A stretch of DNA of 63,934 bases, counting the filler, from an uncultured Methanosarcinales archaeon (lineage in GTDB: Archaea > Nanobdellota > Nanobdellia > Woesearchaeales > CAZKBD01), in assembly GCA_964550945.1 (NCBI GenBank). It is 13 parts of 13 records of this genome, joined end to end, with 100 filler letters (N's around TTAATTAATTAA, not from the genome) between each part and the next. Parts side by side here need not be neighbours in the genome. Positions count along the whole stretch, not along the records: positions 10,879 to 16,095 come from CAZKBD010000108.1; 12 more parts are not named here. One strand, given 5' to 3'. Shown here one piece after another: positions 1 through 63,934 of this stretch. Within the stretch, counting starts at the first letter, position 1. Every line of letters starts with the position of its first letter. The position numbers were made by a program, and so were the translations under genes. The notes beneath the pieces were generated by a model. The model had not been told where the DNA came from, ran no database searches, and saw nothing but the letters and a program-made list of their open reading frames with translations.

Positions 1-125
1 AAAAGCTGTTAAACAACCCAGATTGGAAACTCGTTTATTTTGATAAACTTAGTTCTCTTTATATAAACAATCTTACTGAATATAAAGAAATCCCTCATTA
101 TAAGCTTATCAGTAATATGGGTTAA
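1..125 (+). CDS. 3' fragment of a probable membrane-associated protein (partial)
   Basis: Open frame from position 3 (KLLNNPDWKLVYFDKLSSLYINN...MG*). The WKLVYFD motif resembles C-termini of GT-C-like membrane proteins. Its stop overlaps that of the convergent gene. Confidence 0.45.
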   Translation, partial: KLLNNPDWKLVYFDKLSSLYINNLTEYKEIPHYKLISNMG

Positions 126-1723
126 TCAACAATCTTAACTGCAATGCTGCCATCAGGATACTTCACTTCAAAAATTATTCTTTTTTCAGGAAGGTCTTCT
201 CCTTTTACCATATACCACTGATTTTGAGGATCATGGTAGCCTACCTTTATCCATGCTCCTTTATCATAATCGGTAGGATTAACAAGATCAGAATATTGTT
301 GTGTTTTATAACAAAAGGAGGTATCTTCTTCCAAACAAAATCCAATGTTCTTAAATTGAGGTGTTAATCTTGGATCAAACTTTAAATAGAAAAGAAGGTA
401 AATAATATTGTTGTCTATATGGCCTGACACTATCAACTTATCATACTCTTTTTCATGTTCCTTTGCATAATTTATTATGTCCCTGTAACCATAATTCCAA
501 TACTCGGCAGAATATTTTGGGTACTCTACAAAATATTCTTTCATAAAAAGCGCAATATTTCCTAAAGAGAATACAATAAAAATAACCAAAAGACCAGCTA
601 GCGTTAGTTTTGTTTTTTTAGAATCAACTTTTGATTTAATCCAATAAAATAGTTTGTATAAAACATATGCAGCCATAATCTGGAAAGTGGGTAATATAAC
701 CAGAGCTCTAGCAAGATTGTGATGGTCCCATTGGGTTAAGCTTGCCGGAATAGGGGCAAGAAATAACCATGCCAATATCAATTTATGTTCTTTGCTAAAT
801 TTTTTTATAAGAAGAAATAATCCAAGAAGAATCAGAGGAATTTCAAAATAATAGAGCAATCCAAATTTCCTTGGAATAAATCGCGGATTATGGTCTTGAT
901 TAAAGAATAAAAAATCTGGTGAAAAATAATGAATATAATTAGATAAAAATAAACCTAGCGATTTAATGGGGTGTTCAAAATCAACAATTGTAACCCGTTC
1001 GAATCTTTTTTGAGATTTTCCTTCGCTTAAATCTACAAAAAAAGGCATTAATAATAATAGTAATATCAAAATCGCAATTAAAACCTCTTTTTTTATTGAT
1101 ATTTTTAATCCTTCCTTAACATCTATTATTTTTATTTTGTATATAATAAAAAATGCTATTAAAAACAAAGGAACAAACAATTTTGAAGTAGCATATGAAT
1201 AAAAACTTAGACCTAAAGGAAAAGCACTATAAATAAAATATTTTTTATTTTTTAGTGCCTTACACAAGAGTAACAACCCTAATACAAAAAGGAAATTAAA
1301 ACTTGCCCACTCCATACCAAGCCTTGTTAAAAGAATATGCCATGGAGAGATTGCTAGCAAAAAAGAAGCAATCAGCCCTATCTTATAATTGAATAAATTT
1401 TTTACTAATAGGAAAGTAAAAAGAACAGTCAAAACACCAAATACTGCAGATGGCAACCTTGTAGCAAATTCATTTAATCCAAAAATAAAAATGCTAGGAA
1501 CAGTGCTATAGATATAAACTGGTTTATATTGACCATACGCTTTAAAATAAATTGGGAATTTCTCACCCCATTGGTCTGTTCCACGAGTTAATATGCTATA
1601 AGCATTGTACCCTGTAGATGCCTCATCAGGGATAAACCCATTAGGAACTGCGCTTAGTTTGTATACTCTTAAAAAAAGAGCCAATATCAATATGGCCAAT
1701 AGGAGGATATACTTTTTTTTCAT
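122..1723 (-). CDS. ArnT/PMT-family (GT-C fold) membrane glycosyltransferase
   Basis: DEA motif (FIPDEASTGYNAYSIL), RLPSAVFG and LLAISPWHI motifs, many TM helices. ATG 1723 is preferred because TTTAAATA lies about 25 nt upstream. Confidence 0.85.
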   Translation of the reverse strand: MKKKYILLLAILILALFLRVYKLSAVPNGFIPDEASTGYNAYSILTRGTDQWGEKFPIYFKAYGQYKPVYIYSTVPSIFIFGLNEFATRLPSAVFGVLTVLFTFLLVKNLFNYKIGLIASFLLAISPWHILLTRLGMEWASFNFLFVLGLLLLCKALKNKKYFIYSAFPLGLSFYSYATSKLFVPLFLIAFFIIYKIKIIDVKEGLKISIKKEVLIAILILLLLLMPFFVDLSEGKSQKRFERVTIVDFEHPIKSLGLFLSNYIHYFSPDFLFFNQDHNPRFIPRKFGLLYYFEIPLILLGLFLLIKKFSKEHKLILAWLFLAPIPASLTQWDHHNLARALVILPTFQIMAAYVLYKLFYWIKSKVDSKKTKLTLAGLLVIFIVFSLGNIALFMKEYFVEYPKYSAEYWNYGYRDIINYAKEHEKEYDKLIVSGHIDNNIIYLLFYLKFDPRLTPQFKNIGFCLEEDTSFCYKTQQYSDLVNPTDYDKGAWIKVGYHDPQNQWYMVKGEDLPEKRIIFEVKYPDGSIAVKIVD

Positions 1724-1876
1724 AGGGCGATTAATATGAGCATATCTATTTAAAGCTTTTTGCGTTACCAACATAACATTAGATATTATTTGAACTATTT
1801 ATCCAAATAATCCCTAGATTTGAATTTCACAAGATATTTAAATGAAGAATAAACCTATCCCTAACAAGGTGATGTC

Positions 1877-2599
1877 ATGAAAAATTTGTTATTAGTTATC
1901 ATATTAACATTTGCAGTCTTATTAAGCGGATGCATCAAAGAGGGATACACCTTTGAAAAAGGCTTTAAAGAAGTTTTAGCATTAGACGAAAAGTATGATG
2001 GCTCTTTTTATGACGAATCTATAGACCCAGGTAACTTATACAATTCTTCCTTATTCCTCCCAGTGCAAGGACGAATTCTAGTGCCATTAGAGAATATTGA
2101 TCCTTTTATAGCAGACCTTGACTTATTAAAGGAAAATGTAAGCCAGATGGAAGTCAATAACCACACAACAGCTATGCTTCAATTTATTGAGCTTAGAAAA
2201 AAAATGCTGGAAATGCAGCGCTATTATCATCTTGGAGAGGCTCAAAAAGAAAATCTTATAGTAGGCCCCAAAAGAAGCGGAATTATGCCCATTAGGGGTT
2301 TTGGATGTAAAGAAGCACCAAAAATTACTGAGACAGCAGTATATTATAATATGTCGGCTAACCTAGGACAAGAAGCATCAGATATGATAGATGGCTTATT
2401 GAACAAGTTCCAAGATGACCCAGATATTCCTGCCATTATTGGTTTAGACAACCCAGACCCAAGTTTAAATCATCCAAGCTTAAATCACAGACCCAAGTTT
2501 ATTGATGGCCCATTTTGGCCTATGATAAATGTTATGAATATTAATGCAGGGCGTATTAAGAGTTATTGCTATAATAAAGACTATGTTGAGCTAAAATAG
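1877..2599 (+). CDS. Hypothetical lipoprotein
   Basis: Signal peptide with lipobox LLSGC, GGTGA SD, short PSLNH-PSLNH duplication. Confidence 0.7.
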   Translation: MKNLLLVIILTFAVLLSGCIKEGYTFEKGFKEVLALDEKYDGSFYDESIDPGNLYNSSLFLPVQGRILVPLENIDPFIADLDLLKENVSQMEVNNHTTAMLQFIELRKKMLEMQRYYHLGEAQKENLIVGPKRSGIMPIRGFGCKEAPKITETAVYYNMSANLGQEASDMIDGLLNKFQDDPDIPAIIGLDNPDPSLNHPSLNHRPKFIDGPFWPMINVMNINAGRIKSYCYNKDYVELK

Positions 2600-2832
2600 G
2601 CCCTTATAACCAATTATCAACTATGAGCTATACATTAAAATATACACATTACATAACACATTCTAACCGTAAGATTTAAATAGGGTAAGAGACAGAATCC
2701 CTTAATAGAGGAACTACTCTAAAGAGCATGTAAGAGTGGTTTCTATACATATAAATCGACGGTGTCGGTTTAAAAAAAAGATAAAAAAGGCATGATAGCC
2801 AAAAAAAATAAACACGGAGGTGTTTAGGTAAA

Positions 2833-5388
2833 ATGAGGTTAAGAAAAGCAATTAAAAGGATAGCTGCCTTCGGCGTAGGAGCTGCATTTATTGGCTCTAC
2901 AATGATGGGTGCTATGGCTGCTGACCTTAGTACATATCCAGCGCCATTTATATCAAATGGTGTATTCTCTGGCGTACTGGTCGTAGGAGATAAAGCAGCA
3001 GCAGAAGATGTTATCGGTGTGAGCGATCTTGCATCAAGTTTGCAGTTCGCAGCAACAAAAAAAGCAGGCACAACTACAACAACAACAACAGTTGAAGGAG
3101 ATTCTTATTTGGTTAAGGCAAGCGGAGATAGTCTAAACTTAAACCAGAATCTAAGCGATGTAAAGCAAATTTTGGATAGCAATGATTTAAAGGCACTATC
3201 AGACGGCACAATAAGCAACGAAAAAGGAACCTATACTTATAAGCAATACTTGCAACTTGGCGCAAGCAGTGGCGGCGGTGGAGGTTCGGTTGTAACATAC
3301 ACAACAGATGATGTATCTCCAGATGACCCAGCATTCTATCTTAAGTTCTATTCGGATCTTGCTACTGCTACAGACCCAGATGGAACCGAAGCATATGCCT
3401 GGAAACTGCAATTCCCAACATCACTAAAATCAGACATCGACTCAAGTAACGATCTAGACGATTTAGACAACAAGAAACTATCTATTTTAGGAAAAGAGTA
3501 TACTATTGTTAATACGGAGTTTACTGGCAGCGGCAATGTACAACGACCTTATGGAATACTTACTTTGGATTTAATGGGCGGTGCTTGGTCAGGAACAATG
3601 CAGGAAGGAGAAGAAAAAACAATAAAGATAAACGACAAGGATTATGTCACAAAAGTTGACATTATTACAGACTCAGGTACAAGAACTGCAAAGTTAACCA
3701 TAAATGGAGAAACAACTGACGAAATGGGAGAGCCAAGCCAAAGTTCATATCCTTGGTCATATAAAATGACTGATGGAACTGAGCTTGGAATTAAATCCAT
3801 TATGCCAAACGAAGCAGGAGATGTAACCCAAGACCAGATTGAGTTTTATCTTGGTGCGCAAAAAATGAGCATTGAAGATAACATAGAGGGTAACATCACT
3901 GGAACACTATATATGAGCGGAGATTCAGTTACAGATTTAGTTGCGGATATAACAGGTAGCAATTCAACTGGTGACGTAGAGATAAGCTCTATCGAAATAT
4001 GGTGGGAAGCAGGAGACGATTATTATGTGCCAGTAGGTGGAAAACTATCAGAGCAATTATCAGCTGATGAGAAGGATATACTATTGAGTAACCTGGACTT
4101 CTATCTTGGAGGAGTCAACCTTAATGACAAAGACACAATAAAACTATCCCCTAATGGAGATAACAAGTATAAATTCTCAGCAAAAAACAAAGATGGAGAA
4201 GAAACATCATTGGATTTGTTCTACTATACCGGTGGAAACATTCTTCTTGCAAAAGGAGATGCAGCTAAGAATATTAGCGTAGTTGAGTTAGGAGCAGTCA
4301 CTAGTGTACCAAAAAACTGCTTCTTCCTGGTAGAGAAGAATAAATACAGCCACTTAGTTGAAGTAGACAAATTTGACGCCACAAGCAACTATCTTTACTT
4401 AAAGGATTTTGCAACAAGCAAGCAAACTAAGCACTCATACACAAATGGTGGTGGAGCAGTTGACTTCTACAAAAATGGAAACAAATTTACAGTAACAGTG
4501 AATGCAGCTGAAGACGCTGTAGGACTAACAGACATCACTGATGGCGAACCTAGTGTACCAACTATGAGTACTTCTTTCACCGGTGGACAAAACTCTACAT
4601 TCTACACAGAGCACGAAGCTGTAATCAAATGGGCAGCACATAACGCTACGGGTATGCAATCAACAGAAACAGGCACAGCTTTTAATGGAACATTAATCCT
4701 TGAAGACGAAGACGGACAACAGGATTCTTCAACAACAGTCCACCAATTGAACGTCAGCATTACTCACGACGGAACAAGGCTGCAGATTGGAACTCCAGGA
4801 TCAACATCTCCAGGATTCGCAATGAAAGCTTGGGATACAGACACCTATAAAGAGACAGCCTATACCGACTGGGGAACTTATGTAGAGAGGGACACAAGCG
4901 GCAACCAAGACACCATAACAATTGAATACCCTGGATCAGAAGCCACAGCAGATGTCTATGTCTTAGGCGGTGTTGTAACAACCTCAACAGGCGGAGAATC
5001 TGCTGAGTCAGTGACAATAAACAAGATAGAAGTTGGCGCAACAAAGCTTGCTAGCGAAGTAGCAGATGTAAAAGCACAAAATACCATCATAGTTGGTGGG
5101 CCATGTGCTAACCCAAGAGCTGCCGATGCCTTAGGAAATCCAGCTGATTGCGCAGCAGGATTTGAGGCAGGAAAAGGCTTGATCCAATTGGTCGAGTTTG
5201 ACAATGGCAAAGTAGCGCTATTAGTTGCTGGTTATTCAGCTGCTGATACAAGAGCCGCTACAACTGTACTTGCAAACTACAAGGATAATGCAGCAGACCT
5301 AAAGGGCAAGAAAGTTGAAGTAACAACTGCTACAAGCAAAGTATCTGAAGTAACCGCAGCAGCAACAACTACAACAACAACTGCTTAA
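2833..5388 (+). CDS. S-layer protein (Methanococcus/DPANN type, S_layer_N + S_layer_C)
   Basis: N-terminal ADLSTYPAPF...VVGDKAAAEDVIG, C-terminal IIVGGPCAN...LLVAGYSAADT, Thr-rich linkers, strong GGAGGTG SD. Confidence 0.92.
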   Translation: MRLRKAIKRIAAFGVGAAFIGSTMMGAMAADLSTYPAPFISNGVFSGVLVVGDKAAAEDVIGVSDLASSLQFAATKKAGTTTTTTTVEGDSYLVKASGDSLNLNQNLSDVKQILDSNDLKALSDGTISNEKGTYTYKQYLQLGASSGGGGGSVVTYTTDDVSPDDPAFYLKFYSDLATATDPDGTEAYAWKLQFPTSLKSDIDSSNDLDDLDNKKLSILGKEYTIVNTEFTGSGNVQRPYGILTLDLMGGAWSGTMQEGEEKTIKINDKDYVTKVDIITDSGTRTAKLTINGETTDEMGEPSQSSYPWSYKMTDGTELGIKSIMPNEAGDVTQDQIEFYLGAQKMSIEDNIEGNITGTLYMSGDSVTDLVADITGSNSTGDVEISSIEIWWEAGDDYYVPVGGKLSEQLSADEKDILLSNLDFYLGGVNLNDKDTIKLSPNGDNKYKFSAKNKDGEETSLDLFYYTGGNILLAKGDAAKNISVVELGAVTSVPKNCFFLVEKNKYSHLVEVDKFDATSNYLYLKDFATSKQTKHSYTNGGGAVDFYKNGNKFTVTVNAAEDAVGLTDITDGEPSVPTMSTSFTGGQNSTFYTEHEAVIKWAAHNATGMQSTETGTAFNGTLILEDEDGQQDSSTTVHQLNVSITHDGTRLQIGTPGSTSPGFAMKAWDTDTYKETAYTDWGTYVERDTSGNQDTITIEYPGSEATADVYVLGGVVTTSTGGESAESVTINKIEVGATKLASEVADVKAQNTIIVGGPCANPRAADALGNPADCAAGFEAGKGLIQLVEFDNGKVALLVAGYSAADTRAATTVLANYKDNAADLKGKKVEVTTATSKVSEVTAAATTTTTTA

Positions 5389-5424
5389 ACGCAGTAGTTT
5401 CTTTCTTTTTTTTATTTTATTTTT
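5380..5424 (+). terminator. Hairpin plus oligo-T terminator of the S-layer gene
   Basis: ACTGC-TTAAAC-GCAGT followed by a long T tract right at the stop codon. Confidence 0.65.
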
Positions 5425-5427
5425 CAA

Positions 5428-5527
5428 NNNNNNNNNNNNNNNNNNNNNNNNNNNNNNNNNNNNNNNNNNNNTTAATTAATTAANNNNNNNNNNNNNNNNN
5501 NNNNNNNNNNNNNNNNNNNNNNNNNNN
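5428..5527. other. Artificial contig-joining linker (first of 12)
   Basis: 44 N + TTAATTAATTAA (stops in all six frames) + 44 N. The same linker occurs at 10779-10878, 16096-16195, 21413-21512, 26688-26787, 31903-32002, 36968-37067, 42003-42102, 47025-47124, 51894-51993, 56733-56832 and 61557-61656. Separate 10-N scaffold gaps lie at 19117-19126 and 40262-40271. Contig lengths fall steadily. Confidence 0.99.
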
Positions 5528-6909
5528 GAACAGAGACTGCCCTTATCTATATCGCTAAAGAATTAGCTAAACTAGATTTCAAGGTAACAGTGTTTAATAA
5601 TTGCGACAAGCCAGGAACCTATAATAATGTTGAATATAAAAAATTCGAAGAGTTTGACCCTAAAGTAGAGACTGACATTTTCATTGCCGTCAGATTCTTA
5701 GACATATTCAACAACAGCATAAACTCGAAGATAAGCCTATTCTGGACAGAAGATGACTATAACCAGCCTTTCCTGAAAGCTTTGATGGAAAAAAGCATCC
5801 TTTCAAAAATAGGCAAAATAATCACTGTTAGCAATTTCCAAACAAACAACATCTCTAATTATTTTAAAATACCCAAAGAAAAATTCTTTACAACAAGAAA
5901 CGGAGTTGATATTAATGGCTTTGAGTTAAGTGTTAATAAAAATAAGAATAAATTAATTTATACAAGCGCCCCTTTCCGCGGCTTGGATATTCTTTTAGAC
6001 ATACTCCATTTAATAAAAAAAGAGATTCCAAACGCTGAATTGCATATCTTCAGCAGCATGAAAACCTACACCCTCTCTGAAGAAGAAGACAAGAAATCAT
6101 ACAAGAATATATACAAAAAGGCCAATCAGCCAGGCGTTTTTTTAAGAGGAAGCATAACACAAAAAGAGCTGGCCAATGAATTGCTGAGCTCTTACCTTTT
6201 TGTTTACCCCAATAAATTTCCAGAAACATCATGCATCGCTGCTATTGAAGCTCAGGCAGCAGGCGTTCCAATTGTCACATCAAAATTAGGGGCTTTAACA
6301 GAAACAGTTGAGCAGGGCATATTGATTGAAGGAAATCCTTATTCTGAAGAATACAAAACTAAATTTGTAAAAACTGTCATTGATCTGTTAAAAGATGAAG
6401 ATGAGTGGAAAAGATTGAGTGAAATAGGAAAAAAGAGTATTAAAGAATTATATGATTGGGAGATGATCGCAAAAGAATGGAAAGAAGAGTTTTCAGGATT
6501 ATTAAAGAACGCCAAAAAAGAGAAGAATAATTTTGAAATAGGCAAGGATTTCTTTGACAAAAAAGAATTCAATAAAGCTAAAGAATATTTTGAGAGGTAT
6601 CTAAAAGAAACCCCTAATGACAGCTCAACCCATTTCTATCTGGCTGTGGCATTTGATGAACAAGGCGATAATGAAAAAGCGATCTTCCACTATAAAAAAG
6701 CATTAGAGCTGAATCCAAGAGCTGAAAACGCCTATAACAATCTGGCTCTGGCCTACATAAAAATCAAAGACTACAGGAATGCCTATGGGGTTTTAATGAA
6801 AGCTGTAAAATTAGGCCACCCTAAAAAGAAAGATATGGCAGAGCTTGCAAAGCAGATAAAAGAGAAAATAGATGGCAAAATCAGCTATTCTTTCTCTGTT
6901 AACCCATAA
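5528..6909 (+). CDS. GT4-family glycosyltransferase with C-terminal TPR repeats (5' partial)
   Basis: Frame open from the contig start (TETALIYIAKEL), YTSAPFRGLDILL, ETSCIAAIEAQAAGVP (EX7E), and three TPR-like repeats. Confidence 0.88.
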
Positions 6910-7930
6910 AAAGATCTTTAAACTCCCTGTATCTTCCTAAAACCTCTTCAGGAGAAGCTGTTCCTGTTCCTTTCTTTGTTACTGTAACAGATGAAACAAG
7001 AACACCTAATTGTGCTGCCTCTACTCTACCCGCACCAAGGCACATTGTAGGAACTGCTCCTGCTGTAAAGCTATCTCCTGCACCAGTTATATCAATTGCT
7101 CTAACTGGCAATCCATGTATATGAGAATATCCAGATCCATAAAAAAGCAATGCGCCTTCATTTCCAACTGTTAAAAAAACAGGCGTGTGAGTTCTTTCAT
7201 ATAGTTCAGATCCGCTTGTCTGAGTAACATTCCTATCTATAATATCATGTCTATCATATCTGCCCTGCTCGATTGCATTCGCAGCCTCGCATTCGTTTGG
7301 CTTGATCATAACATGCTCAAATTTTCCAATCCTCACTCTTGAGTCTGCAAAAAATATTTTGTCTCCATATTGAGCTGCTAATACAGCAATTTCAGCCCTA
7401 ACTTTGTCTGTAATAACCCCATAATTTCTTTCAACTACCTGGTCTGAGATTATTACTCCATCAACTTGAGGAACTAATGCCCTAAGATTAGCGATAACTC
7501 CCTCTTCTAAACCTGCAGGCAAAGGCTGTCTTGGCATTGTGTCTTCTCTAAATACCTCCTTGCCATCCTCAAACAACTTGTGATATGTCCATGTTTTAAA
7601 ACCATTTGAAACAACAGCATAACTTGTATCCACCCTTGTAGCTTCTAATCCTTTTCTAAGCACAGCGCCATTTCCATCATCACCAATCACAGTTACTACA
7701 TATATATTCCCCACTCCTAAAGCGCTAAGGTTATTTGTAATTGTCCCAGCCACTCCAGGTGTAGATTCTCTTCTGTCTATGATATACACTGGCTCTCCTT
7801 GGTTCTCCTCAGATTCCCTTCTCTCGCTTGAATTAGTAAATACCAGATCATCAAGAAAAATATCACCAACAACAGCAACTCTAACATCCTTGAATTTATC
7901 CAATAATTGCCTTAATATTTCTTCATTCAC
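6899..7930 (-). CDS. rfaE: RfaE/HldA-like PfkB-family sugar (heptose-7-phosphate) kinase
   Basis: VAVVGDIFLD, KPNECEA, DITGAGDSF and VTVTKKGT motifs; same contig as gmhA. Confidence 0.8.
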   Translation of the reverse strand: MNEEILRQLLDKFKDVRVAVVGDIFLDDLVFTNSSERRESEENQGEPVYIIDRRESTPGVAGTITNNLSALGVGNIYVVTVIGDDGNGAVLRKGLEATRVDTSYAVVSNGFKTWTYHKLFEDGKEVFREDTMPRQPLPAGLEEGVIANLRALVPQVDGVIISDQVVERNYGVITDKVRAEIAVLAAQYGDKIFFADSRVRIGKFEHVMIKPNECEAANAIEQGRYDRHDIIDRNVTQTSGSELYERTHTPVFLTVGNEGALLFYGSGYSHIHGLPVRAIDITGAGDSFTAGAVPTMCLGAGRVEAAQLGVLVSSVTVTKKGTGTASPEEVLGRYREFKDLFMG

Positions 7931-9012
7931 AAATCTCGCCTCATTCTTTCTTCAATAGCATGATAAAGATTTTGGACAAACGCCCTGTTATCCATTTGAA
8001 GGTATTCAAATTGGCCGCCCATTCTGCTAAATGTTTTATGATACCTCAAATAGTAATCTGATTGCGTTTTTCCAGGTTCGCCATTTTGCCAATTGTGTGT
8101 CATTGGCTGGATATCGCAAACTACAATGAGGTTATTATCAGGAGCAGCTCCTTGTTGCAAAGCTAGATTTCTAGCCATTGAGTGAGCCTTCTCATAGATC
8201 ATTGGCCCCATGACTGCTGATCCAATACAGATGAACACCTCCCCCTCAAGTTTCTCTTTAGAATGTGTAAATGTTAAGAAATCTCTGCCTGACGCCTTTC
8301 CAATAGCTGCAAAATCACAATATTGGCTTGTATGAGTAATATCATTGCCAATTCCAACACCCACGCTCAAAGGGATTCTATATCTAAATGCCGCAGCAAG
8401 CAGGCTAAACTCCGGATGTTGGTAATCAAGCCTAACTTCTCTGCCAAGAACTCCTTCTGTGTTCAACAAATCTCCTAACTCGCCTAGCTCTCCTAATTTC
8501 CTTTCAAGAACCACCCTATTAGGCATAAAAAATTTACCTGTTTCAATAAACTCCCCTAATGATTCTCCATAACCCTTGCCTTGAGCTGCGCCAGCAAGAA
8601 CCGCTAGATTGATATATCTGCCAGTCTCTGTCCACAAGCCAAACTGGCCTTCTTTAACATATCGTTCAACACTTTCGCATGTTGCTCCTTGATATGACAT
8701 TTCCCAATCATGGATTGAGCCTGCACCATTTGTTCCTAATTGGGTTATAAACCCATCCTGCATCATCCTGATCAACGCAGGAGAATTTCCATTCCTAAAA
8801 CAATGAGCTCCATAAGCAATAATAACTGCGCTGCCATTCTTTTTTGCTTCTATAATCCTATCAGCAAGCATACCGATTGTTCCTTTATGCTCTTCTGATA
8901 TATCAGGCGGCTGAGAACTAGGATCAATCATTACAGAAACATCAGTTTCATTTACCCTCTCGTTTAAAGGCCGTGTAGTTAACCTTGACCTGTCAAATAT
9001 AGGATATGGCAT
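7927..9012 (-). CDS. Uncharacterised protein with deoxyhypusine-synthase-like NAD/FAD-binding fold
   Basis: YGAH, TNGAGSIHDWE, GIGNDITH and IGSAVMGP motifs; ATGA overlap with the kinase gene. Start at 9012 (MPYPIFDRS) preferred. Confidence 0.6.
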   Translation of the reverse strand: MPYPIFDRSRLTTRPLNERVNETDVSVMIDPSSQPPDISEEHKGTIGMLADRIIEAKKNGSAVIIAYGAHCFRNGNSPALIRMMQDGFITQLGTNGAGSIHDWEMSYQGATCESVERYVKEGQFGLWTETGRYINLAVLAGAAQGKGYGESLGEFIETGKFFMPNRVVLERKLGELGELGDLLNTEGVLGREVRLDYQHPEFSLLAAAFRYRIPLSVGVGIGNDITHTSQYCDFAAIGKASGRDFLTFTHSKEKLEGEVFICIGSAVMGPMIYEKAHSMARNLALQQGAAPDNNLIVVCDIQPMTHNWQNGEPGKTQSDYYLRYHKTFSRMGGQFEYLQMDNRAFVQNLYHAIEERMRRDL

Positions 9013-9131
9013 TATTAATCCCCCATTTAGAGGTGAGTGTTGTTTCATTTAAAAACATTTTGGTAAATGACTATTTTATCGTAGTGATAAAAACAAAAAA
9101 CATTTAAATTAAGGCCTACTCTGGCTAGAAA

Positions 9132-10043
9132 ATGCAAGAAATTCCATCGTATATCCATCCAACAATAGAAGGGACTGCTATTGAGATAGTTAATCAATTT
9201 ACGCCGCATTCTCGTGAACTAGGAGATCTCTTAGTAGGATTTGATGTAGACGGAACATTGACTCTTTTGAGAAAATTCTGGGCAGATTGGCAGCTTTCTA
9301 CAATTCATGCTTATGCTATAGCAGCCGGAATGCCAGACAAGATAGCAGGCAAAGATATATTAGATGTAATAAGAGAAAATGTTCAAATTCTAACCGGACA
9401 TCCCACTTTACGTCAATGTCAGTGGGCTTCTGAATGGATAGAACAGCACACAGGAACAAGGTATGATCCTTTTCAAATAAAAAGGGCATATACCGGGATG
9501 TTAGAACGTGCTGTTGATGAACGAAAAGCAGAGATTGCAAGAACAGGAGATGCTTCACCTTTTTTAGTTCCTTATGTGCATGAATATTTGGGAGAATGGA
9601 ATGCTAGAGGAGCTTATTTTTTTGCAGCTAGCGGAACAGACAGAGATCCAGTAATAGATGACTTAAAAGTTGTTGGATTATACCCTCAATTTCTTCAGTT
9701 TGTTGAAGGTGCAGATGATAAAAATCCAAAATGGGGCAAAGAAGATTCATTCAGGAAAGCTTTAGACGAAAAGCTAGGCGGCAGGGATGGCAGACCTGGA
9801 ACATTAGTTGTAGGCGGAGATTCCTGGATAGAGCAGGAGCTTGCCAATAACATTGCCGGAGATTATCCTAATGTTAATGTCATAAAAGTAGGTGTTGTTG
9901 CTGAACTACCAAATTCATTTGGAATTCTATCTGCTGGATTCAATAGAAGCAGGATTGAAGAACACAATCCCCATATACTTGTTCCTGACTACAGAGACTA
10001 CAAAACCCTAGTGCAGCTTATTATGGGAGAAAGAAATTTATAA
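9132..10043 (+). CDS. HAD-superfamily phosphatase (possible GmhB-role)
   Basis: FDVDGTL motif I, ASGT motif II, K and GGDS motifs; lies inside the heptose cluster. Confidence 0.75.
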   Translation: MQEIPSYIHPTIEGTAIEIVNQFTPHSRELGDLLVGFDVDGTLTLLRKFWADWQLSTIHAYAIAAGMPDKIAGKDILDVIRENVQILTGHPTLRQCQWASEWIEQHTGTRYDPFQIKRAYTGMLERAVDERKAEIARTGDASPFLVPYVHEYLGEWNARGAYFFAASGTDRDPVIDDLKVVGLYPQFLQFVEGADDKNPKWGKEDSFRKALDEKLGGRDGRPGTLVVGGDSWIEQELANNIAGDYPNVNVIKVGVVAELPNSFGILSAGFNRSRIEEHNPHILVPDYRDYKTLVQLIMGERNL

Positions 10044-10054
10044 GAATCTAATGA

Positions 10055-10678
10055 TTAAATATTGGGTCCTTCTCTTGATATTCTTTCATGAAGATAACTC
10101 ACTAAAAGATGGTCTAGTACCATATGCACATCCTCTACAGGACCGTATTCTCCTCTAGCTGTCGGGACCAATATTGCCTGCTTAGCAAGACTAACCAATT
10201 TACCGCCTTCAAAACCAACCCAAGCAACTGTTCTTGCGTCTCTGGTATTAGCATATTCAATCGCTTTCACAATATTAGGAGAGTTACCGCTTGCGCTTAT
10301 GCCAGTTACCACATCACCTGGCTCCAAAAGAGGCTCAAGCTGCCTCATAAAAGTAAACTCATAACCATCATCATTGCCATATGCAGTCAAAGCAGCAGGG
10401 TCTGTCAGAGGAATTACCCTTAATCTCCTTTTTCCTTCCACACCAGTTCCCTTGGCAAAATCATTGACGCAATGAGATGCTGTTGCAAAACTCCCTCCAT
10501 TGCCCATAAAATAGAAATGTCTGTTTTCAGTATAAGCTTGCCACATTGTATCTGCTACTGCCTCTACACTTTTAGGATCGACTTTGTCAAATATGCCTTT
10601 CAGATGTGAAAAATAAGCCTGTGCAAATGCAGCAGATGATGGATCAGATTCATACATTTCACTAAAAACGCTTTCCAT
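10055..10678 (-). CDS. gmhA: SIS-domain phosphoheptose isomerase
   Basis: GNGGSFATASH, TAYGNDDGY, ISASGNSPNI and VEDVH motifs. Confidence 0.88.
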   Translation of the reverse strand: MESVFSEMYESDPSSAAFAQAYFSHLKGIFDKVDPKSVEAVADTMWQAYTENRHFYFMGNGGSFATASHCVNDFAKGTGVEGKRRLRVIPLTDPAALTAYGNDDGYEFTFMRQLEPLLEPGDVVTGISASGNSPNIVKAIEYANTRDARTVAWVGFEGGKLVSLAKQAILVPTARGEYGPVEDVHMVLDHLLVSYLHERISREGPNI

Positions 10679-10904
10679 AGAATAAGGGGAATTGTTGATT
10701 ATTTAAATATGTTTCCACCCAATTGGATGTGGGACAGGATTAGCTAATTTCTATGCTGTTTCTTATAGAAGTTGAATANNNNNNNNNNNNNNNNNNNNNN
10801 NNNNNNNNNNNNNNNNNNNNNNTTAATTAATTAANNNNNNNNNNNNNNNNNNNNNNNNNNNNNNNNNNNNNNNNNNNNATAAAACGAAATATTGGCATCG
10901 CCTA

Positions 10905-10950
10905 TCCCAACCGCAGCAAGCTGCGGGGTATTAAACCCATAACGGGAATA
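10905..10950. repeat. REP-like / IS200-IS605-type hairpin near a contig end
   Basis: Perfect CCGCAGC-AA-GCTGCGG at 10911-10926 followed by GGTATTAAACCC; GC-rich in AT-rich DNA, about 30 bp from the contig break. Confidence 0.5.
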
Positions 10951-10970
10951 AAGACTTTATATGTGACCCC

Positions 10971-11402
10971 ATGGATATTTCTACTACTGCTCAATGTTTT
11001 ATTAAAACCTATATAGTAAATGGTAGACTCTATGCTCCTCGACAAGAATGCAAAAAATATCGCTGCGGTTATTGCAGGTACGACCTTAATTTGAAGTCAA
11101 GTGAATTTTCAAAAAACTTTAGTGGTTTCTTTTTTTCCCCAATACAAATAAAAAAATTTAGTTTAATCATCATACCTGATAACCCCCTTAACGTTTCAGA
11201 AAAAGATATGATTCCTTTTGATCCAATAGGCATAAGTACATTTAGCCCTTATGATTTATGTATGCTTGAAACAAACAATAATTTCGAACAATGTAAACGC
11301 CTTCCTATAGAATCAATTATTAATAAACCAATAACAGTTAGTATCTCTCCCATAAACAAATCGTTAGGTAATCTAAGTATAAGTATAACCCAAGTGATAT
11401 AG
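10971..11402 (+). CDS. Hypothetical Cys-containing protein
   Basis: 143-aa ORF with CxxxxCxxC and a TATA-like TTTATAT upstream; no family recognised. Confidence 0.45.
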   Translation: MDISTTAQCFIKTYIVNGRLYAPRQECKKYRCGYCRYDLNLKSSEFSKNFSGFFFSPIQIKKFSLIIIPDNPLNVSEKDMIPFDPIGISTFSPYDLCMLETNNNFEQCKRLPIESIINKPITVSISPINKSLGNLSISITQVI

Positions 11403-11614
11403 TTTAGTGAAATAATCAAAAATTGTCACCTTATTAACCTATTTCTTTATTGCACTTCGTGCTTTAAGACGCTGACTTGAGAACGTATCGGTTGGAGAAA
11501 AACTCCGCTCACCATCAAAGGTTCGCTACGTATAACAGCCTTTAGGACATAAGCTAATTGCAATTGATTATCTTGGCCAAAAGTTATTTATACCTTAAAG
11601 GACATATTCACTTT

Positions 11615-12061
11615 ATGTGCTTAAAAAAAGTTAAGTCGTTCCTCAGAACATATAGGGGAAGATTGAAGGATTTTTATTTAAGTGTCATTGCAGGCTTATT
11701 TTCAGGATTATGTATGGGGATTTTTTTTAGTCTAACAATAGATATATCATTTAATAGGTGGATAGATCCAACAAAGTTAGGAGAATTTTTCGCAACAGTT
11801 GTAGATGTTCTGTTGATATTGTTTCTTCTTTTGACTTTTTATGTTGTTGGACAATTGATAGTAAAATTCTTACTTAGAGATAAAAAGAGGCATCTTAGTT
11901 TTCACCTAAATTTTATCGCAGGCATATACAGTTCTACAATGACATTTTTATTAGTACTTTATTACGATGCACCAATGATGCGCAATACTATTACAAGTAT
12001 TGGTGTTGTTCTATTTTTTGTACTTGCTTATTTTACTGTAAAAAGAAAGTGGCCAAAATAA
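11615..12061 (+). CDS. Hypothetical 4-TM membrane protein
   Basis: Four hydrophobic segments; ATG 11615 lies about 23 nt after TATTTATA. Confidence 0.7.
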   Translation: MCLKKVKSFLRTYRGRLKDFYLSVIAGLFSGLCMGIFFSLTIDISFNRWIDPTKLGEFFATVVDVLLILFLLLTFYVVGQLIVKFLLRDKKRHLSFHLNFIAGIYSSTMTFLLVLYYDAPMMRNTITSIGVVLFFVLAYFTVKRKWPK

Positions 12062-12119
12062 TCAACTTCTCCTTCGCTAAAGCTCAGTTGCCCACACTGC
12101 GCTCTCATTCTTGCTCATC

Positions 12120-12728
12120 CTACACTTCACTAAAAAATTTTACAGCAAACTCACAAAACTGAATGATTGTTTCTTTGTCCAAATCAAATTCTTTCCTATT
12201 TCCAAGATAGTTCATTGATTTTGACGTCACTTTCTTTCCTTCTTTTAATTCTTTATACGTGATGCATTTAATATGATTTTTTGAGACAACAATAAAATAT
12301 GCGTTTTCATAAGGGTAATTAATCAATGATCTATCATTAATGTCAAATTCTCCGCTTTTTCTAAATTTAACCTCTATAAAATACACGTCCTTTCGTATAG
12401 GATGTTGAACTACAAAATCTGGCATTCTTCTTATCGTATCTGCAACCTCACTTTTAACATCTTGAAGAAGTTTTGTAATTGCAGGGACTGTATTTTCCAT
12501 TCCATATCTGAAAACATTATATCCTAAAGATAAAAATAATTCTTCAATTAATGTTTCAGCAATTCTGCCTTTTATCATACCTTCCTTATATCTATTTTCC
12601 TTTTTTGTTAATCCTTCATTAGAATTATTTTGATGCGGTCTACATAAGGGTTTACCAAAATTTTTTAAAGAAAAATCATGCTCAGCTGAAGTAATCTCCT
12701 TCTTACATATTGTACAGTAATAGTCCAT
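12120..12728 (-). CDS. Zn-finger + PD-(D/E)XK (Hjc/restriction-fold) nuclease
   Basis: N-terminal CxxC...CxxH; KGRIAE...MPDFVV...FIEVKFR catalytic pattern. Confidence 0.75.
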   Translation of the reverse strand: MDYYCTICKKEITSAEHDFSLKNFGKPLCRPHQNNSNEGLTKKENRYKEGMIKGRIAETLIEELFLSLGYNVFRYGMENTVPAITKLLQDVKSEVADTIRRMPDFVVQHPIRKDVYFIEVKFRKSGEFDINDRSLINYPYENAYFIVVSKNHIKCITYKELKEGKKVTSKSMNYLGNRKEFDLDKETIIQFCEFAVKFFSEV

Positions 12729-12897
12729 ATTACCACCCCAGTAAACAATATATCTTAAAAGTTATTTAAATTATACTATTTTGCGTGTGCCCTTACGAAA
12801 TTGAGATCAACCCTAATTATGAGAAACATGTGCTTTTTCTTTTGATAGAGAAACAGCTGATATTTGTGTTGGAGCTACTCTTGCACGTAATGCAGCA

Positions 12898-13212
12898 TCA
12901 ATTCCCAAGTTCCAGCAAAATATGCTTCTTATCAGGCACAGAAATATAAAGCTCCTCACCCTTTTTAAGATTAAGGCTTCTCACAACATGGCTGTTAAAA
13001 TAGATGCCTAACCGCTCTTGAGATAATTTGACTATTTTCTGTTTTATCTTCAATGGGGTTTCTCTCAGTTCTTGGACCACTTTTTGAGAAGATAGCGGTT
13101 CAAATTCAAAATAGTCACATGTTGGGCACTGATAACTAACCGCTTTACTTGTAGCCCCATGTACTTTAACCTCTACCTTTTTTAAATTTGAATTACATCT
13201 CGGGCAGTTCAT
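12898..13212 (-). CDS. Putative antitoxin: Zn ribbon + AbrB/SpoVT-like domain
   Basis: CPRC...CPTC, then KIVKLSQERLGIYFNSHVVRSLNLKKGEELYISV (AbrB-like); 2 bp downstream of a small toxin-like ORF. Confidence 0.65.
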   Translation of the reverse strand: MNCPRCNSNLKKVEVKVHGATSKAVSYQCPTCDYFEFEPLSSQKVVQELRETPLKIKQKIVKLSQERLGIYFNSHVVRSLNLKKGEELYISVPDKKHILLELGN

Positions 13213-13214
13213 TT

Positions 13215-13430
13215 TTAATCACCTTGCTTCTTTGCATTAATCACGTACAAAATATGGTTTTTGATCTCAAACAAGATGTAATAGCCATTTTTTTCAATCT
13301 CAAATTTATCGTCTTTCTTTCGTGGATTTTTAGTACTGAATATGATTTCTACAACCTTATCCCAAGGAACATCTTCTTCATGTTCTTCAAGATAATGTTC
13401 GGTCGGTTCTATTTCGGTAAAATAAACCAT
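13215..13430 (-). CDS. Putative small RelE/BrnT-like toxin
   Basis: 71 aa; TEHY...VPWDKVVEII...YYILF...YVINAK pattern; paired with a DNA-binding partner gene. Confidence 0.55.
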   Translation of the reverse strand: MVYFTEIEPTEHYLEEHEEDVPWDKVVEIIFSTKNPRKKDDKFEIEKNGYYILFEIKNHILYVINAKKQGD

Positions 13431-13441
13431 TATATATCTCC

Positions 13442-13476
13442 TACTACATTAGTGTAGTATAAACTACTATATAAAA
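13442..13476 (-). promoter_or_regulatory. TA promoter with palindromic operator
   Basis: Perfect TACTACA-TTAG-TGTAGTA at 13442-13459, between the start codon and a minus-strand TTTATATA box. Confidence 0.6.
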
Positions 13477-13600
13477 CTTTCGTAAAACTCATTTACCCGA
13501 TTAGGTTTAAGCCCCACAATACAGACACCCGTAAGATATAGTCGGCTATACAGAATTGATTAAAAGTAAGGATGTTAAGTCCGTAATGAATCTCCCAAAT

Positions 13601-14503
13601 TCAGCCCAGCATAACAACCAAAAAGAATACTAAATAGATTAAAGGCACTGCGATAAATATTGAATACTCTGTCCTTCTATGTACTTTCTCAGCAAGCTCT
13701 GTCTTTTTTAGCTCCACTAATTCCAGAAGTATCACATCAATGATAACTGCAGCAAGAATGACAAAATAAGTGAGAATCATGAATTTATCTGCAATAGTCA
13801 AATAACCAACAGGAGGGATTTGGTTTGAGATTGAGATATGGAACATTACTGCTGCAATAAGGCCTGAAGTTGCCACAGTAAGCCTAGTAGTTATCTTATC
13901 TGGGTCCATTACAAAGCTGAACATCAAGATGAGTATGATAAATATAACCGGCAGGAAGGTTTTCATAAAGGAATTGATTGGTATCCTTGATATATCAACT
14001 GTAAATATATATTGAGAGTATACCTCATCATAGATTTTATAGTTATGTTCTAGGGTTTTTGCTTCCCAACCATCAATATTCCATCCTGCAAAGGCTATTG
14101 AGTCATCAATCCCGCTTTCAGATTCTAGAGGTATGTAAGCAAGCTCATCAACTACCTTTTCTTTATCCTCTATGATGATTTGCATCTTTTGTTTGTCAAA
14201 AGGAAAATTTTTTAAGTCAACTGGGCTGTTGAGGTTTGCCTGAATCCTATAAAATTTCTCAGTTGGAGTGTTGGTTATTTTATCCACGCTTGCAGCCCTG
14301 CCATTCATAAACTCGAAATTTTCAGCCGAGCAATTGCTATTGCATTTCATTGATAAATAAAAATCAGCTGTAAAAGAGCCTGTTGCAACATCAAACTTTC
14401 CAAGATTTAGGATATACAACCCTACTTCAACATCTTCCGGCTTAGCATTTGCTGGAAATGCCAATATCAAAGCAATAATAAGGAGCATTAATATTTTCTT
14501 CAT
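13601..14503 (-). CDS. Prokaryotic pentameric ligand-gated ion channel (GLIC/ELIC-like)
   Basis: Signal peptide, VEVGLYI...FTADFYL, LKNFPFDKQ Pro-loop, GW, YS...ISR, M1 FLP, M2 RLTVATSGLIAAVMFHI, M2-M3 PPVGYLT, four TM helices. Confidence 0.9.
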   Translation of the reverse strand: MKKILMLLIIALILAFPANAKPEDVEVGLYILNLGKFDVATGSFTADFYLSMKCNSNCSAENFEFMNGRAASVDKITNTPTEKFYRIQANLNSPVDLKNFPFDKQKMQIIIEDKEKVVDELAYIPLESESGIDDSIAFAGWNIDGWEAKTLEHNYKIYDEVYSQYIFTVDISRIPINSFMKTFLPVIFIILILMFSFVMDPDKITTRLTVATSGLIAAVMFHISISNQIPPVGYLTIADKFMILTYFVILAAVIIDVILLELVELKKTELAEKVHRRTEYSIFIAVPLIYLVFFLVVMLG

Positions 14504-14603
14504 ATTTCTAGCAAAAATTAGGCCATATATTTAAAATTTACTTTTTGGAGGCCCAGTAGCCCAGTAGAAATCCTAGGCGCCTGTGCCCCTGTTGATTTAC
14601 CTC

Positions 14604-14876
14604 CTAATAAGACCTGATAATTATCAAAACAGTCAATAAGCCAATCATAAAAGTCAATAGATGGGAAAAAACCAGCTCAAACAAAGGAACAAAAAAATTA
14701 AAAGCAATTAATGACAAAGCTACAAACAATAAAATACCAATGCCCATTGAGGAGCAGTAGATACCTGCTACTTCTGCAGACGGTTTCTTAATCTTGTAAT
14801 TTTTAAAGGAGTAATGATAGGCAACTGTAAAGCAAACCAATCCAATCACATCGATAAATGCCAGCAGTGTGTCCAT
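14604..14876 (-). CDS. Small 3-TM membrane protein
   Basis: 90 aa from ATG 14876, 1 nt after the upstream stop; hydrophobic. Confidence 0.6.
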   Translation of the reverse strand: MDTLLAFIDVIGLVCFTVAYHYSFKNYKIKKPSAEVAGIYCSSMGIGILLFVALSLIAFNFFVPLFELVFSHLLTFMIGLLTVLIIIRSY

Positions 14877-14877
14877 T

Positions 14878-15129
14878 TTAACTAAGCGGCTTATTTTTAA
14901 ACGCGTCAATTGCAAAAAAAGACGCTGATAATGCTAAAAAACCATGTTGTATCACGATTAAAGCGTAAGTCTGCCCTATAAACCCAAAAAGCACGCTGAA
15001 AAACATAAATAACAGCGCCAAAAGTATAGACCTTATATCATAATACTTGTAAAACCCTTTTTTCAAAAAATATAATATCAGAGTAATTAATAATATCAAG
15101 GGTATCATAAGATTGTTGTTTATTATCAT
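14878..15129 (-). CDS. Small 3-TM membrane protein
   Basis: 83 aa, ATGA overlap with the upstream RHH-fusion gene; hydrophobic. Confidence 0.6.
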   Translation of the reverse strand: MIINNNLMIPLILLITLILYFLKKGFYKYYDIRSILLALLFMFFSVLFGFIGQTYALIVIQHGFLALSASFFAIDAFKNKPLS

Positions 15130-15884
15130 TTTTCACCAATATGAAAATACTCGCCATGGGTAAAATAGCCAACAAGCTGTTTTATCCTAGCTATCCTTGG
15201 CAATAAATCCCTTTCAATGGATATAGTGTCCTTGCTGAACAGCTCAAAGACTTCTGGCTTGAAGATATAGATTCCTGCATTGACTATATGCGTCTCTGAT
15301 TTTTTTGGCTTTTCCTGAAAATCAACAACTAAATCACCATCTAAAACCGCGGCCCCATACTCAGAAGGCTTGGCCCTAGACATTAAGCCGATAGCTGCCA
15401 ATTTATCTGAATCAATGTGCTTTTTGACCATATTATCCAATTCAAAATCATTATAGGTATCGCCGCTCATAACCACAAAACTAGCTTTCAATAGATCCCT
15501 GATAGAAAACAGGGCTTTTGCATTACCGCTAACCTCTTTTTCAATAACCTTGACCTCAATTTTTGCGTCTGAAATCTCATTAAGCAACAGATGGATATTC
15601 CCTGTGTGATGGGTAACAATATATGCCTTGCTTATGCCATTATTCTGAAAAAGAGCTATCTGCTGGTTTAGCAAAGAACGGCCTTTAATTTTTTTAAGAG
15701 ATAATAATTGGTGCTCCCCTTTTATCAACAAAACAGCTATATTAATGCTTGCCTCTTTCAGCCCTTTCTTAAGATAAAACTCAATTGCCTGGCTTCTCGA
15801 CCTTATAACAGAGCCATCAACCTTGCTGTCCACAAGGCTAAGCAGGGATTGATCGAGAGAAATAGCTATTTTTGGCTTTTTCAT
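15126..15884 (-). CDS. Ribbon-helix-helix (CopG/NikR-like) domain fused to a degenerate sugar-phosphate nucleotidyltransferase domain
   Basis: KIAISLDQSLLSLVD...RSRSQAIEFYL (RHH). VMSGD, YG, FQEKP, VNAGIYIF and SIERD (NTP_transferase) are present, but the GGxGTRL...PK loop is replaced by IKGEHQLLSL. Confidence 0.85.
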   Translation of the reverse strand: MKKPKIAISLDQSLLSLVDSKVDGSVIRSRSQAIEFYLKKGLKEASINIAVLLIKGEHQLLSLKKIKGRSLLNQQIALFQNNGISKAYIVTHHTGNIHLLLNEISDAKIEVKVIEKEVSGNAKALFSIRDLLKASFVVMSGDTYNDFELDNMVKKHIDSDKLAAIGLMSRAKPSEYGAAVLDGDLVVDFQEKPKKSETHIVNAGIYIFKPEVFELFSKDTISIERDLLPRIARIKQLVGYFTHGEYFHIGEK

Positions 15885-15890
15885 GATAAG

Positions 15891-15909
15891 AGTATGAAAT
15901 TGTCATACT
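15891..15909. promoter_or_regulatory. Operator 1: AGTATGA-AATTG-TCATACT
   Basis: Perfect 7-bp inverted repeat between the RHH gene's TTTATAAA box and its ATG. Confidence 0.75.
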
Positions 15910-15986
15910 TTATAAAGTTTTCTATACATGTTTAGGTGATATAACAGAAAACCAAAAGATTTATATATTGCCTGTTTTTACCTATG

Positions 15987-16003
15987 GTATGAATAGTTCA
16001 TAC
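15987..16003. promoter_or_regulatory. Operator 2: GTATGAA-TAG-TTCATAC
   Basis: Perfect inverted repeat with the same GTATGA-N5-TCATAC geometry, between the TTTATATA box (about 15960) and the GGTGA SD of the divergent gene. Confidence 0.75.
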
Positions 16004-16016
16004 TAAAGGTGAGCAA

Positions 16017-16095
16017 ATGATAAAAGAGATTATCCAGGAAAGCATTGATGTAAAAGAAAAGGTTAAAGAGCTTGATCTAGAAATAGAAAAAGCAG
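16017..16095 (+). CDS. 5' fragment of a probable second phosphoheptose isomerase (SIS) gene
   Basis: MIKEIIQESIDVKEKVKELDLEIEKA matches the typical GmhA N-terminal helix; AAGGTGA SD; cut by the linker; absent from the ORF track. Confidence 0.55.
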
Positions 16096-16195
16096 NNNNN
16101 NNNNNNNNNNNNNNNNNNNNNNNNNNNNNNNNNNNNNNNTTAATTAATTAANNNNNNNNNNNNNNNNNNNNNNNNNNNNNNNNNNNNNNNNNNNN

Positions 16196-16285
16196 ATTGC
16201 CTACTTCTACCAGTGGCTTAGGGATTTCTTCAGTATATTCACTTAATCTTGTCCCCTTGCCCCCGCATAAGATTACAACTTGCAT
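16196..16285 (-). CDS. 5' fragment of a sugar-1-phosphate nucleotidyltransferase (RfbF-like)
   Basis: [30 protein letters not shown] has an intact signature loop; cut by the linker; absent from the ORF track. Confidence 0.8.
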
Positions 16286-16337
16286 GGTTTAAGGTTACTT
16301 TATGGTATTTAAAAACCTTTTTGAAAACATTTAAGAA

Positions 16338-19300
16338 TCAGCTTACTGCTATTGTCAAATTTCTAGAATCGCTTAAAGTCCCATTCTTTGCTGTCGCATT
16401 GACATTAAATACTCCTGTTGTGGTAAAGTTGTAATCCAGATAGACAAATAGTTTTTCATTTGGCTGCAATAAAGCATTATTTATTGCATTGATTACAGAG
16501 CTATCTTTTGTATCAAAAGTCCAATTTACATTTGTCAGGTTTGTTGATAGGGTATTTTCTATAACAATTTCAAAAATTCTTTTAGTTCCGCTTATATTTA
16601 ATACTGACACATTGCTTACTTCAATATCTGGAACATCTATTGCAATAGTTTCTGAATCTGTATGAGTCTTATTTGTTGCTGATGCAGTTATAGTATATTC
16701 CCCAGTTGTTGTGTAATTGTAGCCAGCAAATATAAACATGCTTTCATTTGGCTGCAAGCTGAATAAGTTAGTAGCTGTAATCGTTTCCTGTCCAGTATTC
16801 AGGCTCCAGTTAATTCCTAACATTAAGCTGTTTCCTGTGTTGTTTATATTAAATCCAAATATGGTTACTGTTGAATTTTGATTCAAAACTGAGAAGTCAT
16901 ATACATCAATATCTGACTGGTTTATAACAGAAACATTCCACTGCATGCCTATAGCTACAGTTCCATCTGAAACATTTAATGTAACATTATGGGTACCAAT
17001 TTCATTGCTTATTGGAGTGTATTTCCATCCTTGCTCTGTGCTTTTTTCTGTTGAATCGAGCTTCCAGCTATAAGCTAATGTATCTCCATCTACATCGCTT
17101 GATGTATGGTTAAATGTTAAGCTATTGCCAAGGACTATTGTTGGGGTTAATTCTGTAGGTGTAAATGTATCAATTGTTGGAGGATCATTTACTGGTGTCA
17201 CATTTAATGTTACATTATTGCTTGGTATTGTTAAATTTCCTATGTCTATGGCTGTAAATATTGTATTCCTAACACCAGTAAAGTTTCCATCAGGAGTTAA
17301 TGTTACAATTCCGGTATCATTGTTTATTGAAATGGTTATATTATTCAATAAGGTATAATTGTATTTCAAAGAATCTCCATCAATATCGCTAAAGTATTGT
17401 GTTAAATCCAAAGAAATGTTTATTATATCCTCAGGCCATTTCCATTCTGGAATATCCCCTGTAAATGTAGGAGCATCATTTACTGATGTTACATTAAGAG
17501 TTAGGTTATTGCCGCTTACAGTTAATCCTGTATTGTCTATTGCTGTAAATATAGCATAGGCTATTCCTGACCAGTTTGCATTTGGCGTTATGTTGACTTT
17601 TCCTGTTATGTTTTCAATATAAATGCTCACGTTTTCTGTGTTTGAAGCTGTAAAGTTTAAATTAGCATTATCAATATCATAGAAATGCCTTGTCAGGTTA
17701 ATGGTGCTGTTTATAGTGTCTTCCGGCCATTTTAAGCTTGGGACAGGGTTGCTTGAATTAAAGCTTGGCGCATCATTTATTGGGTTTACTGTGACTAAAA
17801 TAGTGTCATTATCTGTTAAGCCTGAAGTGTCATTTACTGTAAATTTAATATTTTCACTTCCTGAGAAATTTCCAATAGCGGTAAAGTTTACTAAATGTGT
17901 TGTTTCATCAATATTAACAACAATATTTGTATTTCCTGAATAAGTCCATGTTAAATCCACATCATCATCTTCTGCATCGATTACGTACTCATCCAAATCC
18001 AAGCTGTCGTTGTAGGCATCTTCATTAAAGATTATATCTGGAATTGCAGTTATTGCTGGCTGGCTGTTTGTAGTTACAGAAGCTGTTTTTGTGTCTGAAT
18101 AAGTTGGATTAGATACGGTAAAAGAAGGATTATAAGTGCCTCCAGAACTGTATTGGTTTTGTACATAGATAAATATTGTTTCATTTGCCTCCAAATCAAA
18201 TAAGTCACTTGCGTTTATTATTTCACCATCATCAGTTGTTAATGACCAGTTTATATTGGTTATATTGTCATTTTCAAGATTATTCTGGACAATAGCTTCA
18301 AAAACAACATTCAATCCGTTTACATCCAAATCGTCAAAAGAGGTTATTAATAAGTCGCCAATTTCAACATTAAGAGTTCCCAGAGCTGAAACACTGCCAT
18401 TTGTAGCATTAACCATTACCACATAGCTTCCATCACCAGAATAGTTATATTCTGCAAAAATAAAAACATCTTCATTAGAATCCAAACTAATGTTTTGTGT
18501 ACTATTAATAATGTAAGAATCTCCTGTGTCTAACTGCCAAGATATATTATTAATACCAATGTTGCCATTATTCTCTATATCAAACTCAAAAACACGTAGT
18601 GTGTTATTGGAATAAATTGATTGTAAAGAGCTTATGCTCATGTTTGCTATAACTTCAGTAATGTTAATTTTGGTTGTATAATTAGTATTTCCCCAATCAG
18701 ACTGCGAGGCATTATCATAAGCTAAACAATTCCAAATAAAAAAAGTAGCATCTGGAATATTATTTATTGTAAAGGTTTCATAATCTGCTGTACCTGTTAA
18801 AGTTTTTGTTTCTTCAGCTTGCCATGTTCCGCTTATGTTGTGGTATAAAGTTATATTATCTAAATCATTATCATCGGTTGCTGAGCAGTTGAAAAGAATG
18901 TTGCCTGTTGTTGAGATGTTGTTGTTTGAGGGGCTTACTAAGGTTACTGTTGGGGGAGCATCACATAAATTATTATCACAACTACCTATTGTTGTTCCAT
19001 TACAATCAGATTGTGCTTCTACACAATCACAGCTAACTCCTGAACTGCCATCTTGTAGATTTGAAGGGCAATAATCTGATGCTGTTTTACAATTGCCATT
19101 TCCATTACAAGCACCANNNNNNNNNNTCTACTTCATCTTCTCTATAATAACAAGTTAAACTACTCCAACCGTAATAATATGATGGTGAGGCACCATCATC
19201 ACATTCTACTGCTCCACATTGACTAAAATAATCATTATCTGTTGCTTGATTTGCACAATTACCAGAGCCATCACATTCTTTACAAGTTGCTGTGCATTGG

Positions 19301-21412
19301 TTGCTTCCTGTTGTATCTTGGTTATGGGCTGCTATATTACTAGAACAAGATGGTGTATCTCCTGTTCCACTGCTGCAAACTACACAAATATTACAATTAG
19401 CATCTTGTCCTTCTGAATCTCCTCCATTATCAGTTACCCAATCATTAACTCCATTACAATATTTGCTTCCATATTCATGGCAAGCATTACCAGAATTGCA
19501 TTCTTGTCCTCCTAAATCATCACCTTTGCAAATATAAGCTCCATATTCGTCTCCTGTATCATAACCAGGGTCATAGCCGCTTCTTGAGCATTCTTTTCCT
19601 GCTGCTGCACAATACTTGCTTCCTGAGTTTATTGCTGTTACGCAGTTATTACTGCTACATTCTGGATCTTGGGTGCAGGATTCACCGTTTTGTTTTAAAA
19701 CAGTTACTTGAACACTATCAGAATCTTCTTGGGTATTACTACCGTCACCAGATACACTTATTGATTTTGCCCCACTAGTAATTGCTCTTAACGTCCATGT
19801 TACAGATCTGCTATCATCCCAACGAATATCGCCCAACACACTATCGTCGTCTGAACCATATGTCATTGTTACTCCATCTTCCCTTGTAGTTTCCATTGAT
19901 TGTATATTTACCCCACTTGGTAAAGTTATTTCAGAATACACGCCTGAGGCTACATAGGATCCAGGAGAAACTGTTGCAGTTACTGTAAAGTCCTCATTAA
20001 TATTAACGCTAGTGTCACTTGCACTAACTGAAACACTTAGGGTGGGTGTTGGATCTCCTCTAATACGAAGAAATATGATGCCATATTGCTGAGAAGAACC
20101 CGTAGATATATTTGTGGGGCATACCTTCACTTTAAAATAACCTTCCCCAGGATCATCCCAAACTACCCTCTCTACATTATCCACAGTTGAAGCACTGTTT
20201 TCTTCGCCACTATAACATCCATTTAAATCCCCACCCTTATCTATATATAAATCCAAATTGTTTAATACTGCTGAATCTGCTAAAAAATCAGCAGGAGGTT
20301 CATTCCAAACAAGAGTTACAATAAACTTATCAGTATCATCTGGTACAGATATATTATAGAAATGATAAGCAGATTCGCTTACATTGTTTGTTCCTCCATA
20401 TGACCATTTCCAACCGTCAGAATAATCTAAAACCCAGTGAGCAAGATAAGAATCTACTTTACCAGCACCATATTTATTGGGATTCCCACGGTCTATGGCA
20501 TTTGTTATAAGCAATGCCTTTACTAAATCTGGACGCTCCTCAAGGAAGGAATAATGATCAAGTAATGTAGTAACTAAGCCAGAAACATGTGGTGTTGCCA
20601 TACTTGTTCCACATTTGGATACGTAGCCATCATTATCTTGATAATCGGCTGAATATATATCACAGCCTGGTGCACTAATATCTGGTTTTTTTCTTTCATC
20701 TCCTGTAGGTCCTCCGCTAGTATCATCCCAATAATCATCAACATCATGGCTTCCAGTTTTTTCATCCCATGTAGCACCTACAGTAATAGTGTTTTTTGAA
20801 CATCCTGGATAACGTATCTTATAAGTTAAACCTTCATTACCTGCTGCAATAACAAAAACCCTTTTATTATCATAAACTTCTTCATCTACTTCTCTACTAA
20901 TCGCATCAGTTCCTTCGCATGCTGTCTCAGCATACCCAAGACTCATACTAGCAACATCTGTTGTTCTTGACTCCATCGCATCAATTATATCGCTAGGTAA
21001 TGCTTGACCTTGATTATCTACTACTTGGTCTATGTAAATATCACTAACTCCTGTAGCTACACCTTTGTATTTACTATTAGCGTTTCCACGTCCAAGTAGG
21101 ATTCCTGCTACATGAGTTCCATGCCCAAAATAATTATCGTCAAGAGGATTAGCACCAACATAACTATCTGCATCAGTTGGTGTAGGTAGATCTTGATGAC
21201 TAGATTCATAACCTGTATCAATAATTTGGACAGATATGCCTGAGCCATCATAACTTCCACCCCTTATATAATCAGCGCTAATAGTTGGTGTACTTTCATC
21301 AAGCAATGTAGTTAAAGTTGGAGATGGCTCAATAAATGCAACAAATTCTAAATTAGCTATTTCAGGTATAATATTTGGATTTATTATAGTTCTATATCCC
21401 TTAGCCCCTAAA
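16338..21412 (-). CDS. Giant secreted S8 subtilase with Cys-rich, CARDB-like and cadherin/Ig-like repeats (5' partial, spans a 10-N gap)
   Basis: IIDTG, HGTHVAG, AAGN and GTSMATP catalytic motifs. The 16338-18641 frame stays open up to the gap at 19117 (GACNGNGNCK...), so the two track ORFs are one gene. VNDAP/WPED repeats. Confidence 0.85.
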
Positions 21413-21512
21413 NNNNNNNNNNNNNNNNNNNNNNNNNNNNNNNNNNNNNNNNNNNNTTAATTAATTAANNNNNNNNNNNNNNNNNNNNNNNNNNNNNNNN
21501 NNNNNNNNNNNN

Positions 21513-24500
21513 CTATGTAATACTTAACATAGAATCCATTAAGGGTATAATTTCCATAATTTTTTATTGTTGCATTAATTTTTATTGTTTCTCCTTCGCA
21601 AACATCACTTCTAATTGCTATATCCTCTACAATAATATCTGGATAGTAAGTTATGGAACATCTGGCGTCACCTTCATAAATAGTTGGAGTGCCACAGGCA
21701 TTACCCTCGCAGCCGCAATTACTTAAGCAGTTATTAGGAACATCAGCATAGTCATAATAATCGCTTCCTACACAGGAGTCAAGATAGTCGCAGTCAGTGG
21801 GTGTGCAATCTGCGTTGCTGTCACACAGTGCTCCGCAGGTTATTGTGTTAATGCCATCATTCGGATCATTATCGCTGCAATGGGATCCTGTTAAATTGCA
21901 GCTGTGCTGAATACAATAACCCTGCCCGTCACAAACATCTTGGCCATCTGTTGGGTAGAACTCTGCTATGAACCCATTGCAGGCATTTGAAGGGCAATCC
22001 CTAAAACTGCCGCAGGTATTTCCCAAAGTTTTGTTAGGATATTGGCAGCCGGTGAGGGTGCACTCATCATTTGTGCAGTCATTGCCATCTGAACAGGAGC
22101 TATGATCAAGCGTATAGCTACAGTTGTCTGTTGCTTCATTGCAGGAATCAACAGTACACGTGATATTATCATTACAGTTGATTGAGGTTCCCTGGATACA
22201 TGAGCCGCTGCTGCAAACTTCTTGGCCATCGCAATACAAGCCATTTTGGCAGCTTTGAGAAACTGCTGGCTCTTCATCTACCGAAGCATCACAGTTATCA
22301 TCTACACCGTTGCATATTTCAGTAGCACCTGGGAATACACCTGGGTTTATATCATTGCAATCTGCCACACCACAACCGGCCTTGCTTTTGTTGTATCCAT
22401 CATGGTCCTCATCAGTGCATGGCGCGAAATATACTAAAGGAAGATGATCTCCACCAGACTGAATATACCCAGAAGAATTGTATGGCAGTTTTGTATCTCC
22501 AATACCATCCTCATCTAGGTCAGAACCATTGTAATCATCCCAGAAATTACCCCCCAACCATGGACCGCCAACTATATTTGTTCCCAATGTCTTAGTTATG
22601 TTCCAACTATTTACGCTATAGTCTAGGGCATTGTAGGTATTGTTGAAGAAATTGTTGTAAATAGTATTGTCAGAAGAGTCGTAGTAGAGATAGAGGCCAT
22701 AATAACTGTTGCTAATCAAGTTACCATACAAGACATTATTCAAACTGGACCAAAGGTAAATTCCGTAATTGTACCCTTTAGTATCTTTTACTATGTTGTT
22801 GCTTACATTGCTGTAGTTGCTGGAAGCCAGATATATTCCGTAGTCAGTGTTGTTGTATATTGTATTGTCAACAAGGGTAATATTCGACGAGGAACTTAAA
22901 TAGATTCCACTGTCAAACTGTGTGATCTGGCAGTTCTTTATGGTTACTCTGCTTCTTTTGTAGATGTATACCCCAGAGTCAGTTCCTTCGTTGTCCCCAT
23001 CAATAGCGTTTCCATTGCAGTCAAGCGTTATATTATCCACGTCAACTATAACTAAGCCATAAGAACCGCAATTATACAAACTATAGTTCATAATGTGGGA
23101 ATCATTTAATGTATCTCCGCAATGGCATTGAGTTGCTCCGCCGCAAAGCACTCTATCAATCCCTCCATAAGGATAATAATCAACACCATCACCAGGCCCT
23201 GCTATGATGTAATCATACGGATAACCCAAATTCTCTTCAAAATCATCCCAGTAATTCCCTGTAGTGCTAAGATTCCAGTAGTAGCCAGTGGAAGATTCAT
23301 ATGCATTGATGCTATTGTTTGTGAAATTATTGTTCCATAAAAGATTATCAGATGCGTAATCAACATATACACCATAATTGTTTCCCATAATCCTGTTAGA
23401 AGTGATATTGTTAGAATAAGAAGAGTAGACATAAATTCCATAATTACTACTATTGTAGAAATCATTATTAGATAAGAGATTATAACCAGAGTAGTAATAC
23501 AAGTAAGCGCCATAATTATTATTTCTTATGCTGTTTCCTGCCAATATATTGTAACTGGAATAATAATAAAAAACGCCAAAGTTATTGTTATTATCTAAGT
23601 TATTTCCTATTATATTATTGTTGTTAGAGAAGTAGTTTAGATAAACACCATAATTAATGTTATTATTAGCTGTGTTGTTTATCAGTTGGTTCCTAGAACC
23701 AGACGTAATATATATCCCGTTAGACTCATTTCTGAGCGTGTTATTCACCAGATTGTTCTCATTACCATTTAAATAGATTCCATACTGGTAGTTGTTGTTT
23801 GCTATGTTATTGCTAAGGTTATTATTGTTAGAGCTTGAATAGAGGTAGATTCCATAGTTAGTATTACCCAGAGCCTTATTATTAATAAGGCTGTTGTTAG
23901 AGCTTGTCTCTAGGTAAATCCCTCTGTCAAACTGAGTTATGTTGCAGTTCTTGATTTCTATCCCAGTTCTTCCGTTGAGGTATATCCCAGAGTCAGTCCC
24001 TTCATTGTCTCCATCAATAGTGTTTCCATTGCAGTCAAGCGTGACATTATCAACACCAATTATTATTCCATTAGCTCCACAATTATACAAACTATAGTTC
24101 ATGGTTTGAGAAGCAATTAAAGTATCTCCGCAATGGCATTGAGTTGCTCCGCCGCAAAGCACTCTATCAATCCCTCCATAAGGATAATAATCAACACCAT
24201 CACCAGGCCCTGCTATGATGTAATCATACGGATAACCCAAATTCTCTTCAAAATCATCCCAGTAATTCCCTGTAGTGCTAAGATTCCAGTAGTAGCCAGT
24301 GGAAGATTCATATGCATTGATGCTATTGTTTGTGAAATTATTGTTCCATAAAAGATTATCAGATGCGTAATCAACATATACACCATAATTGTTTCCCATA
24401 ATCCTGTTAGAAGTGATATTGTTAGAATAAGAAGAGTAGACATAAATTCCATAATTACTACTATTGTAGAAATCATTATTAGATAAGAGATTATAACCAG

Positions 24501-25008
24501 AGTAGTAATACAAGTAAGCGCCATAATTATTATTTCTTATGCTGTTTCCTGCCAATATATTGTAACTGGAATAATAATAAAAAACGCCAAAGTTATTGTT
24601 ATTATCTAAGTTATTTCCTATTATATTATTGTTGTTAGAGAAGTAGTTTAGATAAACACCATAATTAATGTTATTATTAGCTGTGTTGTTTATCAGTTGG
24701 TTTCTGGAGCTGGAATAGAGGAATATACCCTCACTAAACTCCTTCACATTACAATTATTGATAGTAACATCGTTCCTGCTGCTTAAGTCTATTCCATAGC
24801 CGGAGTTGAATCCATCAATCGTATAGCCTTTGCAATCTAAAGTGATGTTATCTGCTCCTATTGTCAAGCCAGTGCTTGGGCAATTAGTGAGGTTACCAGT
24901 TAAAGTGTATGACTGAGTTAATGTATCACCACAATTACACAATGTTAAACCGCCGCAATTAGTCCCATATACAGAAATAGCTAAAGCTAATAAGAATAAA
25001 GTTACCAA
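21513..25008 (-). CDS. Large secreted NosD/right-handed beta-helix protein with Cys-rich and CARDB-like regions (3' partial)
   Basis: Repeated ITLDCxG, YGIYL and GNYWDD motifs, ATEICNGVDDNCD metal-binding motif, signal peptide. The true start may be ACG at 25026. Confidence 0.85.
23111..24702. repeat. Exact 581-bp intragenic direct repeat (23111-23691 = 24122-24702)
   Basis: Line-by-line comparison at offset 1011 shows no mismatch; the flanks are similar but diverged. Confidence 0.95.
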
Positions 25009-25142
25009 AGGAATTGTTTTCCTCGTTTTAAAACCCCCCTATAATAGAATAGGTATTAAACCCACCTTTAAAATAGTTTCTATTCTGGAATGGTTACTTG
25101 GTTTTAACCCAATAACCATATCTAAGTTTCATTTCAATTTTT

Positions 25143-26687
25143 TTAACTACTCCAATTACAGTTTGGAACAGTGCTCAAAAACTTATTTCCTAGAGCAGGA
25201 TAGCCGCCTACATTTGTGAAAAGCAAAGTTTGTAACGCAACTAAATCCTTAATGCCGTCACCATCATTATCAACATATACATAAGCTCTTGGAACTATAA
25301 ATTGTGTTTCTTCTCCTGCTGAATTTGACACGTTAAAATATATATTAAAATTACCTGATGTATCAGTCTTATTTATGGCCAAAATCTTTCCCCTATACTC
25401 ATCTATTATAACAATATCAATTTCTTGTCCAGGTGTTTCACTATTCGTTGCTTTACCGATCATCCTGAATTCCCTACCACAAACATTGTTAGCTCCATAA
25501 TTATAATTTAGTCTATACAATGAAGCATTTCCTGCTATTTTGCTGTCTATATTAAGTATTAGTGGAGAATGATGCAATTCTGCTATTATCTCACTATGGC
25601 CATTAACTAAGAATATTCTCATTACAGCCTTACCTTTTGCCAGATTAGGTTTCCAGATTAGACCAAATCTTGAAGTATCCCCGCAGCCAATGCATCTTTC
25701 AGCAACTGTAGTAGTAGAGCCAACAAGGCGCATAAACTCTGGATGATAATAACTATAACCAACATCTGGAGGATAAGGGCTATTTTCTAGTAGATGACCA
25801 ACATAAACCAATACGCCATAGTTCTGTTTGTCTCCGTAAGGAGCTTCATAATAACCCCAGCCGCCTATAAGGTTGTTTATGTCTCCATTCACGGTAGTGC
25901 CATTAACAGGAATATCAATATAACTCTCAACTAGGTGATCGCTTCTTAATGAGCCTAAATTATTTCTGCCATTAAAACTTATTTCTTTATCTGTGTATAA
26001 TCCTGAATCATTTCCCATAGAATACAACAAATGATAGGTATAAAAATCATCAAAAAGAAAAGCAACATACAACACTAATCCTTTTACATCATATTTTGCT
26101 GCATGATAAAGCCTTTTTAAGGCCATATATCCGTTGATAATGCCAGTGTCCTCAAGAGTAAACTCATAACCTTCTGGCTTGTTTATAACAATCTTGGATA
26201 AAGGAACTTCCATAACATCAATACCTCCACCATGAGCAGAATGGATATCTATTCCATTGTTTACTAGAAAGCTAACACTTTCTTGATAAGAAAATCCATC
26301 TGTTGGATTGTCATCATTTCCATACCCAAAATACAGTGCATAATCTTTATCAGGGAATAAATTTTTCACTTCCCGAGTTAAATTTGCTCTGAATTCATTT
26401 AGCTTCCCATTATACTGCTCATATGATGGAGGATCAGTTGGGATTAATGCTCGAGCATATATATCCCCTGTCCTGTAACAATCACCAACATTATCACTGC
26501 CTTCCCACCATCTAGCATTAACACCAAAAGGAAAACCATATTCGCCAAAATCAGAAGGTGGCACAATACTGATTTTGGTAAAAGAGCTGTAGTTGGAAAA
26601 GAAATTCTTAAGCCCCTTATAGAATTCAACGCCCATATTCAGTGTTCTTGGATCATATATGCTGGCAATCTTAGTTTGTCTGCCATC
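25143..26687 (-). CDS. Hypothetical extracellular protein (5' partial)
   Basis: More than 500 aa, open to the contig end; Tyr/Gly/Asn-rich with a DNDGDG Ca-binding-like loop. Confidence 0.7.
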   Translation of the reverse strand, partial: DGRQTKIASIYDPRTLNMGVEFYKGLKNFFSNYSSFTKISIVPPSDFGEYGFPFGVNARWWEGSDNVGDCYRTGDIYARALIPTDPPSYEQYNGKLNEFRANLTREVKNLFPDKDYALYFGYGNDDNPTDGFSYQESVSFLVNNGIDIHSAHGGGIDVMEVPLSKIVINKPEGYEFTLEDTGIINGYMALKRLYHAAKYDVKGLVLYVAFLFDDFYTYHLLYSMGNDSGLYTDKEISFNGRNNLGSLRSDHLVESYIDIPVNGTTVNGDINNLIGGWGYYEAPYGDKQNYGVLVYVGHLLENSPYPPDVGYSYYHPEFMRLVGSTTTVAERCIGCGDTSRFGLIWKPNLAKGKAVMRIFLVNGHSEIIAELHHSPLILNIDSKIAGNASLYRLNYNYGANNVCGREFRMIGKATNSETPGQEIDIVIIDEYRGKILAINKTDTSGNFNIYFNVSNSAGEETQFIVPRAYVYVDNDGDGIKDLVALQTLLFTNVGGYPALGNKFLSTVPNCNWSS

Positions 26688-26787
26688 NNNNNNNNNNNNN
26701 NNNNNNNNNNNNNNNNNNNNNNNNNNNNNNNTTAATTAATTAANNNNNNNNNNNNNNNNNNNNNNNNNNNNNNNNNNNNNNNNNNNN

Positions 26788-26936
26788 AGAGCAAGGATGA
26801 TGAGGTAGTTGAATATGCTTTAAGCAGAAATTTATCCCCTGCCCTTGTTTCAGAATATAAGACGAAGCTCATAGATAAAAAAATACTAAGAAAGAAATTG
26901 CATGAGTTTTATTTGCTGGCTGACAAGGAGAGCTGA
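26788..26936 (+). CDS. 3' fragment of a YhcG/DUF1016 PD-(D/E)XK-domain protein
   Basis: SKDDEVVEYALSRNLSPALVSEYKTKLIDKKILRKKLHE matches the characteristic DUF1016 C-terminus; absent from the ORF track. Confidence 0.8.
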
Positions 26937-26971
26937 TCAACATGAAGCGCATTAAGAGGGTATAATTAAAA

Positions 26972-27259
26972 ATGACAACCCCGACATTTTACGACCAAAA
27001 CAAACTAACCGAAATAATTGCCTTATCACAAAGATTAGGCACCGATTCAAATAAGCTGATTGATATGATGCAGCACCACACAACTGAGATAAAAGAGCTT
27101 TTTGATAGCAAAAACAAACATTTTGCTGTTGAAACAGGTGATTTAATGATTTTATCCTTACAATTACTGCTGATGGAAGGCTATTCAGTTGATGAAATCA
27201 TGGATAAATGCTATTCAAGATTTGATAAGAAGCTTAATGGGGTATTAGAAAATGGTTGA
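26972..27259 (+). CDS. MazG-like nucleotide pyrophosphohydrolase-fold protein
   Basis: 95 aa, all-alpha; EIKEL...ETGDL pattern. Confidence 0.55.
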   Translation: MTTPTFYDQNKLTEIIALSQRLGTDSNKLIDMMQHHTTEIKELFDSKNKHFAVETGDLMILSLQLLLMEGYSVDEIMDKCYSRFDKKLNGVLENG

Positions 27260-27680
27260 AGGAGATTGGCACGAGAAAACAAGAAATGAATTAATTGAAA
27301 AATATTCTAAAGAAGGTTATAAAGTAGCTAGTTCTCACAGCGGGGACAAGATATTCTTATTTAAAGATAGCTTGAAAAGAGAGAATTGCCTTTCTGATGT
27401 TGATTTGGTTCTTTTGAAAGATAATAAAGTGGTAACTTTAATAGAAATCCAGCAAAGTCTAAGACCTAAGGAGCTTATTGGAATAATAAGCGCTACTAAT
27501 TTAACAAATAAATGCCAGATAGACAATAATGAATATTTGTTATCTGATGTAAGTCTGATCATAGTAGTAAACAAACAAAAAGAAAAATCAAGGAAACAAT
27601 ATCAGTTAGATGTTATCAAAAATAACCTTAACCTTCAAGATGGTTGTTTAAAGAGTTTTGAGTTTGTAGAATCTGATTAA
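27252..27680 (+). CDS. Putative PD-(D/E)XK-fold nuclease
   Basis: WHE...SDVDLVLL...LIEIQ pattern; 8-bp overlap with the upstream gene. Confidence 0.55.
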   Translation: MVEGDWHEKTRNELIEKYSKEGYKVASSHSGDKIFLFKDSLKRENCLSDVDLVLLKDNKVVTLIEIQQSLRPKELIGIISATNLTNKCQIDNNEYLLSDVSLIIVVNKQKEKSRKQYQLDVIKNNLNLQDGCLKSFEFVESD

Positions 27681-27681
27681 A

Positions 27682-29034
27682 ATGACATCCCTAACCTTTT
27701 ACGGCGGAGCTTGTGAAATAGGAGGAAACAAGATATTATTAGAAGACAAAGGAGTAAAAGTCTATATTGATTTTGGGCAATGCTTCCATTTTGGCGAGGA
27801 CTTTTTCTATGAATATCTAGAGCCTCGAAGTGCCAATGGGTTAGAGGTTTACTTTGAGTTTAACCTCATACCTCAAGTTTCTAAGGTTTATAGCGAGGAT
27901 ATGCTTAAATTAACAGATTTGAAATATGAAAAGCCAGATGTTGATGGAATTATCATATCTCATTCTCACTCAGACCATAATAACCATCTTCAATTTATTG
28001 ATCCTTCTATCAAGGTTTTTATGGGGCATGGCACAAAGCAGCTTATGGACATCTATCAATTTCTCTATCCCCAGTTCCAGAAGTATGGAGAGCACGATAT
28101 AACCACTTTTAAATCAGGGGATAAGCTTAAGATAAAGCACATTGAGATAACTCCCATACATGTTGAGCATTCTGTTCCTGGAGCCTATGGCTTTATCATA
28201 AAGACCTCAAAAGGAAATATTGTATATACAGGCGATTTAAGGATTCATGGCCCTAAAAAGGAGTATACTGAAGAATTTATTGAAAAGGCTGCCAAGGCTA
28301 AGCCTTATATCCTGCTTTGCGAAGGGACAAGGATGAATTATGAAAGCGAACACAACATGACAGAAGAAGAGGTTAGCGAGAAAGTCAATTCAATAATAAA
28401 GGGCTCTAAAGGCACTGTTTTTACTTATTTTTCAATGTCTAATGTGGATAGGTTTAATTCTGTCTATAAGGCGGCTGTGGCTAATAAGAGGATTATGGTT
28501 GTTGACACTAGGCTGGCTTATATTATGTCTAATATGAAGGATAAGGTTAATTTTCCTGATCCTCTTTCTGATCCTAATATCAAGGTCTATTTTAGGATTT
28601 CCAAAAGCTGCTCTTTTAAAGATACTGATTACTATAAATGGGAAAGGGAATACTGTTCTAAGATGATAAACTATAAGGAGATAAAGAAGAATCCTAAAAA
28701 ATATGTCATGTTCCTGGGGTTTTACAAATTGATGGAATTGGTCTATATCCAGCCAAAGAATGGTGATTTTATCTATTCAATGTCAGAGCACTTCCTTGAA
28801 GGAGAGGATAATGAAGAGATGAGGATTGTTTTAGAGAACTGGATGAAGCACTTTAAGCTGAATTTCCACAAAGCACATTGCTCAGGCCATGCTTCTAAAT
28901 CGGACATCAAAGAGATAGTTAAGGCAATAAACCCTAAAATCCTTATTCCAATACATACTGAAAATGCTGAAGAGTTCAAGAAGATACATGATAATGTTAA
29001 AATAGTTAAGAATGGGGAGAAGATAGAGGTTTGA
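27682..29034 (+). CDS. Metallo-beta-lactamase/beta-CASP ribonuclease (RNase J-like)
   Basis: EIGGN, HSHSDH, HSVP, YTGD, HCSGHA and PIH motifs. Confidence 0.88.
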   Translation: MTSLTFYGGACEIGGNKILLEDKGVKVYIDFGQCFHFGEDFFYEYLEPRSANGLEVYFEFNLIPQVSKVYSEDMLKLTDLKYEKPDVDGIIISHSHSDHNNHLQFIDPSIKVFMGHGTKQLMDIYQFLYPQFQKYGEHDITTFKSGDKLKIKHIEITPIHVEHSVPGAYGFIIKTSKGNIVYTGDLRIHGPKKEYTEEFIEKAAKAKPYILLCEGTRMNYESEHNMTEEEVSEKVNSIIKGSKGTVFTYFSMSNVDRFNSVYKAAVANKRIMVVDTRLAYIMSNMKDKVNFPDPLSDPNIKVYFRISKSCSFKDTDYYKWEREYCSKMINYKEIKKNPKKYVMFLGFYKLMELVYIQPKNGDFIYSMSEHFLEGEDNEEMRIVLENWMKHFKLNFHKAHCSGHASKSDIKEIVKAINPKILIPIHTENAEEFKKIHDNVKIVKNGEKIEV

Positions 29035-29103
29035 GAGGGTATAAATGGAAAAAAATCAAAATATAGGCTTACTGGTGCTGGAAAGATTGCGAGGTTGTGA
29101 TTA

Positions 29104-30279
29104 ATGCCAACCTACTCAAACTCAAGATTAAGCGCATTTGAACAATGCCCTTTGAAGTTCAAATTCGCTTACATAGACAAATTAGAGACCGAGATAGAAG
29201 AGACAGTAGAAACATTCCTTGGCTCTAGGGTTCATGAAGCTTTGGAGAAATTGTATAAAGATCTTAAGTTTCAGAAATTAAATTCCTTGAAAGAGCTGCT
29301 TGAATTCTATAATAAAGAATGGAAAAAGAACTGGAATGATAAGATTGTCATAGTTCGCGATGAGTATGAGCAAGAGAATTATCGCCAAATGGGTGAGAAG
29401 TTTATAACTGGCTTTTACAATCGGTATACACCATTTAATGACTCTAGAACAATAGCCTTGGAGACGCAAAAGATTGTTGACCTAAGCGATGACCATAAGA
29501 TCCATATAAGGATAGATAGATTAGCAGGGAAGAATGGCGTCTTTGAGATACATGACTATAAGACCTCTAATTCTTTGCCTGCTCAGGATGATCTTGATAA
29601 TGACAGGCAATTAGCCATATATGCTTATGGAGTAAAGAAGCTATATCCTCAGGCTATTAAGATAAGGCTGGTATGGCATTATCTTGCTTTTGATTGCGAG
29701 ATGGTATCTGAAAGAACTAATGAGCAGCTTGAATCTTTAAGAGGCGAGGTTCTACAGCTGATAAAAGAGATTGAAAATTGTAAAGAATTTCCTGCTAAAG
29801 AATCTGCACTTTGCCAATGGTGTGAATTCATTGCAGAATGCCCTAATTTCAAGCACCTGCATAAGATTGAGGATAAAGATGCAAATGAATACCTAAATGA
29901 TGACGGAGTTAAACTAGTGAATGAATTTGCTTCTACTAAGGCTGAGATTGATAAGAATGAAGAGAAACTAGAGAAATTGAAGGAAGCATTGGTTGCTTTT
30001 GCTAAAAAAGAAGGCATTGATGTTGTTTATGGCTCTGATGTGAAGGCTTCTGTTAAATCTTATCCCAAGTTGAGCTTTCCCAAGAAAGGAGATCATCTGC
30101 AAAAAGAGTTTTTTGAAGCTGTCAAGAAGATCGGCTTATGGGAGCAATTAAGCACAGTTGATGTCTATGAATTAGCAAAGATGATCAATAACAGAGCTAT
30201 CCATGATGATCTGGTTAAACTGCTGGATAGGTTTATAACAAAAGGAGAGATTGTTAGAGTGGGTTTGAGGAGGAAGTGA
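29104..30279 (+). CDS. Cas4-like/RecB-family PD-(D/E)XK exonuclease with Fe-S cysteines
   Basis: EQCP, GSRVHEALE, RIDRL, HDYKT, QLAIY and CQWCEFIAECP motifs. Confidence 0.88.
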   Translation: MPTYSNSRLSAFEQCPLKFKFAYIDKLETEIEETVETFLGSRVHEALEKLYKDLKFQKLNSLKELLEFYNKEWKKNWNDKIVIVRDEYEQENYRQMGEKFITGFYNRYTPFNDSRTIALETQKIVDLSDDHKIHIRIDRLAGKNGVFEIHDYKTSNSLPAQDDLDNDRQLAIYAYGVKKLYPQAIKIRLVWHYLAFDCEMVSERTNEQLESLRGEVLQLIKEIENCKEFPAKESALCQWCEFIAECPNFKHLHKIEDKDANEYLNDDGVKLVNEFASTKAEIDKNEEKLEKLKEALVAFAKKEGIDVVYGSDVKASVKSYPKLSFPKKGDHLQKEFFEAVKKIGLWEQLSTVDVYELAKMINNRAIHDDLVKLLDRFITKGEIVRVGLRRK

Positions 30280-30306
30280 ATTTTAAAAAATAGAAAAGCT
30301 TAAAAG

Positions 30307-30966
30307 ATGAAAATTATCAAAAAATATGATTATAAACTGACCAAAGAAAGCCTAGATAAGGATATTGAGCAATTTATCAGGGAAGCAAGAAAAGGTGCCT
30401 ACGAGTGGGATTACAAGTATGGGATGGAAGGGTTAAGAATTGTTAAGCAGTATTTCAAGCTTATTCAAGCTGAGTTTGATAATGGAAATTTTGGGCTTTG
30501 TAGAACCTGTTATAATATGCTTCTCATTCTTTTGTTTGAAGAGGGGCATAAACACAGCTATTTTGGGTATGAGGATATAATTGGCAGAAGCAAGCTTGAT
30601 TTTGAAAAGATTATCAGAAACTATTTCCTGTGCCTCATTAAGCTTCATTCAGTTGAGGAATTATTTAACGAATTTGTCGAATACCTAAAATCTAAACAAG
30701 ACTATTATTTTGAATCTGCTGAAAAGACAATAATGGAGGGGTTAAGCAATGAAGATTTCGCTAAATTTAAGAAACTGCTGCTGATAGAGTCTGAGAAAAT
30801 TGGGAAGGATGATTATGCCATGCATGACATTCTCAATTTTCTTATTGATATCACCAGCAAAAAAGAAAAAGATGAAGAGAAGTTTCTTTCGTTAGCTGGG
30901 AAATTTGCTCCTGTTTTAGGCTATGATAAGGTTAAGGACTTTTTGGAGGATTATAATGAAATGTAG
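30307..30966 (+). CDS. Hypothetical alpha-helical protein
   Basis: 219-aa ORF in an operon-like arrangement. Confidence 0.7.
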   Translation: MKIIKKYDYKLTKESLDKDIEQFIREARKGAYEWDYKYGMEGLRIVKQYFKLIQAEFDNGNFGLCRTCYNMLLILLFEEGHKHSYFGYEDIIGRSKLDFEKIIRNYFLCLIKLHSVEELFNEFVEYLKSKQDYYFESAEKTIMEGLSNEDFAKFKKLLLIESEKIGKDDYAMHDILNFLIDITSKKEKDEEKFLSLAGKFAPVLGYDKVKDFLEDYNEM

Positions 30967-31294
30967 ATTTTGCGGAAAGGAAAGCTTTTTTGATATGTGC
31001 GAAGAGTGCATAAAAAAACAGCATCCAAACAGAACTGAAAAGATATGGAAGGATAACCAGAAATTGGCTGATGAGCTAGGACTAGCTTATTATGATTTTA
31101 TATTGAAGGAGTATAAGAAACCTGCTGCTAAAGACTCAAAAGAGAACTTAGGTTTTAATACATTTTGCGATGGGATAAGGTTAGGATTGGATACGGTCAT
31201 GCCTTTGCTTGATGATTTTGAGATTAAGGCGGCTAAGAGAAAGATCAATGATATGCTGGAAATAAGGAGAGAAGCCAAGAAAGGCTTAAGATAA
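30956..31294 (+). CDS. Hypothetical protein with N-terminal Zn finger
   Basis: MKCRFCGK...CEEC; GGAGGA SD before ATG 30956; overlaps the upstream stop. Confidence 0.65.
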   Translation: MKCRFCGKESFFDMCEECIKKQHPNRTEKIWKDNQKLADELGLAYYDFILKEYKKPAAKDSKENLGFNTFCDGIRLGLDTVMPLLDDFEIKAAKRKINDMLEIRREAKKGLR

Positions 31295-31557
31295 GTTGCA
31301 GGAGTTGATGAGAATTGTCCATGTGATTTAGGATATGATTATATAAGTTTGTGACAAAAGGAAATGTTGTTAGGATTGAGGACTGCTCATTTTTTGAACT
31401 GAAGCCAAAAACATCTAGGGCATTCTTTCAGTAAACTTAAGCTTGATGGTGAGAACTTATACGGCATTTTATCAGTTAAAACATTTAATAAGATTTAAAT
31501 GTTTTGGAAAGTTCTGAAGAAAAGTTTATTAAGATGATGTGAGATATAGGATATTAT

Positions 31558-31853
31558 ATGGAGTTAAATATCTATCGAGAAGAGGTTTTTAATTCTTATA
31601 AAAGCAACTCTCAAAGAATCAGAGTTTTAACTGAAGGGTGGATGGGAAAAAATATGTTTTGTCCAGCTTGTTCCAACCCAACTATTAACGCTTTTCAGAA
31701 TAATACGCCTGTTGCAGATTTCTTTTGTCAACGATGTAATCAAAGATTTCAATTGAAAAGTCAAAAGAATAAGTTAGGTAAAACTATTTTAGATGGAGCA
31801 TTTGAAAAAATGATAGAGTCTATTCAAAAGAATGTAAGGCCAAATTTTTTCTT
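31558..31853 (+). pseudogene. DpnI/Dam-replacing-family restriction endonuclease, interrupted by a hairpin element
   Basis: YKSNSQRIRVLTEGW, CPAC, PVADFFC, QLKS, DGA and PNFFL match DpnI. Homology ends exactly where the repeated element starts. Confidence 0.8.
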
Positions 31854-31902
31854 AATCCCGCCAAGAGTTCGTCATGGTCTGAAAGACCTGACGGTGAATT
31901 GG
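31854..31902. mobile_element. End of a repeated hairpin element, copy 1
   Basis: AATCCCGCCAAGAGTTCGTCATGGTCTGAAAGACCTGACGGTGAATTGG, identical to 46973-47021; located at a contig end. Confidence 0.75.
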
Positions 31903-32002
31903 NNNNNNNNNNNNNNNNNNNNNNNNNNNNNNNNNNNNNNNNNNNNTTAATTAATTAANNNNNNNNNNNNNNNNNNNNNNNNNNNNNNNNNNNNNNNNNN
32001 NN

Positions 32003-32558
32003 CAATGTTGTAAAAACTCCAATGATGTATATGAAGCCCGAGAAGGCAAGGTTTAATTATGCCGATACAGAAGACTTACAAATTTTAGAGTTACCCTACA
32101 AAGGCGAAAAAATTTCAATGTTGATATTATTGCCAACCGAAAACCTTGATGCAATAGAATCCTCTTTAACAGTGGAAAAACTCAGTGAATATAAGGCCCA
32201 AATGCAAGAAACAAGATTAGATTCAATATCGCTACCTAAATTTGAATTTGACACTAAGTATTTTATGAATGACATTTTAATTGATTTAGGAATGCCAACA
32301 GCTTTCTCACCTAATGCTGATTTTTCCGGAATGGATGGGAAGAGAGGATTGTTTATCAGTGCAGTAATTCATCAAGCATATGTAAAAGTTGATGAAAAAG
32401 GAACAGAGGCAGCTGCTGCAACTGCTGTCGTTATAGGAAAAAGTGCTGCAATGCAAAGAAATGTTTTTAGAGCAGACCATCCGTTTATATTCATAATACA
32501 AGAAAGGGAAACAGGGAATATATTATTCTTTGGTAGAGTTGTTGATCCAACACAATAA
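32003..32558 (+). CDS. Serpin (serine protease inhibitor), 5' partial
   Basis: LPKFEF, ADFSGM, hinge EKGTEAAAATA and FRADHPFIF motifs. Confidence 0.95.
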
Positions 32559-32581
32559 AATACGATAATCTTCTGTGAAGC

Positions 32582-33508
32582 TTAGATTTGTATTTTCCCT
32601 TTTTTCATACTATAAGGTATCAATATCAACGCAGCAATCACATAATTAATAACTAGTTGTATTAAATAGACATCTAACGTAACAACAGAGCCAATGCCAA
32701 TCAATGAATAAAGGAACACTGCAGAGCCTTCTTTTAAGCCAAGGCCCGAGATTGTTATTGGTATTAAACCAATTGTAGTGATAATAGCGTGTATCAAAAA
32801 AACATTCATATAGGAAACATGCTGGTTAAATGCAAGGAAAATGTAATAGACAACAGCTGTATTGGCAAGCCATTTTATTAAGGTAAGGATATACTTTAAT
32901 GCAACAATCTTTTTATATTTCCTGAAGAAATCAAAAAATGTTGCTGAAAATCCCTGGAACTTTTCCGCATAACTCCTCAAGATATACTTTCTTATCAAAT
33001 ACCTGCTTTTTGGATGCAATGCAATTAAAAAGAAGATAACTAAAGCAACCACTGTGATAATTGTCAGATAAATTAAGTTTTTTTCTTTGAAAAAGAACAA
33101 AATCCCAATAACTGCGATAAGCAAAATAATGCAAAAACTGGTGAACTTATTGAACAAATAAACAGCCGAAGACTTTCCGATCTCCAAATCTTTTTTTAAA
33201 AAATATATTATTGAAAGCTCACCCAATTTTCCCGGAACAAAAAAGCTCAGTGCCCAGCTAACAAAAAATGGCTTTGTTATCTTATTCAACTTTAAGCCTA
33301 GTGGAACACACAAGATCCAAAAATTCAGCATCCCTGCGAATTCTGCTATAACATAACAAATCAAAATAATGGGCAAATAAGCTAAATTTATTGTTAAGAA
33401 TGTTTCGTAAATTCTGTCAAATCCTATTTTATACAGCAAAAAAATGATTATTGCTGTGCCTAAAGCCAATTTCAGGGAAGTTTTAATGTTCTCTTTTAAT
33501 TTAAACAT
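32582..33508 (-). CDS. UPF0104 / lysylphosphatidylglycerol-synthase-TM flippase-like membrane protein
   Basis: FVPGKLGE and IPITISGLGLKEG motifs; multiple TM helices. Confidence 0.85.
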   Translation of the reverse strand: MFKLKENIKTSLKLALGTAIIIFLLYKIGFDRIYETFLTINLAYLPIILICYVIAEFAGMLNFWILCVPLGLKLNKITKPFFVSWALSFFVPGKLGELSIIYFLKKDLEIGKSSAVYLFNKFTSFCIILLIAVIGILFFFKEKNLIYLTIITVVALVIFFLIALHPKSRYLIRKYILRSYAEKFQGFSATFFDFFRKYKKIVALKYILTLIKWLANTAVVYYIFLAFNQHVSYMNVFLIHAIITTIGLIPITISGLGLKEGSAVFLYSLIGIGSVVTLDVYLIQLVINYVIAALILIPYSMKKGKIQI

Positions 33509-34910
33509 TTTTTCTCAGTGTCCAGCCTATTTTTAGCATCTCAAAAAAGCTTAGGTTTCTGCTCTCTATGTACTTGTACACCAAAGAAAGTTTGAATAAT
33601 ATGTTGAACACAGGATTAGGAGGCAATTTTACAAGTTTTTTGATTAAGGGTATTGTTTTGGGGTATTTTATTCCAATCCATGATATTTTCTGGAGATTTT
33701 CAATTGATTTCTTGTCTTTAATCTTCAGTGGGCTTTTTCCGTAATGCCCGCTCATCTTCTCTGGAGTGAATTCAGGAGCAAAAAGGTCATTGTCTTGGAT
33801 AAACTTGTAGATTGTTGTTCCAATAATCGGCTGCAATATGGTGGGGGTAGTTATATTTGATTTTATCTTTGCGTTTAGCTCCATTGTCTCAAAAGCTTCT
33901 TTTAATGTCTCAGTTGGAAGGGCGCACATATTATAAGTGACATATTTGATTCCGTGCTTCCTGAAATATCTTGCAGCATCAATTATCTGCTGGTCTGTTA
34001 TGCCCTTTTTTAGGATATCATTCCTTATTCGTTCATTTCCAGATTCAACTCCAAAGCTTGTGTAAAAGCATCCAGCTTCAGCTAATCTTTTCGCCACTTC
34101 CTCGTCTATTTCATTTACTCTTGAATTGCAGATAAAGGGGATCTTCAGCTCTTTTTTGTATAGGTCAAGAAATTCAAAAAGCCATTTGCGGTTTAGAGTG
34201 AATGTATCAGAAGAAAACGAAACTGTTTTTAATGGATACTTCTCTTTTAGCTCTTTTATCTCCTGGATTACCTTTTCTGGTTTTCTATACCTCACAAACT
34301 TTCCTTTTCCTGTATACATCTTGTTGTAGAGGTGATTAAAGCAATAAGAGCAGGCATAAGGGCAGCCTCTAGATACTATAATCCTTTTTGTCGGCAGATC
34401 CCTTAAAAACTTATATTTATAGTAAATCTCCTTGTCTGGGAACGGAAGCGAATCTAAATCCTCAACTAACGGCCTTAATTCATTCTTATATATCCTGCCA
34501 TCCTTTTTCACCCAGAGATTCTTTATTTTTGTGAAATCCTGTTTTTTATCAATAACATTTGCAAGATCAACAAAAGCGCCTTCCCCTTCTCCTATGCAGA
34601 CAATATCCACAAAATCATTTTTTATGAATTCTGGAAAATAAGTCGGATGAGGCCCGCCAAACACAGTCAATGCAATGTTCTCTTTTTTTACTTTTTTTGC
34701 AATATCCGATGCCCAACAATATTCCATTGATGTGATAGAAAAAGCCACAATATTTGGGCAAAAATCTTTTATTTTCTGCATTATCTTATCTTTTTCAGCA
34801 TCAACTACAAATAAATCTACTTGATGGTTTGCCTGTTTCAGAACAGCTGAAAGATACTGGATTGAGTGCAGATCAAACAAAGAGTCCTGAACAAAAACTA
34901 TTTTTGCCAT
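33501..34910 (-). CDS. B12-binding radical SAM protein
   Basis: GGPHPT, GEGE, SRGCPYACSYC and GVESG motifs; start at ATG 34910 (MAKIV). Confidence 0.9.
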   Translation of the reverse strand: MAKIVFVQDSLFDLHSIQYLSAVLKQANHQVDLFVVDAEKDKIMQKIKDFCPNIVAFSITSMEYCWASDIAKKVKKENIALTVFGGPHPTYFPEFIKNDFVDIVCIGEGEGAFVDLANVIDKKQDFTKIKNLWVKKDGRIYKNELRPLVEDLDSLPFPDKEIYYKYKFLRDLPTKRIIVSRGCPYACSYCFNHLYNKMYTGKGKFVRYRKPEKVIQEIKELKEKYPLKTVSFSSDTFTLNRKWLFEFLDLYKKELKIPFICNSRVNEIDEEVAKRLAEAGCFYTSFGVESGNERIRNDILKKGITDQQIIDAARYFRKHGIKYVTYNMCALPTETLKEAFETMELNAKIKSNITTPTILQPIIGTTIYKFIQDNDLFAPEFTPEKMSGHYGKSPLKIKDKKSIENLQKISWIGIKYPKTIPLIKKLVKLPPNPVFNILFKLSLVYKYIESRNLSFFEMLKIGWTLRKNV

Positions 34911-34911
34911 T

Positions 34912-36354
34912 CTACACCAACTTTCTATAATAGCTCCATCTTGTGAAAAATGATCTTGCTCCGCCAAAAAGCCTTTTCATGTCTTGCAGGGATTTTAAAT
35001 GCCTTGCTACGCTTTTTACTATATACCCTGGCCTCAAGTAAAATCCCTTCCATGCCAGAGCAAGAGCCTTTTCAAGATCTTCTTTCGAAAGCTCTTCAGT
35101 TTCTACAACTGCTTTTGCTGATCCATCAAAATCTGACCAATTCTTGGCTTTTAACATGCCTTTTGCTTTAAGCTCAGTATAATACTCTGTGCCTGGGAAA
35201 GGGATCACTATGGAAAACTGGACTGCGTAGGGGTCAAGCTCTTTAGCCAGATTGATTGTCTTATCAACTGTGTTCCATGTCTCTCCTGGCAAGCCAAACA
35301 TGAACGTTCCATAATCGCGGATTCCTGCTTTTTTTGTTAGCTTGAATGTCTCTTTTATTTGCGCAATATTAGTAAATTTTTTGCATCTGTCTAACAGCTC
35401 TTGTGAGCCAGATTCAACTCCATATCTTATATGCTCGCAGCCTGATTTTTTCATCTCCATTAAAGTTTCTTCATCAAGGCCAACTCTTCCAAAGCAGCTC
35501 CACTCAATATTTAGGTTTCTTTTGTTTATTTCTCTGCAGATTTCTATGACCCTTGGTTTCCCTACTGTAAATGTATCATCATCAAAGCATATCTCCTTAG
35601 CTCCGTGCTCTTTAACAAGCAGTTCCATCTCATCAACAACATTCTTTGCAGACCTCGCCCTGAACTTATGGCCATACATAACCTGCGGCCAAAGGCAATA
35701 GGTGCACTGATGAGGGCAGCCTCTGCTGGATACCATTAGGAATGAAGGCGATTTATAAAGATGCGAATCATAATACTTCATATTAAACAAATGTCTCGCT
35801 GGAAATGGCAGCTCATCCAAATTCTCAATTAATGGCCTTTCTTTATTTTTGATTATCTTATTTTCTTTCCTGTATGTAATGCCTTGTACCCCAGATAATG
35901 GCTCATTATTATTTATATGATTGCATACCTCCAGGATAGTATATTCGAACTCCCCTCTTACAATAATATCAATGCAATTATGTTTTTTCAATAAATCTTC
36001 ATCAAAGTATGTAGCATGCGGCCCTATCAACACAATTTTAGTATTGCCTGCTTTCTTAAGCTCGTCAGCTGCTTTCAAATCAAAACTAATAGATGGAGTT
36101 GAAGTTTCTATAACTGCTATATCATACTTTTTTGCTTTACTTTGCTCGCATACGCTCAAAATATCCCTTTCTTCAGCAACAGCATCTATCACTTCAACAT
36201 TAATGTTGTTTTTCTCTAAGATGGCTGCAGTGTAAGCTAGATATATTGGAAAAGGAAGCATTTTATCCTTTCGAGTATGGGGCCATCTGCTATTGCTCCT
36301 GATGCCATATCCCCTCTCAGTAGACCAGGGCGGATTTAAAAGTAAGACATTCAT
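34912..36354 (-). CDS. B12-binding radical SAM protein (HpnJ-like N-terminus)
   Basis: LLNPP...RWP...PIYLAY, RGEFE, SRGCPHQCTYC, FDDDTF and GLPGET motifs. Confidence 0.9.
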   Translation of the reverse strand: MNVLLLNPPWSTERGYGIRSNSRWPHTRKDKMLPFPIYLAYTAAILEKNNINVEVIDAVAEERDILSVCEQSKAKKYDIAVIETSTPSISFDLKAADELKKAGNTKIVLIGPHATYFDEDLLKKHNCIDIIVRGEFEYTILEVCNHINNNEPLSGVQGITYRKENKIIKNKERPLIENLDELPFPARHLFNMKYYDSHLYKSPSFLMVSSRGCPHQCTYCLWPQVMYGHKFRARSAKNVVDEMELLVKEHGAKEICFDDDTFTVGKPRVIEICREINKRNLNIEWSCFGRVGLDEETLMEMKKSGCEHIRYGVESGSQELLDRCKKFTNIAQIKETFKLTKKAGIRDYGTFMFGLPGETWNTVDKTINLAKELDPYAVQFSIVIPFPGTEYYTELKAKGMLKAKNWSDFDGSAKAVVETEELSKEDLEKALALAWKGFYLRPGYIVKSVARHLKSLQDMKRLFGGARSFFTRWSYYRKLV

Positions 36355-36493
36355 TTTATACGGTGTGTTAGCGGAGTGTTTATAAAAATTGTGAAAAAAG
36401 TGTTTGAGTGAATAGAGTTTTATTGGTGGGCAATGCTTAAAACAATTGGATTAGAGAGTGGAGTTGAGTTGTCCACGAATATATGTAATCTGA

Positions 36494-36637
36494 CTATCTC
36501 ATCTTCTTCCTAAACTTTGCAAGAGCAATATAATCCTCTTTTGTACCGCTGCCATCCTTGCATTTTGCTTCTAAAGCAGCAAGTTCAGCCTTATGCTCTC
36601 TGATCTTCTTTTCCAGATCCTTTTTGCTCATAGGCAT
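36494..36637 (-). CDS. Small basic coiled-coil protein (47 aa)
   Basis: MPMSKKDLEKKIREHKAELAALEAKCKDGSGTKEDYIALAKFRKKMR with a GAGGTGA SD and an upstream TTATAAA box; below the ORF track cutoff. Confidence 0.6.
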   Translation of the reverse strand: MPMSKKDLEKKIREHKAELAALEAKCKDGSGTKEDYIALAKFRKKMR

Positions 36638-37067
36638 AAAATCACCTCTAGTAGTAATAAACACAAGATTCTACTTCTACTTTATAAGATTATCGGCATA
36701 GGCGAATTAAAGCTAGCAGTTTGTAAAATAAAAAAAGTTTTCCGAGCATTATTTTGGCTAATTCCTATTATGCTCTTTGGCCATACAAAGTGTGGGAAAC
36801 CTGCGTCCGCAGAGTCGAGAAAGAGGGCGTTCTATCAATTGAGCGTAGCGATACTTCTAGAACATGAAAGAAGTGGCAAGAAAAATTACCAATATTATTA
36901 TTTAGGGTATCTTCTATTTTTTACATACAATAATTTTATACCGGCATACCCAAAGAATATCATAATCNNNNNNNNNNNNNNNNNNNNNNNNNNNNNNNNN
37001 NNNNNNNNNNNTTAATTAATTAANNNNNNNNNNNNNNNNNNNNNNNNNNNNNNNNNNNNNNNNNNNN

Positions 37068-37944
37068 CAAAATAAAGAAGCAATAATTGAACATCACGCA
37101 ACAAATCAATAGTGTTAGATTTTAATTGTATAGCTGTCCTTCCTCTTCCATTTCCAAACACACATCCATCAGCTTCAAAAAGCCAACTGATAAATTTTGC
37201 TATAACCGGTTTCGGGCTTCTAAATATTTGCTGAGGAACTCTCTTATTCGATAACAATGAGAGGGATTGGGCAACTTGCCTACTACTAATTTCTAAAAGA
37301 TGCATTGGTTGTGTTGAAACAATCTGCCTTAAAAGCCCGCTTCCATCATCAATAGTTTTTACTTTGCCATCAATATTTTTTGTAATAATTGCAGGTTCTA
37401 CATTAAATGTGTTTTTCCAAAATTCTGAAAGTTTCTCAATGATGTCTGTTTCTTCATTGTTAACATAACAAGTTACCCTGTATCCATTTGGGTGGATATT
37501 CCCATCTCCAACAATATACCCACACAAAGAAGCTAAGTCCTGTGTAAATTTATCTGGGATAGAAACTTCTTTTAAATGCCCAGACGTTTGTTTTACTTTA
37601 ACAAAACCAGTAGGAGCAAGCTTTTTAACCATAGAAGGGATTTTCGGCATTACCCTTATTTTAGTGCCTAATATAATTTCATCTGCTCTTGCCCATCCAT
37701 CTTTTGTCAAAAAAGGCTGATTATATGTGCATATTACTTCTTTCCCGGTTTCTGTGACTACTTTAAGCACTGGCTGTTTTGGGTAATGTTGAAAAACAGT
37801 TGCAAAGTCATAATATCTATCTTTGCCATGTTTCCTAATCTTAGTTACAACTTCTTTTATTGGCTGTAAATGCCTAGTTCCTAGGTTTTGTATTTTTTCC
37901 ATGCCCTTGTATATTAGCGCAACTTGAGAGTTTCCAGCAATGCA
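37068..37944 (-). mobile_element. Intein with LAGLIDADG homing endonuclease in MCM Walker A (partial)
   Basis: GDPG is followed by CIAGNSQV (block A), CTYNQPFLT (block B-like), then GYIVGDG and WLFEADG LAGLIDADG motifs. Confidence 0.92.
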
Positions 37945-38934
37945 TCCTGGGTCTCCAACCAGCAAAATGTGCATATCACCCCTGCTGACAACCTTGTCAG
38001 TTCTAACTTTTCTTACCCCGCCAACGAGCTGGAGCAGTAATGCTTCTTTTTCTTGGCCATAACCATAAATAGAAGGTGCAACTGAATTAACAAGCTTGGC
38101 ATATAATTCAGGATCCTGGGAAAGCTCAATTATTTTTTGCTCTTCTTCTTTTGTGATTTCAACTTCATAAAAAGTTTCCTCAGCTGCTTCGATGTTGTTT
38201 GCTTCTATCATAAGGTCGAATCTTGTCGATTTGGAGCCAGTTTTTAATATAATAGGGACTTCTTTCACTACACCAATAATACTAATCTTACTCCCAGGAT
38301 TCGTTTTTCTTTCGCTCAACGGGCTAACTAAGTCATCTCTAAGAAAGATGTTGATTCTTTTTGGCTGTTCTCCTCCTTCAAGACTTTCAGGAACTTCTTC
38401 TAAGACAATGCCCTGTGCATCAACAAGCTCTTTACTGAGCAAATTAAATTTTCCCTTTCTTCCGCAACCGCATCTTGTTGGCTCTCTAAAACTTCCGTCT
38501 AACTGCAGCACATTGATTATATTGCCGCATACAGGGCATTCAAATTTTGCTGCTGTTACTTGTGGCCTTACATCAGATTTCTGCCTTACAACACCTACCA
38601 TATTCAACAATTTGTTAATATGCTTGCTTCTTATGTTCCTTACCATAATTTTTTGGCTCTCTGGAAGATTTCTAAAACGCACTTTGAATCCTTTTATATC
38701 CTCTAGGTCAAGCTGCTCAACTGCCAATTCAGCAGCCCGTATAGTGTCTTCAGGATTTTCAAACAGCTCATTAGCCAAATCAATGTCAAACTTAGAAAGT
38801 TCTGCAAAATCAATAACAACAAATTTCTTGTCTTTTCTTAAATTTTCAACAACCTGAGAATAGCAGTAAGACTCTATGAAATCTTGAAATTTCTTTATCT
38901 GCTCTGATGCATCTACCTTAACTAATTCCTGCAT
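37068..38934 (-). CDS. mcm: MCM replicative helicase, intein-containing (3' partial)
   Basis: CPVC...CGC Zn finger, APSIYG, RGDMHILLVGDPG Walker A region. Confidence 0.95.
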
Positions 38935-39022
38935 AAATGAAATCACTCTCTTTTGATTTAAATAGCTTACGCGCGAATGTCCAGTGCTTAAGTTAACTAA
39001 AAAGAATAAAAAATCAAAACAA

Positions 39023-39586
39023 TCAGGCTTTAGCTTTCTTGAGATTCTCTATCAGCTTGTCTAATGCCAGATGCACTTCTTTCTCGCTTTTAGTTCCTGT
39101 GCAGACAATTTTTCCATTGCTGAATAATAAGAATGTTGCCTGCGGGTTAGTTTTTGTAGGAGGCAATTTATACACCAAGCCAGGAAACTGCTCTGGCTCA
39201 TATTCGACATTCTGCAGCTTTGTTGCGAGCTCGTTTAAGTTTAAGTCCATGCCTACAGCGCCTGAAGCAACAATATTTTGGATTTTTATTTCAGGCTTTA
39301 TTGTAATCTTGATGTTTATTTTTTCCAGGCTCTTTATTATCTTCTTTATGCTTTCTTGGACCTTTTCAATTGTCCTAGCACCTGTGCAGACAATTTTACC
39401 AGAGCTGAAGATTAAAGCAGATGTTTTAGGCTCTTTTATCCTTATAACAAGCCCAGGAAACTGCTCTGGATTGTATTCTGTGTTGCTTAACGTAGCAGCC
39501 ATCTTTTCCAGGGGTATATCGTGCCCCAGAGAAGCGGAAACAACTATATTTACTATTTTTATATCTCTAACGACCTTTTTAACCAT
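39023..39586 (-). CDS. tbp: TATA-box-binding protein
   Basis: Two repeats of NIV..., YxPEQFPGLV and IFSSGKIVCTG. Confidence 0.98.
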   Translation of the reverse strand: MVKKVVRDIKIVNIVVSASLGHDIPLEKMAATLSNTEYNPEQFPGLVIRIKEPKTSALIFSSGKIVCTGARTIEKVQESIKKIIKSLEKINIKITIKPEIKIQNIVASGAVGMDLNLNELATKLQNVEYEPEQFPGLVYKLPPTKTNPQATFLLFSNGKIVCTGTKSEKEVHLALDKLIENLKKAKA

Positions 39587-39699
39587 TTTTACACCCCCCA
39601 AACGTGAAATTCATTTATAAAGCTTTAAAAACCAGCTTGTATTTAAATACTTTTGTTTTTAAATAGAGGGATTTTGATATGAATATTTAAGAAAATAAA

Positions 39700-39721
39700 C
39701 CCCCGTGGTTTCCTATGGAAG
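39700..39721 (-). promoter_or_regulatory. ORB-like (Orc1/Cdc6-binding) box with G-string
   Basis: Minus strand reads CTTCCATAGGAAACCACGGGGG, against the consensus TTCCAGTGGAAAC...GGGG. It sits in a 350-bp AT-rich intergenic region upstream of tbp-mcm. Single copy only. Confidence 0.35.
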
Positions 39722-39940
39722 TTTGTATTTAATACAATCAATAAAAACTGATATTAGGATGCTTTGCCTCGTAATGCGGCGCATCGTTAGTATTATTACA
39801 AACAATATGCAACTACACATATACAACATACTTGGTTTTTATTGTCTTTCAATACAAAAACGATATTAAGTTGAAAAATAAGATAAAAACCAGAAATTAA
39901 TGCAAATTATTTAAATAACTAATGAAGTAATACTAATAAA

Positions 39941-40514
39941 ATGATTGATATCACAATACCAAACAATAATGAGGAAGAATTTATTACAATAGCAGAAAAA
40001 CTCGGGTACAGGGGATTGTGCTTCCTTTATGATTTTAATAGCTATTCAAATAAACAAGAAAAATCTGGAAAAAACGAAAAAATAAAAATTTACACCGGGA
40101 TTTTAGCAGATGGCAAGAACATTTATAAAATTAAGAGCAAGCTAAAAAACGAAAAGGTTTTTGTTGCTGCCAAGAGTTCTGATGACGACAGGGAGATAAT
40201 AAAACAAGCCAAAGCAGATATGGTTTTTTCTTTCGAGGATAATGCTAAAAAGGATTTTATCNNNNNNNNNNAATGAAAATGATGTGATTATAGGATTTTC
40301 ATTGAGATCTGTTTTGAACGCAGAAAATAAATCTTTGATTTTGGGAAGAATAATGCAGAACATAAGCATATGCAGAAAATTTAAGGCAAAAACCGCAATA
40401 GCTTCTTTTGCCCAGAAACCCTTCGAAATGAGAAGCGTGCATGACGTAATCAGCTTATTTGAAGTTTTAGGCTGCAAAAACCCTGATTTTTTAAAAGATC
40501 AGGATATAAAATAA
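39941..40514 (+). CDS. rnp3: RNase P protein component 3 (Rpp30), spans a 10-N gap
   Basis: AEKLGY and ILGRIMQNISICRKFK...ASFAQKPFEMRS motifs; the two track ORFs are joined by the gap. Confidence 0.8.
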
Positions 40515-40549
40515 GAACAATTTGTAAAAAAACAAAAAATTTTATTTAG

Positions 40550-42002
40550 ATGCGCATCTTTAAGTTAGCAAGGCACATGAAATATAGCAAGGTATTATAT
40601 TTCGGAATTTCGTTTTTGTTCTTTAGTATTTATGCTAATGCGCTATTTACTTCTGCCAACACAAGACCAACAGCAGATGCAGGCGCTGACAGGACATTCA
40701 ATGTAGGTGAAGAAATAAGGCTTCAAGGCTCTGGTACAGATTTAGACAAAGATCCTTTAACTTTTGCATGGGCAATTGTTTTTAAACCAGCTGGCAGCAA
40801 AACAATACTTCCAAACAATAACATACCTAACCCCTCTTTCATACCAGATTTAGAAGGGGATTATATGTTTAACCTAAAAGTTAATGATGGGCAAGTAAAT
40901 TCTTTACCCGATACAGTATTGTTTACAACAAAAACCCTTTCGCCAGAGAACAATAAGCCCACAGCAGATGCAGGCGCTGACAGGACTGTTAATGCAGGAG
41001 AGGATGTAGAGCTGCAAGGATTAGGATTGGATTTAGACAAAGATACAATAACTTTTAAATGGTTAATCCTAAGCAAGCCAGAAAACAGCAAGGCTTCTTT
41101 ATCAAACCAGACAGCGCAAAACCCCAAATTCACACCAGATATTGCTGGGTTTTATGCTGTCCAGCTGGTTACAAATGATGGCAAGGAAAATAGCGAGCCA
41201 GATGCTGTGATTATTAGCGTGGCAGAATCTAGTGGAGAGTGTATAGATGGAACTTGTGATTTAAATGCAAAGCAATTGTGCAAGAGTGGAATGTTTATTT
41301 CTGAGGGTTATTGTGAGTATTGCGGGAATAAAGATAAAAGCTGTTTAGGCAGAATTGGAAGTTCTTGCGCATATGATTTAGACTGCGACAGCGAATTCTG
41401 CTTCCGCAACAAATGTGCAGAACCAACATGTGATGACACAGCATTAAATGGCGATGAATCAGATATAGACTGTGGCGGGGTATGTAAAAACAAATGTAAA
41501 AAGGGGCAAGATTGCAGCATTGATGAAGATTGTGAATATGGTCTAGTGTGTGTTTCTCAAATATGCACAGAAACAAAACCTGGCAAAGGAGCAATACCAG
41601 ATTCTGACAAAGACGGAATTCCAGACGAATGGGAATCAGAGCATGGATTAGACACATATGACCCATCAGATGCAGAGCTAGATTTTGATAAGGATGGATT
41701 GGCTAATCTGCAGGAATACACTTTTAGAACAAATCCAAGAAATGCTGATAGCGATAGAGATGGAATGAGCGATAAAGAAGAAGTAGAAAAAGGCACAAAT
41801 CCACTGGGCCAAGCAAGCAAGCCCGGAGGAGTTATAGGAACATTATTTCTTATTGTTATTTTAATAATTGTATTTGGGGCTGGCACTTATGGCTTCTATT
41901 ATTTTAAAGATTATTTTATCAAGCCTAAGGCAAAAACTCCAAGTGTATGTATTGCGCCAAGGCGTACAGCACGAAGACTTCTCTCTCCAGAAGAAAAAAT
42001 AA
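40550..42002 (+). CDS. Membrane-anchored surface protein: 2 PKD/Ig-like domains, Cys-rich region, TSP3-like Ca-binding repeats (3' partial)
   Basis: PTADAGADRT twice, ESDIDCGG, DSDKDGIPDEWE repeats, C-terminal TM helix. Confidence 0.8.
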
Positions 42003-42102
42003 NNNNNNNNNNNNNNNNNNNNNNNNNNNNNNNNNNNNNNNNNNNNTTAATTAATTAANNNNNNNNNNNNNNNNNNNNNNNNNNNNNNNNNNNNNNNNNN
42101 NN

Positions 42103-44133
42103 AGCATTGCAAGTTCCTACAGTGCATGTTCCTTTTAGAACAATATTGCCATAATCATCAAAATAAGCTACATTTGATCCAGAATCATTCTGAATTATAA
42201 ATGAAGGATTCATTACTATGTTCTTTTGTGCTATACCTCCTTCTATCCACGTAAATGATCCTGCTTCAAGTTCATTTACTTTAATTACAACGGTGTCTCC
42301 TTCTTTACCTCCCTCTATAGTCTGATTGGTGGCAGTATTGTCAGGACCAACGATCAGGTTATAATAATCATTAATAGTTGTTGCATTAGCAACATTTGCA
42401 TTATTAATGAAAGCCTCGATTAAGGTTCCGTTTTCAGCAGCTTTATTATTTATGATTAAAGTTCCAAAACGTTCTGCGTTTTTATTTGGAATAGGATTAG
42501 AACTACTTTCATTGCCAACAGGAGAAGTAATGTTTTTAAAATGAGTTCTGTTAAAAATCCAGCTCGAATTACTTTCGACTTTAAACCAATATCCAAAACT
42601 AGGAGTAAAATAATTTAAAGTATTCAAGAATGGAGGTCTTTCTGGGTTGTATGATTTCCATTCATCTCCAACATCAGAAGTGTTGTATTGAAATATTACT
42701 TCAATAGTATCACTTACATTTTCAGTGCTCTCATTTACAGGCATGGTTATATTTGAAGGATATCCCATTAAATTCCAACCCTGAATTAAATTAAAGGTAG
42801 CGTTGTCTGGAATTATTTCATTAAATTCTAATTCTCCATATTTATCAATCTCGATCCAATAACCATATTCTGGCTCCAGTTTAGTTAAACTGTTAAATGG
42901 TCGGTAAGGAGTGTATGATATCCATTGATTATTTGAGGAAGTATATTCCCAAACAGAGTTATAGCTGCAATTGAAAGAGGATAAAGCATTTGGCAATGTT
43001 TTATTTTCAAGTATAGGAACAGATATTAATTCCCATTTTTGCGTATAGCAGCTGCCAGGAACACTTGCTAACTCATAAAAGGCAGGCTTTGGTTGAAAAG
43101 TTTCATCCCAGATTAATGCATCACCATAACCGGGGTATGTGCCATTTATCCATGAATATTTATCGGTAAAACCCCAAGTCACAAAAGCAGTGCAATTTTC
43201 AACAGCCAAACACGCTTCCAATACTGTTCTGTAAACGTCTGCTTGTCTATCCAGTTCGCTTTGTGAAGTACCATCAGATATCTTAATTTTTACATCTAAC
43301 TCCGTAATGTGAATTTCTAAGCCCAAATCTTGGAGCTCTTCAAACCTGTTAATTAAAACACTTTTTGACAGATAGCTATTTGCCATCCAGTTTTCAGCAA
43401 CATGCATCTGAAAACCAACACCATGTATTGGAACACATTGATTTTGCAAGTCTTTAACTAAAAGAACAGTTGCATTAAATCTTTGCTCTCCCCATGGTTC
43501 ATCTACTTCAATCGAATAGTCATTATAGAAAAGTTTTGCATCAGGATCTGCCTCATGAGTCCAATTGAATGATTTGGCAATATAATTTGTAACATTTTTC
43601 CAAATATTAAACGCATCCTCTTGACCTTGACAGCTTGTTGTGTTCATTATATTAAAACTCGTTCCATTTTGACAGTTAGAAAGTGCCTCATTGACAACAT
43701 CCCACGCAATAACACGCCCAGGATATTGGTTTTTAAAATGGCTTACTGTGGTGTTTATATGACCCTTTAGGATGTCTTCTAATTCTGACTCATTCCAGCT
43801 TTCATTAATCCAGATTGGAATTCGCTGATGCCAAACAAGCGTATGGCCTCTAACTTCCAAATTACGGTCTTCAGCAAAATCAACTATATAATCTGCTTTG
43901 GTAAAATTATAAACTTCTTGAGCTGGATGAATAATATCCAATTTCATCTCATTCTCTGGAGTGATAATATCAAATTTACATGCAATCATATCTTTGTAAG
44001 TAAGATCATTCTTTAGTGGGTTATAAGCAACTTCAGTACCACAGAGCAATCCATTTACTGAAGAGATTAATAATAAAGAAAATATAGCCAACAGAATAAT
44101 ATTCCTAATCCACCTAATCATAAAACAAAACAT
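42103..44133 (-). CDS. Secreted GH10 endo-1,4-beta-xylanase-family protein with C-terminal accessory domains (3' partial)
   Basis: TPENEMK, RGHTLVWH, WDVVNEA, LFYNDY, GFQMH, ITELDV and WGFTDKYSW motifs; signal peptide. Confidence 0.92.
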
Positions 44134-44243
44134 TCACCACCCTCTTTTTTTCAGATAATAAGAAGTTATAGGTGTATAAGGTATATAAACATTATTCTTT
44201 TTTGTTGATTGGGGGGTATATCAACTGTGCTTTAAGGGTATGA

Positions 44244-46796
44244 TTAGTTAAGAATCTCCGTTTGACTTTTTCTATTTCCTGCGTAAAGAGCCATACCCAT
44301 TAATAGCATTATAAAAGGGTCTCCTGAACTTCCAGAAGAAGTGCTTGCATTGCTTGTTAACATTTTCGCAGTTCCTACATAACCAGTATCTGGTGCGCTA
44401 ATTTGACCTTCTCCACACCCATCACTCGCTCCTCTAACCCAGTATGCATAAACAACATTAGTTGTTGTGTCACCTCTACAGCCACTGCCTGGCGTAACTA
44501 TTGGCGGTTCTGCTGTTGTATCTGTATAACTTGTTCCATGTAGCCCGGATATTATTGAAACAGCATCTGCAAGATTATCTGTGCTGCTTCTATAGATTGT
44601 ATATGCATCAGCACCATCAGCACGATTCCAGCTTATATTAACAGCATTCTGATTAGTGCCATCACTGGCATTAACACCTGTGACAACATTTGGCACTTGG
44701 CAAAGGACAGAGCCTTGGTCTGATGAGCTATACGGGCTAGTGCCGCAAACATTCTCAGCACTGACAAAATAATTATAGCCAGTCAATACCTGAGCAGTTG
44801 GGTCTGTAAATGAAGTTATGCCAGATGCTAAAACACCGCTGATCGCAGCAGCATCTGCAGGATTGCTTGATAAACCCCTGTAAACCCGATAATTATTTGC
44901 CCCTTCCACTTCTGGAGAAGCATTCCAAGTTACCTCAACCATATCTGCGAGATTATCAGTGGCATTAACATTTGCAGGAGCAGCTGGAACCTGGCACAAA
45001 ACAGAGCCTTGGTCTGGCGAGCTGAAATCACCAACAACACAACCATTTCTAGCAACAATCCAATAATTGTAAACCTCACCAGAAGCTGCTGTCGTATCTG
45101 TAAACCTAGTTTCAGCAAGCCAATCACTAATGGCACTAGCCTGTGCATGATTATTTGATGTGCTTCTGTAAACAAGATAATCCGTAGCGCCAAAAGAAGA
45201 CGCCCATGTTACATTAACTACATCCTCAATATTAGCAGTAGCAGAAACATTTGCAGTAATATCTGGCTTATCACATACTAATGGATCAGTTCCATGTCCT
45301 ATTTCATATCCGTCTGTACGATAATCATTATCTGTATCAGCATTATGGGGATCAGTGCCAAAAAGCAATTCTCTGTGATCATCTAGGCCATCTCCATCCC
45401 AATCTGTATGAACATAGAACTCGTCTGCACCAATGTCAAAGTCAGAGCCATCTCCTCTAAGTTCTAAAGTGCCATCATAAGGCCTAAAGTCTCCTTCAAA
45501 ATCCTCAGTTAAGCCATCAATATACTGGCCAGCATCAATGCATGGAGAAGTTGGTAGTAAATGGTAATCGCCATTTTCAGGGTCAACGAATTGTGGATAA
45601 ATGTTGATGTTACCTTCGCCTTGCCAACCTCCATCTGTATTTGAATATGTTAAAATTTCACTAGGTTTATTGTTGGGTGTGTTGTTCCAGAATATGCTGT
45701 TAATCACTGTGGGCGAAGAATACGAGTTGTATATCGCACCTCCATATGAATCCGTATATTCACTATCAGCCGAATTATCTGTAAAAGTACAGTTAATCAC
45801 TGTGGGCGAAGAACCTAAGTTGTATATCGCACCGCCACAAGTATAACCCAAGTAGTAATTGTGGGCAATATTGTTACTAAACATGCAGTTGATTATCATC
45901 AGATTATGAGAGGATTCGATGTACATCCCACCTCCGTTATTTGATTTATTATTCTCAAATCTACAATTGGTTATTATTGTGTCAGAGGAATTGGTATATA
46001 TCCCACCTCCAAAATTCCCAAAATTATCCAAAAATAAGCAGTTGCTTATTATTGGTGTAGACTGGATGTTGTAAATTCCGCAACCTCTACCGCCTACATT
46101 GTTCTCAAATATACTGTTAGTTATTGTGGGCGAGGAAGATTTATTATACATCCCCGCACCGTAGGGTAGATCATACTTCCCTAGGCCATAACTAGCGCTG
46201 TTACCAATAAATTTACAATTAGTTACAATAGGTGAAGACGATTCATTATACATTCCACCTCCCTTCCCACCGTGCGGATACTCGTTCCAACCATTCCTAA
46301 CAACAAACCCATCTAAAGTTGCATCTGCGCCGATTACACACCTTCTTGTGTTTTCACCATCAATAATAGTCTCGTGATCATTCCAATTTCGCTGGCTTAA
46401 AAGAGTTTCTAAGCCACCTTCACCAATGCCAATGAAACCGCCAAACAAGTGCACGTTCTCCTTCATCACAACCACTGGATCATTAGAAGATGTGTAAACT
46501 CCTTCGCCAACCCATACTTCACTACTGCCATTAGTATAAGCAGTGTCAACAGCTTGTTGAATATCTGTGAATGCAGTCTGCCATGCAGCGCCATCCCATG
46601 GTCCAGAATTATTGTCTTTATCTACATAAACAACTGGGTTATTATCTTCTTGTGCATTTTTATTATCAGAATTTGCAAAAGAGGTATAACCAACCAGGTA
46701 TACTATAGCAGCAGCGCTTGTTAGAATTCTTACTGATTTATTGGCTATTGCTCTAAAAAAGCTTCTCCCTAATCTGCCTTCTAGATTATTCTTCAT
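44244..46796 (-). CDS. Secreted beta-helix (GGAI/Pmp-like) + TSP3-like + FN3-like repeat protein
   Basis: GGGMY/GGAIY repeats, DYHLLPTSPCIDAG, DIGADEF, DWDGDGLDD, three FN3-like units and a hydrophobic C-terminal tail. Confidence 0.8.
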   Translation of the reverse strand: MKNNLEGRLGRSFFRAIANKSVRILTSAAAIVYLVGYTSFANSDNKNAQEDNNPVVYVDKDNNSGPWDGAAWQTAFTDIQQAVDTAYTNGSSEVWVGEGVYTSSNDPVVVMKENVHLFGGFIGIGEGGLETLLSQRNWNDHETIIDGENTRRCVIGADATLDGFVVRNGWNEYPHGGKGGGMYNESSSPIVTNCKFIGNSASYGLGKYDLPYGAGMYNKSSSPTITNSIFENNVGGRGCGIYNIQSTPIISNCLFLDNFGNFGGGIYTNSSDTIITNCRFENNKSNNGGGMYIESSHNLMIINCMFSNNIAHNYYLGYTCGGAIYNLGSSPTVINCTFTDNSADSEYTDSYGGAIYNSYSSPTVINSIFWNNTPNNKPSEILTYSNTDGGWQGEGNINIYPQFVDPENGDYHLLPTSPCIDAGQYIDGLTEDFEGDFRPYDGTLELRGDGSDFDIGADEFYVHTDWDGDGLDDHRELLFGTDPHNADTDNDYRTDGYEIGHGTDPLVCDKPDITANVSATANIEDVVNVTWASSFGATDYLVYRSTSNNHAQASAISDWLAETRFTDTTAASGEVYNYWIVARNGCVVGDFSSPDQGSVLCQVPAAPANVNATDNLADMVEVTWNASPEVEGANNYRVYRGLSSNPADAAAISGVLASGITSFTDPTAQVLTGYNYFVSAENVCGTSPYSSSDQGSVLCQVPNVVTGVNASDGTNQNAVNISWNRADGADAYTIYRSSTDNLADAVSIISGLHGTSYTDTTAEPPIVTPGSGCRGDTTTNVVYAYWVRGASDGCGEGQISAPDTGYVGTAKMLTSNASTSSGSSGDPFIMLLMGMALYAGNRKSQTEILN

Positions 46797-46972
46797 TTAA
46801 CAGTCACAACTAATTAAGAATCTAAATGTCTATATAAGTTTTTCCATTTATCGACAATATATAGGCCAAAGATTGATTTAGGACTCTGAAGAACAATTGT
46901 TTAGTTTTGATTTATGTCAAATCTACTCCATATGTTAATCGTAGCATTATCAATAAATTCATTTTTTTCCTA

Positions 46973-47024
46973 AATCCCGCCAAGAGTTCGTCATGGTCTG
47001 AAAGACCTGACGGTGAATTGGCGG
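46973..47024. mobile_element. End of a repeated hairpin element, copy 2
   Basis: 49 bp identical to 31854-31902, extended by CGG; folds as CCGCCAA...TTGGCGG with an inner GGTCT-GAA-AGACC; located at a contig end. Confidence 0.75.
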
Positions 47025-47405
47025 NNNNNNNNNNNNNNNNNNNNNNNNNNNNNNNNNNNNNNNNNNNNTTAATTAATTAANNNNNNNNNNNNNNNNNNNN
47101 NNNNNNNNNNNNNNNNNNNNNNNNTTCTGTGACTAAATTTCTAACATACCACCATGTCTATTGACTGGTGGTTCTTGATGTTCTGCCAGCTTGCTCGAGA
47201 ATATCAAGTAAAGTTCCTCTATGCTCTGCATTGTACAGGGTGGTTTTTTGAGGCATTTCAATCAGTCGAGATAACAACCAGGTATATAAACTTTTTGTTA
47301 ATTTAACTACTATTTAATAATAAATTAATTTTTCGGCTTAATATACAATAATCACGAAACACATTTAAATAGCTAATCCCCATTGAATATATCTTCCACT
47401 AGTGA

Positions 47406-50400
47406 TTAAACTTTCTCAAGAAATATCTCAAATTCTTTTCCTTTAACTTTCTCTTTAGTGCTGAACTTGTGCTTTTTGCTTGGGTCTGTTCCAGACAGCC
47501 GTAATACTTTAGCGCCGACCTTCTCCTGGATCTGGCTTTCCCATTTCTTGAGTGTTTCAACCAGCTCCAAATCAGCTTTAACAAACAGGTTAATCCTGTC
47601 TTTCTTCTCCAGGCCTGCTTCTTTCCTCAATGACTGCACTCTCCTTATCAGCTCTCTTGAAAAGCCCTCTGCTTCTAATTCATCATCCATGCTTTTATTG
47701 AGGTATAACAACCCATTTCTAAAGCTGGATTCTATATAAGGAGGAGGGACCTCTCTTGTGACGATAAGATGCTCTTTAACAATCGCTATTTTTTTTCCGT
47801 CAATTGTTATCTCATATTTGCCTTCTTTATTCAGGTGATTTATTATTGTTTCAGGGCTTTCAATTGCAATCTTAGATATTATCTTAGGAGCATCCTTGCC
47901 AAAGTCAGGGCCAAGCTGCTTGAAATCAGCCCTAATATTGAATTTAGCCCCTTCTAATTTTTCCTGCACTTTTATTTCTTTGATATTTATCTGGGTTTTT
48001 AATGTTGTTTCAAGCTTTTCGACTGCCTTAGCAACATTTTTGTCTTCGGTAACTATAATAATCTCTCTTAATGGCCATCTTATGCCTAATTGTATCTTTT
48101 CACGGGCGCTTAAAGCAGACTGTACAATCGAATTGATGATAGAGAAATTATTTTCAAGCTCTTCATCAATTCTTTTTACATCAACAGAAGGCCAATTTGC
48201 CAGATGAATGCTTTCATCTTTCAGGTCAAAAGCATGCTTCAAATTTAGGAACATCTTTTCTGTTATAAACGGGCTTACTGGGCTGAGTAATCTCAAGGTG
48301 TCCATCAAAACATTATATATTGTAGACAAAATCACCTTTTTTTCTTTTTCAGTTCCTGTTGCTAACCTGTCCCTTATCAGCTGGATGTATGTTCTTGACA
48401 GCTCTAAATACAGCTCTTCTACTGCAGGAGGTATCTCATTCAGCTTGTATTCTTCAAACAATTTCGTAATTTTTTCAATTGTTGAATTTAATTTTGATAG
48501 CATATACTTTTCTTCTAAAGAGAACTCATTAGCTTTAAGGTGAGCTGGATTGATATTTGATGCGTTAGCCAGGTCTATAAGATATTTATGTATATTCCAA
48601 AGCACCATCAGGTTTTTGTGCTTAACCTTCATGTCTTCAAAATTGTAATTGATATCTAAGCCAGGATTTGCGCCGCCTATCATATAATACCTTAAAGTGT
48701 CAGCTCCGAATTTATCAATCACTTCATAAGGAGAGATTATATTGCCTAAGGATTTAGACATCTTTCTTCCTTGGGAGTCCTGGACAAAACCATGCATATA
48801 AACAGCTTTGTAGCTGTGCTTTTGCATGCTGACCATTGAAGCAACTAAAAGAAGATTAAACCAGCCCCTGATCTGGTCTTTTCCTTCAAGTATAAACTCA
48901 GCGGGCCATAATTTTTTGAATAAATCATCCCTTTGAGGATAATCCAGGCATGTCCAGCTCGTAGTTCCTGCGTCAATCCAGACATCTAATATATCCGGAA
49001 TTCTGCTCATAACTCCATTGCATTTTTCGCATTTGAATAGCACTTCATCAATATAAGGCCTGTGCAAGTCTTCTGGAACATCTTTTGCGTATTTTTTCAG
49101 CTCTTTTACAGAGCCAATGACAACATAATTGTCGCATTCATTGCATCTCCAGATCGGAACTGGGGTGCCCCAAACCCTTTGCCTTGTGATTCCATTATCC
49201 CTAAGATTATTAAGCCATGAATCAAACCAGCTTGAGCCTGCCCAGTCTGGCTGCCAGAAAACTTTCTGGTTTAATTTACGCATATCCTCGATTAAATCTT
49301 CCACTTTGAAGAACCATTGCTTTGTTGTCCTGAAAACAACTGGCTTTCTGCATCTCCAGCAATGCGCATATTCATGCTCAACCTCAGTTGTTGCAATTAA
49401 GTTTGCTCCTAATGCTTCTACAAATTTCTTATCGTCTTTTCTAGCTGTCAAATCCATGAACTTGCCCATTGTTTCAGGGAAAATGCCTTCTTCGCTTATA
49501 TTATTGAAAGCAGGCAAGCCTTCTCTATGGCCAACTTCATAATCCTCTGGCCCGCATCCAGGAGCGCAATGAACCAATCCAGTTCCAGCGCTTAAATCAA
49601 CATATTCTTCAGAAAGAATTACAGTATGCAGCTTATTTGATCTTATTTCGTGGAATGGTATTTCATTTTCCCATGGATGAACATATTTCAATCCTTTTAG
49701 AGCAGCTCCTTTGAATTCTTCAATAATCTCAAATTTTTTATTTACAACACCCTGAATAAAAACTGCTGCCAATCCTTTAGCAACAATCCAAAACTCATTG
49801 TCAACCTTTACCTTTAAGTATTCCAGCTCAGGATGGACCATCACAGCTAAATTAAATGCCAATGTCCATGGCGTTGTTGTCCAAATAACCAGATATTCAT
49901 CTTTTTTTCCTGCAATTTTGAATTTTACAAATATGCTTTGATCTGTTATATTCTTGTATTCAAGCTCGTGTTTTGCTAAAGCTGTAGCGCAATGAGTGCA
50001 CCACTGCATTGTTTTCTTTCCTTCATACAATCTTTTGTTTTCATGGGCTTTTTTGATTAACCACCACTCGCCTTCCATGAAGCTGTTTTCTATTGATTTG
50101 TAAGGATTCTTGAAATCCATCCAGATGCCAAGCCTTGTAAAGTCCTTGTTCATCATCTCCATGTTGTCTATGGATAATTTTTTACATTCTTTTATGAATT
50201 TTTCAACTCCAAATTTCGGGATATCATCTTTGGACTTTAGCTTCAACTTATCCATTGTCTTGTTTTCAGTCGGCAATCCATGCATGTCATAGCCTGCCCT
50301 GTCCCAAACATCAAAGCCCTGCATTCTCTTGTATCTCAATACAGAATCTTTTAATGATTTATTCCAGGCAATGCCTAAATGGATCTTTCCAGAAGTGTAT

Positions 50401-50531
50401 GGGGGGCCGTCTAGAAAATAGAAGCTTTTTTTCCCTTTGTTCTTTTCCTTTGCTTTTGGGTATATCTTATTTTTTTCCCAAAAATCAAGGATTTCCTTTT
50501 CTATTTCGATTAAGTTAAACTCGCTGCCCAT
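47406..50531 (-). CDS. ileS: Isoleucyl-tRNA synthetase (archaeal type)
   Basis: DGPPY...HLG (HIGH), WTTTPWT, GTGLVH, EGKDQIRGWF and KMSKS motifs. Confidence 0.97.
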   Translation of the reverse strand: MGSEFNLIEIEKEILDFWEKNKIYPKAKEKNKGKKSFYFLDGPPYTSGKIHLGIAWNKSLKDSVLRYKRMQGFDVWDRAGYDMHGLPTENKTMDKLKLKSKDDIPKFGVEKFIKECKKLSIDNMEMMNKDFTRLGIWMDFKNPYKSIENSFMEGEWWLIKKAHENKRLYEGKKTMQWCTHCATALAKHELEYKNITDQSIFVKFKIAGKKDEYLVIWTTTPWTLAFNLAVMVHPELEYLKVKVDNEFWIVAKGLAAVFIQGVVNKKFEIIEEFKGAALKGLKYVHPWENEIPFHEIRSNKLHTVILSEEYVDLSAGTGLVHCAPGCGPEDYEVGHREGLPAFNNISEEGIFPETMGKFMDLTARKDDKKFVEALGANLIATTEVEHEYAHCWRCRKPVVFRTTKQWFFKVEDLIEDMRKLNQKVFWQPDWAGSSWFDSWLNNLRDNGITRQRVWGTPVPIWRCNECDNYVVIGSVKELKKYAKDVPEDLHRPYIDEVLFKCEKCNGVMSRIPDILDVWIDAGTTSWTCLDYPQRDDLFKKLWPAEFILEGKDQIRGWFNLLLVASMVSMQKHSYKAVYMHGFVQDSQGRKMSKSLGNIISPYEVIDKFGADTLRYYMIGGANPGLDINYNFEDMKVKHKNLMVLWNIHKYLIDLANASNINPAHLKANEFSLEEKYMLSKLNSTIEKITKLFEEYKLNEIPPAVEELYLELSRTYIQLIRDRLATGTEKEKKVILSTIYNVLMDTLRLLSPVSPFITEKMFLNLKHAFDLKDESIHLANWPSVDVKRIDEELENNFSIINSIVQSALSAREKIQLGIRWPLREIIIVTEDKNVAKAVEKLETTLKTQINIKEIKVQEKLEGAKFNIRADFKQLGPDFGKDAPKIISKIAIESPETIINHLNKEGKYEITIDGKKIAIVKEHLIVTREVPPPYIESSFRNGLLYLNKSMDDELEAEGFSRELIRRVQSLRKEAGLEKKDRINLFVKADLELVETLKKWESQIQEKVGAKVLRLSGTDPSKKHKFSTKEKVKGKEFEIFLEKV

Positions 50532-50602
50532 TTTATCAAAAAGAAGAAGGGTGAAGTTTAAAAAGATTATGATATTTTAAGAAATAAAAAAGAAAATTAA
50601 GC

Positions 50603-51760
50603 TTACCTGTCTGCTTTCATTGTTCTAGCCCATGCTTCATGGACTCCAGAAGGGATAGCCTGGACAAGCGCTCCGTACATGCCTGCATGATGTATAGGTG
50701 TTTGCTCTACAATAATGCCAGCTGGATGGAAATTGCTCTGGCCCATTGATTCAGTGACTTTTTGAGCAATCATTCTTACATATCCTGGATTGTTTAAAGC
50801 AACGCTGTCTCCCAGCCCAAACCTGTCTGCACCTGTAATCTGAGCAGCATAAGCAATTGAATCAGCAACTGCTCTGGCTCCCAAATCAACAACCCATTTA
50901 GCAAAAGGATCTCCTGCATTAGCTGCTTCCATCACGGCTTTTGAATCAATATTATTATTCCCTTTCAATGAAGAATTATACACTGCTAGGCTTAAATGAC
51001 TGCTTCCTTCTGGCTTACCTATGGTTCTTTGAATTTCTTCTATAGCATCCATTTCGCTTAATCTATACCCATCCATCAATAGTTTTGCTGTTTCAGCTAA
51101 CCCTCTTCCAGAGCCATAATTTTCACCGCAGCTTGTCTTTGGAGCTTTGCTGCAACCGCATGGCTGCATAAGCGCTTCTGGGATAAATCCCATTGGCAGA
51201 TGGCCAATCTCTAATAATATTGGATATGCGCAGCCTCCACCAAAACCAGTGCCTAGAACAATATACGCTGTCTTTAGCGGATCAACTCTTTGCACATATT
51301 GATAGGTTAATGCTTGGGCATCAAAAGAGGCTTCTGCATCATTTTTTGCTTTGAAAGAATCTCTGTCTCTTATCTGAGGATCAATAGCTATTCCTTTACC
51401 ATCTGGAGTATCAACAGCAAACCTAATAGGGGTGTTTCCACCAATTACATAGCAAGTTCCTTTGGATTGCCATGTTTTTCCGGCAAAACTTGCTCCGATA
51501 CCAAAAAAGGAGTTTACATGATGGTCTGCCATAAATTTATCAATAGTCTGCCTTACATATTTAGATGCTCTCTCTCCGATTGGCGTATCTTGTAAAACTG
51601 TGTCAAGAAATACTTCTGGTTCGCCAGAATGAAGTTCATTTCCAGTCCTTCTAAAAGGGCTGTCATACGTATCTTCAAACAAAATCCTGCCTGTCTCCAA
51701 TTCTGCAGCAGCAAGAGTCAAATTTGTTGCGTGAAGCGTCATACCAATTACATGATCCAT
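50603..51760 (-). CDS. ROK-family sugar kinase-like protein (divergent)
   Basis: KNDA, LGTGFGGG, EIGH and CGC...CGE motifs; GGAGG SD before ATG 51760. Confidence 0.8.
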   Translation of the reverse strand: MDHVIGMTLHATNLTLAAAELETGRILFEDTYDSPFRRTGNELHSGEPEVFLDTVLQDTPIGERASKYVRQTIDKFMADHHVNSFFGIGASFAGKTWQSKGTCYVIGGNTPIRFAVDTPDGKGIAIDPQIRDRDSFKAKNDAEASFDAQALTYQYVQRVDPLKTAYIVLGTGFGGGCAYPILLEIGHLPMGFIPEALMQPCGCSKAPKTSCGENYGSGRGLAETAKLLMDGYRLSEMDAIEEIQRTIGKPEGSSHLSLAVYNSSLKGNNNIDSKAVMEAANAGDPFAKWVVDLGARAVADSIAYAAQITGADRFGLGDSVALNNPGYVRMIAQKVTESMGQSNFHPAGIIVEQTPIHHAGMYGALVQAIPSGVHEAWARTMKADR

Positions 51761-51993
51761 TTTTTTTGCCTCCAAATAATTTTATTCGAATGGGATTATA
51801 ACATTGTTTAAATAATTTTCTTTTATCACTATTTTAAAATTGTTCAATTTGATAATTAGTTTACACATTTAATAATCAGCCAAAATTCCCTGCNNNNNNN
51901 NNNNNNNNNNNNNNNNNNNNNNNNNNNNNNNNNNNNNTTAATTAATTAANNNNNNNNNNNNNNNNNNNNNNNNNNNNNNNNNNNNNNNNNNNN

Positions 51994-53993
51994 GTTCCTG
52001 GCTGAACTTCGTTTTCTGTCTTATATGGCACTTCTTTGCCATCAACATAAACCTTTTTCCCGCCTTCAGTGTCTTCCATAATCTGTTTTGCAGATTCTTT
52101 ATATCCAAAAAGTTTACTGAAAAAATCTATAATTACACTAAAAAAGTTTTTTCTCTCATCTTGTTTCTTAATAATTGCATTGTCAATTCTTGTATTTTCA
52201 TCAACATTATCATCTCCTGCCCCTTGCAAACTGCAATCTTCAGCACAGTTCTCTTTAGTTTCAATCGGAGATTCGCAAAGATCATTACCACACCATGTAT
52301 CTCCACCTAAAGATGAACCCTGGGAAAATTTGGGATTACAGTCTTGAGGACAGGATTCTTTTGTTTCCGGCCCTTCGCAGATGTTATCACCACAGAAATT
52401 AACGGTAGAAGTTGATCCTCCATCCATTCCTAAATTCATAGCAGGGGGTTGGATAATCTCTTTGCAAGCTATTTCTGTATCAGGAACACTGTTTCCTTCA
52501 AAGAAGTATTCTCTTGGTCCTGTACCTGCAACAATATAATCTCCGTTAAAGTCAATTTTGGTTACCCAAGTGTTGGCTCCATATTCCCATAAAGGCTTGT
52601 TGCTGTTCTTAGAGAATAAATAAACTTTTTTTGTTGTTCCGCCTGCTGCCAATAAGCTGCCGTCTTGATTTAATTTTATGTCTCCAAATTGGGAAAAAAA
52701 TGCTGTGGCAGTATATTTCCATTTAGGTTTATTACTGTCTTTAGAAAAAAGATATAAATTACCTTTAGAAGTGCCGGCAGCGATATAATTCCCGTCAGCA
52801 GAGATAGAAATAGCTCTGGCTGTGCCATCTTCTTGAGAAGAAAAACTCCATAATTTTTTACCTTTATTATCCAATAAAAAGACAATCTCTTTTCCCTGCA
52901 TATTATCCGCAGAATAAGCTATCAGACTGCCGTCATCAGAAATGGCTGATTTATGGACAGGAGAATCATAAGTTAATTGTTCGCTTCTGAAAATTAAATT
53001 TCCCGTTCCCGAAAATAAATGAGCTCTGCGATCCGGACAGCCAGTGGAAACCGCTACATATTTACCGTCAGGAGTAACATCGGGCTGGTAGAACTCTCCT
53101 GTTTGTTCGTAATCTGGATGGGAAGGTTTGTATTCTCCCAATTTATTGCCTTCTAGGTCAAAGATGAGAATCTTGTCTCCTGCCGCAGTAGCAATCACGC
53201 TCCCATCATCAGACATATCAACGCCAATACCTGAGTTGGTATTTTTTGTCCATAAAGGTTGGTTGCTTTCTCTATTGAATAAATAAAAACCGCCCTGCAT
53301 ATTAGCAGCGATATAACTACCATCATCAGAGATAGCTACCCCCGCAGCATTTCCAGAATAATATGCGGGAATTTCACAATTCTGACAAAATTTCCATAAA
53401 GGCTCTTTACTATCTTTAGAAAATAAGTAAATATAAAAATTAGTTATAGCAACAATATAATTTCCATCTTTAGAGATAGCTACTCCTTCTATCCAATCTC
53501 TTCCAGTGGGATAATTCCAAACTTCTTTCCCTTCTTTATCTAAGAGAACAATTTCATTGTTATCTAATTTTTCTGAGAAAAGAACTGGCCCATTATCAGG
53601 ACTGTCAATCATGCTGCCTCTTACTTTTCCTGCCCCATTACTGGCTTCATAATAATAAAAATTAGTTTTTCCAGATGTGGGAACAAAATAGTATACATAA
53701 GTAGCTCCACTTTTGGGGTTTCCTTTCAACAATTCCATTTCATGCCATTTCTCATTAAGCCAAATTCTCATATATTCTGGCTCACGTCCTTTCTCATCCT
53801 TGTAAACAGCATAGTATGTATAATTCGTACAGGGAACGCCCCAGACAGGATAAACTTCAGAATCAGTAATAGTGGGAGCATCTTTCATCTCTTCGGCAGT
53901 TAATTTAAGTATGATGCCTATAGTGGATTTTTCTTCGGCAAAGACCAAACTAGATAAACAGATTATGACTAATATTAAAACTATTTTTTTCAT
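51994..53993 (-). CDS. Secreted WD40/PQQ-like beta-propeller protein with Cys-rich CGD repeats (3' partial)
   Basis: Repeated VAISxDGxYI...YLF...PLW blades, CGDNICE repeats, signal peptide. Confidence 0.8.
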
Positions 53994-54004
53994 TTTACAC
54001 AACC

Positions 54005-55237
54005 TCATATCTTCTCAAAAAATTCTTTAACTGCCAGTCTGGTCTCTTCTCCCTGCGGTAAAGTAAAACTGGACCAATCATTTATAGTAAAGCCTGCTCC
54101 TTTTGGTTCCACTTCTAAATAAGCATCGAATGGAGCTTGAGCATATTTCAGCTGGTTTTGTTTGACAAATTCAGTAGGAATTTCAAAATAATTATACTGC
54201 CAATATTCCGCATTCATCCACGGCACTCCCGCTTTTTCAGCTAAATCAGCATAATATTGATAATCATCAAACTCTTTAGCATAATTTTCATAAGAAAGTT
54301 GAGCCGACATTGGCGGGCCAACATCTATCCCAGCAATATCAACGCTCTTGAAAGAAGCTGCTAAAACTTCCGCCGTTCTTTTTTTAGGCTGGGTAATCTT
54401 ATTGATAACGTTACCAGTAAATTTTTCTTTGACCGCAGAATTGGCAAGGGGCATAATTTCCGCTACATATTGGCTAATCTGTTTTTCACTGCCCCATTGG
54501 GTCTGCTCCTGCAGGAATAAGTCCGGCTCATTGTTTACAGTTACGTATTCGACTTGATACTCTTCCATCAATTCTCCAAACTCTCCTAAAAAATCAAGAT
54601 AAATGCTTTTAAATTTTTGATATTCAGGAAGCTTGATATCACTTCCCGGAGGGGCATTAACTAATTCCGTAGCTACCCATACCGCTAAACCTTTTTGTTT
54701 GGCTTTGACGATATCATTTAATAACACGGATTTAGAACTTTCGTCCATGACACACTTTTCTCCCGTGCAGTCATTAATCGTCAATAATTGAATAGTATTA
54801 AAACCAGTTTCTTTCATAAGATTTAAAGTTTCATCGGAAATTATTTTATATTGTCCTTGTCCATAGATAGCTGGACCTTCATTGATGGCTTTAATGATAG
54901 AAGGATAATTTCTAGTCAATCCCACAATATCTTTAGCTTCAGGCAGAGCAAAATGGTTTCTTCCGCCTGAATCTCCTCTTTCCTGCTCTTTATTACAGCA
55001 ATCGGGATGTTTAACACAGAACTCTTCACACTTTGAATTCATTTCCGGAGTTGTTCCGGGACATTCCCCCTGCTGAGGATGCCATTCTCCGGGCTGAAGC
55101 GAACATTGAAAACCACCTGGCGGTCCATCTGGTCTTTCAGAAGAATCTCTAACCAATTCTCTTTCACCTTGGGGCTGGCAAGCGAGGATTAAAAATAATG
55201 AAAATAACAGTACCAAACTTAATATTATTTTTTTCAT
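54005..55237 (-). CDS. Lipoprotein with clan-A glycoside-hydrolase-like TIM barrel
   Basis: ILAC lipobox, GFNTIQL, VNNEP (acid/base-like) and WMNAEYW (nucleophile-like). Confidence 0.6.
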   Translation of the reverse strand: MKKIILSLVLLFSLFLILACQPQGERELVRDSSERPDGPPGGFQCSLQPGEWHPQQGECPGTTPEMNSKCEEFCVKHPDCCNKEQERGDSGGRNHFALPEAKDIVGLTRNYPSIIKAINEGPAIYGQGQYKIISDETLNLMKETGFNTIQLLTINDCTGEKCVMDESSKSVLLNDIVKAKQKGLAVWVATELVNAPPGSDIKLPEYQKFKSIYLDFLGEFGELMEEYQVEYVTVNNEPDLFLQEQTQWGSEKQISQYVAEIMPLANSAVKEKFTGNVINKITQPKKRTAEVLAASFKSVDIAGIDVGPPMSAQLSYENYAKEFDDYQYYADLAEKAGVPWMNAEYWQYNYFEIPTEFVKQNQLKYAQAPFDAYLEVEPKGAGFTINDWSSFTLPQGEETRLAVKEFFEKI

Positions 55238-56187
55238 TTTATGCCTTTCCTCACAACATTGCCAAGATTAATTGCAATCTCAACATAACGAGATTGTTTT
55301 TCCATGACATCTACAATCTTATCACAAATAGCCATATCTAGATTTATATGAGTACAAAAATCACCCAAGCAATCGTCTCTTTTTTCTCCTGAAAGCTGTT
55401 CACAAATAGAAACATCTTTACTGCTCATAGCCCTATCTCTTACACAATCATCTAAATTGCCTCCTTTACCGCTGCAAAAAGACATCGGCTGTTCAAAGAA
55501 AGTTAAGCAGTTCACATTATTATTACATCGGGAAACATCCCTCTCTTTAAATGCTAAACAAGTATTTCTATCCGGCTGACTTGCAGGAAACTTATTGCAG
55601 TATTCGGTTGTAATCTCATCAGACCTATCCCACCAGTATAAATTACTAACAAAAGTAAAATAGCATTGCAATTTTTCATTTTGATCATAATCAATTTCAT
55701 CACAAATATCGATATTCTCACTGATAACTGCGGTTTGGTAATAGCAAACATGTTTAGATAAGGGGTCAGTCATTTTTTTGCAATATGAAGAATCTTCACT
55801 TGCTACCGCAAAACAGATATTTTTATTAGCTTCATCTTCTTCGTCGCCTGAATCAACTTTAATTTGCTGACAAATCTCAGGATTATGATTTACTACAGCC
55901 ATGCAATAATACTTATCAATCGAACTTAGATGTTTTGCCAGCGGTATTTTCTGACAGATTATTTCAGAAGGAGTATTGATTTCTTCTATAATCTTTGCAG
56001 GAGCTATTGATACATTTTCAGAAGAGGCAGCTTCTTCCGCGACTGTTGGTTCTGCCTCAATAGTTTTTTGCTCTTGGAATGGTATAATCTCTTTAGGAAC
56101 TTCGTTTATATTGTCAGTTTTATCAATCTGTTTAGTACAACCAATAATAAGAATCAACATTAATAATATAATAGCTGCTTTTTTCAT
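55234..56187 (-). CDS. Cys-repeat lipoprotein
   Basis: IIGC lipobox; repeated D.S.C..I......C units. Confidence 0.7.
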   Translation of the reverse strand: MKKAAIILLMLILIIGCTKQIDKTDNINEVPKEIIPFQEQKTIEAEPTVAEEAASSENVSIAPAKIIEEINTPSEIICQKIPLAKHLSSIDKYYCMAVVNHNPEICQQIKVDSGDEEDEANKNICFAVASEDSSYCKKMTDPLSKHVCYYQTAVISENIDICDEIDYDQNEKLQCYFTFVSNLYWWDRSDEITTEYCNKFPASQPDRNTCLAFKERDVSRCNNNVNCLTFFEQPMSFCSGKGGNLDDCVRDRAMSSKDVSICEQLSGEKRDDCLGDFCTHINLDMAICDKIVDVMEKQSRYVEIAINLGNVVRKGIK

Positions 56188-56624
56188 TTTTTATTGTCCT
56201 TTTCTTTTTTTAAAATACGCTCAGCCCACCAAGCATAAGCCATAGCTACCACAACAAGCGCAGGAATCAAGTGAATGGGATTCCTAAATAAAGAAAACTT
56301 AAAAAGATAAACCAATATCAACCATAGATTGAATAATCCATAAGCAACAACTAAAGTAGTTAAAACTAACTCCTCAGCTTTATTAACATTCTCGATTTTT
56401 TTCTCTAGAAATGCACATAATTTGACTAATATAAAAAATATTATCAGAAGAAATGGAACCATTAGGGGAGCATACTTTATTCCAGTAAACTCGGCAATTG
56501 GTTGCCAGAAAAAACTTTTAAGTCCAGAATTCGCTGCAAAGAACATATCTAAAAAACTATCCAATAAAGCCAGCAATAATAAAAATATCCATGCCCATAA
56601 TTTAGGTAACACTGCTCTTTTCAA
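56184..56624 (-). CDS. Hypothetical 4-TM membrane protein
   Basis: Hydrophobic; TTG start after GAGGT; ATGA overlap with the next gene. Confidence 0.7.
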   Translation of the reverse strand: MKRAVLPKLWAWIFLLLLALLDSFLDMFFAANSGLKSFFWQPIAEFTGIKYAPLMVPFLLIIFFILVKLCAFLEKKIENVNKAEELVLTTLVVAYGLFNLWLILVYLFKFSLFRNPIHLIPALVVVAMAYAWWAERILKKEKDNKK

Positions 56625-56832
56625 TTTAATACCTCTTTTATATAGAAATAATAAAACTACTATTTAAATGCTTTCTCAAAACGTCCATAATCCTTGTTCT
56701 TGAAGTATCGCTGTCACTCAGTGGAATGAACTNNNNNNNNNNNNNNNNNNNNNNNNNNNNNNNNNNNNNNNNNNNNTTAATTAATTAANNNNNNNNNNNN
56801 NNNNNNNNNNNNNNNNNNNNNNNNNNNNNNNN

Positions 56833-57287
56833 CTGATAAAGATGCCTTATTTGAGCTGGAAGGATTAGAGGATGACTTTAAGAAATTTTCTATTACTAAT
56901 TTTAATGCTGAAAATCTTGGTAGAACCGTAAAAGACTACGAAAATGACACTTATTACCTTGTTGTACCGATGGACAAAGGGCTTATTGTAGAAAAAACCA
57001 CCATCACATTAAAACCTTGCAGTAATAGTCCATTAATCAAATTCCAAACCAAATGCAGGTATAATGGAGAGGAGCAAGGTAATGAAAGTATACAACAAAA
57101 AGCAATATCACCATCACATTTGATCACAGGTGACCTAATATCAGAAATTATTGGACCTGCATTAAAAAATAAAAAAGAGAATGTTTTCAAAATCAATGGC
57201 CCAGTCATAATTGCAGTATTGTGCTTAATAGCGGGATTTAGCTTAGGTATATGGGTCAAATCAAAAAAAAAGAAACGTAGAAAATAG
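56833..57287 (+). CDS. Hypothetical protein with C-terminal membrane anchor (5' partial)
   Basis: Frame open from the contig start; C-terminal TM helix plus basic tail. Confidence 0.6.
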
Positions 57288-57302
57288 CCTCCAGTTTAAT
57301 AG

Positions 57303-60300
57303 CTAAATCTTCAAGCTAACAACCTTGCTCATTCCATGCTCATCCATCGCAACACCATACAATGTGTTAGCTTCAGAAATTACAGCATCATTATGGCTTA
57401 TTATTAAATACTGGGCTTTTTCTGCATATTTAGCTATTAATTTTGCGAACTTCTCAGAATTATGCTTGTCAAGAGCAGCATCAACTTCATCAAGAACATA
57501 AAAGCTGGCTGGCTCATGCTCCTGAATCGCAAATATGAAAGCAAGAGCAGTCATTGTCTTTTCTCCACCAGACAAGCTTCTTATATCCATGTACTTGTTG
57601 CTGGATATCTTAACCTTAATGTTGACTCCTGCTTCAAACGGATTCTCAGGGTTCTCTAGCTCCAGATAAGCATCCCCTTTAGTTGAAATCTTTGAAAAGC
57701 TTTCCTTGAAATGATCAGTTATAACATTAAACGTGTTCATGAACAGGTCCTTCTTCTTGCCCTCAATTTCCTGCATCATTGTCACAACATCATCTTTTTC
57801 CTTGGCAAGCTTGTCTTTCTTCTCCAATAATCCATTAAACTCCTTCTCGACCTCTTCATAAATCTCCAGCGCCCTCATATTGACAGAGCCGATCTCAGAT
57901 TTCAGTTTCTCAAATTTAGATATGTCTGATTTCAGCTCGTCTTCGCTCCTGCTAATGTCAAGGTTAACTCCTTCATACTGGGTAAACTCCTGGTTCAAGC
58001 CAGCTAACTCTGCTGCTAGCTGGGCATTTTTCAATGATAATGTATTAGACCTTATCTCTACCTTCCTGCTCTCATCTACCTTGCTATTGATCAACATTTC
58101 ATTCTTCTGGATTTCAGAATCTAATTTGTTCCTTTGGTTAAACAGCGCCTTAAACTTAGCATAAAACTCCTGGGCTTTAGCCTCTTTTTCCTTGAGATTT
58201 TTTTCTTTTTCCTTAACATTTTCATTAACTGACTTTAATTCGCTGCCGAACTCTATCTCATCCTTATCAAGCTGTTTCGATATCTCATTTGCTTTCCCTT
58301 TTTCAACAGAATATATGCTGTTTATCTGCAGATCCAGATTCCTGATGTCAGAATCAAGCTTTATAACAACCTCATTAGCCTGCCTTAGCATCTCCTCAAA
58401 TGTTGAAAGCTCAGCAACTAATGCAGGATCCCTCAAATCAGACAATTGCGCCCTTAATTTCTGTTTTTCAATCTTAATTGAAGTTAGTTCTTTAGTTTTT
58501 TCAGAATTTTTTTCCTGGATAACAGCTATCTCTTTATCAACAGCCTTCATGTCTTCTATCAAGTCTGTTTTTTCCTTTTTTGTGACATCCATATCGCTGG
58601 GTTCCAAATGCAGGCTTTTCTCAGTCTTTATTATCTCTCCCTCAAGAGACGCTTTCTTCTCCCTCAATTCAGTGATTATCTTTTCATTATCCTCTCTTCT
58701 TTTTTGGAAAACCCCTATAGCCTTTTCCAGATCGTCAACAACAGTTTCATGCTCTACAATCTCTTTCTTCACTTCTTTTTCATTAAATCCCATGGCTGCT
58801 TTTTTTCTGAAGCCGCCTCTCATAACGCCGCTTAGCTCAGTCAGATCTCCATCTAATGTTGCCATTCTTGCATTGCCTACTCCTAATCGCCTTGCAACAT
58901 CTATATCATCTACAACCAATGTATTGGAGAAAACATACTCAAACACTTTCTTGAATTTTTTGTCATAATCAACAAGGTCTAAAGCAAATCCGTGGCAGCC
59001 TTTAGAGCCAGCTAACTTGGCAATCTCTTTTTTGATGTCCTCAGCTCTCAGTTTGTTCAATGGCAAAAATGTTGCTGTTCCAAATTTTTTATCTTTAAGG
59101 TATTTGATGCACTCTGCTGCTATTTTATCATCATCTACAACTATGCTTTTCAGCCTAGGGCCTGCTGCAACCTCTAAAGCAAGGCTGTATTTGGCTTGTA
59201 CATCCCCCAGCTCTGCAACAGTGCCATATATGCCATTGCCTTTTTTTTCTAATATCTTTTTAACAGCAATATCAAACAGCTTGGTTTCGTTTATAGTAAG
59301 CTCACGTGCCTCTAACTTGGCCAATTCGTTTGCTGCATTAGTCAGTTTGTCCTTTGCATTTCCTATTTGCGCAGCCAAAGATGAATCCTCATTAAGCCTC
59401 TTGTTCAGCTCTAATGTCGATTCCTTGAACTGCTCTCTTTTTTTCTTAAGCTCCTCTATCTGGCCCTGGTATTCTTTCTCAACCTGGCTCACTTTGTTTA
59501 TCTTATCATCTAGGGTGTTAAGCTGATGCTCCACAAAATCCTTTTTCCTCAGTAATTCGTGGTGCTTTTCCCCTAGTTCATGCAGCGCTTTCTGGAAATC
59601 CTCAGATCTTTTATCAATATCCTCAATCCTTTTTTCTATATCAACTGCATTATCAAGCTTATTTTTTTCCTTGAACTTTTTTATCTTGCTGTCCAGCTCT
59701 GATTTTTCTTTTAGCTTGTCATTTTTTTGTTTTTCTAGTGCCTTTTTCTCTTCAAGCAGCTCTTTTATCTTGTTTTCTATATCATTTATGTTATTGGTTA
59801 TATCCTCTTTTCTTTTTTTAATTTTGGTTATCTCGCTTTTGCACGTGTCAATCCTTGAATTATCTTTTGTAATGTCTATCTTAATCGATTCCACTTCCCT
59901 GTTAAGCTTTACTTGCTCAACCTCCCCTCTCTCTTCAATTTGGCTGGAAATTGCCTCAATCTCTTTTCTTTTATTGATGCTTTCCTCTTTTAATTTGTTC
60001 ACCTTATCATTAACTTTCTCTAATTCCGCCTTAGCCTCATCCCATTTTTTCTGCATATCCTCTCTTTCAGCATCCTTTTTGCCCATATTTATCTTCAATA
60101 ATGATGCTTTGCTTTCATTTATTCTGTCGCTCATCCCTTTAAACTTCATCGCTTGATCCCTGTCTTTTTTCAGCTCTTTAAGGTATGTGCCCCTTTCAGC
60201 TAATACTATCTCTGCTTCCTTCAGTTTGCTGTCAACCTTATCAAGCTCGCTCAATGCTTTCTGCTTTTTTTCCTCATAGACGGATATCCCTGATATCTCC

Positions 60301-60788
60301 TCAATCAATGATCTTCTTTCCTCAGGATGCATCTCAACAAACCTTACAATATCGCCCTGCAGGATTACGTTATAGCCGTCTGGATCGATCTTTGCTATTG
60401 ACAACAAATCCTTAATCTGCTGCCTTGTCCTGAGCTTGTCATTTATCCTGTAAATGCTTTGCCCATTCTGCCTCACTATTCTTGTTATCTTAACCTCTTT
60501 TTCTTCAGTTGGAAATCTGTTTGTTTCGTTGCTGAAGTATATAGAAACTTCTCCATGTTTTGCTGATTTCTTTGATTTGCCTCCGTTATAGATCAGATTA
60601 GAAGATTTTTCAGCTCTCATGGACTTAGCAGAGCTCTTGCCCAACACAAAGCAAAGCGCATCCATCACATTTGATTTTCCAGAGCCATTGGGCCCTAACA
60701 CGCAATTGAACTGGTTGCTGAAATTCAGCTCTGTGTGCTTTGCAAAAGACTTAAAGCCGTGCATCACTATTTTGTTTATCCTTGTCAT
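57303..60788 (-). CDS. smc: Chromosome segregation protein SMC
   Basis: GPNGSGKS Walker A, coiled coils, hinge TLDGD...SGVMRGG, LSGGE signature, LDEVDAALD Walker B. Confidence 0.97.
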   Translation of the reverse strand: MTRINKIVMHGFKSFAKHTELNFSNQFNCVLGPNGSGKSNVMDALCFVLGKSSAKSMRAEKSSNLIYNGGKSKKSAKHGEVSIYFSNETNRFPTEEKEVKITRIVRQNGQSIYRINDKLRTRQQIKDLLSIAKIDPDGYNVILQGDIVRFVEMHPEERRSLIEEISGISVYEEKKQKALSELDKVDSKLKEAEIVLAERGTYLKELKKDRDQAMKFKGMSDRINESKASLLKINMGKKDAEREDMQKKWDEAKAELEKVNDKVNKLKEESINKRKEIEAISSQIEERGEVEQVKLNREVESIKIDITKDNSRIDTCKSEITKIKKRKEDITNNINDIENKIKELLEEKKALEKQKNDKLKEKSELDSKIKKFKEKNKLDNAVDIEKRIEDIDKRSEDFQKALHELGEKHHELLRKKDFVEHQLNTLDDKINKVSQVEKEYQGQIEELKKKREQFKESTLELNKRLNEDSSLAAQIGNAKDKLTNAANELAKLEARELTINETKLFDIAVKKILEKKGNGIYGTVAELGDVQAKYSLALEVAAGPRLKSIVVDDDKIAAECIKYLKDKKFGTATFLPLNKLRAEDIKKEIAKLAGSKGCHGFALDLVDYDKKFKKVFEYVFSNTLVVDDIDVARRLGVGNARMATLDGDLTELSGVMRGGFRKKAAMGFNEKEVKKEIVEHETVVDDLEKAIGVFQKRREDNEKIITELREKKASLEGEIIKTEKSLHLEPSDMDVTKKEKTDLIEDMKAVDKEIAVIQEKNSEKTKELTSIKIEKQKLRAQLSDLRDPALVAELSTFEEMLRQANEVVIKLDSDIRNLDLQINSIYSVEKGKANEISKQLDKDEIEFGSELKSVNENVKEKEKNLKEKEAKAQEFYAKFKALFNQRNKLDSEIQKNEMLINSKVDESRKVEIRSNTLSLKNAQLAAELAGLNQEFTQYEGVNLDISRSEDELKSDISKFEKLKSEIGSVNMRALEIYEEVEKEFNGLLEKKDKLAKEKDDVVTMMQEIEGKKKDLFMNTFNVITDHFKESFSKISTKGDAYLELENPENPFEAGVNIKVKISSNKYMDIRSLSGGEKTMTALAFIFAIQEHEPASFYVLDEVDAALDKHNSEKFAKLIAKYAEKAQYLIISHNDAVISEANTLYGVAMDEHGMSKVVSLKI

Positions 60789-60846
60789 ATTAATCAGCTT
60801 TTAATTCTGTATTTTTAAAACTTTCTTATGTATGCCATTAGTAAAA

Positions 60847-61236
60847 TCAATCCCCAATATAAACAACATCTTTCAGATTTTTAAAATGATCATCTCCGCT
60901 TATTAGTTTGCATTTTAATTCTTTTTGTTTAGAAACTAATATTGCATCTATCAATCCAAAATGCGGCCTATTTTTCCTTAATTCATCTTTAATTCTTGCT
61001 GCTTCTAGCCAATTTTTAGCCAAAACAGGCAAAATTATTGAGTTAATTTTCACAATCTCAAGCATACTCTCAAAATCCTGGTTTGTCTTCAAGGAGTATC
61101 CTGCTAGTTCCGATAGGCAGCATTCCATCGTGATAAATTTATCCTCTGCGGATTCAAAGAGTTTCCTTAATATTTTGCCCTTGCTGCTGCCGTTCAGATA
61201 TTCAATCCACGCATAAGTATCTATGATATAGATCAT
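60847..61236 (-). CDS. vapC: VapC PIN-domain toxin
   Basis: IDTYAWIEY, E, IDA and SGDDHF motifs. Confidence 0.9.
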   Translation of the reverse strand: MIYIIDTYAWIEYLNGSSKGKILRKLFESAEDKFITMECCLSELAGYSLKTNQDFESMLEIVKINSIILPVLAKNWLEAARIKDELRKNRPHFGLIDAILVSKQKELKCKLISGDDHFKNLKDVVYIGD

Positions 61237-61439
61237 TTCCAGAATTCCTCATGCTCTATAGGCTCTTCCTTGTATTTAGCTCCCTTAAACAATCCAAAAC
61301 CATCAACTCTTTTTTGTTTTACAATATCAATCTTGATAGTGTCTCCCTTGATTATGCCTTCATGTTGCGCAATCTCCTTGGGCAGGATCACGCCAATAGA
61401 ATTGCCCCACTGCTTAACCTTGACTTCGGCCATTGTCAT
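61233..61439 (-). CDS. vapB: AbrB/MazE-family antitoxin
   Basis: KVKQWGNSIGVILPK...IKGD motif; ATGA overlap with vapC. Confidence 0.9.
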   Translation of the reverse strand: MTMAEVKVKQWGNSIGVILPKEIAQHEGIIKGDTIKIDIVKQKRVDGFGLFKGAKYKEEPIEHEEFWK

Positions 61440-61451
61440 AGTATCACCTTT

Positions 61452-61495
61452 TAAGTATAACTAATTATACTAGATAAGTATAACTAATATATAAA
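61452..61495 (-). promoter_or_regulatory. vapBC operator/promoter
   Basis: Direct repeat TAAGTATAACTAAT (61452-61465 and 61475-61488), palindrome AGTATAA-CTAA-TTATACT (61454-61471), adjacent TTTATATA box. Confidence 0.65.
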
Positions 61496-61965
61496 TATTT
61501 TGGTGGTTTAGCTTGATTTCGCGTTAGTTTTAATTTAAAATTCACCCAGCTTCTTCNNNNNNNNNNNNNNNNNNNNNNNNNNNNNNNNNNNNNNNNNNNN
61601 TTAATTAATTAANNNNNNNNNNNNNNNNNNNNNNNNNNNNNNNNNNNNNNNNNNNNTATTTATATATCTTTCGTTATTATAGTATCAAATGCTCCTTTAT
61701 GGCTAGATAACTCCCTATAGTAAAACTCCGAGAAAATTACGCTTTGTTCTGGCTTTTTTTCAGTCAATTAATGCACCCAGGGAACTACGCGCCTTAACCC
61801 ATTATATTCCCTTCAATTCATATCCTGGAAAAACTACTTTATAAACCTTTTGTTATTATTTTAAAATTTATATAACCTATATAAACACATAACTCTCTTG
61901 GGCTACAACTTAATAACCATAAAAGATATAAACAACACATATTATTGATTTTCAGGGGTGATTAT

Positions 61966-63273
61966 ATGGTCAATATCTTATTGGTGGGCAACGGAGCTCG
62001 CGAGGATTGCATTGCTGAAACTTTAATAAGATCTCCGCAAAAGCCAAAATTATTCTCATATATGAAATCAAGGAATCCAGGCATCGCAAAGAAATCAGAG
62101 CAGATACAGCTAGGCAAATATGATGATTTAAGCTCAATAAGAGCATTTGCAGAAGCCTCTAACATAGACTTTGCAGTCATAGGCCCGGAAGATCCCCTGA
62201 ACAATGGAGTGGTTGATGCTCTGGAAGAGATTGGTATCAACTCAGTCGGCCCAAAAAAAGAGCTTGCAAAATTAGAGACTTCAAAATCATTCACAAGGCT
62301 TTTGTTGAAGGAATATAACATACCAGGCAATCCCCAATTCAGAGTTTTTGAGTCAATGGATGGAATTAAGGAATTTCTTGATGAGCTTGAAGGGATTGTG
62401 ATAAAGCCAGACGGCTTAACAGGAGGAAAAGGAGTTAAAGTTCAAGGCGATCATTTCAACACAAAAAAAGAAGCCTTAAAATATTGTGAAGAAGTCCTTA
62501 AAGACCATCCTTCTGTAGTTGTTGAGGAAAAATTAGATGGAGAAGAGTTCTCATTGCAATGCCTTTGCGATGGCAAGCATGTTATTGCAACTCCACCTGT
62601 TCAGGACCATAAAAGGGCTTTTGTCGGCGATAAGGGCCCCAACACTGGTGGCATGGGCAGTTATAGCTGTTCAGATCATTTGCTTCCTTTCCTGAAAAAA
62701 GAAGATGTTGATAGGGCGACTGATATAACCCAAAAAGTATGTGATGCAATAAGGGAAGAGACAGGGCTGGAGTATAAAGGGATAATGTATGGCGGATTTA
62801 TTGTTACAAAAAATGGAGTAAAACTTATAGAATACAACGCGAGATTTGGCGATCCAGAAGCGATGAATGTATTGCCTTTATTAAAAACAGATTTTGTTGT
62901 TGTATGCAAATCAATAATCAATGGCACGCTGAACAAACTAAACATAAAATTTGATAATAAGGCAACTGTATGCAAATATGCTGTTCCAAAAGGCTATCCA
63001 GATAATTCTATTGCTAACCAAAAAGTTGATCTGAAAGAAGTTCCAAAAAACGCAAAAATCTATTATTCGAGTGTAGATCAAAAAGAAGATGGGTTGTATA
63101 TGACTAAAAGCAGGGCAATTGCCTTTGTAGGCATTGCAGGCGATTTAGAGCAAGCTGAAGTTATCGCAGAAAATGCAGTCTGCTCAGTCAAAGGCAATGT
63201 TTTCCACAGGGAAGATATTGGGACAGAAGAGCTGATCAACAAAAGGATAGAGCATATGAAAAAAATAAGGTAA
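61966..63273 (+). CDS. purD: Phosphoribosylamine--glycine ligase
   Basis: GNGARE, IGPEDPL, KPDGLTGGKGV, GPNTGGMG and EYNARFGDPE motifs. Confidence 0.97.
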   Translation: MVNILLVGNGAREDCIAETLIRSPQKPKLFSYMKSRNPGIAKKSEQIQLGKYDDLSSIRAFAEASNIDFAVIGPEDPLNNGVVDALEEIGINSVGPKKELAKLETSKSFTRLLLKEYNIPGNPQFRVFESMDGIKEFLDELEGIVIKPDGLTGGKGVKVQGDHFNTKKEALKYCEEVLKDHPSVVVEEKLDGEEFSLQCLCDGKHVIATPPVQDHKRAFVGDKGPNTGGMGSYSCSDHLLPFLKKEDVDRATDITQKVCDAIREETGLEYKGIMYGGFIVTKNGVKLIEYNARFGDPEAMNVLPLLKTDFVVVCKSIINGTLNKLNIKFDNKATVCKYAVPKGYPDNSIANQKVDLKEVPKNAKIYYSSVDQKEDGLYMTKSRAIAFVGIAGDLEQAEVIAENAVCSVKGNVFHREDIGTEELINKRIEHMKKIR

Positions 63274-63276
63274 CTC

Positions 63277-63934
63277 TTACCCCCTTAGTGCTTTTTTGAT
63301 ATCTGCTATTAGCCTATTTTCATGTATGCCGAAGTGCTTATACAGCTGCTCAGCTTGTGCTGATTTGCTAAATTGGTCTGCTGGCATTCCTATGCTTATT
63401 CTTTGGTACATAGGGACATTTTCTCTTTCCCGATGGTACTTCAAAAGCATAGAATCCACTTCCTTGGCAACCCCTGTATCCACATTATGGTCTTCAAATG
63501 TGATGATCATATTAGCTTGTGCAATGTAAGCTGCAATCTCATCGGGTAAATCCTTTGGAGTTGGGACATTAACAACCTTAACCTCTATTCCATCTTCGTG
63601 CAAAGCATCAGCAGCCTTAACAGCCCTAAATGTAGGCGTTCCGTAAGTCACTATCACAGCATCCCTGCCATAATCTCTAAGTACATCAAAACTCTTTGGT
63701 TTAAAAACATAATCAACATCAAAAAATGGCTCATTAGACCCTTGTTTAGTTATAATGCCCAATTCAGATCTTCCAACAGCTAGGTGCATACACCCTTGAT
63801 TTGCTGCCATATATCTTACAACAGCATCAGTCTGGTTTGCATCTGCTGGGCAGAATGTTTGCCAGCCATGTGTAGACAACTTAAGATAATCAGTAGGTGA
63901 ATGGGTTTTGCCGTCTTCACCAACATCAATTGAA
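63277..63934 (-). CDS. tkt: Transketolase C-terminal region (5' partial)
   Basis: VGEDGKTH, PADANQT and FEDHNVDTG motifs; frame open to the window end. Confidence 0.8.
   Translation of the reverse strand, partial: SIDVGEDGKTHSPTDYLKLSTHGWQTFCPADANQTDAVVRYMAANQGCMHLAVGRSELGIITKQGSNEPFFDVDYVFKPKSFDVLRDYGRDAVIVTYGTPTFRAVKAADALHEDGIEVKVVNVPTPKDLPDEIAAYIAQANMIITFEDHNVDTGVAKEVDSMLLKYHRERENVPMYQRISIGMPADQFSKSAQAEQLYKHFGIHENRLIADIKKALRG

Follow-up and report, generated by a model that had tools for sequence, protein, structure and literature searches.

A 252-aa protein encoded at the end of an archaeal contig (CAZKBD010000108.1, here C108) joins an N-terminal ribbon-helix-helix (RHH) head to a sugar-phosphate nucleotidyltransferase fold, and its homologs are labeled mannose-1-phosphate guanylyltransferases in the source databases. 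The question is whether such a protein is an enzyme at all or a transcriptional regulator that has kept an enzyme fold as a sensor. The contig occupies positions 10879 to 16095 of the window, i.e., of the whole 63,934-nucleotide stretch of DNA that was analyzed, which consists of short contigs chained by runs of N; the parent assembly (G000) comprises 1,970,944 bases (1.97 Mb) and is 92% complete. The named close homologs of the protein come from Woesearchaeota/Nanoarchaeota, which makes a DPANN archaeon the very probable host. On the evidence presented below, the protein is likely to be a ligand-sensing repressor of a divergently transcribed heptose operon and of its own gene (Table 1), with the ligand and the direction of its effect being less certain.

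Table 1. Features of the putative regulatory locus on C108 (window coordinates)
Feature	Position	Strand	Basis
Putative regulator gene, RHH head plus catalytically eroded sugar-phosphate nucleotidyltransferase fold	15126..15884	-	252-aa ORF, Pfam, model
NikR-like ribbon-helix-helix domain, residues 1-45	15750..15884	-	Profile vs PDB, family RHH_1 matches, model
Nucleotidyltransferase-like (GT-A) domain, residues 46-252	15129..15749	-	Structure match to GMPPB 7d72_K, VTC1 alignments
KGEHQ segment, residues 55-59, in place of GGxGxR	15708..15722	-	120 homologs, model
Putative operator 1, regulator side	15892..15908	.	Motif and orthologous arrays
TATA-like box, regulator promoter, abuts operator 1	15909..15916	-	Sequence; geometry from general knowledge
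TATA-like box, gmhA promoter	15960..15967	+	Sequence; 54/54 relatives
Putative operator 2, heptose-operon side, GTATGAA-N3-TTCATAC	15987..16003	.	Motif, relatives
gmhA 5' end, sedoheptulose-7-phosphate isomerase, truncated where the contig stops	16017..16095	+	55-base overlap, TIGR00441
83-aa membrane ORF, coupled to regulator	14878..15129	-	No Pfam match; L065 only
90-aa membrane ORF	14604..14876	-	No Pfam match; L065 only

Domain architecture of the 252-aa protein

The N-terminal RHH domain named in the original prediction is recognizable primarily at the family level. The query itself scores 16 bits against RHH_1 (E value of 0.012), below the 20.5 cut-off, but 61 of the 136 family members match this model at E values of at most 0.01, and a PDB search with a profile of 33 N-terminal segments placed Escherichia coli NikR (1q5v) first (E value of 1.5e-6, residues 2 to 43), so that it is the family as a whole that supports the RHH assignment. 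Further matches of the same profile were the Rv0298 antitoxin and CopG; a single-sequence PDB search with the head returned designed repeat proteins alone and was uninformative. The strand K5-I6-A7-I8-S9-L10 shows the alternation of polar and hydrophobic residues, and two helices are predicted in the model at residues 12 to 20 and 30 to 44. In the set used for conservation counts (the best 120 of 689 homolog matches), the strand residues K5, A7, and S9 and the start of helix B, R28-S29-R30-S31, are nearly invariant. In the RHH family, one dimer reads a site of ∼7 bp. By analogy, the heads of this protein would dimerize and contact DNA through a two-stranded sheet; the homodimer prediction scored 0.09 against a mark of 0.42 and was counted neither way.

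Residues 46 to 252 form a GT-A domain. PF00483 matches residues 67 to 218 (E value of 4e-23) and misses profile positions 1 to 28. The AlphaFold model, built from 136 sequences (pLDDT of 96) in replacement of an earlier one from 36 close sequences (pLDDT of 68), compares with GMPPB (7d72_K) at a Z score of 25.8 and an rmsd of 2.0 over 205 aligned residues, 7d72 and 8yre being among the top structure matches. The claim that this nucleotidyltransferase is dead, with its sugar-side motifs kept and its catalytic loop lost, is borne out by sequence comparison: SGD, EKP, and NAGIY are all present, GGxGxR is replaced by KGEHQ, modeled as the start of a predicted helix (residues 56 to 62), and GGxGxR is found in 0 of the 120 homologs, 115 of which carry [KR]G[EDG]xQ at the same position. 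The fragment at 16196 to 16285 that had served for comparison does have an intact loop, but it is the start of a different contig (C109), so its adjacency to the regulator gene is not established and it was rejected as a neighbor.

The active site was interpreted by alignment to VTC1, in which, according to PMC9168903, PPi is held by Gly9, Thr12, Arg13, and Lys23, the catalytic aspartates are Asp111 and Asp219, and GDP-mannose is surrounded by residue 80, Gly85, Asp111, Tyr145-Gly146, Glu162, Asn173, and Glu195. The first three of the GDP-mannose positions align with E115, G120, and D142 and the others with Y176-G177, E191, N202, and E224, respectively; all are kept in 117 to 120 of the 120 homologs, as is the nucleoside-side loop (E115, G120, N121, and A122), and the sugar-side YG, EK, N, and E residues are each present in all 120. 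Polar pocket residues invariant throughout the set are D142 (the first catalytic Asp), Y144, N145, Y176, E191, K192, N202, E224, and H248, the last of which stands in place of the second catalytic Asp (VTC1 Asp219), and the position of the loop Lys (VTC1 Lys23) is variable. The C-terminal helix is absent, and the protein stops at residue 252, where the GT-A domain ends. With the loop lost and the NDP-sugar-contacting residues kept, the parts needed for chemistry are, by sequence, gone, and those that hold the product are strongly constrained.

These observations leave little room for an active, if atypical, nucleotidyltransferase, e.g., a heptose-1-phosphate transferase, as the databases would have it. 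Such an assignment would agree with the intact fold and sugar pocket and with the name given to the homologs, but it is very improbable, as none of the 120 proteins has the PPi/triphosphate loop, the Lys of this loop, or the second Asp, every NCBIfam enzyme model scores far below its cut-off on the regulator, and the heptose operon has an HldC of its own. The dead domain might also serve as an oligomerization scaffold or dock on an enzyme of the pathway, with repression being constitutive or level dependent and no small molecule involved. Loop erosion is common in the wider family (the loop is kept in 23 of the 174 RHH-fused sequences of the tree described below), and noncatalytic paralogs such as GMPPA work via protein contacts, as stated in PMC11228364. 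Nevertheless, a set of polar pocket residues that is invariant in 120 of 120 homologs is not easily accounted for unless a ligand is bound, which makes a mere scaffold improbable.

The divergent spacer and its ADP-heptose operon

The gene fragment that starts at 16017, described in the original prediction as a gmhA-like target, can be followed beyond the contig end. The last 55 bases of C108 (window positions 16041 to 16095) are identical to the first 55 bases of C133, the sole such overlap in the assembly, which makes the fragment the head of an ADP-heptose operon. C133 encodes the rest of GmhA (TIGR00441, 223 bits against a cut-off of 209.45), followed by HldD (TIGR02197, 276.4 against 274.6), HldA (TIGR02198, 406.3 against 345), GmhB (148.3, i.e., 1.3 bits under the cut-off of 149.6), and a contig-cut HldC (73 bits), whose full-length counterpart in relative L112 passes its cut-off (192 against 181.5). 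By these protein-family matches, the divergent unit is gmhA-hldD-hldA-gmhB-hldC; all five genes of the known pathway are found on C108 and C133, but here in an archaeal host without LPS, and the relatives' cluster lies beside GT2 and oligosaccharyltransferase AglB genes. A GT9 heptosyltransferase-like gene converges on the regulator gene in 59 of the 92 related loci and is often followed by DUF2304, GT2, and AglB. The STTR5 motif, which PMC11573728 links to CDP/UDP-heptose formation by promiscuous HldC enzymes, occurs in 0 of 32 related HldC proteins, so CDP- or UDP-heptose is not favored as the product.

The divergent spacer (15885 to 16016, 132 bp) contains two copies of GTATGA-N5-TCATAC, designated operators 1 and 2. 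The genome-wide scan that had been proposed located the exact motif at these two sites only, against an expectation of 0.07 copies for the whole assembly. With one mismatch allowed, 4 matches are seen, a number reached in 0 of 100 shuffles (mean, 0.07). The twin palindromes of the original prediction are therefore real as a repeated motif, but they are hyphenated, with 7-bp arms flanking 5 and 3 unpaired bases, and not perfect over their whole length. Each does lie downstream of a TATA-like box, as predicted, at gaps of 0 bases for operator 1 and 19 bases for operator 2. Operator 1, made of two 7-bp boxes with a 10-bp period, lies downstream of the regulator TATA box and 7 bases upstream of the ATG. 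When the usual archaeal TATA-to-start geometry is applied to these TATA boxes, operator 1 would fill the whole stretch from the TATA box to a leaderless start, and the gmhA start site would be covered by operator 2. A sigma-70 scan of the locus yielded chance-level scores, sigma-70 being the wrong promoter type here.

In a box-pair scan of G000, the two spacer sites are the top two matches genome-wide, and no convincing further target of the regulator was detected beyond them. Weaker matches precede stand-alone small RHH genes on four contigs (C28, C45, C65, and C96), and two boxes following a TATA box also precede an intact-loop paralog of the regulator on C15, which is divergent from pfk. 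Given such boxes before other RHH genes, the box alone does not identify its binder, and cross-binding is possible: the box is, in part, a code shared by NikR-like heads in general and could be bound by another RHH protein.

On the other side of the regulator gene, two small ORFs are coupled to it by an ATGA overlap and a 1-base gap, and the 83-aa and 90-aa membrane proteins that they encode are probably cotranscribed with the regulator, as had been suggested. Neither has a Pfam match, and the best Atlas score for the 90-aa ORF (0.87) is uninformative. This pair is not conserved, however: among 180 loci, it adjoins the regulator gene in only one other, L065, so these ORFs appear to be lineage-specific passengers and were rejected as conserved regulon members.

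Relatives, controls, and the wider family

Conservation of the operators was assessed at 92 loci, namely, 8 from GTDB genomes, 4 from genomes of the class, and the best 80 of 238 metagenome loci; the other 25 GTDB matches were dropped as distant enzymes. These loci form 73 clusters at 90% protein identity, of which 64 reach the divergent heptose gene; L007 (genome G305), which is flagged as unpublished, is one of the 73, and no claim hangs on it alone. For 54 of the 64 dereplicated loci, a strict palindrome lies within -30 to +150 relative to the first heptose gene. The 10 misses comprise 4 loci in which an inserted gene follows a palindrome that is still present at the divergent promoter, 5 in which the box pairs are variants, and 1 (L036) whose only pair lies on the regulator side. 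The central inference of the original prediction is supported by these comparisons, namely, by a catalytic loop lost throughout the family while the sugar pocket is kept, an operator conserved where a repressor would act, and a gmhA target. In all 54 relatives with the strict palindrome, a TATA-like 8-mer is located 3 to 19 bases upstream of the heptose-side operator. On the regulator side, 50 of the 73 clusters carry a 26- to 27-bp three-box array (7-bp boxes, 10-bp period), with the outer halves spanning N15 in 19 of the 50; these phased arrays argue that the unit is a quasi-palindromic 7-bp box and that the palindrome represents two boxes on one helix face. Both operators remain together despite genes inserted before the regulator at L002, L004, L118, L140, and L143. 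As the relatives are kin, mostly >59% identical, synteny among them is not independent evidence. The conservation and position of the operators, like the identity of the target and the architecture of the protein, are read from sequence. The location of the operator downstream of the TATA box at variable gaps of 3 to 19 bases fits occlusion better than activation, and an activator role was rejected on these grounds.

The protein would be a one-component repressor found in Woesearchaeota-type archaea. Each RHH dimer would bind one quasi-palindromic box of 7 bp, and adjacent boxes, 10 bp apart, would accommodate two or three dimers in a row. One array would cover the point where the divergent ADP-heptose operon starts and the other would lie downstream of the regulator TATA box, ahead of the start codon, and their occupation would block initiation both ways. 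The C-terminal domain, predicted to be unable to make NDP-sugars and to retain the product pocket, would bind the NDP-heptose end product, probably ADP-heptose, as a corepressor that tightens the hold on DNA instead of releasing it, providing a feedback loop on the supply of surface-glycan precursors. An NDP-heptose is the ligand that we favor, at slightly better than an even chance; a heptose-phosphate intermediate appears far less probable, and some other ligand, or none, marginally less probable still. The best homology matches that bear on the ligand are GDP-mannose enzymes at ∼25% identity, with HddC being lower, which is too distant to name the base. E115 aligns with the VTC1 residue that reads guanine N1, and its fit to adenine is not obvious.

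A homolog encoded in G206 (33% identical) faces genes for an hddA-like kinase, a dehydratase, and a gmhA-like protein, all of them below cut-offs, and the same box pairs are found there, which suggests that the link with the regulator follows heptose across two branches of the pathway. Such a distribution is one of the attractions of a repressor released from DNA by an inducing intermediate (sedoheptulose-7-P, heptose-7-P, heptose-1,7-bisP, or heptose-1-P), because the chemistry shared by the ADP-branch and the GDP-branch-like genes is that of the early heptose phosphates. Conservation is also highest for the sugar-side motifs, and two loci have gnd, pgl, and a glucokinase-like gene as an insert behind the operator on the regulator side. 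However, a bare sugar phosphate would need none of the conserved nucleoside-side loop, and induction by an intermediate is considered unlikely.

Among 301 genomes of the class, 73 encode some relative of the regulator and 38 encode an hldA-type kinase, but a regulator of the heptose clade is found beside heptose genes only in G000, G202, and G113. The control set consisted of wider stretches (237 kb in total) from 20 of the 35 other kinase genomes, selected by the strongest kinase matches, with one same-genus genome left out. They contain a single box pair of at least 17 bits, located inside a reading frame; strong intergenic box pairs are thus found in 0 of 20 heptose loci without the regulator, some of whose operon starts may be missed, in a comparison that, given the kinship among genomes, is no formal test. 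The exact palindrome is present in 2 of the 301 genomes, G000 and G158 (a coding site), and is as frequent in the whole set as the reversed control pattern; G202 and G113 carry variant palindromes only. A clade member in G225 precedes a gmd-like gene, where no box pair was found.

These controls bear on whether the main binder of the palindromes is a different RHH protein, either the C15 paralog or a stand-alone one, with the neighboring regulator being only autoregulated. Related boxes are found before other RHH genes and before 12 of 33 distant RHH-nucleotidyltransferase genes, and G000, G202, and G113 each encode further paralogs. Nonetheless, strong pairs are missing between genes at the control loci even though three of those genomes (G014, G190, and G271) carry distant paralogs, and the spacer sites are the best two in G000, so a different main binder is quite improbable.

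A profile search of 1.84 billion representatives returned 111 proteins at E values of at most 1e-30; among the matches listed, nearly all of the 111 are RHH fused, with loops at every stage of decay. The 12 of 33 distant members were counted by a box pair of at least 8 bits with 10-bp spacing no more than 70 bases from the start, using a matrix derived from the heptose clade alone, and spacings of 9, 11, and 12 bp gave 1, 5, and 1 of 33, respectively; the same criterion selected 3 of 432 TATA-bearing upstream regions in G000, one of which belongs to the regulator's own gene. The neighbors of the distant members, as judged by eye, resemble phosphohexomutases (one confirmed), epimerases, and flippases. 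A tree of 178 sequences places the heptose clade inside a 56-member group without an intact loop (support of 0.947). Deep branches have supports of 0.34 to 0.83 and the outgroups do not form a single clade, so that no succession of events is derived from the tree. An intriguing possibility, to which we give a little less than an even chance, is that the heptose repressor is one branch of a hitherto unrecognized, DPANN-wide family of RHH-nucleotidyltransferase transcription factors, mislabeled as enzymes, that share the 7-bp box and 10-bp period, are located at operons for NDP-sugars and surface glycans (heptose, phosphohexomutase, epimerases, flippases, and pfk), range from intact-loop and possibly bifunctional proteins to pure sensors, and represent the main NDP-sugar-sensing regulators of these archaea, which are themselves reduced.

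Known systems and biological meaning

The comparison with NikR drawn in the original prediction agrees with PMC7055735, in which the NikR site is GTATGA-N16-TCATAC, i.e., the same half-sites with a 16-bp spacing. NikR (E. coli 1q5v and Pyrococcus horikoshii 2bj1) shares with the regulator the layout of an RHH head and a C-terminal ligand domain, and its half-sites are those of the predicted boxes. However, its C-terminal domain binds nickel, whereas that of the regulator has the GT-A nucleotidyltransferase (PF00483) fold; the regulator's sites show N5 spacing or, in three-box arrays of relatives, N15, with N16 present in 0 copies in the genome, and its predicted targets are heptose genes. GMPPA/KONJAC, as described in PMC11228364, is a dead paralog that binds the NDP-sugar product and gives feedback. 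It has the same fold as the regulator, which is likewise a dead paralog and for which pocket conservation suggests product sensing, but GMPPA/KONJAC carries a beta-helix and acts allosterically on an enzyme, whereas the regulator, with an RHH head and no beta-helix, would have transcription as its point of action. Active PF00483 transferases (GMPPB/VTC1, RmlA, HddC, and CugP-like 8x7s) have the same fold (Z scores of 22 to 26) and share the sugar-side and base-side residues; compared with them, the regulator lacks GGxGxR, the loop Lys, and the C-terminal helix and has His in place of the second Asp. Most likely, the regulator works like NikR in its layout and half-site and like GMPPA in being a dead-paralog sensor, while being a member of neither group.

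Enzyme folds reused as metabolite sensors beside a DNA-binding domain are familiar from NrtR, Bacillus subtilis PurR, NadR, BirA, PutA, and the ROK repressors, and PutA uses an RHH. To our knowledge, none of these enzyme-derived regulators combines an RHH with the fold of a sugar nucleotidyltransferase or governs the synthesis of NDP-heptose. No description of an RHH-nucleotidyltransferase fusion was found in the literature searched, which was mostly non-subscription, with supplements outside its scope; the available text of PMC6393860 contained nothing relevant to the fusion.

With this locus, a candidate regulator, its operator, and its target are ready for testing in archaea in which almost no regulation is known. 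The protein would be an NDP-sugar sensor that operates at the level of transcription and is derived from a nucleotidyltransferase fold, as opposed to the known dead paralogs, which act on enzymes, and it is a candidate biosensor part for ADP-heptose. Archaeal ADP-heptose would become tied to a controlled operon; the reason why archaea make manno-heptose is unknown, according to PMC11573728. The position of the relatives' operon beside GT9 and AglB genes points to heptosylated surface glycans. Hundreds of proteins that now carry transferase annotations would have to be renamed, and the wider family, if the broader reading is true, would constitute a natural series of an enzyme turning into a sensor.

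Alternative genes at the first two positions of the heptose operon

In the 64 clusters of relatives that reach the divergent heptose gene, the operon begins either with gmhA (29 clusters) or with a gene for a 120-aa cupin (35 clusters), and the two are never found together in any of the 64 (example loci compared: L003 and L140 versus L008 and L120). In 5 cupin genomes (one of them unpublished), no gmhA was detected above the cut-off; a 117-bit SIS protein is present in one cupin genome. This suggests that the cupin is an isomerase standing in for GmhA. The second position is occupied by hldD in 30 clusters and by a gene of the deoxyhypusine-synthase-like GSU2086 family in 21 (e.g., L144:4364-5266), with no co-occurrence among these clusters, and all four pairings of gmhA or cupin with hldD or the GSU2086-family gene are seen. 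In the Geobacter gene order described in PMC5585712, GSU2086 sits between hldE and gmhA. The GSU2086-family protein is a possible non-orthologous heptose epimerase.

Further heptose-related and neighboring genes

A second heptose-like cluster, in which no operator match was found, is located on contig C107 (window positions 5528-10778).

Genes of the heptose-like cluster on C107 (window positions)
Gene product	Position
GSU2086 family	7927-9048
PfkB-type kinase, HAD	9132-10043
Divergent GmhA-like SIS protein	10055-10678

Two relatives' loci, L140 and L004 (2386-5004), have an insertion of gnd, pgl, and a glucokinase-like gene that separates the regulator from its operator; pentose-phosphate supply would then share the switch of the heptose operon. 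The 685-codon frame at C22:18878-20932 of this genome looks by eye like an HddC/HddA-like transferase-CBS-GHMP kinase fusion; therefore, the organism may also make GDP-heptose.

Downstream of the regulator unit, past a 100-bp gap, a 300-aa protein (13601-14503, minus strand) weakly matches the ligand-gated ion-channel domains PF02931 and PF02932, both below the cut-off. Two small adjoining ORFs of 71 and 104 aa (12898-13430, minus strand), the latter with weak matches to a zinc ribbon and an AbrB/MazE-like part, resemble a toxin-antitoxin pair.

Boxes at other RHH genes

This genome's paralogue at C15:13164-14039 (L064), an RHH-nucleotidyltransferase with an intact loop, is transcribed away from pfk and other genes resembling those of glycolysis. 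Two boxes lie between the two TATA boxes there, and the protein is a candidate bifunctional enzyme-repressor. At L049, L059, L060, L061, and L063, RHH-nucleotidyltransferase genes form tandem pairs in which one member is eroded and the other intact; each has box pairs, and the tandem precedes a phosphohexomutase-like gene. Similar GTA-N-TAC boxes spaced by 9 to 11 bp also immediately precede four small stand-alone RHH-like genes of this genome (C28:7543, C45:4762, C65:9714, and C96:180), likely reflecting autoregulation and a general recognition code.
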